Shown: positions 1 to 64,000, counted from the stretch's first letter. The stretch is 64,000 bases of DNA from Klebsiella pneumoniae (GCA_943330855.2 CALQJI020000013.1:7237-71236); one strand, 5' to 3'. The notes: a model not told the origin generated them from the letters alone. Made by a program: numbers and translations.

Positions 1-1599
1 GCAGGCGGCGGCGGCGAGGTGGGTGAACGTCTGTGCCTGGCAGGCTTTGTGAGAGGCTCTACTCACGGCGGGCAGGAGCATCTGTGCCATGACGGCGTGC
101 CGAAGGGTCGCCTGGGTCGCCTTGAGACCCGGGCGGTTGCGCGCGAAATGTTCCTCCATCGCCGCGTCCTTCGCTCGAATCAACGCCGGGTCGAACCGCG
201 CATTGCCTGTGGGCAGCGCTTCCATGACGAACTCTTCATACGCACGGTTCAGGTTGATTTGCTCCATGCACATCCAGCCCGGTGGAGGCAGATGCGATAT
301 GAAATTGCCGAAGCCACTGGCACTCTTGAGCGGTTCTCCGTTTCCCAAATCACCCATCGCTTCCAGCATCTCCGGCCGACGGCGGATGAACTCCATGGCG
401 CGGTTGCCGTAGGCCCGCTCACCCGCCATCGCCGCCCGCAGCTCGGCGGCGAAGTTGCGTTTCGCCAATTCGGTCTGCCAGTGCGCCAACTGCGCTTCCG
501 TCCAGCGGTGGTCAGCCAGCCCTTCCCATACGGTGCGCAAGGCGATGCTGTGCGAGGCGATTCGGACAAGATGCGAGATGAGTAAGGGTTCGTCCCGCAC
601 GGTGGCAGCGAGTCGGAATGCTAAATTGGCATCGGCGAAGGCTTCGTCGATTTTCCCGTTGGCGAGTGACGCGACGCTGCGGAGTGCGACTGCGGTCACT
701 GCGGACTTCACGGGCGCGAGGTGCGGGATGAGTGTGGAGACGCCATCTTCCGAGATTCTCGTGTTAAACCGCGTGTGCGGTCGCGCCCCGGCAGCGTGCA
801 ACTCGGCCAACTCGGCGTCGAAACGGGAGAGCGCCTTGAGCACGTCCTCGGCAGGCGTGCGCGCCGTTGGCCACATCGGGAAGTTGGTCGAACTGCGGTA
901 ATAGGTTTGAAACTCGGCGACACTCCAGCGCTCGCCACGGAGCCAATTCTGTTTGTTGGGCCACGACAGCTTCAGTTGTGGGTCATCAAGTTGGATAGGT
1001 TTGTCAGGTGCCTGTGGTCCGAGTTTTGCGCGTCGGGCGGCGTATTCCGGGTTGCCACTCTGAAACGGACGCAGCAGCGGCGTGGCGGCGAAATTCTCCG
1101 CGTCCGGCACTGGCGGTGGCATCAGCTTCTCCAAGTCGAACACCACGCCGCGCTTCTCCGCCTCGGCGCGATACGCCTCCCACGCGCGGCGGCCCTGCCA
1201 GTCGGAGAGCGTGCGGGCCAGTAACAGCACCGTGATGCTGGCGAGCACGCCGAAGAGCACCGCGCGCAGGTTCGCCCAGTGGAACCAGCGCGTCGTGCGC
1301 TGCGCGGGCGGCTCGCCGTTCTCGCCGGGCAGGCTGTCCACCAGCGCAGTCAGTCGGAAGCCGAAGCCCAGCGCGGCCAGTGCTGTTCCCAGCGTCACCA
1401 CGATGGGCAGCAGCGCGCCGGTGAGCGTGAGAAACTCCGCGAAGTTGCCACCCAAGTCCGCGAGGACGAGGCCACCGAGCGGCAACCCGACGAACGCGAG
1501 TGCGAGCGCGAGGTTTAGCGCCAGCCCCGGCCAGTGGACGCGGCGTCCGCCGGTTGGGGTGAGGCGCAGTGAGCGAGTTTTCCAGTAGAGGGTTTTCAT
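1..1599 (-). CDS. hypothetical membrane protein, partial (3' end outside window)
   Basis: The minus-strand frame is open from ATG (1599-1597) to the window edge, so it is absent from the complete-ORF track. My translation starts MKTLYWKTRSLRLTPTGGRRVHWPGLALNLALALAFVGLPLGGLVLADLGG..., with hydrophobic helices followed by a soluble region. It lies downstream of the ECF sigma/anti-sigma pair on the same strand. Confidence 0.6.
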   Translation of the reverse strand, partial: MKTLYWKTRSLRLTPTGGRRVHWPGLALNLALALAFVGLPLGGLVLADLGGNFAEFLTLTGALLPIVVTLGTALAALGFGFRLTALVDSLPGENGEPPAQRTTRWFHWANLRAVLFGVLASITVLLLARTLSDWQGRRAWEAYRAEAEKRGVVFDLEKLMPPPVPDAENFAATPLLRPFQSGNPEYAARRAKLGPQAPDKPIQLDDPQLKLSWPNKQNWLRGERWSVAEFQTYYRSSTNFPMWPTARTPAEDVLKALSRFDAELAELHAAGARPHTRFNTRISEDGVSTLIPHLAPVKSAVTAVALRSVASLANGKIDEAFADANLAFRLAATVRDEPLLISHLVRIASHSIALRTVWEGLADHRWTEAQLAHWQTELAKRNFAAELRAAMAGERAYGNRAMEFIRRRPEMLEAMGDLGNGEPLKSASGFGNFISHLPPPGWMCMEQINLNRAYEEFVMEALPTGNARFDPALIRAKDAAMEEHFARNRPGLKATQATLRHAVMAQMLLPAVSRASHKACQAQTFTHLAAAAC

Positions 1600-1613
1600 A
1601 ATGACAAATGCTG

Positions 1614-1718
1614 TTTTAGCCACGGATGGAACACGGATGAAACACGGAGGGATGACGCTGTCCGGCGGTGGGCTTGGCTTTTTCCGTGTTCAATCCGTGT
1701 TTCATCCGTGGCTAAAAA
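1614..1718. repeat. family A palindromic intergenic element ('HPWLK' element)
   Basis: Arms TTTTAGCCACGGATGGAACACGGATGAAACACGGAG and TTCCGTGTTCAATCCGTGTTTCATCCGTGGCTAAAAA are inverted around a ~32-nt loop. Related copies lie at 4149, 10235, 37640, 44458 and 49624. Confidence 0.85.
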
Positions 1719-1742
1719 TCTGCCCGGTCGGAGCGCAAGGCA

Positions 1743-2147
1743 TCAAACGACTGCAAAGTTCTCCCGACGCTGGCTGCGCTTCGGGTGCAGCTCGTTGCGG
1801 GTGGGCGGTGCGACCTGCGGTTCGTCGAGGTTGAGCAGCTCCGCCATCTGTCGCCGGTTCTCGCGGACAATCTCCGCCACGGCGGCTTCGCTCGGCTGGC
1901 TGGCGCGGTCCGTAGTCTTGGGCGCGTTCGAGTCGCGGTTGACGGCGAGGACCACGAGCCACACCGCCGCCAGCCCGGCCCACGCGAGCGGGTTCGGGCC
2001 GAAGAGGCGTTCCCAGAGGGAAGCGGGGTGAGGGTTGAAAGTTGAGAGTTGAGAGCGGGCAGGGAGCGCGGCGGCGGCGCGGAGGGCATCGAGCTTGGGC
2101 AGCGCGGCTTCGTGGCGTTTGAGCAGGAGTTCACGTGGGGTTTTCAT
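1743..2147 (-). CDS. putative anti-sigma factor / small membrane protein
   Basis: 134-aa ORF directly downstream of the ECF sigma gene. It has a single hydrophobic helix (LAWAGLAAVWLVVLAV) after a charged N-terminus. No catalytic motifs. Confidence 0.55.
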   Translation of the reverse strand: MKTPRELLLKRHEAALPKLDALRAAAALPARSQLSTFNPHPASLWERLFGPNPLAWAGLAAVWLVVLAVNRDSNAPKTTDRASQPSEAAVAEIVRENRRQMAELLNLDEPQVAPPTRNELHPKRSQRRENFAVV

Positions 2148-2158
2148 GGGAGAGAGGG

Positions 2159-2324
2159 ATTAGCCGCAAAAGGGCACAGAGAACACATAGAGAAAGGGAA
2201 AACGTCCAACTTTCAAGGTCCACCGCCGCCGTGCTGCTCGCCGTTGCAGGTTGAGCGTTGAGCGTTGGACGGTGGGCGTTTCGGTGTTTCATACTTTGCG
2301 CTCTCTGCGCCCTTTCGTGGCTAG
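2159..2324. repeat. family B palindromic element between the sigma and anti-sigma genes
   Basis: Left arm ATTAGCCGCAAAAGGGCACAGAGAACACATAGAG and right arm CTTTGCGCTCTCTGCGCCCTTTCGTGGCTAG are inverted. The interior carries (GTTGAGC)-type heptamers. The right arm contains the TAG stop of the sigma gene. Confidence 0.8.
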
Positions 2325-2872
2325 GACTTGTCTTCCAACAGCCGCCGCAGCGCGCGCTTGGCGTAGTGCAGGCGCGACTTGATGGTGCCGACGGGCGTGC
2401 TGGTGATGTCGGCGATTTCTTCGAGGGAGAAGTCTTCGAGGAAGTGGAGCAACAGAACCTCACGCTGCGGCTCGGGCAGTTCCGCAAGGCGGGCGAGAAA
2501 TTCCTCCTCGCGCTCTTGGCGGATGAGCCAGTCGCGCGGGTCATCGGCGGCGTCGGGCAGCACGTCGGCGAGTTCCTCGATGGGCTCGTGGTTGCGCGGG
2601 GGCTTGCGCCAGTGCTGGGCGCATTTCTGCCGAGCGATGCCGAAGAGCCACGAGCTGAACTTGGCGTCGTCGCGCAGACTGGCGAGGTGACGCGCGGCGG
2701 CGATGAACGTCTCCTGCACGATGTCCAGCGCGGTCTGGTCATGGCGGACGAGTTCGGCGACGTAGGCATACAGCGGCAACTGATGCCGCCGCAGGAGGGC
2801 GTCCCACGAGTCGGGGTCGCCGCGACGGGCGGCGCTCACGGGCGTTGGGTCCAACTCGGCCACGGCGGGCAT
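2321..2872 (-). CDS. RNA polymerase ECF-type sigma-70 factor
   Basis: Region 2 (..LYAYVAELVRHDQTALDIVQETFIAA..) and region 4 (REVLLLHFLEDFSLEEIADITSTPVGTIKSRLHYAKRAL) are recognisable. The ORF extends to 2974, but MPAVAELD at 2872 is the more plausible start. Confidence 0.9.
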   Translation of the reverse strand: MPAVAELDPTPVSAARRGDPDSWDALLRRHQLPLYAYVAELVRHDQTALDIVQETFIAAARHLASLRDDAKFSSWLFGIARQKCAQHWRKPPRNHEPIEELADVLPDAADDPRDWLIRQEREEEFLARLAELPEPQREVLLLHFLEDFSLEEIADITSTPVGTIKSRLHYAKRALRRLLEDKS

Positions 2873-3017
2873 CGTTGCAGAGTGGAATGCGGAAACGCAG
2901 GAAAGGTTCAAACCGAACTGCGGAAAGTGATTAGTAATTAGTGCTGAGTCCGACTGGCCTCGGTTGCTCCGCACCCGCTAATCACTAACTACTCATCACT
3001 TGCCCGCTCCTCCCCGC

Positions 3018-4100
3018 TTACTTCTTCCGCGTCTGGAAGGTCCGCAGATGCCCGGTGCTCGGCACGGACACACTGTAGCTCTCGCCGTTCGCGTTCACGT
3101 TGAGCTTGATGAAGTGGGCTTCGCACTTGTCGGCTTTGTCACCGGCGTTGGCGATGTGCGCCTTGTCGGTGTTCGTGTCGGGTTCAGGGCGGACGTTTTC
3201 GTGGACTTGGTAGACGGCGACGATGCTTTTGGTGTCGCGAAGCGTGGCGACGACTTTGGGCATGGTGCCTTTGCGCGGGCCGTTGTTCATGATGGCGACG
3301 GTCGGCTCGATGGACTGGACCAACAGCGGGTTGCTGCTCACGTCGAGGCCGTGGTGGTTGACCTGATACACGTCCACCTTGCCCACGATGTTGAAGGGCA
3401 CGACGAGGGACTGCTCGGTGCGGAGCGTGGCGTCGCCGCCGTTGAAGAAGCGGAAGTTGCCGTATTGCAGGAGGAGCACGACGGAGTTGGCGTTGTCGGA
3501 TTTGTCCTCGGGCTGCGGCTCGGCCTTGGCGGCGAGCGGATTTTCGCGGCGCTGATCGGGGCGCGGGGAGATGACCTTCTGGTTCGCGCAGAGGACACGG
3601 AGGTCGAGCTTCGGGTTGCCGGGGACGGCGGGCTGCTTCAGCGGGATGGGGTCACCGGCCTTGATGGTGACGCGCTTCTCCACCTTCGCCTCGCGGTAGG
3701 GCTTGCTCAGGAGCGGCCAGCGCAAGTCCTTCGCGTTGCCGTCGGGGCTGGTCTCGGTGAGGCCCTTGTCGTAGAGCGTGCCGATGGGCATGAGGGCAGC
3801 GAGCTCCGCCGTGCCACCGAAGTGATCAATGTGGAAGTGCGTGATGACGACATGGTCAATGCGCTTCAAGCCCGCGACTTCGGTGGCGAGCTTGTGAATG
3901 CGCCCAGCGTCGCGCCCGCCGGGATTGCCGGTGTCAATGAGCACGGACTCGCCCTCGGGCGTGACGATGAGCGTGGAGCCGCCGCCCTCGGAATCTACCC
4001 AGTAGATGTCGAGGGTCTTGTCGGCCTTGCCGGCGCGGGTGGTGGCGAGGGTGAGGATGAGCGACGCGACGGTGAGGAGGCGGGGGAACACGGAGTTCAT
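3018..4100 (-). CDS. secreted MBL-fold metallo-hydrolase
   Basis: Signal peptide [23 protein letters not shown], then the metallo-beta-lactamase motif [13 protein letters not shown]. The ORF extends to 4160; I chose the start at MNSVF. Confidence 0.85.
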
Positions 4101-4148
4101 GGCGGGGAGTTTGGGAAAGCAAAGCGTGTGGTGCAACCGGAAAGGCGG

Positions 4149-4249
4149 TTTTTTAGCCACAGATGGACACAGATGGGACTTGGCCGCAGGCGGGGTTTGC
4201 CCCTTCGCCGCAGTTTATCTGTGTTTCATCTGTGTCCATCTGTGGCTAG
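4149..4249. repeat. family A palindromic element (CACAGATG variant)
   Basis: TTTTTTAGCCACAGATGGACACAGATGGGA ... ATCTGTGTTTCATCTGTGTCCATCTGTGGCTAGA, inverted arms. Confidence 0.85.
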
Positions 4250-4265
4250 AGAGCCGGCACTCCAT

Positions 4266-5450
4266 TCAGGCGGCGAGCGGGTGCTGGCGGTTGGTGAGCG
4301 GCAGTGGAACGCGCTTGGCCGTGAGCGCGGCTTGATAGACGGCCATGACCATCTCGATGGCTTTCATCGCGTTGTGGCCGCTGCACTCGGGGGCGCGGTT
4401 CTGCGCGATGGCGGCGAGCAAGTCGTCCATAAGCCGGGCATTGGCGGCGGGGAAACCCTGCGTGTTGGCGGGCTGGTTCAGCGTGGGGTCGTCGGGGAGT
4501 TTGCGCCACTCGTCGGCCTTGCCGTCTACCTTCCAGCCGGCGGATTGGAGCACGAAGACTTGCGGCGGGATGTTGGCGCTTAATTTTGCAGCGCCTTTGC
4601 TACCGATGAGTTCCAAGCCCCACGGCCCGGCTTGCTCGCGCAGTTTGCCACGGCTGGTGAAGGAGCCGGTCACGCCGTTCGCGAAGCCAAACTGGGCGCT
4701 CACTTCGTCGCCCGCGATGAGGCCGACGATGTCCTTCGTGAGCCGCGCGGCGGCGGTCGTGATGTCGCGCCCGGCCTGCGTCACGCGGGCGGAACACCAC
4801 TGCGGGTCGCCGGCGAAGAGGCGCATGAGGTCAAAGAGATGCGTGCCGAGCACAATCATGTCCTCGCCGCCGGCGCGGGCGTCCTGCTTGCCCCAGGCGC
4901 GGACTTCGAGCAACTCGCCGAGCAGGCCGGCGGCGATGCGCTGCTTGAGGTGGACCACGCTGGGCCCCATGCGCATCTGGTGCGCAACGGCGATTTTGAT
5001 GCCGCGCTTGTCGGCAGCCGCGAGCAATTCATCCGCCTCGGCGAGCGTGGGCGTGAAGGGCTTCTCCATGTAGATGTGCGCGCCGACGGCGACCGCTGCC
5101 AGGCCCATCGCGTGGTGCTGGTCCGACTGGCGCGGGGCGATGCTGACGAGCTGCGGGCGTTCTTTTTGAAGCAACTCGCGGTAGTCGGCGTAACTGCGCG
5201 GGGCTTTGAGCTTGGCTGCCATTTTCTCCAAGCCCGCAGGGTTGGCATCAGCCACGGCGACCAACTCCACGTTCGCGCGGTCGTTGAAAACGATGTCCAT
5301 GCCATGCCCGTAATCGCCGCGCCCAGTCGCGCCGATGACGGCGGCTTTGAGCCTCGGAGCGTCTGCGGCGCGGAGGAAGGCGGGCGCGGCGAGGACGGCA
5401 GCGGCGGTGAAGAGGAACTGGCGGCGGGTGCGGGCGTTCGTGGTGTTCAT
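4266..5450 (-). CDS. Gfo/Idh/MocA family oxidoreductase with TAT-type signal
   Basis: MNTTNARTRRQFLFTAAAVLAAPAFLRA (twin-arginine), Rossmann segment KAAVIGATGRGDYG, and the EKP motif (HIYMEKPF). The upstream part of ORF 4266..6794 is an antisense shadow of ligA. Confidence 0.9.
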   Translation of the reverse strand: MNTTNARTRRQFLFTAAAVLAAPAFLRAADAPRLKAAVIGATGRGDYGHGMDIVFNDRANVELVAVADANPAGLEKMAAKLKAPRSYADYRELLQKERPQLVSIAPRQSDQHHAMGLAAVAVGAHIYMEKPFTPTLAEADELLAAADKRGIKIAVAHQMRMGPSVVHLKQRIAAGLLGELLEVRAWGKQDARAGGEDMIVLGTHLFDLMRLFAGDPQWCSARVTQAGRDITTAAARLTKDIVGLIAGDEVSAQFGFANGVTGSFTSRGKLREQAGPWGLELIGSKGAAKLSANIPPQVFVLQSAGWKVDGKADEWRKLPDDPTLNQPANTQGFPAANARLMDDLLAAIAQNRAPECSGHNAMKAIEMVMAVYQAALTAKRVPLPLTNRQHPLAA

Positions 5451-5502
5451 TGTGTGGCGGAAAGTGGACGGGCAGGAGCGGTGATGGATTCGCCTTTGCG
5501 AG

Positions 5503-5573
5503 GTAGCCGCCGAGGTGAGGAGGCGGACCCGCAAACTGAGAGATGGAATCCGCCTCCTTACCTCGGCGGCTAC
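5503..5573. repeat. family C palindromic element ('LLTSAAT' element)
   Basis: GTAGCCGCCGAGGTGAGGAGGCGGA .. TCCGCCTCCTTACCTCGGCGGCTAC, 25-nt inverted arms. Other copies at 10951 (single arm), 52520 and 61157 (single arm). Confidence 0.85.
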
Positions 5574-5627
5574 GGCCAGCGCTTGTCGGCCAGCCCGGTT
5601 CTCGGCCAAGCTGGCGGCGGCCACTCC

Positions 5628-8018
5628 ATGAATCACGCCGCCCGCCACGCCCAACTCGCCGAGGAAATCCGTCACCACGACCATGCTTATTACGTCGAAG
5701 CGCGGCCGGCGGTCTCCGACCGCGAATACGATTTGATCTACGCCGAGTTGCTCGCGCAGGAGAAGGAGTTCCCTGAACTGGTCACGCCGGACTCGCCGAG
5801 CCAGCGCGTGGGCGGTGGGCTGACGGAGAGTTTCACCCGCGTCACGCACGAGCAGCCGATGCTCTCGCTGGAGAAAATCCAGGCGTCCGACTCGCCAACG
5901 AAGGACGAGGAGCCGGACCGCGAGCGCCGCAACCGGTTGCAGGACGAGCGCACCATCGAGGAGTTCCGCGCCTTCGACGCCACCATCCGCAAGCAGCTCG
6001 GCAAGGAACGCGTGAGCTACATCCTCGAGCCGAAGGTGGACGGCGTCTCCCTCAGCGCGCACTACCGCGCGGGCAGACTCGTGCTCGGCGCGACGCGCGG
6101 CGATGGCCGGCAGGGCGATGACATCACCACGAACCTCCGCACCGTCCGCTCCGTGCCGCTCCAGCTCAACGCGGCGCAGCCGCCCGGGCATCTCGAAGTG
6201 CGCGGTGAGGCATACATGGCGACCAAGGAATTCGAGGCGCTCAACGCGAAGCTCGTCGCCGCCGGCGAGGCCGCGTTGCCCAACGCGCGCAACGCCACGT
6301 CCGGCACGCTGAAGCAGCACGACCCGCGCATCGTGGCGCAGCGCCCGGTGCGCGCGGTGTTTTACGCGGTGGGCGTCTGCGATGGGATTGAGTTCCGTTC
6401 GCACTCGGAGATGCTGGCGAAGCTCCGCGAGTTGGGCCTGCCCACGCAGACCGAGTGGTGGGCGTGCGACGGCATCGAGGAAGTGCTGCGTTGCTATCGC
6501 GAGCACGTGGTCTGTGATTACGACGAGGACCGCGACCTGCGCACGCGGCTGCCTTACGAGATTGATGGCGTGGTGCTGAAGGTGAACGACCTCGCGGACT
6601 GCGAGCGCATCCCGGCGAAGACGCGCGCGCCCGGCTACGCGATTGTCCACAAACCCATCCCGTGGATTACTCCGGCGGAAACGGTGCTGCGCGCCATCAC
6701 GGTGCAGGTGGGCCGCACGGGCGTGCTCACGCCGGTGGCGGAGTTGGAGCCGGTCTTCGTGCAAGGCTCGACCATCGCGCGCGCCACGCTGCACAACGAG
6801 GACGAGATTCGCCGCAAGGACATCCGCATCGGAGACACCGTGGTCATCCGCAAGGCGGGCATGGTGATTCCTGAAGTGTTCGAGGTGATGAAGCTGAAGC
6901 GGCCAGCGGGGGCGGTGGAGTTTGATTTGTTCCAGCGCGTCGGCGGGAAGTGCCCGGCGTGTGGCGGGGCGATTGCGAAGGAGCAGGTTTCCGCCGGTGA
7001 GAAGGAAGAGGTTGCCTGGCGTTGTCAGAATGTCGCGGGCTGTCCGGCGCAGAAGACGCGGCGGCTAGAATACTTCGCGCAGCGCAAGGCGCTCGACCTC
7101 GAAGGGCTGGGCGGCATCGTGGCGGAGAAGCTCATCGAGCGCGGGCTGGTGGCGGAGCCGCTCGATGTGTTCAACCTCAAGCTGACTGAACTCGGCGCAC
7201 TGAACCTCGGCACGGACGCGGAGCCGCGCATCTTCGGCGAGAAGAACGCCGCGAAGCTCATCGAGGCCGTGCAACGCGCGCGCAGCTTCCCGTTGTCACG
7301 CTGGCTGCACGCGCTGGCGATTCCCGAGATCGGCGAGACGACGGCGCGGGACTTGGCACGGTTTCAAGCGGACTTGGAGGCCATCCCGCAGTCCGCACTG
7401 CTACGCGACGTGGTGGAGTTGCACCGGCTGCGCGAGGCCGCCGAGGCCGCGAGCCCGCGCGCGAGGGTGAATAAGGACAGGTCGGAGTTGGAGAAACTCC
7501 AACTCGCCACGCGGCAGGACGAACTCCTCGCGCAGGCGAACGCCACGGGCGCGCGGCTCATCGCCGCCGGCTTCGCGAGCGCGGCGAAGAAGAAGGGCGC
7601 AGCGGAGCTGGACGCGGTGGTGGTGGTGGGGCCCGTGGCGGCGCAGGCGTGTCTGGATTGGTTTGCGGGCGGCGTGGGTCAGGAGGTTTTGCGCCGACTG
7701 CGGGAGTTGGGACTCAACCCGAAGGGCGAGCAGGGTGCGACAGCGGACGCGCCGTTCGCAGGCAAGACCTTCGTCATCACCGGCACGCTGACGAGCCTGG
7801 GCCGGGATGAGGCGGCGGCGAAGATTCGGATGCTCGGTGGGAATGTCTCCGGCTCGATCAGCGCAAAGACGCACTACTTGGTCTGCGGCGCAGACGCGGG
7901 GAGCAAGCTGACGAAGGCTCAGGAGCTGGGCGTGCCGGTGCTGGAGGAAGGGGAATTCCTCGCGCTGCTCAAGGGGGAACCGCCGTTGCCGAAGCCAGCG
8001 CAAGGCTCGTTGCTCTGA
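5628..8018 (+). CDS. ligA: NAD-dependent DNA ligase
   Basis: N-terminus MNHAARHAQLAEEIRHHDHAYYV, adenylation motif EPKVDGVS (KxDG), Zn finger CPACGG..CQNVAGCPAQ, HhH region, and C-terminal BRCT (GKTFVITGTL..YLVCGADAGSKLTKAQELGVPVL). Confidence 0.95.
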   Translation: MNHAARHAQLAEEIRHHDHAYYVEARPAVSDREYDLIYAELLAQEKEFPELVTPDSPSQRVGGGLTESFTRVTHEQPMLSLEKIQASDSPTKDEEPDRERRNRLQDERTIEEFRAFDATIRKQLGKERVSYILEPKVDGVSLSAHYRAGRLVLGATRGDGRQGDDITTNLRTVRSVPLQLNAAQPPGHLEVRGEAYMATKEFEALNAKLVAAGEAALPNARNATSGTLKQHDPRIVAQRPVRAVFYAVGVCDGIEFRSHSEMLAKLRELGLPTQTEWWACDGIEEVLRCYREHVVCDYDEDRDLRTRLPYEIDGVVLKVNDLADCERIPAKTRAPGYAIVHKPIPWITPAETVLRAITVQVGRTGVLTPVAELEPVFVQGSTIARATLHNEDEIRRKDIRIGDTVVIRKAGMVIPEVFEVMKLKRPAGAVEFDLFQRVGGKCPACGGAIAKEQVSAGEKEEVAWRCQNVAGCPAQKTRRLEYFAQRKALDLEGLGGIVAEKLIERGLVAEPLDVFNLKLTELGALNLGTDAEPRIFGEKNAAKLIEAVQRARSFPLSRWLHALAIPEIGETTARDLARFQADLEAIPQSALLRDVVELHRLREAAEAASPRARVNKDRSELEKLQLATRQDELLAQANATGARLIAAGFASAAKKKGAAELDAVVVVGPVAAQACLDWFAGGVGQEVLRRLRELGLNPKGEQGATADAPFAGKTFVITGTLTSLGRDEAAAKIRMLGGNVSGSISAKTHYLVCGADAGSKLTKAQELGVPVLEEGEFLALLKGEPPLPKPAQGSLL

Positions 8019-8035
8019 GGAGGTCGGATGCCGTT

Positions 8036-8195
8036 GGAGCGCTGGCTTCCAAGCCGGTTTACTGCGTTCAGACAACGAAAGTGTGAGCTTGGACTTACGC
8101 GTGGGGTGGGCACCGAGTGGTGAAACCAACACCACCGACTGACACACCGCCCTTGGCCCTGTCACGTCGTAAGCCGGCTTGGAAGCCGGCGCTCC
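8036..8195. repeat. family D inverted repeat
   Basis: GGAGCGCTGGCTTCCAAGCCGGTTTA (8036-8061) and TAAGCCGGCTTGGAAGCCGGCGCTCC (8170-8195) are reverse complements (one mismatch), separated by ~108 nt. Confidence 0.8.
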
Positions 8196-8215
8196 GTCAA
8201 CTGCATCGTTCCGGC

Positions 8216-9256
8216 TCAGTGCGCGACGACGACTTTGAGGGAGTCCGGCTGGGGGTTGGCGGCGAGGGCCACGGCGGCGGCGGTTTCAGCCAATGGAAAG
8301 GTGTGCGTGACGAGGGGGCGGACATCGAACTTTCGGGAGAAAACCAGCCGTGCCACAGCGGGCTGGAGCGTCGCATCCGCAGAATAACTGCCGAGCAAAT
8401 CCTTCTCATCCACGCAGACGCTGGAGAAGTCCACGGGGGCAACGGCGCCGCGCTTGGTATGGGCAAAGAGCAGCACCTGCCCCCCGCCGCGCACGAGCGC
8501 GATGGCTTGCTGCACGGCGGCGTCCACGGGCACGGCGATGACGGCGGCGTCAAGCCCACGACCGCGCGTGAGCCGGTGGATTCGAGCGGCAAGGTCGGGC
8601 GCGTCGGCGCGCAGGGCGTGCGCCGCTCCGAAGCGGCGGGCGAGGTTGAGCCGGGTGTCGAGCAGGTCGGTGGCGAGGACTCGCAGGCCACGCAGGGCGA
8701 GGAGCTTGGTGAACATCAAACCAATGGGCCCCTGCCCTGCCACCATCACGAAATCGCCGGGCAGCACGGCGAGGCGGTTGATGCCTTTGAGGACGGTGTT
8801 GACGGGTTCGAGCAGCGCGCCTTCGACGAACGAGTTCTTCGCCGGGATTTTCACGACGCCTGGCAGGCAGAAGGACATGACGCGCACATATTCCGCGTAG
8901 CCGCCGCCCGCTGGCTCGAAGCCGGCGGTGATGCCAGTGCGCTTGTATTGCGGGCACTGTGCGAAGGCACGGTGGCGGCAGGCGTGGCAGGCCATGCACG
9001 GGATGTGATGGTGCAGGGCCACGCGTTCGCCGAGGCGGAAGCCGCGCACGCGCGCGCCGAGCTTCACGATGGTGCCGGCGGTCTCGTGGCCGAAGATGCG
9101 CGGTGGCGCGACGGTGCCGTGGTGGATTTTCTTTATGTCCGTCGGGCAGACGCCGCACATGGCCACGCGCACAAGGAGCTCGTTCGCGCCGATGCGCGGC
9201 ACCGGGACGGACTCGATGCGGAGGTCGTGGGCACCGCGATAGACGACGGCGCGCAT
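8216..9256 (-). CDS. zinc-dependent alcohol dehydrogenase family protein (threonine/sorbitol dehydrogenase-like)
   Basis: MRAVVYRG.., catalytic Zn motifs CGVCPTD and GHETAG, structural Zn cysteines CMACHACRHRAFAQC, and nucleotide-binding VAGQGPIG. Confidence 0.9.
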   Translation of the reverse strand: MRAVVYRGAHDLRIESVPVPRIGANELLVRVAMCGVCPTDIKKIHHGTVAPPRIFGHETAGTIVKLGARVRGFRLGERVALHHHIPCMACHACRHRAFAQCPQYKRTGITAGFEPAGGGYAEYVRVMSFCLPGVVKIPAKNSFVEGALLEPVNTVLKGINRLAVLPGDFVMVAGQGPIGLMFTKLLALRGLRVLATDLLDTRLNLARRFGAAHALRADAPDLAARIHRLTRGRGLDAAVIAVPVDAAVQQAIALVRGGGQVLLFAHTKRGAVAPVDFSSVCVDEKDLLGSYSADATLQPAVARLVFSRKFDVRPLVTHTFPLAETAAAVALAANPQPDSLKVVVAH

Positions 9257-9404
9257 CGCTTTGGGAATCGTCAGCACGGCGGAAGTTGTAGTGGAGCGGG
9301 AGGGGATTTGCGAATGGCGAGTTGCGCATGGGAAATCTGCCAGCCAGCAGGAGTCGCGCGGCTCCCGGGGCCGATTCGCAATTCGCGATTCACCGCTCAC
9401 CATT

Positions 9405-10196
9405 TCACAAGTATTTCTCCGCCCAATCCGGCGTGCAGGGTTGGCCAGCGATGAAGTCGGTGAACCACGGCTCCGGGTCGGCGCGGAACTCCCAATCGCG
9501 TGTGCGCCAGGTGAAGCGGAGCTGCGCGGCGTGCAAGGCCTGACAGGGCAGGATAAGGCGGGCGCGCTGCTCGGGGGTCATCTGGCGCAGGACGAAGTCG
9601 AGGTAGAGCCGTTCGTCGCCGCCGTAAAGTTTGTCGCCGACGAGCGGGTGACCGAGGTGCTGGAGGTGGATGCGGATTTGGTGTTTGCGCCCGCTGTGGG
9701 GGCGGACGCGCAGCAGGGTGAAGTCGCCCTCGGCACGAGTGAAGCGACGCTCCACGGCAAACTCCGTCCTCGCCACCGAGCCATCGGCCCGCACGCAGTC
9801 TTTGATGGAGATGATGGCTTGCTCGTCTTTGCCCAGCGGGGCTTCGCAGCTGGCTGTGTCAGGAGCGAAGTGTCCATGCGCGATGGCGAGGTATTCCTTC
9901 TCAACCTTGCGCAGCGCGAAAAGTTTCTTAAGCGCGGCGTCGGCCTCCGGGCTTTTCGCGATGAGGATGACGCCGCTGGTCTCGCGGTCGAGGCGGTTGA
10001 CGAGGTGAGCGCTCAGGGCAGCGCCAAGGTGCAGTCGCACACGGCTGATGAGGCTGGAGTAGACGTCGCCCTTGGTGGGATGGCAGACGAGTCCGGCGGG
10101 CTTGTTGATGGCCAGCAGGTCAGCGTCTTCGTAGAGGATGGGGAACAGTTCGGTCACTGACCGAGTTTTGAACCGCTGGCCGGGACTGACCAGCAT
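9405..10196 (-). CDS. RluA-family pseudouridine synthase
   Basis: LAINKPAGLVCHP, catalytic NRLDRETSGVIL, and GRKHQIRIHL motifs. Confidence 0.9.
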   Translation of the reverse strand: MLVSPGQRFKTRSVTELFPILYEDADLLAINKPAGLVCHPTKGDVYSSLISRVRLHLGAALSAHLVNRLDRETSGVILIAKSPEADAALKKLFALRKVEKEYLAIAHGHFAPDTASCEAPLGKDEQAIISIKDCVRADGSVARTEFAVERRFTRAEGDFTLLRVRPHSGRKHQIRIHLQHLGHPLVGDKLYGGDERLYLDFVLRQMTPEQRARLILPCQALHAAQLRFTWRTRDWEFRADPEPWFTDFIAGQPCTPDWAEKYL

Positions 10197-10234
10197 TAAC
10201 CAGTGAGCGGCCCAGTTCTGAGCCGGAAGGATTC

Positions 10235-10381
10235 TTCAGCCACGGATGGAACACGGAGGAAACACAGATGGAACGAGACGAACGCAGCCTGCAAGGGTCG
10301 TGAGGAACACGGAAACACAGCGGCAACAGTTATCAACTGCTGCTCCGTGTTTCATCCGTGTTCCATCCGTGGCTAAAAAAT
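10235..10381. repeat. family A palindromic element
   Basis: TTCAGCCACGGATGGAACACGGAGGAAACACAGATGGAAC ... CTCCGTGTTTCATCCGTGTTCCATCCGTGGCTAAAAAA. Confidence 0.85.
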
Positions 10382-10397
10382 CTTTCCGGCCGAGTGA

Positions 10398-11676
10398 GAT
10401 GGGCCCGCTTCAATCTCGACGGGGGCGGGATGGGCTGCTTGCCTTGCGGCCCGTGAGCAAGGCCACCATTGACGTAGCTTTCCTGCACCGCGCGCTGCAA
10501 TTAGCGCGGCGGGGCGTCGGACGCACGTCGCCGAACCCGAGAGTCGGGGCGGTGCTGGTGCGCAGCGGCAAAGTCATCGGCGAGGGGTGGCACCGGCGCG
10601 CGGGTCTGCCGCACGCGGAAATCGAGGCGCTGCGGGACGCGGCGCGGCGCGGCGAACGGGTGCGCGGGGCGACGCTGTTCGTGACGTTGGAGCCGTGCTG
10701 CACGCACGGACGCACGCCGCCTTGCACGGACGCGATCCTGGCAGCGGGTATCCGGCGCGTGGTCGTGGCAGCGACGGATCCGAATCCTGAGCACGCGGGG
10801 AAGGGCTTGGAGATTCTGCGGAAGGCGGGAGTGACTGTCGTAGGCAATGGGGAATGGGGAATGGGGAATGGGGAAACGGAGGAAGTTCGAGCAAGGCGGA
10901 GCGGGGAGGATTCGCAATTCGCAATTCGCAATTCGCAATTCAAAGCGAGGCTCCTTACCTCGGCGGCTACGCGGCTCAACGAGGCTTTCAACCATTGGAT
11001 CGTCCGGCGCACGCCGTTTGTGAGGGTGAAGGCGGCGATGACGCTGGATGGGAAGATTGCCACGGCGGCTGGCGAGTCGAAGTGGATTACCGGCGAGCGT
11101 TCGAGAGGGATAGCGATGCGGCTGCGGTTCGATTCGGACGCGGTGCTTGTCGGCATCAACACGGTGCTCGCGGACGATCCGAGCCTGACGGCACGCGCGC
11201 CAAGTGGGCGTGTGCGCAAACCGCTGCGGCGCTTCGTCCTCGATGCCTTCGCCCGCACGCCGCTCGACTCGGTGGTGGTGAGCGACGCGTTCGCAGCGCT
11301 GACGACGGTGGTGGTGAGCCGGGCGGCTCCGGCGCAGCAGGTGGCAGCGCTGGCGAAACGCGCGGGCGTGCTGGTGGCTCCGGCACGCGGGGGGCGGATC
11401 GACTTGCGATGGTTGCTCAAGCGGTTGGGTGGCGAAGGGGTGACGAGCTTGTTGGTGGAAGGTGGGGGCGAGGTGAACGCGGCTTTCTTGGAGGCAGGAC
11501 TGGCGCAGCGGGTGGAGTTCTTCTACGCGCCGAAGATTTTGGGTGGGCGCGAAGCGCGGCGGGGAGTTGCGGGAGAGGGTGGGAGGCGGTTGGCGGATTT
11601 GATCGAACTGCGGGAGGTCGAGTGGCGGCGGGTGGGGGAGGATTTGTGGCTGTCGGCGAGGGTGGGCAAAGAATAG
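10398..11676 (+). CDS. ribD: bifunctional riboflavin biosynthesis deaminase/reductase
   Basis: Deaminase motifs HAEIEAL and EPCCTHGRTPPC; reductase part VKAAMTLDGKIATAAGESKWITG. The start at MGPLQ (10398) is uncertain. Confidence 0.9.
10843..10972. repeat. composite repeat insertion inside ribD (in frame)
   Basis: (AATGGGG)x4 at 10846-10873, (ATTCGCA)x4 at 10910-10937, then a family C arm CTCCTTACCTCGGCGGCTAC at 10951-10970. Translated in frame as GNGEWGMGNGETEEVRARRSGEDSQFAIRNSQFKARLLTSAAT. Confidence 0.8.
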
Positions 11677-11716
11677 GATTAAACTTTGGATTAAGAGAAA
11701 GACGGAGAGACGAATC

Positions 11717-12331
11717 ATGTTCACAGGAATTGTCGAAGAGACCGGGACGGTGACGGACGTGCAGCCAACGGACACGGGGATCCAACTGACCGTGCGCTGC
11801 CGGGTGGTGGGGCGCGGCTTGAAGTTGGGCGACAGCGTGGCGGTGAACGGTTGCTGCCTGACGGCGGTGCGGCAGACGGCACGCGGACGGGACAAGCTGC
11901 TGCGCTTCGACCTGCTGCGGGAGACGTGGGAGCGGACAAATCTCCAATTTGCAGCGGTCGGCTCGCTCGTGAATCTGGAGCGCTCGCTCGCCGTGGGCGG
12001 GAGGCTGGGCGGGCATTTCGTCACGGGCCATGTGGACGGCGTGGGGCGCATCACGCGATGGGAGCGCTCCGGCGCGGACCACGTGCTGGACATCGCGGCG
12101 CCAGCCGAAGTGCGGCGCTATGTGGTGCAGAAAGGCTCGATCGCCGTGGACGGCATCAGCCTGACGGTGGCGGACGTGACGAAGGGCGGTTTCCGCATCT
12201 GGGTCATCCCGCACACGCTGGCCGTAACGGCCTTGCGCGAGCGGAAGGTGGCCGACCGGGTGAATCTGGAGGCGGACCTGTTGGGCAAGTATGTGGAGCA
12301 GTTCGTAGTGCTGCGCCGGAAGAAGGCTTGA
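11717..12331 (+). CDS. ribE: riboflavin synthase (alpha chain)
   Basis: MFTGIVEETGTV.., SVAVNGCCLT and SIAVDGISLT, the duplicated lumazine-binding repeats. Confidence 0.93.
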   Translation: MFTGIVEETGTVTDVQPTDTGIQLTVRCRVVGRGLKLGDSVAVNGCCLTAVRQTARGRDKLLRFDLLRETWERTNLQFAAVGSLVNLERSLAVGGRLGGHFVTGHVDGVGRITRWERSGADHVLDIAAPAEVRRYVVQKGSIAVDGISLTVADVTKGGFRIWVIPHTLAVTALRERKVADRVNLEADLLGKYVEQFVVLRRKKA

Positions 12332-12423
12332 GCATCTCACGAGGGGAAGGAGCGAAATCCCCTCGACGATGGCTATGGGGCGGCGCAGTTTTTCGCCCAC
12401 GACTCACAGACACTTTCTGCCTC

Positions 12424-13059
12424 ATGAAAATCCTTATCGCAGATGACAGCTTGGTTGTGCGCCGCCGCTTAGCGTCGTTGTTGGTGGCGTGGGGCCACGA
12501 GGTAATCGAGACAAAGGACGGCGAGGAGACTTGGCAGCTACTGTGCGGCGAAGCCGTGCCACCCATTGCCATCATTGATTGGGTGATGCCAGAGCCGGAC
12601 GGCGTGGAACTGTGCAAGCGCATCCGGGAGACGCCGGCCTTGAAAAAGACCTACGTCCTCATGCTCACCGGCATGTCGAATCCGGAGGACATCGTCACTG
12701 GGCTAAACTCGGGCGCGAACGATTTCATCGTGAAGCCCTTCAACGAGCCAGAGCTTCAAGCGCGAGTGGGCGTGGGAGTGCGGATGGTTGAGTTGCAGGC
12801 GGAGCTGTCCAACCGAGTGGTCGAACTGGAGCACGCGATGTCGGAGATTACCCAGCTCCGAGGCATCCTTCCCATCTGCGCCTACTGTAAGAATGTCCGC
12901 AACGACGAAAATTACTGGCAAACGGTGGAGCAATACATCGGGCACCACGCCGATGTGAAGTTCAGCCACGGCATCTGTCCGAAGTGCGTGGAAACGGTCG
13001 TGAAGCCGGAGCTGGAGCGATTGGAGAAGGAGATGAGCGAAGGCTCGACCGTGAAGTGA
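12424..13059 (+). CDS. response regulator (REC domain) with Cys-rich C-terminal domain
   Basis: MKILIADDSLVVRRRL..IIDWVMPEPDG..KPF receiver motifs. C-terminal LRGILPICAYCKNVRNDENYWQTVEQYIGHHADVKFSHGICPKCVE. Confidence 0.85.
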   Translation: MKILIADDSLVVRRRLASLLVAWGHEVIETKDGEETWQLLCGEAVPPIAIIDWVMPEPDGVELCKRIRETPALKKTYVLMLTGMSNPEDIVTGLNSGANDFIVKPFNEPELQARVGVGVRMVELQAELSNRVVELEHAMSEITQLRGILPICAYCKNVRNDENYWQTVEQYIGHHADVKFSHGICPKCVETVVKPELERLEKEMSEGSTVK

Positions 13060-13072
13060 AGGGGAAAGGGAG

Positions 13073-13157
13073 TGGTGCGCACGGCAGGACTTGAACCTGC
13101 ACACCTTTCGGCACTACCACCTCAAAGTAGCGTGTCTGCCAATTCCACCACGTGCGC
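13073..13157 (-). tRNA. tRNA-Leu (anticodon GAG)
   Basis: Reverse complement GCGCACG TG GTGGAATTGGCAGACAC G CTACT TTGAGGT GGTAG TGCCGAAAGGTGT GCAGG TTCAAGT CCTGC CGTGCGC A CCA. It has a 7-bp acceptor stem, a T-loop TTCAAGT, a long variable arm, U33 and G37 flanking GAG, and an encoded CCA. Confidence 0.85.
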
Positions 13158-13275
13158 GACGGACGGCGCGTATTGAAGACTTTTTGGGATTCAGAGCAAG
13201 AGGAATCGCGGATTTTATGTTTCCTCATCAAATTGCGGAGGGCTGTTCCCTCTGCGTTGCGACCACGAGGAGCCG

Positions 13276-14250
13276 CTAACCGCGCGGGATTTCCACCATC
13301 CGTTGAGTCTCACTGTCCCAGACCTTCAAGCGCAGGCAGCGGAGGACTTCAGCAGGGTGGAAAGAGGTGGTCTTGGCAGCCTGCAACTCCGGCATTTCGC
13401 GCAGGACTTCCGGCAGCCGGTAGAAGGGAATGCGCGCGTTCAAGTGGTGGATGTGGTGATAGCCGATATTGGCCGTGAACCACGCCATAAGCCGACCGGT
13501 GCGCATGTAACTGGACGAGTCCAGTGCGGCCTTTTCGTAGGTCCAACCCGCGTGATCGGTGAACGAGACGGTCGGGAAGTTGTGCTGCGCGTAGAATAGG
13601 TAGGAGCCAATCGCGTAGGTGATGAAGTGCGGTAGTGTCTGAGCGAGCAACAATCCCTGCCAGCCGTGGTTCAGGTAGAGGAGGACCCCGATCGCGATGT
13701 GGAGCAGCAGCGCGATGAGGCAGTCGTAGTGCTTGCGTGGGTTGTTGAGGAACGGCGTGACGCACATCCCGATCACGAACACCGTGACGTAACCGAATAG
13801 GATGGTCAGCGGATGCCGTGCGAAGAGATACCAGAAGCGGTTGCCCGGCGTGGTCTTCTCGAACTGCGCCTTCGTCATGATCGGGAACGAGCCGATGTGC
13901 GAGCCGCGTAACTTGGAGTTGTGGTTGTGGTGATGATTGTGCGAGCTACGCCAGATACTGCTCGCGCTGAGGGAGAGGATGCCGAACACCCGCATGAGTA
14001 TCTCAGCGAGGAAGGACCGGGGCAAAATCGCGTGGTGCTGCTGGTCGTGGTAAATCACGAACAACCGCAGGATGAGCAACCCGGCGAAGATGCTGCACAC
14101 CAACTTTACGGCGAAGAAGTCGTTCCAAAGCGTGCCCGCCAACGTCGCCAGGAGCAGCCCCGCTGTGGAGAGAAAATACCACCAACTTCGGGCGGTGTTG
14201 TCGTGGGCATACTGCTTCGTCGCTAGGATGAGTTGTTGTCCGGTGCGCAT
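13276..14250 (-). CDS. membrane fatty acid desaturase
   Basis: Three histidine boxes: HDQQHH, HNHHHNH and HHIHHL. Multiple TM helices. Start chosen at MRTGQQ (14250). Confidence 0.85.
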   Translation of the reverse strand: MRTGQQLILATKQYAHDNTARSWWYFLSTAGLLLATLAGTLWNDFFAVKLVCSIFAGLLILRLFVIYHDQQHHAILPRSFLAEILMRVFGILSLSASSIWRSSHNHHHNHNSKLRGSHIGSFPIMTKAQFEKTTPGNRFWYLFARHPLTILFGYVTVFVIGMCVTPFLNNPRKHYDCLIALLLHIAIGVLLYLNHGWQGLLLAQTLPHFITYAIGSYLFYAQHNFPTVSFTDHAGWTYEKAALDSSSYMRTGRLMAWFTANIGYHHIHHLNARIPFYRLPEVLREMPELQAAKTTSFHPAEVLRCLRLKVWDSETQRMVEIPRG

Positions 14251-14446
14251 CGGTTGTATTTGACGGAGTGAGTTTCCGGCACGGACACCGAGTTGTCGAG
14301 TTTCAGTTCGTGCGCAGGAAAGAATGATCCGCACCTCGACACCTCCGCTAAACCGGGCGCACCAAGCCGCAGCCACGGGTTCGAGCCGAAGGCGAGGTGC
14401 TCACGGCAAACTTCCGCTCCGCCCTGCCCACCGGCCAGCACATCAC

Positions 14447-14539
14447 CTAGACGCAGCGGAACCGCTCGGCAGCGGCGAAGGCGAGCACCTGTTCGAGGGT
14501 AAGTTCAGGCAGGATGGCGGAGACAAAACCAAGTTGCAT
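14447..14539 (-). pseudogene. remnant of a sugar phosphate isomerase/epimerase (xylose-isomerase-like TIM barrel) gene
   Basis: The minus strand reads [47 protein letters not shown].. This is the typical N-terminus of that family, interrupted by an in-frame stop where Glu is expected. It decays and frameshifts further downstream toward 14260. Confidence 0.4.
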
Positions 14540-14774
14540 ACCGAGAGATCAGCGAAAACAACGCAGCCCTGTCGCGGGCGATTCCGGAACGGAACGGCTG
14601 CTCAAGTAGCGAGCACTTCAACCGCACGCCCGTCAGCAGGAACGGTGAGCTGATTTAACTCCACCAACCTGCTCCCCACACGGCATCGCGCGACGAATCA
14701 GCGCGGCGAATGAGGTTTGACGGCGTCGCGGCAAAACGCTGCTATCGCGCTGCAACTCGATTGCCAAACACACC

Positions 14775-15419
14775 TTGATGAAAACAAACAGCCTCCCTCA
14801 CATCCTCGGCCTGAGCGCCGCGTTGCTCTGCCTCGCCGCCGCAGCGTCCGCCCAAACCCTCCTCCGCTTCGAGTCCCAGCCGGGCAGCAAGATGCGCATG
14901 GACGGCACCTCCACGATCCACGCATGGCACGCGGAGAGCCAGCTCATAGGCGGCTTCATCGAGCTGGATGCCGCGCTGGTGGAAGCGCCGGACAAAGCCA
15001 AACCCGGCAAAGTCGCCGCCAAGGGCGAGACCTTCGTCGCCGTGCGCTCGCTCAAATGCAGCAGCGGCAAGGCGATGGACGCCGTGATGCAGGAAGCGAT
15101 GAAGGAGAAAGAAAACCCGCGCATCACCTTCAAACTCGTCGAGTTGACCCTCAAGGAAGTGAAGGGCGCTACGGTGAACTTCGACGCCAAAGGCACGTTG
15201 ACTGTGTCGGGCGTCACCAAAGACATCACCATGCCGGTAACCATGCTCCGCCGTGTAGATCAGTCGCGCGTCACCCTCTCGGGAGCCACGGCGCTCAAGA
15301 TGACCGACTTCAAAATCACCCCACCCGCGCCCAGTTCCGCCCTCGGCCTGATCAAGACCGGCGACGACGTGAAGCTCACCTTCGAGTGGGCCGTGGGAAA
15401 GAAGGAAGCCGGCAAGTAA
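14775..15419 (+). CDS. YceI-family periplasmic polyisoprenoid-binding protein
   Basis: Signal peptide MMKTNSLPHILGLSAALLCLAAAASAQ. YceI-like features: GTSTIHAWH.., LTVSGVTKDITMPV, KMTDFKITPP. Confidence 0.85.
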   Translation: MMKTNSLPHILGLSAALLCLAAAASAQTLLRFESQPGSKMRMDGTSTIHAWHAESQLIGGFIELDAALVEAPDKAKPGKVAAKGETFVAVRSLKCSSGKAMDAVMQEAMKEKENPRITFKLVELTLKEVKGATVNFDAKGTLTVSGVTKDITMPVTMLRRVDQSRVTLSGATALKMTDFKITPPAPSSALGLIKTGDDVKLTFEWAVGKKEAGK

Positions 15420-15438
15420 GCCACCACTAAAAACCCTC

Positions 15439-16206
15439 ATGAAAACTCTCCTCACCAGCCTTTGCGCGTCCCTCCTGCTAGCGCTCCCCGTCGCGCAAGC
15501 CCAGCAGGCCGGAGGCATTCCCGCTATCAGCGCCCAAGCCCCGTTCCTCGCCGCCGCGCTCTCGGAGTTCTTCAGCGACACGCGGGCGTTCACGGCGAGC
15601 GTCGAACTGGCGCTGGCTGCGAAGGAAGGCGGCGAGTCCATGAAACTGCCCTTCGGCGTCGCGATGGCCGACGGCCAGATGCGCTGGGAGCTGAACCTCG
15701 CGAACGTGAAGAGCGCCGAACTACCACCCGAGGCCCTCACCGGCATCAAGGAAATGGGCCTCGACCGGATGGCCTTCATCTACATCCCCAGCAAGCCACT
15801 CACGCTCCTGCTGCCCGGCATGAAAACCTACATCGAGCTGCCCACCCCCAAGCCCGAAGGCGTTCAGAAACAGGCGCAGGAGAAAATCGGCCGGTTGGAA
15901 AAAACGGAGCTTGGCCGCGAGACCATTGCTGGCCAGCCCACCGTAAAATACTCCGTGAAAATCCCCGGCGACGACGGCACCGCGACCGTTTGGCAGGCCA
16001 CGAACCTGCAAAACCTCCCGGTCAAAATCGTCATCACCAAAGCCAAGCAGACCTACCAACTCCAGTTGAGTAACGTCCGCCTCGCCCAGCCAGATGCGGC
16101 CATTTTCGTCGTGCCTGCGGGCTTCGCCAAACAGGCGGACCTCAGCGCGGCCATCCAAGCGGCGGCGATGAAGTCGTTCAGCACCGGCGTCGGCGGGATC
16201 AAGTGA
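15439..16206 (+). CDS. hypothetical secreted protein (LolA/DUF4412-like by eye)
   Basis: Signal peptide MKTLLTSLCASLLLALPVAQAQ. 255 aa with no catalytic motif. Only 20 nt after the yceI-like gene, so probably in the same operon. Confidence 0.65.
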   Translation: MKTLLTSLCASLLLALPVAQAQQAGGIPAISAQAPFLAAALSEFFSDTRAFTASVELALAAKEGGESMKLPFGVAMADGQMRWELNLANVKSAELPPEALTGIKEMGLDRMAFIYIPSKPLTLLLPGMKTYIELPTPKPEGVQKQAQEKIGRLEKTELGRETIAGQPTVKYSVKIPGDDGTATVWQATNLQNLPVKIVITKAKQTYQLQLSNVRLAQPDAAIFVVPAGFAKQADLSAAIQAAAMKSFSTGVGGIK

Positions 16207-16216
16207 GGGGTCAAAT

Positions 16217-16468
16217 ATGAATGCCAAGCTTCTGCTCAAGACGATTTTCCTTCTCGGCGTGCTCTTCCTCCTCGTGCTCATGGGCCGGGAGAATCGCGGC
16301 ACCGCCGAGTTCACTTTACCGCCCGTCCTGACTCAAAAAGTCACCCTTCCCTCGGCCGTCATGTATTTCGCCTTCTTCGCCGTCGGAGTCGTCACAGGCA
16401 CCGTCCTCACCGCCGGTGGCGGCAACAGCGGTGGCGGTGGCGGCAAGTCCGGCAAATCCGGCAAGTGA
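16217..16468 (+). CDS. small membrane protein (LapA/DUF1049-like)
   Basis: 83 aa, two hydrophobic helices (LLLKTIFLLGVLFLLVLMG, AVMYFAFFAVGVVTGTVL), and a Gly/Lys-rich tail. Confidence 0.55.
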   Translation: MNAKLLLKTIFLLGVLFLLVLMGRENRGTAEFTLPPVLTQKVTLPSAVMYFAFFAVGVVTGTVLTAGGGNSGGGGGKSGKSGK

Positions 16469-16589
16469 CTCCCTTCCCGCAAGGGACCCGTGGCAACAAA
16501 CGCGCACGCCTGCCGCCGCACACGGAGTGATCCCACGACCCGCGCCTTGCCCGCGCCATGCGTGCCCGCAGCCTGCCACTAAATTCACC

Positions 16590-17030
16590 ATGAAAATCAA
16601 CCCCATTCCCGCCGGCGATCACTCCGTCACGCCCTACCTCATCATCAAGGGCGCGGCACGTGCGCTCGACTTCTACCAGCGCGCATTCGGCGCGACCAAG
16701 CTGATGCGCATCCCCGGCCCTGGCGACCAAATCGGCCACGCGGAGATTCTGCTCGGCGACTCGCACATCATGTTGGCCAACGAGCGCCCTAAGACGAACG
16801 CCTTCAACCCGCAGACGCTCGGTGGCTCGCCGGTGCCCCTCCACCTCTACGTGCCTGCCGACGCGATGTTCGCCCAAGCCATCGCGGCGGGTGCGAGCAT
16901 CGAAGCGCCGATGGAAAAGAAGTTTAATGGCGACCGTTCTGGCTCCGTGCTGGACACCCCTTCGGCCACCGCTGGCCGCTGTCCACGCACGTCGAAGAGG
17001 GGGCGCCGGAGGAAATCGGGCGGCGCATAG
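16590..17030 (+). CDS. VOC-family (PhnB/glyoxalase-like) protein, 3' end apparently frameshifted
   Basis: MKINPIPAGDHSVTPYLIIKGAARALDFYQRAFGA..IGHAEILLGDSHIMLA..FNGDRSGSVLD is typical for the family. The expected continuation PFGHRWPLSTHVEEGAPEEIGRRIAAM is encoded in a different frame from ~16957 onward. Confidence 0.75.
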   Translation: MKINPIPAGDHSVTPYLIIKGAARALDFYQRAFGATKLMRIPGPGDQIGHAEILLGDSHIMLANERPKTNAFNPQTLGGSPVPLHLYVPADAMFAQAIAAGASIEAPMEKKFNGDRSGSVLDTPSATAGRCPRTSKRGRRRKSGGA

Positions 17031-17035
17031 CAGCG

Positions 17036-20581
<3,546 letters not shown>

Positions 20582-20589
20582 GAAAGCCT

Positions 20590-22056
20590 ATGAGCCGTCT
20601 GTCAGCATATCTTCGGAGCGAATCGCCGACGCGGACGCGCCGATCCTTCCTCACCCGCTCCGGCCTGGGCTTCGGCGGCCTCGCACTGGGCACGATGCTC
20701 GCGCGCGATGGCTTCGGACTGGAGAGCAGTTGGCGGCCGCCCACGGGCTTGCCGCACTTCCCGGCGCGGGCGAAGTCGGTCATCTGGATTTTCCTGCGCG
20801 GCGGCTTGAGTCACATGGAGAGCTTCGACCCCAAGCCCGAGCTCACCCAATACGCCGGCAAAACCTTCGACGAAACGCCGTTCAAGGGCGTGAACGACCC
20901 GGAGAAGCGCAAGCGTGTGCGCGTGGTCGTGGTGAACGACGCTAACGGCCAGCAGCGGAACAAGGTTTACCCGTTGCAAGTCGGCTTCGCGCCCGGCGGC
21001 AAGAGCGGCATCGAGGTGAGCGACTGGTTTCCCCACCTCCGTGCCAGCGTGGACGACCTCGCCATCGTGCGCTCGATGTGGACGACCGATGACAACCACG
21101 GCGCGCAGGTGCAGTTCCATTCCGGCCGTCACATGCTCGACGCGCAGGAGCCGACCATCGGTGCGTGGGTCAATTACGGCCTCGGCTCGCTCAACGAAAA
21201 TCTCCCGCAGTTCATCAACATGGGGCCGCGCTTTTTCGACAAGCGCGACGGCCGTTACCTCGGCCCCGCCTACGACGCCGTGCCGCTTGTCATCGACCCG
21301 CGCGAGCCGCTCGCCTACGCGCGGCCCGAGGGCGATGTCAGCTCGGCGGAGCAGCAGATTCAGTTCGACCTCGTCGGCAAGTTGAACCGCCTGAAAGCCA
21401 CGCAATACCCCGGCGACCAAGCCCTCGACGCGCGCATCAAGAGCTACGAGCTCGCCTACCGCATGCAGATGGCCGTGCCCGAGGCCGTGAGTTTCGACAG
21501 CGAGACGGCGGAGACGAAGCAGCTCTACGGGCTGGAGCAGAGCGAGACGAAGGCGTTCGGGATGCAGCTCCTCGCCGCGCGGCGCTTCGTCGAGCGCGGC
21601 GTGCGCTTCATCCAAATCCAGCACGGCGACGGCGCGGCGGGCGCGTGGGACGCGCACAGCGGCTTGAAGGCGAACCACTCGAAGCTCTCCGCCCAAGTGG
21701 ACAAGCCCACCGCCGGGTTGCTCCAAGACTTGAAACGTCGCGGCCTGCTGGACGAAACCATCGTCGTCTTCGCCACCGAGTTTGGCCGCACGCCCGGCTC
21801 GCAGGGCGCGGACGGGCGCGATCATCACCCTTACGGCTTCAGCGTCTGGCTCGCCGGTGGCGGCATCAAGGGAGGCGTGGTCCACGGCGCGACGGACGAG
21901 CTGGGTTTTCACGCGGTCGAGGACGCGCACTACGTCACCGACATCCACGCCACGCTCCTCCACCAGCTCGGCCTCGCCGGTCGCAAGCTGGAAGTCCCCG
22001 ACCGCAAACGCCTCGACCTCGACCACGGCGAAGTCATCAAGGCGATCCTCGCCTGA
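20590..22056 (+). CDS. DUF1501 domain protein (sulfatase-like, TAT signal)
   Basis: [34 protein letters not shown], then the typical DUF1501 body (..[13 protein letters not shown].., ..[18 protein letters not shown]). The usual partner of the upstream PSD1 gene. Confidence 0.9.
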
Positions 22057-22065
22057 GTTCCCCAA

Positions 22066-23058
22066 TCAATTCGGCGTGCCGTCGGGCTTGATCTCGAGCC
22101 TCAGCGGCTTGCCTCGCACACGGAGGAAGGCTTCGAAGTAGGCGTCGCCATCGTCGAAATGCTGCTCCAACCGCACGACGAATGCGTTCCGATCGTGCAC
22201 GGCTTTCTGGACTGGGGCGGGAGCCTCGGCCAACGGAAGCTGCGCGCTCACCAGCGTGCCGTCGGCCTGCGTGGTGCAGGTGCGCTTGTGGCTACCGCGC
22301 ACGAAGGTCGCCTCGAAGTAAGCTTCGCCGTCGTCCTCCCATTTGAAGACGACGACAAGACGGCTACCGGCCTGGCGCTTCTGGATCGTCAGTTGCGCAG
22401 GCGGCGGGACATCGAGCCATGAGACCTCCGCCGCGAGCAGCTTGCCGTCCTCGGCGAAGATGAGCGAGCGCGTGCGCTTGGCCACCTCGATGGTCACGTC
22501 GAAGGTCACTTCATGCCCGTCGTCCCCGCGCTCGATACGCGTCGGTGTCGCGCCTTTCAGTTCGGGGGTAATGGCCTGTCGCGCAGGGCCAGGCATATCT
22601 GCCAGAGTGACTTCGCGCGCGGCAAGCCAGCCATCGGGCGCGATGGTGAGCGAGCGCTTCATGTCGCGGCGTGTCAACTCGACGTAGAAGGCGGGGTCGC
22701 CATCGTCGTTGGTCCAATAGATGTCGCCGAGCTTCGCTTCGCCGAGTTGCGCGCGCAGCGTCTGCGCCACGGATGCAGGCAGCTCCTTCTCAAAGAGCTG
22801 CTTGGAAATCAGCATCCCATCCGGCGCGAGCGTGAAGCTGCGCACCACGCCATCGCGGCGGAACTCGCCCTCGAAGACCGTGTGACCGTTCTCGATGGTG
22901 CGCTCGAGATCCAGGAGTTTGCCGCCGCCGACCAGCGACTCGGCGGCTTGGCGAACAGCGGCAGGAATTTGGGCAAGCGCCTTCGTCTTGGGAGTGGCGG
23001 CGGTCGCAGAAGTGGCCAGCAGCATGGCGAGGCCCGTGACAAGGAGTTTGGTTTTCAT
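22066..23058 (-). CDS. secreted protein with five PepSY-like repeats
   Basis: Signal peptide MKTKLLVTGLAMLLATSATA. Five ~60-aa modules each end in a ..APDG.L.. / ..DG.L.. strand (TLAPDGMLISKQ, TIAPDGWLAARE, IFAEDGKLLAAE, TQADGTLVSAQ, EIKPDGTP). The start is 16 nt after the stop of the Pls-like gene. Confidence 0.7.
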   Translation of the reverse strand: MKTKLLVTGLAMLLATSATAATPKTKALAQIPAAVRQAAESLVGGGKLLDLERTIENGHTVFEGEFRRDGVVRSFTLAPDGMLISKQLFEKELPASVAQTLRAQLGEAKLGDIYWTNDDGDPAFYVELTRRDMKRSLTIAPDGWLAAREVTLADMPGPARQAITPELKGATPTRIERGDDGHEVTFDVTIEVAKRTRSLIFAEDGKLLAAEVSWLDVPPPAQLTIQKRQAGSRLVVVFKWEDDGEAYFEATFVRGSHKRTCTTQADGTLVSAQLPLAEAPAPVQKAVHDRNAFVVRLEQHFDDGDAYFEAFLRVRGKPLRLEIKPDGTPN

Positions 23059-23073
23059 GGCTGTTGCGGAAGC

Positions 23074-26000
23074 CTACACCACCGGCGGCCGCGCGGGAAT
23101 GCCTTCCCACTTGGTGCCGGCTGGCAGGGTCTCGCCCTTCATCAGGAGCGAGAGACTGTTGAGGTTTGAATCCGGCTCCATCCGTGTGTCGTAGAGCACG
23201 AGCGAGAGGCCGCCGATGGTGCAGCGGTCGCCCACGTCCACGGTGGACATCTTCATCACGCGGTCCTCGAAGAGATGCGTCTGGAGGGTGGCGTCAGCGT
23301 TCACGCACACATCGTCACCGAGGCGGACGAGGTCATGCTCGGTGATGTCCGTGGTCTCCAGATATACGCGCCTGCCGATGCGTGCGCCCATCGCCCGGAA
23401 TACCCAGCAGATGAAGGGTGTGCCTTGCAGGATGCTAACGAGCCAGGCGTTGCTCAGATGCTCGTGGACGGCGTTCACCAGTTCGTTGCGCCAGACGAAC
23501 GTGCTCCAGAGCGGGCGCTCGCCGGGCTGGTAGCGGCCCATGAGGCTCCACTTCAGCGCGATGAGGAAGCCCACCGCGCAGAGGCCGCACGCGCCGTAGA
23601 GCAGCGGGAAGGTCGCGACTTGTTCCCACGGCTCCAGATAGTCCTGCAGCAGCACCACGCCGGAGAAGAGCAGGCTGGTCAGCACGACGAAGCCGCTCGC
23701 GGGCAGCAGCACGCGGATGAATTCGATGAGCGCCCGTTGCGTGCGGAGCTTCGTCGTGGGCTTGAACGTGCTCTCGGCGGAGAAGGCGGTGCTCTGCTGG
23801 CGGCTGGGCAGAAAGATCGCGGGCGAACCCAGCCAAGTTGCTCCGTGCAGAGCGGCGTCCTCGGGTTTCGTCGGCGGGAGCGAAAGGCAGCCGACCAGCG
23901 CGTTGTCCGCGACGCCGCTGCCGGGTGGGAGCATCGCGCTGTTGCCAACGAAGGCGCGCTTGCCCACGCGACAGTGATCGAGCGTGATGAAGCCGCCTTC
24001 CACGCGCGCCGCGCCGAGCGTGACGCTGTCGGCGAGGAAGCTTTCGTCGCCGATGTCGAGCAGGTCGGGCGAGACCGCGCCAGCGGTGGAGATTTCCGCC
24101 TGCTTGCCGAGCTTGGCTCCGAGCAGCTTGAACCACGGCTCCAAATAGACCGACGCGTAGAGCGGTCCGAGGAAGTCGAGGCTCAAGTCCATGAGATGGT
24201 CCACGAACCATTTGCGGACGTAAAAGAGGCTGTAAATGGGATAGCGGCCCGGCTTCACACGCCCGAGCAGCAGCCACTTGAACGCGGCGATCTCCAGCCC
24301 GAGCAGCACGACGTAGCTGAAGGCAACGAGCGGCGCGAGGGTGAGGTAGCTGTAGTAGTCGTCCTCGTAGTTGAGGTGGTTCATCAGCACCACCCCGGGC
24401 AGAATCGCAGCGAGGATGCACGCCGGGAACAGCGCGACACCGACCGCGTGCAGGCAGGCGAAGCCGAAGCGGCGGAGCGGCGAGCATTGCTCGGCCTTTG
24501 GAAATTCATGCTCACCTGCCCAGCGGCGCTCGGCGCTCCGCTTCGCTGGCGAACCGAACCAGCGTTCACCAGCGGGAACCGTTTGGCCTGCTGGCAGCAG
24601 CGACATATCCTCGAGCGCGGCACCGTCCTCAAGCGACGAGTTCTCCCGCATCACTGCGCGCGTGCCGATGAAGCAGCCTTTGCCAATGCGGATATTGCCG
24701 ACGATGAGCTTGCCGCTCTCGACGTGATAGCCCGCCGCCGTGGCGTCCGTGCCCACGCTGGTGTCGTCGCCAATATCGAGCAGGTCGTAGCAGGCGAAGT
24801 TGGGGCTGGTGAGGTGGACGTTGCGTCCGATGCGCGCCCCCATGAGGCGGAAGTAAATGTTCAGCAGTGGCGTGCCGGCGAGGTAATGCACCGGGATGGC
24901 CGACTGGATGGTGTTCACAAACCAGAAGCGCACGTAGTAGCCGCCCCACAGTGGATACTCGCCCGCGCGGTAGCGCCCGATGACGAGCCACTTGAGGGCA
25001 ATGGACGCCGCAAGCATCGCCGGGTAGAGCGCCACGAGTATTCCGAACGCGCCGAGGATGGCCTCCCAGCGCTCGAACTCCTCCTCGAACATCCATGTGT
25101 AAGTGAGGTAGGGCGCAAGCCATTGCAGCGAGAAAAAGCCGAGCACGAAGTAAAGACCACCGAGCTGCCAGAGGCCGCAGAGGAAGTGGCGGAGACGGCT
25201 CAGAGCCCGGACGCCCACGTCCGCAGCCTCTTGGGCAGGCGCCTCTGGAACCGAGGTTTGCTCCTGCGGACGTGGGCGTCCGCGCTCCAAGCGGGCTGCG
25301 AGCTTCTCCACCGTCGGCTGCTCATAGACATCAAGCATCGAAACCCCGCGCAGTTCCGGGTCCTGGCGCAGCTCGCTCACCAGCCGCGCGGCGAGCAACG
25401 AGTGACCGCCCAGCTCGCGGAAGAAATCATCCGTCACCGACACGCGTTGCGGGGCGAAGAGCTCTTCCCACACGGCCACCAGCTTGCGCTCCATCGCCGT
25501 GCGCGGCGCGATATGATTTGGGTCCACGGCCAGGTGCGCGCGCGGTTGCGGCGCGGGCAAGGCCCGGCGGTCCACCTTACCGCTGGGCAGCGTGGGCAGC
25601 GACGCGATGGCTTCAATGAGCGCAGGCACCATGTAGCTGGGCAGGCGCTCGCGGAGCGTTTCCTTCAGCGCTTGCTCCGGGACGCCTTCACCTTCGCGCG
25701 GCACGACGTAGGCAACGAGCTGCTGCACGCCGAGAACGTCCTCTCGCACCGCCACCACGGCGGCGGCCACGCCCGGGCAGGCGAGCAAGACGGATTCAAT
25801 CTCCGACAGCTCGACGCGGTAGCCGCGCAGCTTCACCTGCGAGTCAATGCGACCCCGGAACTCGATCTCTCCCGCTTCGTTGAAGCACGCGAGGTCGCCG
25901 GTGCGGTAAAGGCGCGGCGGCTCCGCACCCAGCGGGTTGGCGATGAACTTCTCCGCCGTCAGGTCGGGCCGGCCCACGTAGCCACGCGCCAGCCCGATGC

Positions 26001-27087
26001 CGCCGATGCAGAGCTCGCCTTCCTGGCCGGCGGCAACCGAGCGCTGCTGCTCATCGAGGATCGCGACGGCATAGTTCGGCACGGGCCGCCCGATGGTCAC
26101 GGGCTGCCCCGGCGTGAGGTCGCCGTAAGTCGCGATGACCGTCGCCTCGGTCGGCCCGTAGGTGTTCACCATGCGCCGACCCGCGTGCGCCCAACGCGGG
26201 ACGAGGTCGGCAGGACAGGCTTCGCCACCGACGATGAGCAAGGTCACGCCCGGCACGTCCTCGGTCATCATCGCAAGTTGCGTTGGCACCGTGCTGAAGA
26301 CCGTGACGCCCGCCGCGGTGAGCAGCCGCGAAAGTGTCGGGCCGGATTGCACCATCTCGCGCGTCCCGACCACGAGTGTCGCGCCCGCAAAGAACGCGAG
26401 CCACACCTCCTCGACCGACGCATCGAACGCGATGGAGAAGCCCTGATACACGCGGTCGGCAGACCGCACGCCAAAGATGGCTCCCTCCGCCCGCACGAGA
26501 TGGCACGCGCTGCGATGCTCAATTTGAACGCCCTTGGGCCGCCCCGTCGTGCCGGAGGTGTAGATGACGTAGGCAACGTCCTGTGGGGTCTTCCCGGTGT
26601 CGCGACGAGTGAGCGTCGTCGTGGGCTCGCCGGCAATCGCCTTCAAGTCGTGGTCGAGGATAACGATTCTGCCAGCGAAGTTCCCGGCCTGCGCCCGCTG
26701 CGCCGACACGGTGACGAGCACGTCCGCCTTCACGTCAGCGAGGATGTATTCGACGCGGTCGGCCGGGTAGTCGGGGTCGAGCGGGACGTAGGCTGCCCCG
26801 GCCTTGAGCGCGGCGAGCAAGGCCACATACACATCCATCGAGCGCGGCAACAACAGCGCGACGTGGCTGCCGGAAGTCACGCCGAGTGAGCGCAAGTGCC
26901 GCGCGAGTTGGTTCGCGCGCTGCTCGAGTTCGCCGTAAGTCATCCGCTCGTCGCCACACGCGAGCGCGATCTGCCCTTCCGCCGCCGCCGCGCTGCGCTC
27001 GAAAATTTCGTGCAGCAGCTCATTGCGGCAAAGCTCAGATGCCTTCGTGAATTGGAAGGTCAAACCCTTGATTGGCGCGTGCGGCAT
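23074..27087 (-). CDS. Pls/PosA-family single-module non-ribosomal peptide synthetase (A-T-TM/tandem C-terminal domains)
   Basis: A-domain cores YVIYTSGTTGRPKG, FDASVEE, NTYGPTE, GELCIGGIGLARGY, YRTGD, GRIDSQVKLRGYRVE and PSGKVDR. Carrier motif FFRELGGHSLLAARL. Then hydrophobic helix pairs alternate with three hexapeptide-like domains. No C or TE domain. Start chosen at MPHAPIKGL (27087). Confidence 0.9.
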   Translation of the reverse strand: MPHAPIKGLTFQFTKASELCRNELLHEIFERSAAAAEGQIALACGDERMTYGELEQRANQLARHLRSLGVTSGSHVALLLPRSMDVYVALLAALKAGAAYVPLDPDYPADRVEYILADVKADVLVTVSAQRAQAGNFAGRIVILDHDLKAIAGEPTTTLTRRDTGKTPQDVAYVIYTSGTTGRPKGVQIEHRSACHLVRAEGAIFGVRSADRVYQGFSIAFDASVEEVWLAFFAGATLVVGTREMVQSGPTLSRLLTAAGVTVFSTVPTQLAMMTEDVPGVTLLIVGGEACPADLVPRWAHAGRRMVNTYGPTEATVIATYGDLTPGQPVTIGRPVPNYAVAILDEQQRSVAAGQEGELCIGGIGLARGYVGRPDLTAEKFIANPLGAEPPRLYRTGDLACFNEAGEIEFRGRIDSQVKLRGYRVELSEIESVLLACPGVAAAVVAVREDVLGVQQLVAYVVPREGEGVPEQALKETLRERLPSYMVPALIEAIASLPTLPSGKVDRRALPAPQPRAHLAVDPNHIAPRTAMERKLVAVWEELFAPQRVSVTDDFFRELGGHSLLAARLVSELRQDPELRGVSMLDVYEQPTVEKLAARLERGRPRPQEQTSVPEAPAQEAADVGVRALSRLRHFLCGLWQLGGLYFVLGFFSLQWLAPYLTYTWMFEEEFERWEAILGAFGILVALYPAMLAASIALKWLVIGRYRAGEYPLWGGYYVRFWFVNTIQSAIPVHYLAGTPLLNIYFRLMGARIGRNVHLTSPNFACYDLLDIGDDTSVGTDATAAGYHVESGKLIVGNIRIGKGCFIGTRAVMRENSSLEDGAALEDMSLLPAGQTVPAGERWFGSPAKRSAERRWAGEHEFPKAEQCSPLRRFGFACLHAVGVALFPACILAAILPGVVLMNHLNYEDDYYSYLTLAPLVAFSYVVLLGLEIAAFKWLLLGRVKPGRYPIYSLFYVRKWFVDHLMDLSLDFLGPLYASVYLEPWFKLLGAKLGKQAEISTAGAVSPDLLDIGDESFLADSVTLGAARVEGGFITLDHCRVGKRAFVGNSAMLPPGSGVADNALVGCLSLPPTKPEDAALHGATWLGSPAIFLPSRQQSTAFSAESTFKPTTKLRTQRALIEFIRVLLPASGFVVLTSLLFSGVVLLQDYLEPWEQVATFPLLYGACGLCAVGFLIALKWSLMGRYQPGERPLWSTFVWRNELVNAVHEHLSNAWLVSILQGTPFICWVFRAMGARIGRRVYLETTDITEHDLVRLGDDVCVNADATLQTHLFEDRVMKMSTVDVGDRCTIGGLSLVLYDTRMEPDSNLNSLSLLMKGETLPAGTKWEGIPARPPVV
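25208..25282. repeat. family G palindromic element inside the Pls-like CDS
   Basis: CGGACGCCCACGTCCGCAG (25208-25226) and CTGCGGACGTGGGCGTCCG (25264-25282) are perfect reverse complements. They encode ..RGRPRPQEQTSVPEAPAQEAADVGVRA.. between the carrier domain and the first TM helix. Confidence 0.85.
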
Positions 27088-27404
27088 AGGTAATTGGCTG
27101 CGAAAGCTTCCCCGCAGGAGACGCGCCTCGTCGCGGCTAGGTTTCGAGTGCGGACGTTGCTCCCTGCAATGCCCTCGACCGCCGCGAAGTGGTTTGGTTT
27201 CGTCCGCCCATGAAGCTCCGATTCTCCGCCGCTGGCTTTGCCGCGCTCTGTGCAGCCGCCTGCGCGCTCCACCAAGCTCGGCCTCGGCGCGGCGCTCGCA
27301 TGACACGCAGCCTCCGCACCGACCGCTGGTGCTACCGAGAGCTGGTTGAAGCCGGTGCCGAGAAAAAGCTGATTCGCACTACCGCGCTCCGCGTCGAAGC
27401 GCTC

Positions 27405-28004
27405 TTGAAAAGACTCCTACTGACCGTTCTCCTGGCCACCGCGTGGTTGTTCGCCCTCTCGCCCGCGTGTGCAGCACCGGCGGACGAGGCGGATTTCAAA
27501 CCCCTGTTCAACGGCAAGGATTTCGACGGCTGGCGCTTCTCCCTTCAGAAGGCCGGCGACCCGTGGCCGGACAACTGGAAGGTCAAGGACGGCGTCATCT
27601 CCCTTACTGGTGGCCGTCGCCCGCATCTCGTGACCCTCAAGGAGTTCACCGACTTCGAGCTGCGCTTCGAGTGGCGGGCCTTGCAGGAGAAATACAACAG
27701 CGGCTGCTACGTCCGCACCATCAAGGACGCCGCGAACAACCAAATCAACCTCCAGAAAGGGTCCGAGGGCGCAATGGTCGGCATCAAGTGGCCCGGCTCC
27801 AAGCCGGTGCCCGAACTGCAAAAAAAGGTCGGCGAGTGGAACGAATGGTTCGTGCGCGTGGTGGGCGACAAGCTGACGCTCACCTGCAACGGCAAGCTCG
27901 CGTGGGAAGCCACCGGCTTCAAACCCGCCAGCGGCTGGATTGGTTTGCAGGCCGAAGAGGCGGCGATGGAGTTCCGCAACTTGCGCCTGCGCGAGTTGAA
28001 GTAA
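27405..28004 (+). CDS. DUF1080 (3-keto-disaccharide hydrolase-like) domain protein, secreted
   Basis: FKPLFNGKDFDGW..W.VKDGVI..EF.DFELRFEWR...GWIGLQ....EFRNLRLREL is typical DUF1080. Signal peptide (M)KRLLLTVLLATAWLFALSPACA from TTG 27405. Alternative starts at 27300, 27210 or 27189 are possible. Confidence 0.8.
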   Translation: MKRLLLTVLLATAWLFALSPACAAPADEADFKPLFNGKDFDGWRFSLQKAGDPWPDNWKVKDGVISLTGGRRPHLVTLKEFTDFELRFEWRALQEKYNSGCYVRTIKDAANNQINLQKGSEGAMVGIKWPGSKPVPELQKKVGEWNEWFVRVVGDKLTLTCNGKLAWEATGFKPASGWIGLQAEEAAMEFRNLRLRELK

Positions 28005-28096
28005 CCCGGCCGGCGATGCTCGCCGAACTGCGCGCTGGCACCGAGGGTGGGATTTGGAGCTTGGAGCCGCTTCCGCCCCATCGCTAACCTCCCACC

Positions 28097-29011
28097 ATGA
28101 CAGCTCTCGCCACCTCGTTCCGCACGCCGCGGGTCCCGACCGTGGATCAGATCATGGCCGAGGAACGCGCCGGCAGCTTCGCCAAGCGCAGCCTCAAGAC
28201 CAGCGCCAAGCTCGCCGGCCTCAAGCTCGCCGTCAGCATGATGGACCTCACCACGCTGGAGGGCAAAGACACGCCCGGCAAAGTCGCCTTCCTCTGCCGC
28301 AAGGCCCTCGCCCCCGCCGAGCCGCGCTTCAACGTCCCGCCCTGCGCCGCCGTCTGCGTGTATCCGAACATGGTCCGGCACGCGCGCCAGTTCCTCGGCG
28401 CGGACTCGCCCGTGAAGGTCGCCTCCGTCGCCACCGGTTTTCCCAGCGGGCAATACCCCTTGCCCACGAAGCTCGGCGAGGTGCGGCGGGCGGTGGCGGA
28501 TGGGGCCGACGAAATTGACATGGTCATTGACCGCTGCGCCTTCCTCACGGGCGACCACGCCAAGGTCCACGATGAAATCGCCGCGACCAAGGCCGCCTGC
28601 GGTCCCGCGCACCTGAAAGTCATCTTCGAGACCGGCGAACTCGTCACCTACGACAACGTCCGGCTCGCCAGCCAGCTCGCGATGGAGGCGGGCGCGGACT
28701 TCATCAAGACCAGCACCGGCAAGGTCGCGCCCGCCGCCACCATGCCCGTCACGCTCGTGATGCTGGAGGCCATCCGCGACCACTTCTTCGCCACGGGCGT
28801 GCGCATCGGGATGAAGCCCGCCGGGGGCATCCGCACCAGCAAGCAAGCGCTGGCCTACCTCGTGATGGTGAAGGAAACCCTCGGCGACGACTGGCTCACG
28901 CCCGACCTCTTCCGCTTCGGGGCCAGCACGCTCGTGAACGACGTGGTCATGCAAATCGCGAAGCTGGCGGAAGGGCGCTATCAGGGGCCGGACTACTTCT
29001 CACAGCCGTGA
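28097..29011 (+). CDS. deoC: deoxyribose-phosphate aldolase
   Basis: Long-form DeoC: MMDLTTLEG, VCVYP, VATGFPSG, ADEIDMVI, and the Schiff-base lysine in FIKTSTGK. Confidence 0.9.
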   Translation: MTALATSFRTPRVPTVDQIMAEERAGSFAKRSLKTSAKLAGLKLAVSMMDLTTLEGKDTPGKVAFLCRKALAPAEPRFNVPPCAAVCVYPNMVRHARQFLGADSPVKVASVATGFPSGQYPLPTKLGEVRRAVADGADEIDMVIDRCAFLTGDHAKVHDEIAATKAACGPAHLKVIFETGELVTYDNVRLASQLAMEAGADFIKTSTGKVAPAATMPVTLVMLEAIRDHFFATGVRIGMKPAGGIRTSKQALAYLVMVKETLGDDWLTPDLFRFGASTLVNDVVMQIAKLAEGRYQGPDYFSQP

Positions 29012-29040
29012 GCTGGCCGGGCCCGGGAGCGAGGGGAGCG

Positions 29041-29135
29041 GCCTAAAGACCCAGAGCTACAACGACCCGGCCCACGAGGGCGCTGGATTGCAACCGCGAC
29101 GCGATGGCCGGGTTAGATGCAGCGCATGGTTAGGC
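29041..29135 (-). other. attC-like imperfect palindrome downstream of the cassette ORF
   Basis: On the minus strand: GCCTAAC (29135-29129, fits RYYYAAC) ... ACCCGGCC / GGCCGGGT inner pairing ... TTTAGGC (29047-29041, GTTRRRY with the first base mismatched). ~95 nt, beginning 9 nt after the stop codon. Confidence 0.45.
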
Positions 29136-29143
29136 ATTTTCTC

Positions 29144-29656
29144 TCACTTCCTGTTTTTTGTTTCGAGCAACTTCTTCTTCTCTAATTGAAACTCTTCTTC
29201 AGTCAGGACGCCACGTTCCTTGAGATCAGCGAGTTTTTTTAGCTCGGCGTATACATCAACTTGCTTCTCAATACGAACGGTAGTGTCTCCGGATGTTGGT
29301 CTGCCTTCAGCGTCATACGCCCGTTGAGTGGATACTGCGACAGTCGGGTCACTCGCGACACCTTCTGTTCCGGGCCGCACAAGGCGAAATTTCAGATCTA
29401 CCTGCGGCCACTTGGCAAAACCGGCTGCGGTCTCATTCACGGACACAACTTCCGCAACCATGCCTTTGCTCAACGCAAATTCGTTGGCTTCCTTGTATGC
29501 TTGCTTTCGTAGACTGCCGACAGGCGTCAAACCAGTCGTGCCGGTCTTAGTAACCGTGTAGACCCCACCGGCGGCGGCCATGACTGGGGATGTGGTCGAA
29601 CATCCACTCTGCAACACGAGAGCGATGAGCACGATAACTGTGAGTATGGATTTCAT
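29144..29656 (-). CDS. SHOCT-domain lipoprotein (candidate integron cassette)
   Basis: Lipobox LVLQSGC after MKSILTVIVLIALV. C-terminal SHOCT-like YAELKKLADLKERGVLTEEEFQLEKKKLLE. The DNA is visibly more AT-rich than its neighbours. Confidence 0.75.
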   Translation of the reverse strand: MKSILTVIVLIALVLQSGCSTTSPVMAAAGGVYTVTKTGTTGLTPVGSLRKQAYKEANEFALSKGMVAEVVSVNETAAGFAKWPQVDLKFRLVRPGTEGVASDPTVAVSTQRAYDAEGRPTSGDTTVRIEKQVDVYAELKKLADLKERGVLTEEEFQLEKKKLLETKNRK

Positions 29657-29744
29657 AGGTGCAATTCGAGCCTAACTGGTGAGTATGCGACTGGAAGATT
29701 TTTGGGGTCGCATATTGCTGGACGGTTGCGGAGGGGGGTAGAAG
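29657..29744. promoter_or_regulatory. attI-like / divergent promoter region between the cassette and the intI remnant
   Basis: GTTAGGC core (minus strand, 29676-29670) lies 13 nt upstream of the cassette ATG. The 88-nt spacer separates the divergent cassette ORF and the intI remnant. Confidence 0.35.
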
Positions 29745-30085
29745 GTGTCAATGAAAGTTTCCGAGGCGCTTGAAAAGCTGACGGATGCGGTGCGCGTGCG
29801 GCATTTTGCGCTGGCGACCGAGAAGTCGTATCGGCTCTGGCTCCGGTCGTATATGGCGGTGGTGGGAGAATACCCGGCGGATGGGGGGCCGGAGAAAAAG
29901 ATCGAAAGGTTTTTGACCGATGAAGCGCGGCGCGGGCGGCGGCGGGCAAGGTGACGCCGCACGCGCACGAGGGAGGCGCGCCGGTGCGGAACCTCCAGGA
30001 GGCGATGGCGCACACGCAGATTGAGACGACGATGCGCTATCTGGCGCCGACGGCAGCGGGGGTGCGCAGTCCGCTGGATGGGTGA
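29745..30085 (+). pseudogene. intI: internally deleted integron-type tyrosine recombinase (delta-intI)
   Basis: Frame A: ..LTDAVRVRHFALATEKSYRLWLRSYMAVVGEYPADGGPEKKIERFLTDEA.. (N-terminal SAM-like domain), stopping at 29954. Frame B from 29951: VTPHA.EGGAPVRNLQEAMAHTQIETTMRYLAPTAAGVRSPLDG* (extreme C-terminus including the catalytic-Tyr region). The central ~200 aa are missing. Confidence 0.75.
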
Positions 30086-30138
30086 GGGGGGGTGGGGAAT
30101 GGGGAATAGGGAATGGGGAGGGTAGAATGCACTGCGTC

Positions 30139-30360
30139 GTATTACGAGGTTGCTGCGTTGTATTGCGAGGTCGTTGCGTTGTATTGCGAGGTCGTTGCCG
30201 GGTGTTCTGAGGTCGCTGCCGGGTGTTCCGAGGTCGCTGCCGGGTGTTCTGAAGTCGCTGCCGGGTGTTCTGAAGTCGCTGCCGGGTGTTCTGAAGTCGT
30301 TGCCGGGTGTTCTGAAGTCGTTGCCGGGTGTTCTGAAGTCGTTGCCGGGTGTTCCAGTGT
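30139..30360. repeat. 21-bp tandem repeat array (~10.5 units)
   Basis: Three units GTATTGCGAGGTCGTTGCGTT-like grade into seven-plus units GTGTTCTGAAGTCGCTGCCGG-like, head to tail with no spacers. Confidence 0.9.
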
Positions 30361-30512
30361 AGCTGCTTTACTCAAGCAATCAGTCTTGAAGGCTGATTTG
30401 TGCCTTAATCATACAAGGCAGAGGGTCTCGAATATGCGGCAGCCATTCCAGAGGTTCTGGCAACTGTGTTGTTATGGCGTTTTTTCTCCATCACCCCCAG
30501 CCCGCTGGGAGC

Positions 30513-30716
30513 GGGGGCACGCGCGCCGCACTCCCGTAGTCGCAACCTTTAGGTTGCGCGTCCGGCCTGCCCTCCCTGACGCGCAGGCTGAAGCCTGCGA
30601 CTACGGGGACGCGCGGGGGCACGCGCGCCGCACTCCCGTAGTCGCAACCTTTAGGTTGCGCGTCCGGCCTGCCTTCCCTGCCGCGCAGGCTGAAGCCTGC
30701 GACTACGGGGACGTGC
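30513..30716. repeat. two tandem 102-bp units, each a family E palindromic element
   Basis: GGGGGCACGCGCGCCGCACTCCCGTAGTCGCAACCTTTAGGTTGCGCGTCCGGCCTGCC.TCCCTG.CGCGCAGGCTGAAGCCTGCGACTACGGGGACG.GC is repeated at 30513 and 30615. It has terminal IR CCGTAGTCGC/GCGACTACGG and two internal hairpins. A related copy lies at 56531. Confidence 0.85.
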
Positions 30717-30941
30717 GGGGGCTTGGCGGCAGCGTGTTCACCAATCCCCCTTTGCCCGGCAAGCAAGCAACTGAGACGCGCGCTTTTACACCAAAGGGGT
30801 TGACTTGGAATGGAAATGCGCCCTTGCTCGACCGATGCACCTGCTCCGGGGAACTTCCCCTATTTGGCTGCCCTTTCGGGTCGCCGGGTTCTCCCTGCAC
30901 CCTTGCGGGTGTCCCAGCAGCCGCGCCGGAAGGAATCCCTC

Positions 30942-31863
30942 ATGAACGACCTCAATGAATCCGCCTACACGCGTGGCCTGGCCACGTTCGCCGCGCAGAC
31001 GCAGATCGGCTCGCCGCTGGTGCTCGAGGAGATGACGCTGCCGGTGTGGGAGGCGCGGCTCGCGGCCATCGTCACGCAGAAGGAGGTGGCGCAGGACCGG
31101 GAGTCGGATTTGAACGGCAAGCGCGGGGAGCTGGATGTCCAGCTCGGGCTGCTCGTCACGCTGGGGAAGCAGATGTTCGCGCTGGCCAAGGGCAAGTGGC
31201 GCAATGACGCGGCCAAGCTCGCGCATTTCCGCAACATCCGCTTCGAGAGCAATGGCCGTCCCGCGCTGCTCACGGATGTCTGCGCGGTGGAATCGGGCTG
31301 GGAAGGGGCGGACGCGGCGTGGGTGCCCATCACCGAGCCGGGCCCGCCGCCGGTGCCCATCACGCTGGCGCTCTTCAAGACGCGGCGGCTGGCGGTGGAG
31401 ACGTTGCTCAAGCAGGAGCGGCTGGCGGAGGGGTCATGGTCGTCGCAGGAGAAGGTGCTCAACGCGTTGTGCGGCGTGCTCAATGCGGACAATGTGGCGT
31501 GGTATGCGGCGGCGGTGATCCTCTTTCCCGAGGGCACGGCGCATGGGGACATGATCCGCGCGACCATCCCGACGACTTACTCGCCGCCGGCCGCGCCGCC
31601 GGGGGGGGGCGACGTTCACCCATGCGGAATCGCCCGCGCCGGGCGAGCTGACGGCGGGGCTGGCCGCGCCGGGTGCGGCGACGTTTGACTTCTATCGCAA
31701 GGGGCCGGGGGACGCGGCCTTTGTGAAGGTGGTGGACCTCTCGACGAATGACGAATACAGCGCGACGGGGCTGGCCGCGGGGACGTATCTGCTCAAGGGG
31801 CAGGGGCATAACAGTGGTGGTTATGGGCCGTTGAGTGCGGAGCAGTCGGTGGTGGTGGGGTGA
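30942..31863 (+). pseudogene. hypothetical protein with C-terminal Fn3-like segment, split by a frameshift at a G9 tract
   Basis: The frame from MNDLNESAY (30942) runs to the G9 run at 31601-31609. One frame over, the sequence continues ATFTHAESPAPGELTAGLAAPGAATFDFYRKGPGDAAFVKVVDLSTNDEYSATGLAAGTYLLKGQGHNSGGYGPLSAEQSVVVG*, stopping at 31861-31863. Eight Gs would restore a single ORF. Confidence 0.55.
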
Positions 31864-31959
31864 AGGGAAGTTGAAGGTTGAAGGTTGAAAGGGGGGCGGG
31901 CGGGTGCTTGCTCACTTTCCCACCTGCTCACCTGCTCACCTGCCCTTGCCTTTGAAGCT

Positions 31960-32616
31960 ATGTCACGGGAATCCACCTCAGCCAAAGCCGCGCGCACGAC
32001 GGCGGTCATCGTCGCGTTGCAGCGCACTTACCCGGATGCGTATTGCGAGCTGAACCACGCGAACCCGGTGGAGTTGCTGGTCGCGACCATCCTCTCGGCG
32101 CAGTGCACGGACAAGCGGGTGAACTTGGTCACGGCGGAGTTGTTCCGGCGCTATCGCAGCGCGCGGGAGTTCGCGGAGGCACCGCTGGCGGAGTTGGAGC
32201 TGGCGGTGAAGAGCACGGGGTTTTACCGGAACAAGGCGAAGAACATCCAGGCGTGCTGTCGCAAGCTCGTCGAGCGCCACGGCGGCGAAGTGCCGCGCAC
32301 GATGGAGGAACTCACGGCGCTCGCCGGCGCGGGGCGTAAGACGGCGAACGTGGTGCTCGGGAACGCCTTCGGCATCAACGTGGGCGTGGTCGTGGACACG
32401 CACGTGTCGCGGCTCTCGCAGCGGCTCGGGCTAACGCGGGAGACGACGCCGGAACGCATCGAGACGGACTTGATGAAGCTGGTGCCGCAGCCGCAATGGG
32501 CGCAGTTCAGCCACTGGCTCATCTGGCACGGGCGGCGGCGGTGCGATGCGCGCAAGCCGGCTTGTGCGGGGTGCGAACTGAAGGCGTTGTGTCCGCAGGT
32601 CGGGGTGAAACGCTAG
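31960..32616 (+). CDS. nth: endonuclease III
   Basis: HhH-GPD region LTALAGAGRKTANVVL, catalytic region VDTHV, and the [4Fe-4S] cluster loop CDARKPACAGCELKALC. Confidence 0.93.
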   Translation: MSRESTSAKAARTTAVIVALQRTYPDAYCELNHANPVELLVATILSAQCTDKRVNLVTAELFRRYRSAREFAEAPLAELELAVKSTGFYRNKAKNIQACCRKLVERHGGEVPRTMEELTALAGAGRKTANVVLGNAFGINVGVVVDTHVSRLSQRLGLTRETTPERIETDLMKLVPQPQWAQFSHWLIWHGRRRCDARKPACAGCELKALCPQVGVKR

Positions 32617-32757
32617 CGGGGGGAGTTGCCTCCCGCAGAGGACGCAAAGGGCGCGAAGGGAGAGTCGGTCAAGGGCCGGTTTGGCTGGCCCGGCTGATTC
32701 TATTCTGATTCTATTCTTGCCACGCCGCGCGGGCTTGTCTCACCATTAGCACAAAGT

Positions 32758-33771
32758 ATGTCCAAAAAGGCGCTCGTTACTGGCATCACCGGTCAAGATG
32801 GTTCTTATCTCGCGGAACTCTTACTCGCCAAGGGCTATGAGGTCCACGGCATCATCCGGCGCGCGAGCAGCTTCAACACCCAGCGGCTCGAGCACATCTA
32901 CTCGGACCCGCATTCGCCGAAGCACAAGCTCATCCTCCATTACGGCGACCTCAGCGACGCCAGCGGTTTGTCCCGCCTCATCGGGAAAATCCAGCCGGAC
33001 GAGGTCTATAACCTCGCCGCGCAAAGCCACGTGCGCGTGAGCTTCGACGCGCCGGAATACACGGCGGACATCGTCGGCACGGGCACGATCCGTTTGCTCG
33101 AAGCGATCCGCGAGGTCGGCATCAAGCCGCGCTTCTACCAAGCCTCGTCCTCCGAGATGTATGGCAAGGTGATGGAGGTGCCCCAGACGGAGACGACGCC
33201 CTTTTACCCGCGCAGCCCGTATGCGTGCGCGAAGGTTTACTCCTACTGGATCACGGTGAACTACCGCGAGTCCTACGGGATGCACGCCAGCAACGGCATC
33301 CTCTTCAACCACGAGTCGCCCCGGCGCGGCGAGACCTTCGTCACGCGCAAGATCACCCGCGCCGTCGCTGCGATTAAGCTCGGGCGGCAGGACAAGTTGT
33401 TCCTCGGCAACATTGACTCCAAACGCGACTGGGGCTTTGCCAAGGAATACGTCGAGGCCATGTGGCTCATGCTCCAGCAGCCGGAGCCGGATGATTACGT
33501 CATCGCCACCGGCGAGACGCACTCGGTGCGCGAGTTCCTCGAAGTTTCCTTCGGCCACCTCGGGCTGGACTGGAAGAAGCACGTCGAGATTGACCCGCGC
33601 TATTACCGCCCGGCGGAGGTGGACCTGCTCATCGGCGACCCGACCAAGGCGAAGAAGAAACTCGGCTGGGAGCCGAAAGTTACCTTCGCTGATCTCGCGA
33701 AGCTGATGGTGGACTCGGACATGAAGGACTTGCAGGACCAGCTCGCTGGCAAAGTTGCTCACTCAGAATAA
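32758..33771 (+). CDS. gmd: GDP-mannose 4,6-dehydratase
   Basis: [31 protein letters not shown] (YxxxK), [16 protein letters not shown]. Confidence 0.95.
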
Positions 33772-33823
33772 CCCGCGTCCCAGCGCGGAACTGGCCCTCA
33801 CCGCGGTCGAATCCAGACACGCC

Positions 33824-34807
33824 ATGCCCCGCGCACTCATCACCGGCATCACCGGCCAGGACGGCTCCTACCTCACGGAGTTGCTCCTCGAAAAAGGCTA
33901 CGAAGTCCACGGCATGGTGCGGCGCACCAGCTCACTGGAGCGCTCGCGGCTCGTCCACCTCTACCGCGACCCGGCCATCTACAGCCAGCGCCTCTTCCTC
34001 CACTACGCCGACCTCGACGACCCGACCACGATGCGGCGCGTGCTCATGACCGTGGAGCCGGACGAGCTGTATCACCTCGCCGGCCAGTCCCACGTGGGCC
34101 TGAGCTTCGAGATCCCTGAATCCACCTGCGATCTGACGGCGATGGGAACCCTGCGCTTGCTGGAGATGGTGCAAGACATGAGGAAGAAACCGCGCTTCTT
34201 CCACGCCGCTTCGTCGGAAATCTTCGGCCAACCCGCGCAGATGCCGCAGGACGAGAATACTCCCTTTGCCCCGGTGAACCCTTACGGCTGTGCCAAGACC
34301 TTCGCGGCGCACATGGTCACCATCTACCGCAAAACTTTTGGCCACTTCGCCGTCAACGGCATCATGTTCAACCACGAATCGCCGCGTCGCGGTGAGAACT
34401 TCGTGACGCGGAAAGTTTGCCGCGCCGCCGCTGCCATCCAACTCGGCCAGCAAAAGGATTTGCTCTTGGGCGACTCCTCCGCAAAACGTGACTGGGGCTA
34501 CGCGCCGGACTTCGTGCGCGGGATGTGGCTCTCGCTGCAACACGCGACCGCCGAGGATTACATCTTCGCCACCGGCAAACTCCACAGCGTGCAAGACGTG
34601 GTGGAAACGGCCTTCGGCGCGATGAACCTGGATTGGCGGCAGCACGTCCGCAAAGACAACCGCCTCCTGCGCCCCGCCGAACCGCAGCGTTTGCAGGGCA
34701 ATCCCGCCAAAGCCCGCCGCCTTCTCAATTGGGAAGCGAGCGTCACCTTCAAACAGATGATCGAAGACATGACGAAGGCGGAACACGCGCAACTCGCCGG
34801 CCCGTAG
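33824..34807 (+). CDS. GDP-mannose 4,6-dehydratase paralog (Gmd/Rmd family SDR)
   Basis: [47 protein letters not shown]. Start chosen at MPRALITG. Confidence 0.85.
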   Translation: MPRALITGITGQDGSYLTELLLEKGYEVHGMVRRTSSLERSRLVHLYRDPAIYSQRLFLHYADLDDPTTMRRVLMTVEPDELYHLAGQSHVGLSFEIPESTCDLTAMGTLRLLEMVQDMRKKPRFFHAASSEIFGQPAQMPQDENTPFAPVNPYGCAKTFAAHMVTIYRKTFGHFAVNGIMFNHESPRRGENFVTRKVCRAAAAIQLGQQKDLLLGDSSAKRDWGYAPDFVRGMWLSLQHATAEDYIFATGKLHSVQDVVETAFGAMNLDWRQHVRKDNRLLRPAEPQRLQGNPAKARRLLNWEASVTFKQMIEDMTKAEHAQLAGP

Positions 34808-34894
34808 CGTTCCGAGCGCATCGCGATGCGCCCCCAATGGCTGGCCCTGCACCACGAACGGCCTGATCGTAAAACGGCTGCGGCGCCACGGAGT

Positions 34895-37609
34895 TCAGAA
34901 CCACCACTTCACGGACAAGCCGACCTCCCACGCGCCGCTCCCGCCATCCGTCGTGGCGGCGCTGGTCGTGTAGCCAAGCTCGGTGCCGAACTCGAGGCTC
35001 TTGCGCGGCTGGAAGGTCAGGCCCGCCCGCCCGCCAAACTCCATCGAGTCGCGCTCGAAGGCGTAGTCCGCGCTGCCTTGCAGGTGGTAGAAAAGTGGAC
35101 CCCAAAGCCGGTCACGCAGGTCGGCATAAACGCCTTCGCGGTGGAGCTGGTGCAGCACCAAACTGTCGAGCACCTGCGTCTGCTGCGCAGCGGTAAGGCC
35201 CGCCACCACAGCGGGTGCGACCAGCGCGAGGTTGCCGCTCTTGCGTGAGTTCGCGTGGAAAGCCCCGCGATAGCCGAGCTTGAACTCCGGCGACTCGCGG
35301 CGCGCGAGGAACTCGACGCCCCAGTTCGCCTGCAAGCCCACCGCCAGTTCTTCGCCGCCCAACTGCACTGCGCGACCCGTGAACGCGCCGTAGGTTTGGA
35401 AGCGCTCGGCGAGCAGGTAATTGCCCGCGAGCGAGACGCGATGCTGGCGGCCGTCGAGTGAGTTCAACAACAGACCATCGCGCGCGCGCTCATTCGCATA
35501 GCCTTCGAGCCAGACCGCACCGTTCTTAGGCAAGCGGTGCATCAGCCGCGCGCCGCCGAGGAAACCGTCCTGATAGCCCCCCGCCCACACGTCCGAAATC
35601 CAGCGGCGGCTCCACGTCGTTTGCAAACCGACGGAACCCTCGGTGTCGTCGGCCCAGCGGCGCTTCAGCAGCGCCGAGCTACGCACCAGCACATCTTCGC
35701 GCAGCGCCTCGGCGTGAAGTTGGTTGCGGGCAGAAGTCTGCGTGTGCCCCTCGACGCGTTCTTGCCAAAGCTGACCGGAGTCCAGCAAGTAGGACGTGCC
35801 GTGCGCGGCAACGTGGTCCGCGTGCTCACGCTGCATCGGCTCCAACACCCGGCGCACGACCACGCGCGTGGGGTCGTCCACCTGGTTTTGGTCGAGCAAT
35901 TCCTGATACGCGGTCTGCTGCGTGCGCCAGTGGCCGGACTGCTCCGCCGCACCCGCGAGGTCGAGCTGGTAGGGGAAAGGCTTGCCCGCGAATTTTTCCA
36001 GCCGGAGATAACGCAGCACGCCCTCGGCTTCCTGATAATTCCCGGCGAGCTGGTTGGCCGCGCCGTAGTAGTAGAGCGCCTCGTTGCTGTCGGGGTGAGC
36101 GCGGTAAAGCTGCGTGGCGTAGCCGAGGGCGCGGGGCGCGTCCTTCTTGTCCGTGAAGAGCGAACTCATCGCCAGCAGCGCCTGCTGGTCGGCGGGGTCG
36201 CGGGCGAGGATTTCTTGCGCGAGCGGTTCGGCCAAATCGGCACGCCCCGTCTTCGCGTAAAGATACATCAGGTAGCGACGATCCTCGGGCGGGGTCGAGG
36301 GGGAAAAAGCCCGCTCTTCGGCGGGCGATAAATTTAGTGGCAGCGCGCTGGCTGGGTCACCCGGTGGCGGCGCGTCGAGCGAACTGCGTGGCGCAGGCCA
36401 CGGCTGCCGGGCGGGCGGCGCGGGAGAAAACTGCGGCGCCACCGGAGCGACTTCTCCTGTGCGGCCTGCCGGGCGTTGGCCGGAGAAGGGGTCTTGCGGC
36501 GCGGACACGGGCGGCCGCGGGGCAAAGGCGGGTTGGGGAGCCGGCGTGAATTGATAATTCGGCGCGGGCACCGGACGCAGTTGAGAGTCGTCAAAGCCCC
36601 GCTGTCCGCCGCTGGTCGAGGAGCCGCGCCCGGCGGGTTCCTGCTGCGACTTGCTGCCGAAGAGCCGGCTGAAAAAGCCAGGCCGGTCGAGCGACTCACC
36701 GCGCGTGAGCGCTTGGTTGGCCGGCTCCGGCATCGGATAGCCAGCGGGCACGGCCCCGGGCGCGTAACGCACGCCCTCGCTGACCACGTGGGTGGATAGT
36801 GGGCGAGGGTCGCCGGTGGGCGGGACCACCGCCGTGGTGACGGGTGCGACGGCTTGCGAGCCGATGACGCGAGGGTCTGCGGCGGGCGGCCAGCCATGCG
36901 GCGCGTGTTGCGGCGCGACGGCTTGCGGCTGAGGCCACTGAGGCTGCGCGACCGGGTAGCTCGGCGCTTCGAACTGCGGTGCGGCGGTCGGCGCGTTAAA
37001 CTCACCGCGTCCCGGACGCTGACCGCTGAACCGCTCGTTCGCCGCGCCGCCGAGATTGCCGCTCGTCGTCGTCTGGGCTCCGGCGGGAACGGAGTAATTC
37101 ACCGCCGGGGCCGCTGCGGGTGCGTAGCGGACGCCCTGGCTGATGGCATACGGCTGGCAGTTGGGCGGAACGCTGGCGGGCTGGGCCAACCGTGGGTCGG
37201 GGCTCTGCGGCCACTGCGGATTCGGCTGGGCTTGCGGTTGCGGCCACGGCTGCGCGGCGACCGGAGCGGGCGCTTGGTTGTAGCCCGCCGGTTCGGAGTA
37301 ACGCACGCCGTCGCGCAGATACGTGGTGCCGGCGGGAATGTAGCCTTGCGCAGCGACGGGCCGGGCGGGTTCCGCATCGCGCGAGAAGAGGCGGCCGAAG
37401 AAACCTTTGCGCTCCGGCGCCGGCGCGGGGTAACTGCGCGGCGCGGGTGCGCCATAGGCATCGTCCGCACGCGAGTTGCGCCGCGATGTATCCGGCGCGT
37501 TGAGGGGCTGGTCCGTGAGGAACTGGAACTGCGCGTGGGCCGTAGTGCCGGCGGCCATGATGAGCGCGGTGAGGGCGAGGGCGGAGGTGTGCTTGCGTTG
37601 CCGGGACAT
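34895..37609 (-). CDS. secreted Pro/Gln/Ala-rich + TPR + C-terminal beta-barrel protein (PelB/BcsC-like export porin half)
   Basis: Signal peptide MSRQRKHTSALALTALIMAAGTTAHAQ, ~410 aa of low complexity, TPR-like helices (YLMYLYAKTGRADLAEPLAQEILARDPADQQALL..), and alternating beta-strand-like segments ending ..GAWEVGLSVKWWF (a terminal aromatic, as in outer-membrane barrels). Confidence 0.7.
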   Translation of the reverse strand: MSRQRKHTSALALTALIMAAGTTAHAQFQFLTDQPLNAPDTSRRNSRADDAYGAPAPRSYPAPAPERKGFFGRLFSRDAEPARPVAAQGYIPAGTTYLRDGVRYSEPAGYNQAPAPVAAQPWPQPQAQPNPQWPQSPDPRLAQPASVPPNCQPYAISQGVRYAPAAAPAVNYSVPAGAQTTTSGNLGGAANERFSGQRPGRGEFNAPTAAPQFEAPSYPVAQPQWPQPQAVAPQHAPHGWPPAADPRVIGSQAVAPVTTAVVPPTGDPRPLSTHVVSEGVRYAPGAVPAGYPMPEPANQALTRGESLDRPGFFSRLFGSKSQQEPAGRGSSTSGGQRGFDDSQLRPVPAPNYQFTPAPQPAFAPRPPVSAPQDPFSGQRPAGRTGEVAPVAPQFSPAPPARQPWPAPRSSLDAPPPGDPASALPLNLSPAEERAFSPSTPPEDRRYLMYLYAKTGRADLAEPLAQEILARDPADQQALLAMSSLFTDKKDAPRALGYATQLYRAHPDSNEALYYYGAANQLAGNYQEAEGVLRYLRLEKFAGKPFPYQLDLAGAAEQSGHWRTQQTAYQELLDQNQVDDPTRVVVRRVLEPMQREHADHVAAHGTSYLLDSGQLWQERVEGHTQTSARNQLHAEALREDVLVRSSALLKRRWADDTEGSVGLQTTWSRRWISDVWAGGYQDGFLGGARLMHRLPKNGAVWLEGYANERARDGLLLNSLDGRQHRVSLAGNYLLAERFQTYGAFTGRAVQLGGEELAVGLQANWGVEFLARRESPEFKLGYRGAFHANSRKSGNLALVAPAVVAGLTAAQQTQVLDSLVLHQLHREGVYADLRDRLWGPLFYHLQGSADYAFERDSMEFGGRAGLTFQPRKSLEFGTELGYTTSAATTDGGSGAWEVGLSVKWWF

Positions 37610-37639
37610 AGGATTTGTCAGTGAGAACAGGCGGGGTGA

Positions 37640-37727
37640 TTAAACCACGGGGCGATACGGATGAACACGGTTAAGAAGGCCGCGCCCCTGCCTCCGCTGT
37701 AATTGGCCGTGTCCATCCGCGGTTAAG
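37640..37727. repeat. family A-like palindromic element (divergent)
   Basis: TTAAACCACGGGGCGATACGGATGAACACGG ... CCGTGTCCATCCGCGGTTAAGA. The right arm contains the TAA stop of the upstream TPR gene. Confidence 0.7.
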
Positions 37728-40011
37728 AAGTCTTGCCCAGTGACTTGAGCATTTCCTGAATCGCCCGCTGATAGGCCACGCGCGCGCCGAGCTTGTCGCC
37801 GCGCGCCTGGAGGATGTCGCCCAGGAAACCCCACGCCCGGCCCGCGTCCTCCGGCTGCGACGCGACGAACGCGCGCTGGTAAATCGCCGCCCGCTTGAAG
37901 TCCCGCGTGCCGGCCAGCAACTGCGCGGCCATCGAGTGCGTGGTCGGTGTGCCCGGGTCGAGGTAACGCTGGAGCACCGCGAACGCGTCGCGCGGGCGGT
38001 CTGCGCGGATGAGCAAGCGCGCGTAGGCCAGGCCGTGGGAGGCGCGCGTCGGGTCTTGGCGGTGGAGCTTCTCGTAGAGCGTCATCGCGGCCTGCCAGTT
38101 GCCGTTCGCCTCATACACGCTCGCGACGGTGGCGATGAGCCCGAGCTTCTCGACCAGCTCGGGCGTCAGCTCGTCGGTGACGAAGCGCTCCGCGTCGGCC
38201 AGGCGCTTCGCTTGCAGCAGCAGGCTAACGTAGAACTTGGTCAACTCGTCTTCGGTCAACAACTCCGGGTGCGCACGGAGCACATCGGCGGCCGCGCTGA
38301 ACTCCCCGGCGTCCGAGAGCGAATAGACGAGTTGGCGGCGCATCGTCAGGTCTTTCGGGAAACGCTCCACGGCGCGCTGCAAAGTCGCCCGCAACTTGGC
38401 CGGCTGACCGGCAAGGTCTTGGAAGTAGGCGAGCCGCTGATAGTCCCGCGCGACCGCTTCGGACTGCCGGCCAATCCAGAATTCCAGTCCGTCCGCCGCC
38501 GCGCCGAGTTCGCCCATGCTCTCCGCGAGCGTGAGGAAGCCCTCCACCGTGGCCTTGTCCGGCGCGCGCCGCACGAGCTGCTGGTAGAGCGCGAACGACT
38601 TCGGATAGTCGCCGAGGCGGAAGTGGCACTCCGCCAACTCGGCCAGCGTGGCGACATCGTTGGTCTGCCGCTGCTGGAGCCGTTGGAGCACTGGCAGCGC
38701 GCGTTCGTAGTGCGCCAGGTCCATGAGCAGGCGCGCGTATTCCGCCAGCAGCGGGAGGCTCACGTTCGGGTCGCGCGTGAGGCTGAGGTAGTAGGACTCC
38801 GCCTGCTCGAAGTTGCCAATCGTCGCCTCCAGCCGCGCGAGGAAGGGTGCGTGCTTTTTGCGGTCGAGCAAGTTGCCCGCGTCCGCGAGCGCCTTCGCGA
38901 GGTCAGCGTCGCGATAGAGGCCGGGGGCCAGCGCGATGAGGCGCTCGATGGCGGCGGGCTCGCGCAGCCGAAGGGCGATGAGGTAGTGGTCGAAGGCGTC
39001 GTTCGGCAGCGCGGTCCACTCGTAGAACTGCGCGAGCCGCTGGTGGTTCGCCGCGCTGTTCGGCTCCAGCGCGACGATTTGCCGGAACGCGGCGATGGCC
39101 GACTTCTGGTCGCCGCTCGCGAGCGACAACTCGGCAATCATCTGCCAGAGCGAGAGGTTCTCCGGCTGGGCCTCGGCGCGCTTGCGAATCTCCGGCAGCA
39201 GCTCGCGGATGCGGTCGGACTCGCGCGCGGTCGTCATCAGCAGGCTGAACAACCGGTCGCGGTCCGCCGGCTCGACCACGGTCATCAACTCGCGAATTGC
39301 CTCATACGCCAAGCCCGGCTGGCCGGTCTCGCGCAACAGCGTGATGCGCTCCCAAGCGAGGCGCGGCGACACGCGCACGAGCGGGCGGCCCGTGCGGCGC
39401 GCGAATTCATCCACGGCGCGCAGGCCCAGCGCGGGTTGCCCCGCCGACCGCGTGAGCGAAACGAGCCGGAGCGTGGTGGCGTCGTCCGGGTTGGCCTGCC
39501 AGTGCGGCGCGTAAATCTGCATGGCCAGCACGGGCTTGGCGGCGGCGAGCGCGCGCTTCACCAGTTCCTCGTAAAGCGTCACGCGGACTGCGGCGACCAG
39601 CTTCGGCAGCACGGGGCGGAGAAGTTCCCAGACCGCCTCCACGTCCCGGGACTGGTCGAACAGCGCGGTGATTTCCTGGAGGAACGCTCCCTCGAAGTTG
39701 AACGGCGCGGCAATCTCGCACGCGCGGGCGAGGAGCTTACCGAGGGCGACCGGGTCGTCGGAGGCGAGGAGGCGGCGCTCCAACTGGATTTCCAGCAGTG
39801 CGTAGCGGCGCGGCTCTTTGGCGCGTTCCTTCGGCGGCAGCTCCTGAAGTGTCTTGAGTGCGCTGCCCCACTTCTTGTCCACCATCTGGCGCTCCAGCAA
39901 GCCGCGCTCCGTCGGGATGAGCCAGAGCGCGACGATGGCGCAGACCACCGGCACCGCGAGCAGGAGCTTCGGCGAGAAGACGGACGAGGAGGGTTTGACG
40001 GGGCGGGTCAT
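37723..40011 (-). CDS. membrane-anchored TPR-repeat protein (PelB N-terminal-like scaffold)
   Basis: N-terminal helix LLLAVPVVCAIVALWLI, then ~700 aa of TPR-like helical repeats (..AIAAFRQIVALEPNSAANHQRLAQFYE.., ..ALYQQLVRRAPDKATVEG..). Confidence 0.8.
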   Translation of the reverse strand: MTRPVKPSSSVFSPKLLLAVPVVCAIVALWLIPTERGLLERQMVDKKWGSALKTLQELPPKERAKEPRRYALLEIQLERRLLASDDPVALGKLLARACEIAAPFNFEGAFLQEITALFDQSRDVEAVWELLRPVLPKLVAAVRVTLYEELVKRALAAAKPVLAMQIYAPHWQANPDDATTLRLVSLTRSAGQPALGLRAVDEFARRTGRPLVRVSPRLAWERITLLRETGQPGLAYEAIRELMTVVEPADRDRLFSLLMTTARESDRIRELLPEIRKRAEAQPENLSLWQMIAELSLASGDQKSAIAAFRQIVALEPNSAANHQRLAQFYEWTALPNDAFDHYLIALRLREPAAIERLIALAPGLYRDADLAKALADAGNLLDRKKHAPFLARLEATIGNFEQAESYYLSLTRDPNVSLPLLAEYARLLMDLAHYERALPVLQRLQQRQTNDVATLAELAECHFRLGDYPKSFALYQQLVRRAPDKATVEGFLTLAESMGELGAAADGLEFWIGRQSEAVARDYQRLAYFQDLAGQPAKLRATLQRAVERFPKDLTMRRQLVYSLSDAGEFSAAADVLRAHPELLTEDELTKFYVSLLLQAKRLADAERFVTDELTPELVEKLGLIATVASVYEANGNWQAAMTLYEKLHRQDPTRASHGLAYARLLIRADRPRDAFAVLQRYLDPGTPTTHSMAAQLLAGTRDFKRAAIYQRAFVASQPEDAGRAWGFLGDILQARGDKLGARVAYQRAIQEMLKSLGKTS

Positions 40012-40083
40012 TAGGTGCCGGACGGGGGAATTTTATAAGGAGGGTAGGAGGGCAGGAGGAGAAACAAAGGGCCGACGCGAATC

Positions 40084-40210
40084 TTCTCCCTCTCCCTTCA
40101 TCGGATGAGGGGAGCGGGCCGGGGGGAAGAGTTGCGGGCGTCGGCGTTGGCGGCCCCACCCCTCATCCGGCCTGCGGCCTCCTTCTCCCCTCCTCCGAGG
40201 AAGGGAGAAG
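40084..40210. repeat. family F GC-rich hairpin repeats ('SPSP..GEG' type)
   Basis: TTCTCCCTCTCCCTTCATCGGATGAGGGGAGCGGG and CCACCCCTCATCCGG..CTTCTCCCCTCCTCCGAGGAAGGGAGAAGG. A related hairpin CTCCCTCTCCCAGCGGGAGAGGG lies at ~57994-58036. Confidence 0.6.
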
Positions 40211-40286
40211 GCGCGCGCCGTTGCGTCCAGTTGGCAGCCCACCCAATTGCATCGGGAACTGCTCTTACTCTTCATCACGCTCCGCT

Positions 40287-43200
40287 TCACAGCCGCACCT
40301 CCACCTTCGCCTCACTGGGCACCTCCAGCTTCAGCACCCCACTCGCATCCGTCGGCCCGGTGAACTCCTTGCCATTGATGGTGACGCTCGCCGGCGCGCG
40401 CGCGGGCAGGCCGGCGAGCGTGACCTGGCAGGGCCGCACGTCGCGCACGGTGAAGGCGGTCGCGCGCGGCGTGAACTGGGAGAACTGGATTTCCGCCGAG
40501 CTGGCTTCGAGGCGCAGGTGCGCGGCGGGGCGTTCGCTCAAGACCAGTTCCACACGCGGTGAGCCATCCGTGTGGAAATACAGCGCGTCACCCTCCACGC
40601 GCCAACCGGTGACGCCCCGGCTCGCAGCGAGGTCGGGCACGAGCGCGGACTTCGGCAGGCGGTAGGTGCGGAGCGAGCCGTTGTTCACCAGCGTCCAGCG
40701 CGTGTCCGACTGGCGAAAGACGCGCGTGGCGCGGGCGTCGCGCACGAGGCGGGCGTAGTCGGCGGCGGTCACGGCGTGCAACTCCTGACGCACGGCCCAC
40801 TCGAAGAGGCGCGTGAGGGCGTTGAGCGAGGCGAGGTTGTCGCCGCTGTAGAAGTGGAAGTAGATGTTCACCGGCTTGAGGCGACGCGGGCGCTCCATGC
40901 GCTCGAAACCATCCTGTGCCAACACGAAGCCACCGAAGAACGGCGACGCTGCGGTGTCGCCGCTGATGGCCCAGCGCTCGCGGTAAATGTTCTCGTTCTC
41001 GTTCGCGGCGGTGACTTGCAGCTCGCCTTCCCACGGCAGCGCGCGGGCGGAGACACGCGTGACGGACGGGCGTTTGCGGCTCATCGCGGTCTCGCCGCCG
41101 TTCATGTTTTCGATACCCAGCTCGCGCACGATGCGCAGCGCCTCCGGCCACGGGCGGCAGTTGCCGGACCAGAGAAATATTTTCACCGGCTTGCCCGGCG
41201 GACACAGCTCGCGCTCGATGAAACGGACGGAGCCTTCAATCTCGCGGCGCACGTCCACGCCGGTGTGGTTCAGCGGCTCGGCCAGCAGCAGGTTGGCGCG
41301 CTTGTAGTCGCGCACCGTGCGGTCGCCGGGGTTCCAGTAGAACGGTTGAGTGTAGGCGTGCGACGCGGCCTCGACCTTCGGCAGCGCGAGCACCGCGCGG
41401 GCCTGGCGGGTGAGCAACTCGGCATCGCCGGGCGGCTGGCCCACGACCAGACCGCGAATCTCCGCCTCGATGAACGACACGGTGAAGGGGAAGGGATATT
41501 TCTTGATGATGCGCTCGGTGATGAGTTCGCCGGAGCGCCGGCCCGACTCCACGCTGGAGTTGTGGCGAAAGCCGTCGCCGTCAATGTGCGCGAAGAACAG
41601 CCGCATCCCATCGCGCGTGGTGGTGTCCGGCACGGGCAGGACGGCGCGGCCCAACGCGGCGTGGAAGAAGTAAAACGGGTCCACCAGCCACAGTTCATCG
41701 AGGTCGGGCCGACGGAACAGCGCGTAAGGGTCCAGCAGCATCCCGCCCCACGGCGCGATGAAGAGCGGGTCGAACTGCGTGCCGTCCGCCGCCGCGATGG
41801 ACAGCAGAACTTCGCTGCCGGCGGGCGCGCGGAGGTCGCGGAAGCCGAGGGGCGTGAGGTTTAGCGGGGCCTCGAAACTAAGCTGCTTCGCCACGGTCAG
41901 CGCGCGGAGGCCGGTCGGGTTCTTGGGATTGCGGCCCGTGCCGGCGCAACCGAAGGCCTTGAGCACGCGCTCGGCGACGGCGTGGTCCTCGAACGGCAAC
42001 TCGCCGAAGAAGATGACTTTGCGCCCGCGCTGCTGCTGCGCGATGAGCCAGTCCGCCACGGCGGCCTCGCGCGTCAGCGGGATTTTCAGGAAGCGGTCGA
42101 GGATGATGGCGGTGAACTTCGGGTCCAGCTCGGCGGGCAAGGCGTGCGTGTGGACGTTGAGGTAATCCACCTCGTAGCCGAGCCACTCCAGCGCCATCTG
42201 CGCGACCGACGCGGTGCCGCTGTCAATCGGCCAGCGCACGAGGTCTTCGACGTCGGCCTCGCGGTTGCCGAAGAGCGTGAGCACCCAGCGCGGGACTTCG
42301 CCGGTGGGCATCGGCGCGGCGGGCGTGGTGACGCGCGGCGCCTCGGCAGAGGACGGGGCCAAGGCCGTCGGCGGCAACGCAGGCGGCAGCGCGGGCACGG
42401 TCTTGGGCGGCGGGAGGTTGTAACTGGTGACGCTGCTGGGCGGCGCGACGGGGACGGAAACGGTCGGCTTGGGCGGCGAAGGCGGAACCGGTGCCCCGCG
42501 CCCCGCTGGCTTGGGCGCAAGGAATTTCCCATCCAACTCCACCGTGCTGATGAACGGCACAAACCCCTCCGCCGCGATGCGCCGGGCCGTGGCTTCCGCG
42601 AGCGGCGCGTCGGAAGGGTTCACATAGTCCACCACATAAACCGGCAGGCCGGATTGCTTGATGGTGCGGAGGATTTTCAGCAGCCACTCCGTGCCCGACG
42701 GTTCTTCGGGCACGTAGCGCTTCCCGGTGAAGTCGTATTTCTGAAACACCGACTCGGCCAGGACGCCGTCCACGCTGCCGGTCAGGCGCGCGAGGATCGG
42801 GAAGCCGCGGTTGAGGATGACCTTGTGCTGCGGGAACTTCACCTTGAGCTGCTTGATGAGCGACACGAGGCCGTCGCGGAAGGCCGCGCCGCGCAGGGGG
42901 AATTGCTTTTCCAGCAGCTCGACGCTGTCCGCCGTGTCGAGGAAGAAGCCGCTGAAACCCTGCTGCGCCGCGCGAGCCGCGAGGGTGTTCACCACGAAGT
43001 CCGCCCACGCCGGCTGCGAGACATCCGCGAAGTCACCGAGCCAGACATCGTTCTTCCCGAGCAGCGGAATCTTCCGCGCCGCGACCTCCGCGCGATACGC
43101 CGCGTCCTTCGCCACCTCCACAACGCTGAGGTAGGCGAAGGGCGCGTGGCCGGCGCGCTTGAGTTCCGCGATGTCCACGCGCGCGGCGGGGCTGAGGATG

Positions 43201-43364
43201 GAAAAGTCGTAGCCTTGCAGCGCGGCGGCGTCTGGCGTGGCGGAGTAATTGATGCAGAAGCTCGCCGCCCGGACGGACAGAGCCGAAAGGAGCAGGGCAA
43301 AAGCAAACCAGCCCCCAGCGGAAAAACTGGTGGGCCGACGCGACCGCTGGCAGGGCGAGCTCAT
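40287..43364 (-). CDS. PelA-like bifunctional GH114 glycoside hydrolase / polysaccharide deacetylase
   Basis: Signal/anchor GGWFAFALLLSALSVRAAS. An N-terminal GH114-like TIM barrel (..FAYLSVVEV..GFFLDTADS..VILNRGF..), a Pro-rich linker, a central alpha/beta domain, and a deacetylase-like region (FFAHIDGDGFRH, ASHAYTQPFYW, FLWSGNCRPW) followed by a beta-rich C-terminus. Start chosen at MSSPCQ (43364). Confidence 0.8.
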   Translation of the reverse strand: MSSPCQRSRRPTSFSAGGWFAFALLLSALSVRAASFCINYSATPDAAALQGYDFSILSPAARVDIAELKRAGHAPFAYLSVVEVAKDAAYRAEVAARKIPLLGKNDVWLGDFADVSQPAWADFVVNTLAARAAQQGFSGFFLDTADSVELLEKQFPLRGAAFRDGLVSLIKQLKVKFPQHKVILNRGFPILARLTGSVDGVLAESVFQKYDFTGKRYVPEEPSGTEWLLKILRTIKQSGLPVYVVDYVNPSDAPLAEATARRIAAEGFVPFISTVELDGKFLAPKPAGRGAPVPPSPPKPTVSVPVAPPSSVTSYNLPPPKTVPALPPALPPTALAPSSAEAPRVTTPAAPMPTGEVPRWVLTLFGNREADVEDLVRWPIDSGTASVAQMALEWLGYEVDYLNVHTHALPAELDPKFTAIILDRFLKIPLTREAAVADWLIAQQQRGRKVIFFGELPFEDHAVAERVLKAFGCAGTGRNPKNPTGLRALTVAKQLSFEAPLNLTPLGFRDLRAPAGSEVLLSIAAADGTQFDPLFIAPWGGMLLDPYALFRRPDLDELWLVDPFYFFHAALGRAVLPVPDTTTRDGMRLFFAHIDGDGFRHNSSVESGRRSGELITERIIKKYPFPFTVSFIEAEIRGLVVGQPPGDAELLTRQARAVLALPKVEAASHAYTQPFYWNPGDRTVRDYKRANLLLAEPLNHTGVDVRREIEGSVRFIERELCPPGKPVKIFLWSGNCRPWPEALRIVRELGIENMNGGETAMSRKRPSVTRVSARALPWEGELQVTAANENENIYRERWAISGDTAASPFFGGFVLAQDGFERMERPRRLKPVNIYFHFYSGDNLASLNALTRLFEWAVRQELHAVTAADYARLVRDARATRVFRQSDTRWTLVNNGSLRTYRLPKSALVPDLAASRGVTGWRVEGDALYFHTDGSPRVELVLSERPAAHLRLEASSAEIQFSQFTPRATAFTVRDVRPCQVTLAGLPARAPASVTINGKEFTGPTDASGVLKLEVPSEAKVEVRL

Positions 43365-43533
43365 TCCGATACCAAGTGCGCGGAGGATAAAAGGCCGGTG
43401 CTTGAAGTAAAGCCGTGAGCCTGCGGGCGCATGCAGGCGCAGCTCAGTTTCTGGCAGGGCAGGTGAATCCGCTGTGGATTCGCTGCCGACAAGACGCGGC
43501 GCGGCTGGAATGCCCCCCCCCATCTGATGCCAA

Positions 43534-44385
43534 TCAGCCCCGCCGCTGGCACTCTTCCACGTAGTTGCGGAAGGCTTGCTGCAACTTACGCGTGAGTGGG
43601 CCGGGTTGGCCGTCGCCGAGTTTGCGGTCGTTGATTTGCACGACGGGCATCACCTCGTTGGTCGTGCCGAAGAGCATGGCTTCGGCGGCACATTTCAAGT
43701 CCGCCTCGGCGACCGGGAATTCCTTCACAGGAATGCCCAGCGCGGAGCACAGGCCCAGCGCGACGAGGCGCGTGATGCCGGGCAGGATGTAGTTGCTGCG
43801 CGGCGCGGTGTGGAGCACGCCGTCGAGGACGACCGCGAAGTTCGAGAGCGAGCCTTCCAGCGCGTAACCATCGCGAACGAGCACGGCCTCATGTGCGCCG
43901 ACCTCCTGCGCCTGCTGGTTGGCCAGGACGTTGGGCAGCAGCGAGACGGACTTGATGTCGCAGCGCGCCCAGCGCTGGTCGGGCAGGGTGATGACTTTCA
44001 CGCCGGAAATCCACTTGTCGACTGGGTTGGCGAACGGCGCGACGTAGGCGTAAACGGTCGGCGTGGCGTCGGCGGGGAAGGCGTGTTTGCGCGGTGCGGC
44101 TCCCCGCGAAACTTGCAGGTAAACGATGGCCTCGGCGTCGGCGAGGTTGTTGCGCTTCAGCAGTTCGCTGGCGATGGCGGCGAAGTCGGTGTTAGCCGGA
44201 GACGCGATGCGCAGTGCCTTCAGGCTGTAATCGAAGCGGTCCCAGTGTTCGCGCGCGCGGAAGAGGTGGCCGCGATAGGCGCGGAGGACTTCATAAGCAC
44301 CGTCGGCGAAGAGAAACGCACGGTCGTCGGGCGAGATGCGGGCCTGGTCCTTCGGGAGGAACTCGCCGTTGAGATAGACAGTCAT
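43534..44385 (-). CDS. class IV aminotransferase (D-amino-acid / branched-chain type)
   Basis: MTVYLNGEFLPKDQARISPDDRAFLFADGAYEVLR.. and ..EGSLSNFAVV.., the typical fold-type IV layout. Confidence 0.85.
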   Translation of the reverse strand: MTVYLNGEFLPKDQARISPDDRAFLFADGAYEVLRAYRGHLFRAREHWDRFDYSLKALRIASPANTDFAAIASELLKRNNLADAEAIVYLQVSRGAAPRKHAFPADATPTVYAYVAPFANPVDKWISGVKVITLPDQRWARCDIKSVSLLPNVLANQQAQEVGAHEAVLVRDGYALEGSLSNFAVVLDGVLHTAPRSNYILPGITRLVALGLCSALGIPVKEFPVAEADLKCAAEAMLFGTTNEVMPVVQINDRKLGDGQPGPLTRKLQQAFRNYVEECQRRG

Positions 44386-44457
44386 GGCGGGTGGTTAAAG
44401 CGGGAAAGCGGGCGGAGGGCAACTGGAAAGATGGCGGAGGCCGCCTTCCCAACCAGA

Positions 44458-44611
44458 ATTCTTAGCCACGGATGGAACACGGAATAAACACGGATGAAAG
44501 AAAATGCGGGCATGGTCGGAACCATGCAGTTGAAGGTGGCGTTCCAGCTCAAGGAGTTGACCCGCTTCGCGGCTCTCCGTGTTTCATCCGTGTTCCATGC
44601 GTGGCTAAAAA
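44458..44611. repeat. family A palindromic element
   Basis: ATTCTTAGCCACGGATGGAACACGGAATAAACACGGATGAAAG ... CTCCGTGTTTCATCCGTGTTCCATGCGTGGCTAAAAA. Confidence 0.85.
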
Positions 44612-44622
44612 TTGCACTTGGT

Positions 44623-45987
44623 TCAAACAAACCGGCTGGCCAGCAGCACAAGGGCAAGCCCGACGACGGAGACGATGGTCTCCAGCACGGTCCATGTCTT
44701 GAGCGTCTGCTCGACGGTGAGGTTGAAATACTCTTTCACGAACCAGAAGCCGCCGTCGTTGAGGTGCGAGAGAATGACGGAGCCGGCACCCATCGCGAGG
44801 ACGAGCAACTCCTTGTTCACCGGCGACGTCAGCGCAATCGGAGCCATGATGGCGCTGGCCAGCGTGATGGCCACAGTGGCGGAACCGACCGCGACGCGAA
44901 TGGCGGCGGCGACGAGCCAGCCCAGCAGCAGCGGCGAGAGTTGCATCCCCTTCGCGAGGTCGGAGATGGCGTCATCCACACCGCTCACATCCAGCACCTT
45001 GCCGAAGCCGCCGCCCGCCCCCACCACGAGGAAGATGGTGGCACACGGGCCGACGCAGTCGTCGGTGAACTTGAGGAGTTGGGTGCGGTCGAAGCCACAG
45101 TTCGCGCCGAACGACCACAGGGCGAAGAGCACGGCCAGGAGCATCGCCACGAGCGGCGATCCGATGAAGTCGGCGCACTCGCGGAGCGCGTCGCCCTTGG
45201 GCAACGTCACATCGGCAATCGTCGCGCCGAGCATGAGCAGCACGGGCAGCGTGATGGTGAAAAGCGTGATGCCGAAACCGGGCCGGCGGGTGCGAAGAGG
45301 GTTGGGCTGGGAGAGTTTTTCACCGATGCCCCCGAGGGGGACGGATATGCGAGGAGCGATGAACTTGGCGAAGATTGGCCCGGCGAGAGCGGCGCACGGC
45401 AAACCGATGGCGATGGCCCAGAGAATGGTTTTGCCCACGTCTGCGCCGACTTTCTCGATGGCGACCATCGGTCCCGGGTGTGGCGGCACGAGTCCGTGCG
45501 AGGTGGACAGCCCGGCGATGACGGGGATGCCGAGGTAGAGCAGCGGCAGCTTGGTCTCGCGCGCGAGGGTGAAGACGATGGGGATGAGTAGCACCACGCC
45601 GACGCCGAAGAAGACCGGCAGGCCGACGATGAAGGCCACGAACATGAGCGTCCAGTGGAGGCGTTTTTCCCCAAAGGCGGCGATGAACGTTTGCGCGATG
45701 ACCTCCGCGCCGCCGGACTCGGCGAGGAGTTTGCCCAACATGGTGCCAAGGCCAACGACGACGGCGATGAAACCGAGCGTGCCGCCGACGCCCTCCTGAA
45801 AGGCCTTCGCGATGTCGAGCAACCGCACGCCGGAGCAGAGGCCGACGCACAGCGAGGCGAGCACAAGGCCGATGAAGGCGTTCACCTTCCAGCGGGCGAC
45901 GAGGAAGATGAGCAGCGCCACCGCCGCCGCTGCGTAGAGGAGGAGTGAGGTTTGAGGGCTGAGGCCGGGCAGGGCATTCATGGGCAC
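44623..45987 (-). CDS. GntP-family (gluconate:H+) permease
   Basis: 454 aa, polytopic. N-terminal ..FIGLVLASLCVGL.. and ..GLSTSHGLVPPHPGP.. are typical of GntP transporters. Confidence 0.9.
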   Translation of the reverse strand: MPMNALPGLSPQTSLLLYAAAAVALLIFLVARWKVNAFIGLVLASLCVGLCSGVRLLDIAKAFQEGVGGTLGFIAVVVGLGTMLGKLLAESGGAEVIAQTFIAAFGEKRLHWTLMFVAFIVGLPVFFGVGVVLLIPIVFTLARETKLPLLYLGIPVIAGLSTSHGLVPPHPGPMVAIEKVGADVGKTILWAIAIGLPCAALAGPIFAKFIAPRISVPLGGIGEKLSQPNPLRTRRPGFGITLFTITLPVLLMLGATIADVTLPKGDALRECADFIGSPLVAMLLAVLFALWSFGANCGFDRTQLLKFTDDCVGPCATIFLVVGAGGGFGKVLDVSGVDDAISDLAKGMQLSPLLLGWLVAAAIRVAVGSATVAITLASAIMAPIALTSPVNKELLVLAMGAGSVILSHLNDGGFWFVKEYFNLTVEQTLKTWTVLETIVSVVGLALVLLASRFV

Positions 45988-46180
45988 GGATTAAATTTCG
46001 GGACGCGGCGAGTAGAGCGCGAAGGAGGCGCAGAGGCAAAGGAAGTTTCCCGCTGAGTTGGGCTGGGGTGCATCGAAGCGCCTCGGCGAGCTGGAAATGT
46101 CCCGACGTAGGCTGTGGTAAAAGTCTAGCTTGGCGGGCGGGCGGCGCGCGGCTAGTTTGGGCCGTGAGTTTCAGTAGCAC

Positions 46181-47656
46181 ATGAATGCCAACGGCATCCT
46201 GCAACAGCACTGGCTGCACGTAGCCATCCACTTCGCGGTGGACGCGATCATCTTCGCGGTGGCGTTCGTCATCGGCACGGACTTCGTCATCTCTGACGAC
46301 GATATGCAGATGCGGTTGGAGGCCTACCTGCCGGGCATCCTGATGGGTGCAGGCTTCTTCCCCTGCCTGATCTACATCTTCGGTCTCTACTCGCCGCAGA
46401 GTTACAAGCAGCGCGTCACCAAGCGCGCCGTCGTGCTGGCCGTCTGCCTCATAGGCACGATGTTGCTGGTGATTCCGCTCTTCTACTTCAAGAAGTCCTT
46501 CACCATCGGCCGCGGGGTCTTCGGCTACAGCGTCTTCATCGCCTACTTCGCGATCCTCTTCCACCACGGCCTCCTCCTGCGCTCGCTGCGGAATTACCGC
46601 GAGCGAGTGGCCTTCATCATGACCTGCACGTTTGATGAGCTGGAGGCGCGCTTTTTCCAGTCCCTCGGCACGGAGAACATGGAACTGGTCGGTCTGATCC
46701 ACTACGACAACTACCAGCCCATCGGCGAAATGCGCGTGCTGGGCAAGGTCAGTGACCTGCAAGACATCGTGCGGCGCGAAGGCATCCACCGCGTCCTCTG
46801 CACGAGCAAGAGCATCGGCGACCCCTCGATGTGCAAGGCCTTCTGCGAGCTGCGCTACTCGGGCGTGCAAGTCATGCCGCTGGTGAGCCTCTTCGAGGAA
46901 GTCCACCAACTCGTGCCGCTGGAACTCATCACGCCGGAATGGCTCCTCGCCGCGAGCGAGCAGCCGCATATGCTCTACATCAAGAAGCTCAAGCGCGCAT
47001 TCGACATCGTGGTGTCGCTGTTCGGACTGATCTTCCTCGGCCCCGTCATGCTGCTGGGCATTCTTGCCACCAAGCTGTCCTCGGTCGGCCCGGCTTTCTA
47101 CAAACAGATCCGCGCCGGACGCTTCGGCCGGCCTGTCAATGTCATCAAGCTCCGCTCCATGCGCACGGACGCGGAGAAGCACGGCGCGGTCTGGTCCAGC
47201 GTGGGCAAAGACCCGCGCTCCACCCCCGTCGGCCACTTCCTGCGCAAGTATCGCATTGATGAGATCCCCCAACTCATCAACGTGCTCAAGGGCGACATGT
47301 CCTTCGTCGGCCCGCGCCCGGAGCGCCCGGTGTTCATCGAGGAGTTGGCGCAGCAAATCCCCTATTTTCAAGAGCGGCTCATGGTGCAACCCGGCATCAC
47401 GGGCTGGGCACAGGTGAATTATCCCTACGGCTCGTCGGTGGAGGACGCGAAGTGGAAGCTCGAATACGACCTCTACTACATGAAGCACATGAGTCTCTTC
47501 CTGAACCTCTTCATCCTGCTGGACACCGTCCGCATCGTGCTCCGCGGTGGGATGAAAGGCGACGCGAAGGACCGGCTCCCGCGCTACGAGGCCATCTGGT
47601 TCTTCCGCGTCTTCGGTAACGAAGCGCCGAACACCCCGCGTCCACCGGAAACCTGA
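46181..47656 (+). CDS. exopolysaccharide polyprenyl-phosphate glycosyl-1-phosphate transferase (bacterial sugar transferase family)
   Basis: N-terminal TM helices plus the C-terminal catalytic domain: KRAFDIVVSLFGLIFLGP.., KLRSMRTDAE, DEIPQLINVLKGDMSFVGPRPERP, GITGWAQV. Confidence 0.9.
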   Translation: MNANGILQQHWLHVAIHFAVDAIIFAVAFVIGTDFVISDDDMQMRLEAYLPGILMGAGFFPCLIYIFGLYSPQSYKQRVTKRAVVLAVCLIGTMLLVIPLFYFKKSFTIGRGVFGYSVFIAYFAILFHHGLLLRSLRNYRERVAFIMTCTFDELEARFFQSLGTENMELVGLIHYDNYQPIGEMRVLGKVSDLQDIVRREGIHRVLCTSKSIGDPSMCKAFCELRYSGVQVMPLVSLFEEVHQLVPLELITPEWLLAASEQPHMLYIKKLKRAFDIVVSLFGLIFLGPVMLLGILATKLSSVGPAFYKQIRAGRFGRPVNVIKLRSMRTDAEKHGAVWSSVGKDPRSTPVGHFLRKYRIDEIPQLINVLKGDMSFVGPRPERPVFIEELAQQIPYFQERLMVQPGITGWAQVNYPYGSSVEDAKWKLEYDLYYMKHMSLFLNLFILLDTVRIVLRGGMKGDAKDRLPRYEAIWFFRVFGNEAPNTPRPPET

Positions 47657-47732
47657 GTGCGCTACGCACGCCCGGCGTCTTCCTTTTCACTCAGTGCTCG
47701 GCCCATCGGACAAGGGCAAGCTGTGGGTTTGT

Positions 47733-47894
47733 CCCGAATTCCGAAGTTGGCCGCAAAGAACGCAAGCAGGCACAAAATGAAGTGGGCTTCCCGCTTGGGG
47801 CTTGGAACAAATCCACCCTTCCACCGATTCGCCGCCATGCCTTCTCTTTGCGTCTCTTTGCGTTCTTTGCGGCTAATCCGTTTCGGAGTTCCGG
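47733..47894. repeat. family B palindromic element
   Basis: CCCGAATTCCGAAGTTGGCCGCAAAGAACGCAAGCAGGCACAAAA ... TCTCTTTGCGTCTCTTTGCGTTCTTTGCGGCTAATCCGTTTCGGAGTTCCGG. Confidence 0.8.
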
Positions 47895-47912
47895 TTTAGA
47901 TTATCAGGAGGA

Positions 47913-47953
47913 GAAAAAGAAAAAGCCGGACGCGGGTTAAACCAGCGTCCGGC
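47913..47953 (-). terminator. Rho-independent terminator of rpsU
   Basis: Minus strand: GCCGGACGC TGGTTTAACCC GCGTCCGGC, a 9-bp stem, followed by TTTTTCTTTTTC. Confidence 0.7.
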
Positions 47954-47970
47954 GTGAGGGGAGGAGGGCG

Positions 47971-48168
47971 TTACATATCAGCGTAACGCGCGCGGAGCAT
48001 AGCGGTGAACTTTGCCACTTTAAGTTTCTCGCGGCGCTTCTCGCTGGGCTTGGTGTAGCGGCGATGGCTGCGGACATCCTTAAGCGTGCCTTCGCGGTCG
48101 ATTTTCTTTTTCAACCGACGCAGTGCCTTTTCAACCGGCTCGCCTTTTTTGAGTTTAATTTCCGTCAA
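47971..48168 (-). CDS. rpsU: 30S ribosomal protein S21
   Basis: (M)TEIKLKKGEPVEKALRRLKKKIDREGTLKDVRSHRRYTKPSEKRREKLK.. from a TTG start at 48168. The ORF-track extension to 48276 is unlikely to be translated. Confidence 0.85.
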   Translation of the reverse strand: MTEIKLKKGEPVEKALRRLKKKIDREGTLKDVRSHRRYTKPSEKRREKLKVAKFTAMLRARYADM

Positions 48169-48332
48169 AACTATTTCACTTCCTTCCCAGTCAACTGCCC
48201 GGGGTTTGGACTGGCTAACTGCCAGTCCTGTCCGAGTCAGGGAGCGGCAGTCTAGGGAGCGGCGGGGGCCCGTCAACCGTCAAAACCAGCCGCCGTAAGC
48301 CCTACAAGCCCCTGGGCGCGACCGCAAGTTGG

Positions 48333-49187
48333 CTACGCCCGGCCCTTCGCCCTGAATGCCTGGATGGCTTCCGCCACCCGCGCCGCCTGCACTGTCTCGC
48401 GCACGTCATGCACGCGGAGCAGTTGCACCCCATCGCGCACGGCCAGCGCCGCGCAAGCCAGCGCGCCGGGCAGTCGCTCCATCGCGCTCTCGGTGTCGGT
48501 GATTTTGCCGAGGAAGGATTTGCGTGAGACTCCCAGCAGGACGGGCCGCTCGTGCCGCGTGAAGTGCGGCAGCGCGCCGAGCAGTTGCAGGTTGTGCTCC
48601 AACGTCTTGCCGAAGCCGATGCCGGGGTCGAGCACGACCTGCTCCCGCCGCACGCCGGACTGCTCCAACCGCGCGAGTTGTTCGGCGAAGAAATCGTCCA
48701 CCTCGCGCACCACGTCGGCGTAGGTCGGGCTTTGCTGCATCGTCGCTGGCGCGCCCTTCATGTGCATCACCACGTAGCCGGCGCGAAACTCAGCGACCAC
48801 GCGTGCCATCGCGTCGTCGGTGCGGTTAGCGGCGACGTCGTTGACAATGCTCGCGCCTGCCAACAACGCCGCCCGGGCGACCTCCGGCTTCTGCGTGTCA
48901 ATCGAGAGGGGCGTCTGCACCCGTACCGCGAGCCGCTGGATGACCGGGACGACGCGGCGGATTTCCTCCGCCGCCGGGACCGGAGCCGCGCCGGGCCGGG
49001 TGGATTCACCGCCCACATCCAGCAGATCAGCCCCCTCGCGCAGCAGTTGCCCGGCGCGCTCCAACGCCGCCTCGATGGAGAAAAACTGCCCGCCGTCCGA
49101 GAAGGAATCGGGCGTGACGTTCAGCACGCCCATCACGAGCGTGCGACGGGGGAAGCGGAACTCGTGTCTGCCAGCGCGCCAGAGCAT
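48333..49187 (-). CDS. folP: dihydropteroate synthase
   Basis: VMGVLNVTPDSFSDGG, LLDVGGESTRPGA, and the downstream pterin-binding motifs. Confidence 0.93.
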   Translation of the reverse strand: MLWRAGRHEFRFPRRTLVMGVLNVTPDSFSDGGQFFSIEAALERAGQLLREGADLLDVGGESTRPGAAPVPAAEEIRRVVPVIQRLAVRVQTPLSIDTQKPEVARAALLAGASIVNDVAANRTDDAMARVVAEFRAGYVVMHMKGAPATMQQSPTYADVVREVDDFFAEQLARLEQSGVRREQVVLDPGIGFGKTLEHNLQLLGALPHFTRHERPVLLGVSRKSFLGKITDTESAMERLPGALACAALAVRDGVQLLRVHDVRETVQAARVAEAIQAFRAKGRA

Positions 49188-49375
49188 GGGCGCAGTTCAG
49201 CACAGGCGCGGGACAGAGTCAGGGCCGAATCGCGAACTTTCAAAAACAGAAAGCCAACTCGCGAAGATGAAGCCCATCTCCGCCGTTGCCTTGCCGCGTT
49301 GCCCTCGGCATCGTCCCGTCGCGTTATGAACGCGAAGCTCCCCCCGATGGGTGCTGCTTTCGCCACCTGCACAGC

Positions 49376-49627
49376 ATGAAACCAACCCGCGTCCGCCTCT
49401 TCATCAAACCCTATTGCCCGTGGTGCTCGAAGGCCGAGGCTTGGCTCGACGCGCGCGATGTGGATTACGAAGTCGTCAATGTCATGGCCGACGACAAGGC
49501 TTACGACGAGATGGAGCGCCTCTCCGGCCAGACCTGCGCGCCCACCATTGAGGTGGATGGCAAGGTTCTCGGCGACTTCGGCCCTCCTGAAATCGAGGTG
49601 TGGTGGAAGAAGCACAACTTTGATTAG
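49376..49627 (+). CDS. glutaredoxin-like small redox protein
   Basis: MKPTRVRLFIKPYCPWCSKAEAWL (CPWC active site) and ..TCAPTIEVDGKVLGDF. 83 aa. Confidence 0.8.
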   Translation: MKPTRVRLFIKPYCPWCSKAEAWLDARDVDYEVVNVMADDKAYDEMERLSGQTCAPTIEVDGKVLGDFGPPEIEVWWKKHNFD

Positions 49628-49891
49628 CCACAGATGCACACAGATGAAACACAGATGGGGGAATTTCCTAATCGATCTCCGCTTCAACCCGAATTCCGAA
49701 ATGGAATAACCGCGAAAGGGCGCAAGGAGCGCGAACCCAAACTTCTGGCAAGAAATCGGACCGGGTTGAAATTTCCGCACTGCAATCAATTCTCCGCTCG
49801 GCTCCTGTGTGTTCTTTGCGCCCTTTCGCGGCTCAATTTCGGAATTCGGGTTCAAATCTGTGTTTCTTCTGTGTCCATCTGTGGCTAAAAA
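49624..49891. repeat. nested composite palindrome (family A outer arms, two further inverted repeats inside)
   Basis: Outer arms TTAGCCACAGATGCACACAGATGAAACACAGATG / ATCTGTGTTTCTTCTGTGTCCATCTGTGGCTAAAAAA. Middle arms TTCAACCCGAATTCCGAAAT / ATTTCGGAATTCGGGTTCAA. Inner family B arms AACCGCGAAAGGGCGCAAGGAGCGCGAA / TGTGTTCTTTGCGCCCTTTCGCGGCT. Confidence 0.85.
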
Positions 49892-50785
49892 ATGACCTCT
49901 CTCCTGCCCCCGACTACTCCGCGCCCGCGTCTCCCAGCGTGGCTCCGCCTCTCGCTGCCCACGAGCAGCGCGTTCACCAAGACGCGCGAACTGCTCGATG
50001 ACCTGCGCCTCCACACCGTCTGCGAGAGCGCCAAGTGTCCGAATCATTGGGAGTGCTGGAGCAAGGGCACGGCCACGTTCATGATCGCTGGCGACCGCTG
50101 CACGCGCGCGTGTGGCTTCTGCGCCGTCTCCACCGCCAAGCCGCTCGCACTCGAGGCCGATGAACCACAGCGCGTGGCCGAGGCAACCAAACGCATGGGC
50201 CTCAAGCACGTCGTCATCACCGCGGTGGCGCGCGACGACCTCGCCGACGGCGGTGCGGAGCATTTCCGGAAGACCATCGAGGCCACCCGCGCGGCCAACC
50301 CCGGCATCGTCATCGAAGTGCTGGTGCCCGACTTCCTCGACAAAGACGACGCCATCGAGGCCGTGCTCACGGCGAACCCGGAGATTTACAATCACAACCT
50401 CGAAACCGTCCGCCGCCTCACGCCCTCGGTCCGCCACCGCGCGACTTACGACCGCTCGCTCTCCGTGCTGGCGAAGGTGAAGGCGCGTCGGCCGGACATC
50501 TTCACCAAGTCCGGCATCATGCTGGGCCTCGGCGAAACCGAGGCCGAAGTCCTCACGGCGATGGAAGATTTGCGCCGCTCGAACTGCGACATCCTCACGC
50601 TGGGCCAATACCTCCAACCGACGCTGAAACATCTGCCGGTCGTGGCGTTCATCCACCCGGACAAATTCGCGGAACTCGGCGCGCGGGCGGAGACGCTGGG
50701 CTTCGTCCATGTGGCCAGCGGGCCGATGGTCCGCAGCAGCTACCACGCAGAAGAGTTCGCCCCGACCGCACAGACGACGACGTGA
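49892..50785 (+). CDS. lipA: lipoyl synthase
   Basis: CESAKCPNHWEC plus the radical-SAM motif CTRACGFCAV. Confidence 0.95.
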   Translation: MTSLLPPTTPRPRLPAWLRLSLPTSSAFTKTRELLDDLRLHTVCESAKCPNHWECWSKGTATFMIAGDRCTRACGFCAVSTAKPLALEADEPQRVAEATKRMGLKHVVITAVARDDLADGGAEHFRKTIEATRAANPGIVIEVLVPDFLDKDDAIEAVLTANPEIYNHNLETVRRLTPSVRHRATYDRSLSVLAKVKARRPDIFTKSGIMLGLGETEAEVLTAMEDLRRSNCDILTLGQYLQPTLKHLPVVAFIHPDKFAELGARAETLGFVHVASGPMVRSSYHAEEFAPTAQTTT

Positions 50786-50858
50786 GCAAACAAGACAGAA
50801 TGCGCCCAACCCACAGGTGCGCCTTGCCAACGCCCCTGCCCTGCGGGACAAACGCGGC

Positions 50859-51719
50859 GTGACCGTCTTCCTCAATGGCCGCTTCGTCCCCGAAGAACAG
50901 GCGCTCGTGTCCGTCTTCGACCGTGGCTTCCTCTACGGCGACGGCCTCTTCGAGACGCTGCGCGTGATGAACGGCGTGCCGTTGCGATGGGATGCGCACT
51001 GGCGGCGCTTCGCGATGGGCCTACTGCGGCTGAACCTCTCCGTGACGTGGCTGCCAGAATACCTCCGCGCCAACGCCGCCGACCTCAGCCACCACAACCA
51101 CCTGCCCGATGCGCTCCTGCGCCTCACCCTCTCGCGCGGCGTCGGCCAGCGCGGCTACTCACCGCGCGGAGCCGACTCGCCGACCTTCGTCATGTCGCTG
51201 CACCCCGCCCCCGTGTTGGCCGCCGAAGCGCCGCGCTCGAAACTCCACACCGCCTCGCTTCGACTGCCCGCAGGCGACTGGCTCTCCGCCTGCAAATCCG
51301 CGAACAAACTCCTGCACGTCCTCGCCCGCGCCGAGGCGGAAGCCGCCGGGGCCGACGAAGCCCTGCTCCTCAACCCGCGCGGCGAACTCGCCGAAGCCAC
51401 GAGCGCGAACCTCTTTTGGATTGAGGGAAACACCCTGCACACGCCGCCCCTTGCCTCCGGTGCGCTGCCCGGCGTCACGCGTGGCGACGTGCTCGCGCGG
51501 TGCCGCTCGCTAGGCATCGCCGCGCACGAGACCGCCGCCGACCTCGCGCGCCTGCTCCGTGGCAACGGTTGTTTCCTCACATCGAGCGCGCGTGGCGTGG
51601 TCGAGGTCAGCGCCCTGGATGGACAGGTAATTCCCGCCTCACCCCTCACCCAGCACATTCACACCGCACTGCTGGCGGCGTGGGCAGCCGAGGCACAGAG
51701 GGCGGAACTCAAACCGTAG
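50859..51719 (+). CDS. class IV aminotransferase, aminodeoxychorismate lyase-like
   Basis: (V)TVFLNGRFVPEEQALVSVFDRGFLYGDGLFETLRV.. A GTG start at 50859 or 50817. The assignment to PabC rather than Dat/IlvE is tentative; folP is nearby. Confidence 0.7.
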   Translation: MTVFLNGRFVPEEQALVSVFDRGFLYGDGLFETLRVMNGVPLRWDAHWRRFAMGLLRLNLSVTWLPEYLRANAADLSHHNHLPDALLRLTLSRGVGQRGYSPRGADSPTFVMSLHPAPVLAAEAPRSKLHTASLRLPAGDWLSACKSANKLLHVLARAEAEAAGADEALLLNPRGELAEATSANLFWIEGNTLHTPPLASGALPGVTRGDVLARCRSLGIAAHETAADLARLLRGNGCFLTSSARGVVEVSALDGQVIPASPLTQHIHTALLAAWAAEAQRAELKP

Positions 51720-51912
51720 AACACGACCGAGTGTGTTCCAGCCGCAATTCGGAACGCGGGCGTCCCACCCGCAGCAGACGCGCGAAGTCTGAAAACTGTG
51801 AGCTTTCACACCCGCGCGCGAATTACCCGCTGCGGCCTAGAAGTCCACGCTCCGGGGCAGTGCGCGGTGCCTGAGCTTGCGTGCGGGGCGCATCACCTTA
51901 CGCTCCGCCGCC

Positions 51913-52458
51913 ATGAGCATAGCAACTAGGACGGGGGACAACGGCACGACCGGGTTGATGTATAACCGCCGCGTGTCCAAGTGCCACCCGCGCGTGGAGG
52001 CCTACGGCACGGTGGATGAGTTGAACGCCTCACTGGGCCTCGCTCGCGCCTCGGCCTCGCACGAATTCGTCAGCAGCAGCCTGCTTATCATCCAGCACGA
52101 CCTCGTCACGCTGATGGGCGAACTCGCGACCGGCACCGAGGACTTGCCTCGCTACGCAAAGGGCGGGTTCACACTCGTGGGCGCTGAACTCACATCGAAG
52201 CTCGACAAGTGGGTCGCAGAAATCGAGGCGCAGAGTGTCACGTTCAAAGGCTGGGCCACGCCCGGCGCGACGCTTCACAGCGCGGCGCTCGATGTGGCCC
52301 GCACCGTTTGCCGACGTGCCGAGCGACGCGTGTGCGCGCTGCACGAAGCGGGACAATTGGAGAACCCAGAAATCATCATCTACCTCAACCGGCTCGCGGA
52401 CTTGCTCTGGCTCTTCGCGCGCTGGGTGGAGACAAAATCAGGTGTGGTAAAAGCCTGA
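51913..52458 (+). CDS. PduO-type ATP:cob(I)alamin adenosyltransferase
   Basis: MSIATRTGDNGTTGLMYNRRVSKCHPRVEAYGTVDELNASLG.., typical of the MMAB/PduO family. Confidence 0.88.
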   Translation: MSIATRTGDNGTTGLMYNRRVSKCHPRVEAYGTVDELNASLGLARASASHEFVSSSLLIIQHDLVTLMGELATGTEDLPRYAKGGFTLVGAELTSKLDKWVAEIEAQSVTFKGWATPGATLHSAALDVARTVCRRAERRVCALHEAGQLENPEIIIYLNRLADLLWLFARWVETKSGVVKA

Positions 52459-52519
52459 GCCCAGGCGCTTCACCTGAAGCTGACTCCGCCTCCAAGCCAC
52501 GACCCTCTCCATGAACCTC

Positions 52520-52591
52520 GTAGCCGCCGAGGTAAGGAGGCGGATGCAACTGCGCTCGGACAGCTCCGCCTCCTCACCTCGGCAGGGCTAC
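52520..52591. repeat. family C palindromic element
   Basis: GTAGCCGCCGAGGTAAGGAGGCGGA .. TCCGCCTCCTCACCTCGGCAGGGCTAC. Confidence 0.85.
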
Positions 52592-52608
52592 CGATGCGGT
52601 GGCTTCTC

Positions 52609-54054
52609 TCACGCCAGCGCCCGCTGATAGACCCGCGTGTAAGCCTCCGTCGTTCGGCCCCACGAGAAGTCCGCCGTCATGCCGTTGTGGCGCATCTGGT
52701 CTAGCAGCGCCGGGGTTTGGTAGAGCACGAGGGCCTTGCGAATGGCGTTGGCGAGGGCGCGCGACGTGAACTCGGTGAACTTGATGCCGTCGGCGCGCTC
52801 TTCGTTGTCGGTCAGGTCCACCACGGAGTCGTCCAGCCCGCCGGTGCGGCGCACGATGGGAATCGCGCCGTAGCGCAGCGAATACATCTGGTTCAACCCA
52901 CACGGCTCGAAGCGCGAGGGCATCAGGAAGAAGTCGCACGCGGCCTCGATACGGTGCGAGAGCGCGTGGTCGTAGCCGATGCGCGCGACGACTTTGGTCG
53001 GGTAACGGCGCGCGAGGTTTTGGTAGCCGCGCTGGAGGTTCGGGTCGCCGCTGCCGAGGAGGACGAACTGCATTTCCGTCGCGAGCATTTCTTCCAGCGC
53101 AGCGAGCAGGATGTCCACTCCCTTCTGGTCCGCGAGGCGCGTGACGGTGGCGAAGAGCGGCACGTCCGCGCGCATGGGCAAGCCCAGTTCGCGCTGGAGG
53201 TCGTGCTTGGTCGCGGCCTTGCCGGCCATCTTGCGGTAGGAATACGGGTGGCGCAGGTGGAGGTTCCGGTGCGTGCTCCACTCGTCGTAATCCACGCCGT
53301 TGAGGATGCCCACGAGGCGGTCTTGCCGCATTCGAAGCCGGTCGTCCAAGCCGCAGCCATAGGCCTCGGTGCAAATCTCGCGGGCGTAGCGCGGGCTGAC
53401 GGTCGTGAGCAAGTCGGAGTAGATGATGGCCGCCTTGAGGCAGTTCAGGTCGCCGTAAAACTCCACGCCCGCTGGGGTGAAGTAGTCGAGCGGCAGGTTC
53501 GTGAGTGCGAAGGCGGAGGCCGGGAAACGCCCTTGATACGCGAGGTTGTGAATCGTCAGGACGGTCCTCGGCGCACGCCAGCCAGTGCGGTGCGCCTCGT
53601 GCCGGAGCAGCGCTGGCACCAACCCGGCCTGCCAGTCGTGGACGTGGACGATGTCGAACGGCCCATTCGGCTGGAGGTGCGCGAACTGCACGACGGCCTT
53701 CGCGAAGAAGATGAAGCGCTGCGGGTTGTCGGGGTAGTCGGTGTTGTTCTCCCCGTAGAGCGCGAGCCGGTGGAAGTAATCGCGCTGGTCGACAAAGCAG
53801 ACCTTGAGCCGCTCGTTCAAGCGCAACTCCGCGATGCCCGCCTGCACGCGCGTCGGCCCGAGCGGCACGTCGATGTGCCAGTCGGTGGCTCGCAGCTCCG
53901 TGAAGCGCTCGCGGATGCCACGATAAAGCGGCGTGACGATGGTCACGTCGTGCCCCGCCGCCGCGAGCGCCTTGCCCAGCGCGCCGACCATGTCAGCGAG
54001 GCCGCCGGTCTTGGAGAACGGATGAACTTCGCTGCTGGCGAGGAGAACTTTCAT
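52609..54054 (-). CDS. glgA: glycogen synthase
   Basis: MKVLLASSEVHPFSKTGGLADMVGALGKAL (KTGGL motif). GT5 body. Start chosen at 54054. Confidence 0.93.
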   Translation of the reverse strand: MKVLLASSEVHPFSKTGGLADMVGALGKALAAAGHDVTIVTPLYRGIRERFTELRATDWHIDVPLGPTRVQAGIAELRLNERLKVCFVDQRDYFHRLALYGENNTDYPDNPQRFIFFAKAVVQFAHLQPNGPFDIVHVHDWQAGLVPALLRHEAHRTGWRAPRTVLTIHNLAYQGRFPASAFALTNLPLDYFTPAGVEFYGDLNCLKAAIIYSDLLTTVSPRYAREICTEAYGCGLDDRLRMRQDRLVGILNGVDYDEWSTHRNLHLRHPYSYRKMAGKAATKHDLQRELGLPMRADVPLFATVTRLADQKGVDILLAALEEMLATEMQFVLLGSGDPNLQRGYQNLARRYPTKVVARIGYDHALSHRIEAACDFFLMPSRFEPCGLNQMYSLRYGAIPIVRRTGGLDDSVVDLTDNEERADGIKFTEFTSRALANAIRKALVLYQTPALLDQMRHNGMTADFSWGRTTEAYTRVYQRALA

Positions 54055-54083
54055 GGCATGCGGAATGCCGGGGCAATGGAGCA

Positions 54084-54129
54084 CGGACGCCCAGGTCCGT
54101 AACCGGTGCTGCGGACGTGGGCGTCCGCG
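54084..54129. repeat. family G palindromic element
   Basis: CACGGACGCCCAGGTCCG .. GCGGACGTGGGCGTCCGCG, followed at ~54151-54178 by heptamers CCATTCG/CCATTCC. Confidence 0.8.
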
Positions 54130-54181
54130 CTACTGGAAGCGGGCCGATTTCCCATTCGCCATTCCCCATTCGCCATTCTCT

Positions 54182-55486
54182 TCACGCGGTGATGCGCTCC
54201 GCGCCACGCAGGTAGGGCCGCAACGGCTCCGGTATCAGCACGCTGCCATCCGCCTGCTGATACGTCTCGATGAGCGCGACGAAGAGACGGGCGAGCGCAG
54301 TGCCCGAGCCGTTGAGCAAGTGCGGAAACTGGTTCACGCCCTTGTCGTCCTTGAAGCGGAGGTTCATCCGGCGGGCTTGATACTCGTCCGTGTTCGAGCA
54401 GCTCGACACTTCGAGATAACTCCCCTGCCCCGGCGCCCAGACCTCGATGTCGTAAGTCTTCGCGCTGGCGAAGCCCATGTCGCCCGTGCAGAGCAGCACG
54501 ATGCGATAATGGAGGCCGAGGAGTTGCAGCACCTTCTCCGCGTTCGCCACCAGTTTCTCCAACTCGTCGTAGCCGTGCTCGGGCTTCACGATTTTCACCA
54601 GCTCGACCTTGTCGAACTGATGCACGCGAATCATCCCGCGCGTGCCCACGCCCGCCGCGCCCGCCTCCGCGCGGAAGCACGGGCTGTAAGCGCAGTAGTA
54701 AATCGGGAGCTGGCTGGCCGGGAGAATCTCCTCGCGATGGATGTTCGCCACCGGAGCCTCGGCGGTCGGGAGCAAGTAGAGTTTGCCCAGCGAGGACTCA
54801 TCCAGCCCCTCGCGCACCGCGTAAGCCTGGTCCTCGAACTTCGGAAACTGCCCCACGCCCACCATGCAGTCGCGGCTGACGATGTGCGGCGGCGCCACTT
54901 CCGTGTAGCCGTGCTGCGTCGTATGCAGGTCGAGTAGGAACTGAATCAGCGCCCGCTCCAGCCGCGCGCCCCAGTTCGTGTAAAGCAGGAAGCCGCTGCC
55001 GGAGAGCTTCACGCCGCGCGCAAAGTCCACGAGCTTGAGCGACTCGCACAGCTCGACATGCGACTTGGGTTGGAAGGCGAACTCCGGCTTCGTGCCCCAG
55101 TGCTTCACCTCGGGGTTATCGGCGGCGGAAGTGCCCAGCGGCACGGAGGGGTGCGGCGGGTTCGGCAGGCGGATGAGAATGGCATCGCGCGCGGCCTCGG
55201 TCTCGGCGGCAGTCTTGTCGAGCGCGGCGATTTGGTCGCCGAGCGTGCGGGTCTCGGCCTTCTTGGCCTCGGCCTCGGCGAGCTTCTTCTGGCCCATGAG
55301 CGCGCCGATTTCCTTGGAGACCTTGTTGCGGAGCGCCTTCAAGTCCTCGACCTGCTTGAGCGCTGTGCGCCGCTGCTCGTCGAGCTGGAGCACCTCGTCA
55401 ATCTTCACGTCGTCCGCCCCGCCCCGGGCCGCGAGCCGTTGCTTCACCAACTCCGGCTGTTCCCGAATCCATTTGATGTCAATCAC
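54182..55486 (-). CDS. serS: seryl-tRNA synthetase
   Basis: (V)IDIKWIREQPELVKQRLAARG.. coiled-coil arm, then class II motifs (..FRAEAG.., ..GSGTALARL..). A GTG start at 55486 is preferred over the long ORF start. Confidence 0.93.
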   Translation of the reverse strand: MIDIKWIREQPELVKQRLAARGGADDVKIDEVLQLDEQRRTALKQVEDLKALRNKVSKEIGALMGQKKLAEAEAKKAETRTLGDQIAALDKTAAETEAARDAILIRLPNPPHPSVPLGTSAADNPEVKHWGTKPEFAFQPKSHVELCESLKLVDFARGVKLSGSGFLLYTNWGARLERALIQFLLDLHTTQHGYTEVAPPHIVSRDCMVGVGQFPKFEDQAYAVREGLDESSLGKLYLLPTAEAPVANIHREEILPASQLPIYYCAYSPCFRAEAGAAGVGTRGMIRVHQFDKVELVKIVKPEHGYDELEKLVANAEKVLQLLGLHYRIVLLCTGDMGFASAKTYDIEVWAPGQGSYLEVSSCSNTDEYQARRMNLRFKDDKGVNQFPHLLNGSGTALARLFVALIETYQQADGSVLIPEPLRPYLRGAERITA

Positions 55487-55662
55487 GCGGGTGGTTGTAA
55501 GGAAGTGGCGAGGGAGGGGCAAGGCGGGAGTGGGGCTGAAGCGTTGAAGAGTTAAAGGGTTGAAGAGTGGCTGCTGCAACCGGCACCGCTTCCACTGTTC
55601 ATCGCTTCAACTCACTTTCCCCTCGCCCCTCCCTCGCCCCACCACAACACTCCGCGCCGCTC

Positions 55663-56538
55663 GTGAAACCCGTTCACCTCACCCTGCTCCTGCTGTTCAA
55701 CGTCTTCTGGGCCGTCTCGCTCTCCGCGATTCAGGCGCTCAAGCCGCATCTGGACTACGGCGGCATCGCCACGCTGCGCTTCGGCGGCGCGGCGGTGAGC
55801 CTGCTGCTGGTCTGGCCGTGGCTGCCGGGCGCGACGCCGCGCGGCCGTGACTTCTGGGTGTCCTCGCTCATGGGCGTCATCGTCTTCACCGTCGGCCATC
55901 GGCTGCAAGTGAGCGGCAACCTCCTCGGTTCCGCTGGCAACTGCGCCGTGCTCATGGCCGTGGAACCGCTCCTCACCGCCGTGGCCGCCGCCATCTTCCT
56001 CCGCGAACACATCGCGCCCCAAAGCTGGTTCGGCTTCAGCCTCGGCATCGTCGGCGTCGCGCTGCTGAACCGCGTCTGGGCTCCCGACTTCAAGTGGGCC
56101 GGGCTGACCGCGAGCGCGCTCTTCATCGCCTCGTTCCTTAGCGAAGCCGCCTACTCCATCATGGGCAAGCCGCTCCTCGACCGCGCCGGGCCGATGAAGA
56201 TTCTCGCCGTGTCGCTGGTCGCCGGCACGCTGGCGAACCTCGCCATTGACGGCCCCACCACGCTCGCCGCCGCCGCCAAGCTGCCCGCCAGCGCGTGGGC
56301 GTGGGTCGCCTTCCTCTCCCTCATCTGCACCAGCCTCGGCTACGGCCTCTGGCTCGTGGTTATCCGCGAGACGGACGTGAACGTCACCGCCATGACCATC
56401 CTCGCGCAACCCGTCGCGGGCGTGCCCGTGGCCGTGCTCTGGCTGGGCGAACCGCTGCACGCCGGCCACCTCTGGGGCAGCCTCGCCATCGTGGTGGGCT
56501 TGGCCATCGGCCTCTATGCGAAGCCGCGCGCCCCGTAG
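55663..56538 (+). CDS. EamA/DMT-family transporter
   Basis: Ten hydrophobic segments in two EamA-like halves. The start (GTG 55663) is uncertain. Confidence 0.8.
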   Translation: MKPVHLTLLLLFNVFWAVSLSAIQALKPHLDYGGIATLRFGGAAVSLLLVWPWLPGATPRGRDFWVSSLMGVIVFTVGHRLQVSGNLLGSAGNCAVLMAVEPLLTAVAAAIFLREHIAPQSWFGFSLGIVGVALLNRVWAPDFKWAGLTASALFIASFLSEAAYSIMGKPLLDRAGPMKILAVSLVAGTLANLAIDGPTTLAAAAKLPASAWAWVAFLSLICTSLGYGLWLVVIRETDVNVTAMTILAQPVAGVPVAVLWLGEPLHAGHLWGSLAIVVGLAIGLYAKPRAP

Positions 56539-56660
56539 TCGCAGGCTTCAGCCTGCGCTTCGGTCCGTCGCGGCGGTCTGTGCCCGCCATTTGCGCAACT
56601 CGGCGCTCACAGAGCGCCGCTACAGGTTCTGATTCGCAACCTGAAGGTTGCGACTACGGG
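56531..56660. repeat. family E palindromic element
   Basis: CCCCGTAGTCGCAGGCTTCAGCCTGCG ... TTCGCAACCTGAAGGTTGCGACTACGGG. The left arm contains the TAG stop of the EamA gene. Confidence 0.85.
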
Positions 56661-56733
56661 TGATTGGCGGCATTGGCAACGCCTGGTGGTTGACCGTTTT
56701 CCCCCACGGCGACTACGCTCGCCGCCACTCGCT

Positions 56734-57900
56734 ATGAAAACCTGCCTCCTCGTTTGTTTGTCCCTCACCGCCTCCGCCCTCGCCGCCGAGCCGCCACTGC
56801 CCAAGTTCCGCGCGCAGGACATTGATACCGCCGTGAACATCGGCTACGGCATCGCCATCGCCGACGTGGATGGCGATGGCAAACCCGACATCCTCCTCGC
56901 CGACAAGAACACCATCCAGTGGTATCAGAACCCCACGTGGAAGAAGCACGTCATCGCCGAGAACCTCACCCCGGCGGACAACGTCTGCATCGCCGCACAG
57001 GACATTGACGGCGACGGCAAGTGCGAGGTCGCCGTCGGCGCGGGCTGGAACCCCGGCGAGACCACCGACGCGACCAAGAGCGGCGCGGTCTTCTATCTCG
57101 TCGCGCCGGCGGACCGCACCCAGAAGTGGACCGCCATCCCGCTCCACCACGAGCCGACCGTTCACCGCATGCACTGGGTCAAAGCCCCCGCCGGCCAGTG
57201 GGAACTCATCGTCAAGCCCCTCCACGGACGCGGCAACAAAGCCAATGCCGGCGACGGCAGCAAGGTCTTCGCCTACACCAAGCCCGCCGACCCGAAGACC
57301 CCGTGGAAGACTTCGCTCGTCAGCGACTTCACCCACGCCAGCCACAATTTCCATCCCATCAACTGGGACGCTGACCCGGAGCACGAACTCGTGACCGGCG
57401 CGAAGGAAGGCGTCTTCTGGTTTGGCCGCAGCACCGGCGAGTGGAAGAAGAAACAAATCTCCGACCAATGGACCGGCGAAGTCCGCGACGGTAAGCTCCC
57501 GAACGGCACGCGCTTCCTGGCCACCATCGAGCCGATGCACGGCACCACCAGCGCCCTCTACACTCAGCCCGCTGGCAAAGGCCTCTGGCCCCGCCTCGTC
57601 CTCGACGACTCGCTCAAGGACGGCCACGCCATCGCCGTGAACGACTTCCTCGGCGTGGGCAGCGACCAGATTGCAGTGGGCTGGCGCGGCATGACCCCGA
57701 AAGCCGTCCCCGGCGTGCGCCTGCTCACGCCCTTGGACAAAGAGGGCAAAACATGGCGCAAGACCGACCTCTCCGGCGCGGAAGTGGCCATCGAAGACAT
57801 GAAGTCCGCCGACCTCAACGGCGACGGCAAGCCCGACCTAATCCTCGCTGGACGCGCGACGAAGAACCTGCGCGTGCTGTGGAATGAGACGGGGAAGTGA
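56734..57900 (+). CDS. secreted FG-GAP/VCBS repeat protein
   Basis: Signal peptide MKTCLLVCLSLTASALA. Repeats IADVDGDGKPDILLAD, AQDIDGDGKCEVAVG, SADLNGDGKPDLILAG. Confidence 0.8.
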   Translation: MKTCLLVCLSLTASALAAEPPLPKFRAQDIDTAVNIGYGIAIADVDGDGKPDILLADKNTIQWYQNPTWKKHVIAENLTPADNVCIAAQDIDGDGKCEVAVGAGWNPGETTDATKSGAVFYLVAPADRTQKWTAIPLHHEPTVHRMHWVKAPAGQWELIVKPLHGRGNKANAGDGSKVFAYTKPADPKTPWKTSLVSDFTHASHNFHPINWDADPEHELVTGAKEGVFWFGRSTGEWKKKQISDQWTGEVRDGKLPNGTRFLATIEPMHGTTSALYTQPAGKGLWPRLVLDDSLKDGHAIAVNDFLGVGSDQIAVGWRGMTPKAVPGVRLLTPLDKEGKTWRKTDLSGAEVAIEDMKSADLNGDGKPDLILAGRATKNLRVLWNETGK

Positions 57901-58191
57901 ACTGTTAGACCAGCTCCCCCCGTCATGTGAGGAGAGCCGGCGTGGCCGCGTCGTCTTCCGGCGTGCGTCGCGCAGCGCCCGCAGCGGTCGAACATTCTCC
58001 CTCTCCCAGCGGGAGAGGGCCAGGGTGAGGGTGAAAGCGTGCGGCGGCTCATCGGCTGCGGATTCACTGCGGATTCACTCACCCTGCAAGAAACTGAGAG
58101 GCGCCCGGGTGCCTGCCACCCACACTTTCTGCTTTTCACTCCCGAGGCGTTGCCCTTTAGTCCCGCCCTGTTTTGAACTAAAATCGAACCC

Positions 58192-59442
<1,251 letters not shown>

Positions 59443-59460
59443 TCGATTCAGTTTCTCCAC

Positions 59461-59495
59461 CGCCGCGCCACTTTGCTGGCGCGGCGTTTTGTTTT
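59461..59495 (+). terminator. Rho-independent terminator of argG
   Basis: CGCCGCGCCA CTTTGC TGGCGCGGCG, a perfect 10-bp stem, followed by TTTTGTTTT. Confidence 0.75.
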
Positions 59496-59512
59496 CCGCC
59501 ACCGTTCGCCGC

Positions 59513-60877
59513 ATGAAGTTGTCGTGTCTCTGGCTGGCGCTGGGCTTGGCGCTCGTGGCCCACGCCAACCAACCCTGCCGCATCGAAGTGGTCGAATTGG
59601 GCAGCGGGTGGCCGGTGCCGCTGGTAGAGTTGCGCACGACGCATCAGGTGCGGTTCGTGTCGGATAACGCGGGGCGCATCGCCTTCGACCTGCCGGAGCT
59701 GATGGGGCGGGAGACGTGGTTTGAGGTGCATGGGCACGGCTACGAGGTGAAGGCGGATGGCTTCGGCCAGCGCGGCGTTCGGCTCACGCCGGAGCCGGGC
59801 AAGACGCTGCGCGTCGAGGTGCGGCGGACGAGCATCGCGCAACGCATTGGGCGGCTGACGGGGGCGGGGTTGTTTGCCGAAAGCCAGAAGCTCGGGCTGG
59901 AGGGTGACTGGCGGGAGTCGGGGCTGGTCGGGCAGGACAGCGTGCAGAACGCCGTGCATCGCGGCCGGCTCTACTGGTTCTGGGGCGACACGACGCTCGC
60001 GAAGTATCCCCTCGGCATCTTCGACGGCACGGGGGCGACGACGGCGGGGCAACCCCCGGCACTTCAGCCGCCGCTGCGTTTGCCGCTCGCTTACTTCACC
60101 AACTCGACGGGCGCACCTCGCGGCATCGCGCCGATGCCGGGCAGCGGGCCGACTTGGGTGACGGGTGTGGCGAGCGTGCCGGACCAGTCAGGCACTTCGC
60201 GTCTCGTGTGCGCCTACATGAAAATCAAACCGCCGCTCGAAGCCTACGAGTGGAGCCTCGCGGTGTGGCACGCGGAGAAGCTCGTGTTCGAGAAGCTGAA
60301 GACCGTGTGGACAAAGTCTGACGCCGCGCCGAAAGCTCCGCCAATTCCCGAAGGCCATCCGGGGTTATGGCAGGACGCGGCTGGCAAGGCGTGGCTGCTC
60401 TTCGGCAATCCCTTTCCCACGCTGCGCTGCCCGGCAACGTTCGAGGCGTGGCAGGACGCGAAGACTTGGGAGGTGCTCACGCCGCAGGCGAGCTTGGCGG
60501 GCGCGGGTGGCGAGACGGTGAAGCCACACACCGGTTCCATCACGTGGCATCCGTGGCGCAAGCGCTGGGTGACGGTCTTCATGCAGTTGTTCGGCAAGCC
60601 GTCCGTCTTCGGCGAGCTGTGGTATGCGGAGGCCGACGCGCCGACCGGTCCGTGGGGCACGGCGGTGAAGGTGTTGAGCCACGACAACTACACGTTCTAC
60701 AACCCGCGCCTGCACATCGAGTTCACGCCGGCAGGTTCGTCGCTGCTCTACTTCGAGGGCACCTACACGACGCAATTCGCCAACAAGCCCACGCCTACGC
60801 CGCGTTACGACTACAACCAGATTCTCTATCGGTTGGACTTGAACGACCCGGCGTTGCAGCGGGCGCAGCGGCCTTGA
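59513..60877 (+). CDS. hypothetical secreted protein
   Basis: Signal peptide MKLSCLWLALGLALVAHA, an N-terminal beta-sandwich-like segment, and a conserved-looking GRLYWFWGDT. I recognise no family with confidence. Confidence 0.65.
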   Translation: MKLSCLWLALGLALVAHANQPCRIEVVELGSGWPVPLVELRTTHQVRFVSDNAGRIAFDLPELMGRETWFEVHGHGYEVKADGFGQRGVRLTPEPGKTLRVEVRRTSIAQRIGRLTGAGLFAESQKLGLEGDWRESGLVGQDSVQNAVHRGRLYWFWGDTTLAKYPLGIFDGTGATTAGQPPALQPPLRLPLAYFTNSTGAPRGIAPMPGSGPTWVTGVASVPDQSGTSRLVCAYMKIKPPLEAYEWSLAVWHAEKLVFEKLKTVWTKSDAAPKAPPIPEGHPGLWQDAAGKAWLLFGNPFPTLRCPATFEAWQDAKTWEVLTPQASLAGAGGETVKPHTGSITWHPWRKRWVTVFMQLFGKPSVFGELWYAEADAPTGPWGTAVKVLSHDNYTFYNPRLHIEFTPAGSSLLYFEGTYTTQFANKPTPTPRYDYNQILYRLDLNDPALQRAQRP

Positions 60878-60908
60878 TTCAAGCGTCGCTTGGCCGCAAC
60901 CTCGCCGC

Positions 60909-61145
60909 ATGAGCCAGCCCAACATCTGCCAGCGTTCTCCCCTCGTGCAAAAAGTCGAACCCGGCACCTACTGGTGGTGCGCCTGCGGCCTCTCGAAGAC
61001 TCAGCCGTTCTGCGACGGCTCGCACAAGGGGACTGAGTTCGGTCCAAGCAAAGTGGAAATCACCGAGGCAAAGCAGGTCGCGTGGTGTATGTGCAAACAC
61101 TCGCAGAACGGCGCGCACTGCGACGGCAGCCACAAGCGGGTGTGA
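60909..61145 (+). CDS. CDGSH iron-sulfur domain protein
   Basis: Two CDGSH-type motifs: CACGLSKTQPFCDGSH and CMCKHSQNGAHCDGSH. Confidence 0.85.
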   Translation: MSQPNICQRSPLVQKVEPGTYWWCACGLSKTQPFCDGSHKGTEFGPSKVEITEAKQVAWCMCKHSQNGAHCDGSHKRV

Positions 61146-61156
61146 CTGCTGGCGGG

Positions 61157-61181
61157 TCCGCCGCCTCACCTCGGCGGCTAC
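61157..61181. repeat. family C single arm
   Basis: TCCGCCGCCTCACCTCGGCGGCTAC, which contains the TAG stop (minus strand) of nagA. Confidence 0.7.
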
Positions 61182-62299
61182 GGAATCTTCGCTTCCCTCA
61201 GCGACCCGTCAGGCATGGAGTTCACCACGCAAAAATCCGCAGGCTGGCCGACGGCGATTTCGTTGCGCAGACCCATTAGTTCCGCCGGGCACGTGGAGAA
61301 GTGCGGCCAAACTTCACGCCATGACTTGCCCAACATCTGCGCGGCGCGGGTGATGCCGTCAATGGGCTTGAGCGCGGAGCCGGCGAAGTTGGGCTTGCCG
61401 GGCTGGCGGACGATCTGGTCCGCGCCCACTTCGAGTTCAATCGCACCGATGGTGTAGCGGCCCGGCGGCGCGCCAGCGGCGGACATCGCATCAGTCGTGT
61501 AGTAGATGCGTTCCGCAGGCAGCGCGCGGTGGACGTGGCGGAAGAGCAGCGGCGAGACGTGGTGCGTGTCCGGAATGAGGCTGGGCGTGAGGCCGGGAGT
61601 GTCGAAGACGCGCCAGAGGATGTTGTCGTGCCGGTCGAGCTGTTGCGGGATGCCGTTGCCGAGATGGGTGAAGCCACGTGCGCCGGCGGCCACGGCGGCG
61701 CGGATGGTTTCCGCAGAGGCGTTCGTGTGACCGAGGCTCACGACAATGCCAAGCGAAACGGCGAGGCGGATGGCCTCGATGGAGCCGTGGCGTTCGGGGG
61801 CGAGGGTGAGCAGAACCGGATCGGTGCCGGTCGCGGCACGAAGTTCACGGAGGTCGGCGGCGGTTGCGTCGCGCATCACGGCGGGATTGTGCGCGCCTTT
61901 GAAGCCGACTTCGGGTGAGAGGAAGGGACCTTCGATATGCCAACCGGCTAGGGCTGCGCGGAGTTCCGGGTGAGCGTCGCGAATGGCTTTCGTGCGGCGC
62001 ACGCGGGCCATGAGCGCGGGCCACTCGTCCGTGATGAGCGTGAAGAAGAAACGTCCACAGCCATCGCGGCGTAACTGGCGCGCGGCGGAGAGGAGCTTCT
62101 CCTCGGTCAGGTGATCGTCGCGCTGAAAGTCCACGCCACCGTAGCCGTTGATTTGGAGGTCGAGCAGAGTCGGGGCGAGCCACGGGCCGTCTGCTTCGAC
62201 GGGCGCGTGGCTGACTTCCGTGATGACACCTTCACGCCACAGGACACGCAGCGGCTGTCCGGTGGCGAAGTGGCGGCCGCAAATTTCACCATGGTGCAT
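61178..62299 (-). CDS. nagA: N-acetylglucosamine-6-phosphate deacetylase
   Basis: LLDLQINGYGGVDF, ..GHTNAS.., ..THLGNG.. amidohydrolase motifs. Start chosen at MHHGEI (62299). Confidence 0.88.
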   Translation of the reverse strand: MHHGEICGRHFATGQPLRVLWREGVITEVSHAPVEADGPWLAPTLLDLQINGYGGVDFQRDDHLTEEKLLSAARQLRRDGCGRFFFTLITDEWPALMARVRRTKAIRDAHPELRAALAGWHIEGPFLSPEVGFKGAHNPAVMRDATAADLRELRAATGTDPVLLTLAPERHGSIEAIRLAVSLGIVVSLGHTNASAETIRAAVAAGARGFTHLGNGIPQQLDRHDNILWRVFDTPGLTPSLIPDTHHVSPLLFRHVHRALPAERIYYTTDAMSAAGAPPGRYTIGAIELEVGADQIVRQPGKPNFAGSALKPIDGITRAAQMLGKSWREVWPHFSTCPAELMGLRNEIAVGQPADFCVVNSMPDGSLREAKIP

Positions 62300-62446
62300 G
62301 GCGGATTCGTAGCGTGGGTGCCGGTGGGGAACGAGCAAAATTCCAAACTGGGCAGTTCGATTTGGACTCACCGAAAACTCCATTGCCAACTTTACGACGC
62401 AGGAGTTAATTCAATAGCTGTCGGTCAGAGCCTCTGGGTTCACACT

Positions 62447-63193
62447 ATGTTTCGAGACATCGGCGGAATTTTTTTGCTGTTTTGGCGGACGCTTCGGGCG
62501 TTGCCGCTGGCCTATCGCCATCGGCGGAAGGTCCTGGAGCAATTCTACGAAATCGGCATGGGTAGCCTGCTCATGGTCTGCATCCTTTCGTTCTTCATCG
62601 GCGGCGTGCTTGCACTGGAAATCGGCCCGGTGATGGTCGAGCGCGGGCTGTCGAACTTCCTCGGCGGCATCGTCGGCCTCAGCCTCTGCCGCGAACTCGC
62701 CCCCTCGCTCATGGCCGTGCTCATCGCGGGCCGCATCGGCTCGGCGATGGCTGCGGAAATTGGCTCCATGGCGGTGTATCAGGAGATTGATGCGCTGCGG
62801 ACGATGAACATCAACCCGGTCCATTACCTTGTTCTGCCGCGCATTCTCGCTATCGCGGTGGGGCTGCCGATGCTCCTGGTTTTCGCCGACCTCGTCGGCT
62901 GGATGGGCGGAGCGCTCGTCTGCTCGACGAACCAACAGATCGCCGTCGGGATGCAGTCCTTCTTCGCGAACCTCCGCGACACCGTGGGGACCAAGGACGT
63001 GCTCCATGGCCTCATCAAGTCCTTCATCTTCGCGCTCATCATCGGCACCGTGTCCTGCCATCAGGGGCTGGCCACCATCGGCGGCCCGCGCGGCATCGGG
63101 CGCACGGTGACCAAGGCTGTGGTCAATTCCATCGTGCTCATTCTCATCCTGGACTACTTCCTCACGCACCTGCTGGTGCAGCTTGAACAATGA
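62447..63193 (+). CDS. mlaE: MlaE-family ABC transporter permease
   Basis: ..[46 protein letters not shown].. is the conserved MlaE core. Confidence 0.9.
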
Positions 63194-63948
63194 GCATCGC
63201 CACGAACCATGAGAGTGTCCGCGTCGAGGCGCGCGGGGTGCGGAAAAGCTTCGGCGACCACGAGGTCCTACGTGGCGTGAACTTCACTGTTGAGCGCGGG
63301 GAAATCTTCGTGCTCATGGGCCCCAGCGGCAGTGGCAAGAGCGTCCTGCTCAAACACATCATCGGCCTCGAAGAACCCGACGCCGGTGAACTGCTCATCG
63401 AAGGGCAGGCCATCCACACCGAGGGCCTGCGGGACCGTTACCGCATGGCGATGGTCTTCCAGTCAGGCGCACTGCTGAATTCTCTCACCGTCGGTGAGAA
63501 CGTCGGCCTCTACCTTCGTGAGCACCGCCTGAAGCCTGAAGCCGAGATCTGCCGCATCATCGCGGAGAAGCTCGACCTCGTCGGACTCAAGGGCACTGAG
63601 CACAAAATCCCCGCCGAGCTTTCCGGCGGCATGAAGAAGCGCGTCGCCATCGCCCGCGCACTCGTCATCGAGCCGCAACTCGTGCTTTACGACGAGCCGA
63701 CCAGCGAACTCGACCCGCTCATCGCCATCACCATCGGGCAGGAGATTCTCGAATTGCGCGACCGCACGCACGCCACGAGCCTCGTCGTCACACACGACCG
63801 CGATTTGGCCTTCGGCATCGCCGACCGCATTGCGATGATCGCCGAGGGCGAGATACTGGAGATTGGCCGGCCCGAGGAAGTGCGGCGCAGCCAGCACCCG
63901 CTCGTGCGGAAGTTTTTGACCGCCGACTTCAAACCAAAACCGCGATGA
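63190..63948 (+). CDS. mlaF: MlaF-family ABC transporter ATP-binding protein
   Basis: Walker A GPSGSGKS, signature LSGGMKKR, Walker [11 protein letters not shown] 4-nt overlap with mlaE. Confidence 0.93.
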
Positions 63949-63960
63949 GCCACGCAGCCG

Positions 63961-64000
63961 CTTCAGCCACAAAAGGACACAGAAGGCACAAAGAGAATTC
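63961..64000. repeat. family B-like left arm, truncated by the window edge
   Basis: CTTCAGCCACAAAAGGACACAGAAGGCACAAAGAGAATTC resembles the left arms at 2159 and 47747. Confidence 0.5.

Follow-up and report, generated by a model that had tools for sequence, protein, structure and literature searches.

A probable degenerate chromosomal integron with a dead integrase gene, intact attI and one SHOCT lipoprotein cassette in an uncultured Verrucomicrobiota lineage

Sedentary chromosomal integrons, such as the Vibrio cholerae superintegron with its integrase VchIntIA and its VCR repeats, combine a divergent intI gene and attI site with promoterless single-ORF cassettes, each of which carries an imperfect-palindrome attC site with RYYYAAC...GTTRRRY cores. 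Cassettes may also remain after the integrase has been lost, as described for CALIN and intI-pseudogene elements (Cury et al. 2016, PMC4889954); intI pseudogenes were found near 15 of 279 CALIN in that study, which also reported integrons in Verrucomicrobia. The chemistry of the cleavage site has been explored with engineered class 1 mutants (Frumerie et al. 2010, PMC2811028), in which mutation of the G of GTT in one partner lowered recombination 10^3-10^4-fold and a non-complementary cleavage site lowered it ~370-fold.

The locus described here lies in a 64-kb stretch of DNA (the window) and shares with sedentary chromosomal integrons the divergent intI and attI, the single-ORF cassette and the attC architecture; in its relatives at loci L039 (20 sites) and L006, homogeneous attC sites form long arrays, and the integrase of a relative aligns end to end with VchIntIA, the IntI-specific segment included. 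Unlike these integrons, the window retains one cassette and a dead integrase. Its host, unlike that of the superintegron, is an uncultured Verrucomicrobiota lineage whose nearest named relatives are Pedosphaera, Chthoniobacter and Terrimicrobiaceae metagenome-assembled genomes (MAGs), and its attC family, unlike VCR, is about 95-170 nt long with conserved arms of its own. The persistence of a cassette after integrase loss recalls CALIN and intI-pseudogene elements, but CALIN have ≥2 attC sites and no intI nearby, whereas the window has one attC and an adjoining intI pseudogene. Finally, the attC carries a natural G1-to-T change, uncompensated on the facing arm, that matches the engineered single-site and non-complementary class 1 mutants, with the proviso that those data were obtained for IntI1 with attI1 and attCaadA7/VCR, an integrase family other than that of the window (PMC2811028). 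We interpret the locus as a degenerate chromosomal integron with a dead integrase gene, an intact attI and a single cassette, and assign this reading a probability of about 0.92. The initial annotation had recognized integron geometry in the divergent intI, the attI and the cassette with its attC, and tests of the integrase, attI, attC and cassette all favor that view.

The gene deoC (positions 28097-29011, plus strand; Pfam DeoC, 2.7e-24) is followed, after 29 nt, by an imperfect palindrome of 95 nt (29041-29135). On the minus strand, the elements are ordered as GTTAGGC, 13 nt, the ATG-to-stop reading frame of a lipoprotein gene, 8 nt, GCCTAAC and the palindrome, with TTTAGGC at its end. The lipoprotein ATG is 88 nt from a recombinase ORF that begins at 29745, and the two genes are divergent. 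The 64-kb window contains four copies of the motif TTAGGC, of which three, the core sites of the cassette, fall inside one 636-nt stretch. The locus had been placed between the housekeeping genes deoC and nth; both genes were confirmed by Pfam (nth at 31885-32616; HhH-GPD, 1.2e-27), but nth is not adjoining, being separated from the intI stub by ~1.8 kb that contains a 21-nt tandem repeat, a 102-nt hairpin repeat and an unknown ORF. The 102-nt hairpin and 21-nt tandem repeats were considered as attC sites of an integron in inverted orientation and rejected, because the attC covariance model has no match there and because they lack RYYYAAC/GTTRRRY ends and have no ORFs between them.

The 95-nt site includes ACCCGGCC/GGCCGGGT and is bounded at its ends by an R'' box, GCCTAAC (29129-29135, minus strand; RYYYAAC), located 8 nt after the ORF stop, and by an R' box, TTTAGGC (29041-29047, minus strand), which was both read directly and aligned by the covariance model and which corresponds to GTTRRRY with the crossover G replaced by T. 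Comparable repeats occur in relatives. Six cassettes follow attI in L006, each ending in a repeat of the form GCC(T/G)AACCATGCGCTGCAGCGAAC...GTCGCTGAGCTTGGGGTCGTT(A/C)GGC, and the first 18 nt of the window site at its 5' end (GCCTAACCATGCGCTGCA) are identical to the attC sites of this array; L039 has 20 copies of a related 103-nt repeat between small same-strand ORFs, with an integrase gene adjoining. A covariance model (R1) was built from 15 attC sites of L006, L039 and L002, aligned as bottom strands and with the window left out, and was run over the entire 64-kb window with filters off. Its single significant match spans the full model (positions 1-103 of 103) and falls on plus-strand 29041-29135, with 37.4 bits and E 1.6e-7; the runner-up in the window scores 13.8 bits (E 0.22). 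R1 recovers 20 sites in L039 and 7 in L006, and it also finds arrays absent from its training set in the unrelated contigs L050 and L083. An Rfam scan of the window at the gathering threshold gave one tRNA and no attC family. The attC-like site proposed from GCCTAAC and TTTAGGC thus coincides exactly with the sole significant match of a family-specific model, and the one mismatch to GTTRRRY that had been noted is real and falls on the crossover G.

The family consensus fold consists of an R box with invariant AAC/GTT, an unpaired spacer and a 13-bp L stem that shows compensatory changes and has two unpaired bases on the bottom-strand 3' arm; the AAC of R'' is invariant in 15 of 15 family sites. 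The bottom-strand 3' arm is the one that bears the extrahelical bases in canonical attC sites. On its recombinogenic bottom strand, which is the plus strand of the window, the window site keeps 17 of the 20 model pairs and has two unpaired bases on the same arm as the consensus. Two of the three noncanonical pairs are mismatches in the L stem, and the third lies at the crossover position, where A29047 is opposite G29129 and unpaired on the bottom strand. The crossover T was also found in four independent same-species contigs (L033, L034, L035 and L038). The bottom strand forms a bulged hairpin closed by the R box (−23.4 kcal/mol), but the energy of the single-strand fold of the site alone is not significant (z = −1.7 and −1.3). 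Comparative sequence evidence identifies 29041-29135 as the attC site of the lipoprotein cassette (minus strand in the cassette-sense or top orientation).

An integron insertion site is defined by a conserved flank that ends at G/TT, beyond which cassettes are interchangeable. Upstream of intI, the DNA is common to seven loci (the window with its same-species contigs L033-L038, L002-4, L124, L125, L126/127, L005 and L006) up to GTT(A/C)GGC and then passes into seven unrelated sequences. The shared homology of the window reaches its limit at the core GTTAGGC (29670-29676, minus strand; read from 29676 to 29670, 13 nt ahead of the lipoprotein ATG), and blastn homology from L002-4, L005 and L126/127 begins exactly at 29670, the final base of the heptamer; the corresponding core of L006 is GTTCGGC. 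First cassettes differ accordingly, encoding the lipoprotein in the window and in L033-L038 and two small secreted proteins in L002-4. The remainder of the site and the intI leader (29677-29750) are conserved with relatives in alignments and blastn searches and contain an inverted repeat, ATGCGAC-N15-GTCGCAT, at 29685-29713. Because the conserved flank ends at the heptamer and interchangeable cassettes lie beyond it, the region 29670-29750 can be assigned to attI and the intI leader, and what had been described as an attI-like core before the ORF is matched by seven distinct cassette junctions at GTT(A/C)GGC.

The cassette ORF (29144-29656, minus strand) encodes a probable lipoprotein of 170 aa, whose signal peptide ends in ...LQSGC and whose C-terminal part bears a SHOCT domain (Pfam, residues 137-164, E 5.6e-7). 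Its GC content is 52%, compared with about 67% in the flanks, in agreement with the earlier description of a single AT-richer, divergently oriented SHOCT ORF 88 nt from the recombinase. The complete cassette unit comprises 629 nt (29047-29675, minus strand), bounded by the TT of the attI-side GTT and the attC crossover position, and homology with loci that hold other cassettes stops at 29670. A homologue with 86% amino acid and 76% nucleotide identity is an internal cassette of the 20-attC array in L039, where it measures 631 nt. Its G/TTAGGC precedes the ATG by 10 nt, compared with 13 nt in the window, and it closes with an attC of the L039 type whose R'' box lies ~10 nt after the stop. The cassette is thus a real mobile unit, with the same boundaries in another array. 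More than 20 short metagenome contigs have the exact lipoprotein sequence together with the same attI, attC and deoC flank, and the independent contigs L033-L038 have an identical cassette, attC and deoC flank. Strong purifying selection on the gene is indicated by a dN/dS of 0.05-0.08 between the window copy and three homologues, at saturated dS, and these values imply that the gene is functional. The more distant homologues L040 and L041 (78-82% identical) have no recognizable attC of the window's family; the occurrence of the same gene in relatives without flanking core sites, considered earlier as evidence against an integron, therefore holds for L040 and L041 but not for the window or L039, and the gene family is not confined to integrons. 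Comparison of the predicted lipoprotein structure (pLDDT 70.6) with the PDB gave no significant match (best E 0.03, TM below 0.26); its alpha/beta core at residues 30-95 is well predicted.

A scan for sigma-70-type promoters detected none for either the cassette or intI. The cassette promoter Pc of class 1 integrons lies in the 5' end of intI, and one speculative idea is that the 5' end of intI persists in the window as the carrier of a cassette promoter, by analogy with Pc.

These features suggest the following sequence of events. (i) A Verrucomicrobial-type integron platform (intI and attI) would originally have been present at the locus. (ii) While intI was intact, the platform integrase would have inserted a circular cassette, consisting of TTAGGC, the lipoprotein ORF and attC, into attI at G/TT. 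(iii) Three deletions, all flanked by short repeats, destroyed intI, as judged by comparison with the intact gene P0049, and the cassette attC acquired a G-to-T change at the crossover base. (iv) With its own integrase dead, the cassette would no longer be excisable by it, and the crossover change would make it a poor substrate also for an integrase encoded at another genomic site. (v) The cassette would now be equivalent to any other fixed chromosomal gene, encoding a secreted SHOCT lipoprotein and kept by purifying selection. Since the local integrase is dead and single-partner changes of the G are costly in class 1 integrons, the cassette would be immobile, and by this analogy the crossover G-to-T change probably freezes it in place.

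The module might still be active in trans, with only the local intI dead and a second, intact IntI elsewhere in the genome excising or replacing the cassette. Half of the attC clusters without an integrase sit in genomes that encode IntI elsewhere (Cury et al., PMC4889954), and the attI core is intact here. Further, a different dead-intI allele of this family, a short in-frame stub, is linked to three first cassettes, so that exchange after the death of intI is possible; however, a possible 10-nt direct repeat at the stub junction means that the deletion may have recurred rather than predated cassette exchange. The sole attC of the window has a mispaired T for G at the crossover, a change that costs 10^2-10^4-fold in class 1 integrons, all same-species contigs have the same cassette, and no second intI or attC was found within the 64-kb window. 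We consider activity in trans fairly unlikely and favor a degenerate integron with a fixed cassette.

The extent of integrase decay could be mapped by comparison with P0049 (317 aa; loci L126/L127), the closest intact member of the family, which has 93% nucleotide identity to the window over 29670-29946 and 97% over 29955-30083. The plus-strand ORFs 29745-29954 and 29951-30085, in different frames, encode N- and C-terminal pieces of a tyrosine recombinase, which Pfam matches to Phage_int_SAM_4 (7e-5) and Phage_integrase (1.1e-4), respectively. The N-terminal part of the remnant (29751-29938, plus strand) corresponds to approximately codons 1-62 of P0049 (95% amino acid identity to residues 1-62) and to positions 2-56 (about 2-57) of the integron integrase model TIGR02249; a GTG at 29745 lengthens this ORF upstream, and its frame continues to a stop at 29952-29954. 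The C-terminal part (29939-30085, plus strand; AAGKVTPH, then AHEGG...RSPLDG and the stop codon) has 97% nucleotide identity to L126 positions 1226-1354 and corresponds to TIGR02249 positions 271-313 and VchIntIA residues 272-317. At the codon level, the window gene is the P0049 gene minus three deletions, and the lengths agree: 954 nt − (574 + 18 + 27) nt = 335 nt, which is exactly 29751-30085. The 574-nt deletion (L126 positions 589-1162) causes a frameshift, and its junction, mapped against L126 to 29936-29946 on the plus strand, lies inside GC-rich GGC/GCG repeats. The 18-nt deletion (GLLGKV) is in frame and flanked by an AAGGTG direct repeat, and the 27-nt deletion (VLRHCYATH), flanked by a CGCAC direct repeat, removed the box II arginine. 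These two small deletions in the C-terminal piece are additional to the single large loss described in the initial annotation.

Two thirds of the length of the integrase gene has been lost, and the remnant covers ~35% of intI. The catalytic set R-K-H-R-H-Y is not intact: the box I Arg and the Lys fall inside the 574-nt deletion, the box II Arg went with VLRHCYATH, and only the C-terminal His and Tyr region is left. Together the deletions took the catalytic core, the IntI-specific segment and the box II arginine, so that the gene is dead, as had been surmised from its missing center.

The large deletion could instead be an assembly artifact, i.e., a collapse across the GC-rich repeats of coexisting strains, with a longer intI really present. 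Its junction lies in GGC/GCG repeats, and in many assemblies the locus is on short contigs, a hint of strain heterogeneity. Moreover, the exact 574-nt junction was found in none of the other contigs examined: L033, L034, L037 and L038 share the N terminus with the window up to 29946 and then diverge, continuing with ~60 nt of intact-like sequence followed by a REP-like element. A deletion specific to the strain would explain the junction, an assembly join being the less likely alternative. The 18- and 27-nt deletions, however, have 5-6-nt flanking repeats and are not assembler-type errors, the latter removes a catalytic arginine, and the alternative alleles are also broken (L034 has a stop after codon 86 and a REP-like insert, and L036 lacks intI). 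An artifact that conceals a longer intI is therefore quite improbable and, because the two small deletions are within contiguous sequence, intI would be dead whatever the status of the 574-nt junction.

Several lines of evidence place the remnant in the IntI family rather than among Xer or phage recombinases. First, among NCBIfam models the joined fragments match TIGR02249 best (1.3e-10), with a XerA-type model next (6.7e-4). Second, the sole PDB match of the fragments is VchIntIA, the V. cholerae integron integrase (2a3v). Third, a scan of genome collections found intact relatives in Verrucomicrobial MAGs (L005, L006 and L007). TIGR02249, with a cutoff of 265 bits, scores 268.2 bits for L005 (Chthoniobacter, 321 aa), and values slightly under the cutoff for L006 (Terrimicrobiaceae, 316 aa; 263 bits) and P0049 (256.5 bits), whereas Xer models score about 105-133 bits on the intact orthologues. 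From residue 5 to 318, L005 aligns end to end with VchIntIA (E 1.4e-45, compared with 1.7e-22 for the best Xer), and the alignment includes the IntI-specific segment between patch II and box II (VchIntIA ~190-245; VRLPGLLARKSPGLALTAAWAWVFPAH..HPRTGELVRWRMHE in L005). This segment is also present in P0049, and its region in the window copy falls inside the 574-nt deletion. With L005 as the query, thousands of full-length clade members were recovered, many of them labeled "integron integrase" at the source; the notion that the whole clade had decayed, raised by a word-based search that returned fragments alone, was rejected on this basis. The assignment of the two-frame fragments to IntI thus agrees with the placement of both the fragments and their full-length orthologues, and 29751-30085 on the plus strand is what remains of an integron integrase gene. 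A remnant of a phage, an ICE or a Xer-type tyrosine recombinase with att sites and coincidental integron-like cores is hardly tenable: the window fragments by themselves do score under every family cutoff and conservation of the C-terminal 45 aa extends over tyrosine recombinases in general, but IntI models score highest, the IntI-specific segment is present in the intact orthologues, and the flanking site is a member of a repeat family that makes up cassette arrays beside such integrases.

Comparison with relatives also bears on the history of the degenerate integron. Relatives do carry an intact intI with arrays (6 attC sites in L006 and 20 in L039), as might be sought for such a remnant, but none of these is located between deoC and nth. 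The DNA shared between the window and the intact orthologue is limited to the stretch from attI to the intI stop codon, and the integron-related loci L005, L006, L007 and L008 are each in another genomic neighborhood. Among 80 metagenome loci scanned around deoC (65-87% amino acid identity), IntI, Nth, the lipoprotein and the unknown ORF were found in none, and no empty, integron-free site was recovered. As none of the 80 loci has these genes, the deoC-nth interval is not comparable at this distance. The differing neighborhoods of the relatives, together with the finding of 0 of 80 deoC loci with an integrase, indicate that the position of the platform beside deoC is lineage specific.

Verrucomicrobial integrons and intI pseudogenes were already known, and the window locus is a well-documented further example that involves no new mechanism. 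It nevertheless offers a clean natural example of integron death and of a cassette turning into a fixed chromosomal gene: the 93-97% identical intact orthologue allows each deletion to be mapped to the base, a natural mutation is present at the attC crossover base, and several decay states of one locus coexist in metagenomes. Published criteria probably miss the locus, since its ~35% intI remnant is below the >50% profile coverage required of a pseudogene (PMC4889954) and it has a single attC. If such one-cassette remnants generally escape detection, as is probable, surveys would underestimate how much integron activity there has been in poorly studied phyla, among them the Verrucomicrobiota.

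Other alleles of the family show different outcomes of decay. The stub allele, an in-frame ORF of 63-65 aa in which the first ~18-20 IntI residues are fused to the last 45, has one deletion junction in at least five metagenome contigs (including L002-4, L124 and L125) and in L008, a Pedosphaera MAG from Lake Baikal; the L008 copy has a 1-nt frameshift, and all five metagenome contigs keep an open reading frame. Its dN/dS is about 0.1, and it is accompanied by three different first cassettes (L002-4, L124 and L125). Dead-integrase platforms of the window's family might accordingly not be inert, either because the stub peptide is selected or because cassettes are exchanged via a trans-acting integrase, but this is quite doubtful, and recurrent deletion would suffice to explain the stub allele if its junction lies in the 10-nt direct repeat. 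Were it true, integron decay would be polymorphic at the population level, with the window allele as one of its states. Other states, found in contigs of the same species, are an intI-absent allele, represented by L036, in which a 169-aa ORF takes the place of intI, and a REP-interrupted allele, represented by L033, L034 and L037, in which the N-terminal 84-86 intI codons are followed by a stop and by a REP-like element related to positions 40131-40243 of the window.

Homology of the platform across lineages stops exactly at the intI stop codon: from position 1357 in L126, which carries the intact intI orthologue; past the intI stop in L002, a metagenome contig with the stub allele, and L008, a Lake Baikal Pedosphaera MAG; and from 30086 in the window. 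At least three unrelated right-hand flanks lie beyond the stop codon. Taken with the attI boundary, this end of homology suggests that the intI-attI unit occupies different genomic contexts, reached through mobility or rearrangement. The region of attI and the intI leader contains ATGCGAC-N15-GTCGCAT (window 29685 to 29713), an inverted repeat with perfectly matched 7-nt arms. This repeat is mostly kept in L002, L126, and the intact relatives L005 and L006 and is a candidate site for integrase binding or for regulation.

An in-frame IntI stub of 63 to 65 aa, in which MKVSEALEKLTDAVRLRH runs directly into CYATHAHEGG...SPLDG, has one common junction across the metagenome contigs L002 to L004, L124, and L125 and in L008, where the copy is frameshifted. 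The allele comes from several metagenomes as well as the Pedosphaera MAG, and three different first cassettes adjoin it. Pairwise dN/dS for the stub is ∼0.1 to 0.17, and the differences among L002 to L004 are synonymous in 5/5 cases. At the window locus in contigs of other strains (L033, L034, and L037), intI is broken after codon ∼86 by copies of a GC-rich, REP-like intergenic element (positions 189 to 301, 29 to 142, and 15 to 120, respectively). These copies are 83 to 89% identical to the element at window 40131 to 40243, which contains the internal hairpin CTTCTCCCCTCCTCCGAGGAAGGGAGAAGG.

Two further sets of repeats lie between the intI stub and nth. Immediately 3′ of the stub, and preceded by a G-rich GGGGAAT run, is a 21-nt tandem repeat of ∼10 to 11 copies (window 30132 to 30354), which falls into two intergrading subfamilies, CTGCGTTGTATTGCGAGGTCG and GTCGCTGCCGGGTGTTCTGAA, and is absent from the intI flanks of relatives. 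Farther downstream, a 102-nt unit occurs twice in tandem (window 30511 to 30722), its copies sharing 97% identity, and a partial copy lies on the reverse strand at 56633 to 56660. Each 102-nt unit holds a long, almost perfect hairpin (−31.9 kcal/mol; z = −5.9) and resembles a REP or MITE element; an attC identity was ruled out because the covariance model gives no match and core sites are missing.

Arrays of attC sites of the same family as that of the window also lie a few kilobases or less from deoC in two unrelated metagenome contigs: five sites at 12843 to 15534 of L083, with deoC and an aldehyde dehydrogenase gene upstream of them, and seven sites at 319 to 3325 of L050, at the contig end. 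Both were detected by model R1, the covariance model built from attC sites of L006, L039, and L002, and neither was in its training set; no integrase was detectable beside either array. In another contig, L045, an extra copy of the last 34 deoC codons (76% identity; 11031 to 11132) lies 3.6 kb downstream of the complete deoC, past a 1,121-aa ORF, and resembles a trace left by an insertion at the deoC 3′ end.

Between the repeats and nth, a GC-rich ORF of ∼250 to 290 aa (window 30942 to 31688, inside the ORF at 30810 to 31688) has no match in Pfam or NCBIfam. A 46-aa ORF follows it in a different frame (31723 to 31863), which may be a sign of a frameshift. Elsewhere in the window, a reverse-strand gene (23074 to 27306) encodes a 1,410-aa NRPS-like protein with adenylation and carrier-protein domains and C-terminal membrane and hexapeptide-repeat regions; the same gene is carried by contig L043, where it is annotated AMP-binding, PP-binding, and Hexapep.
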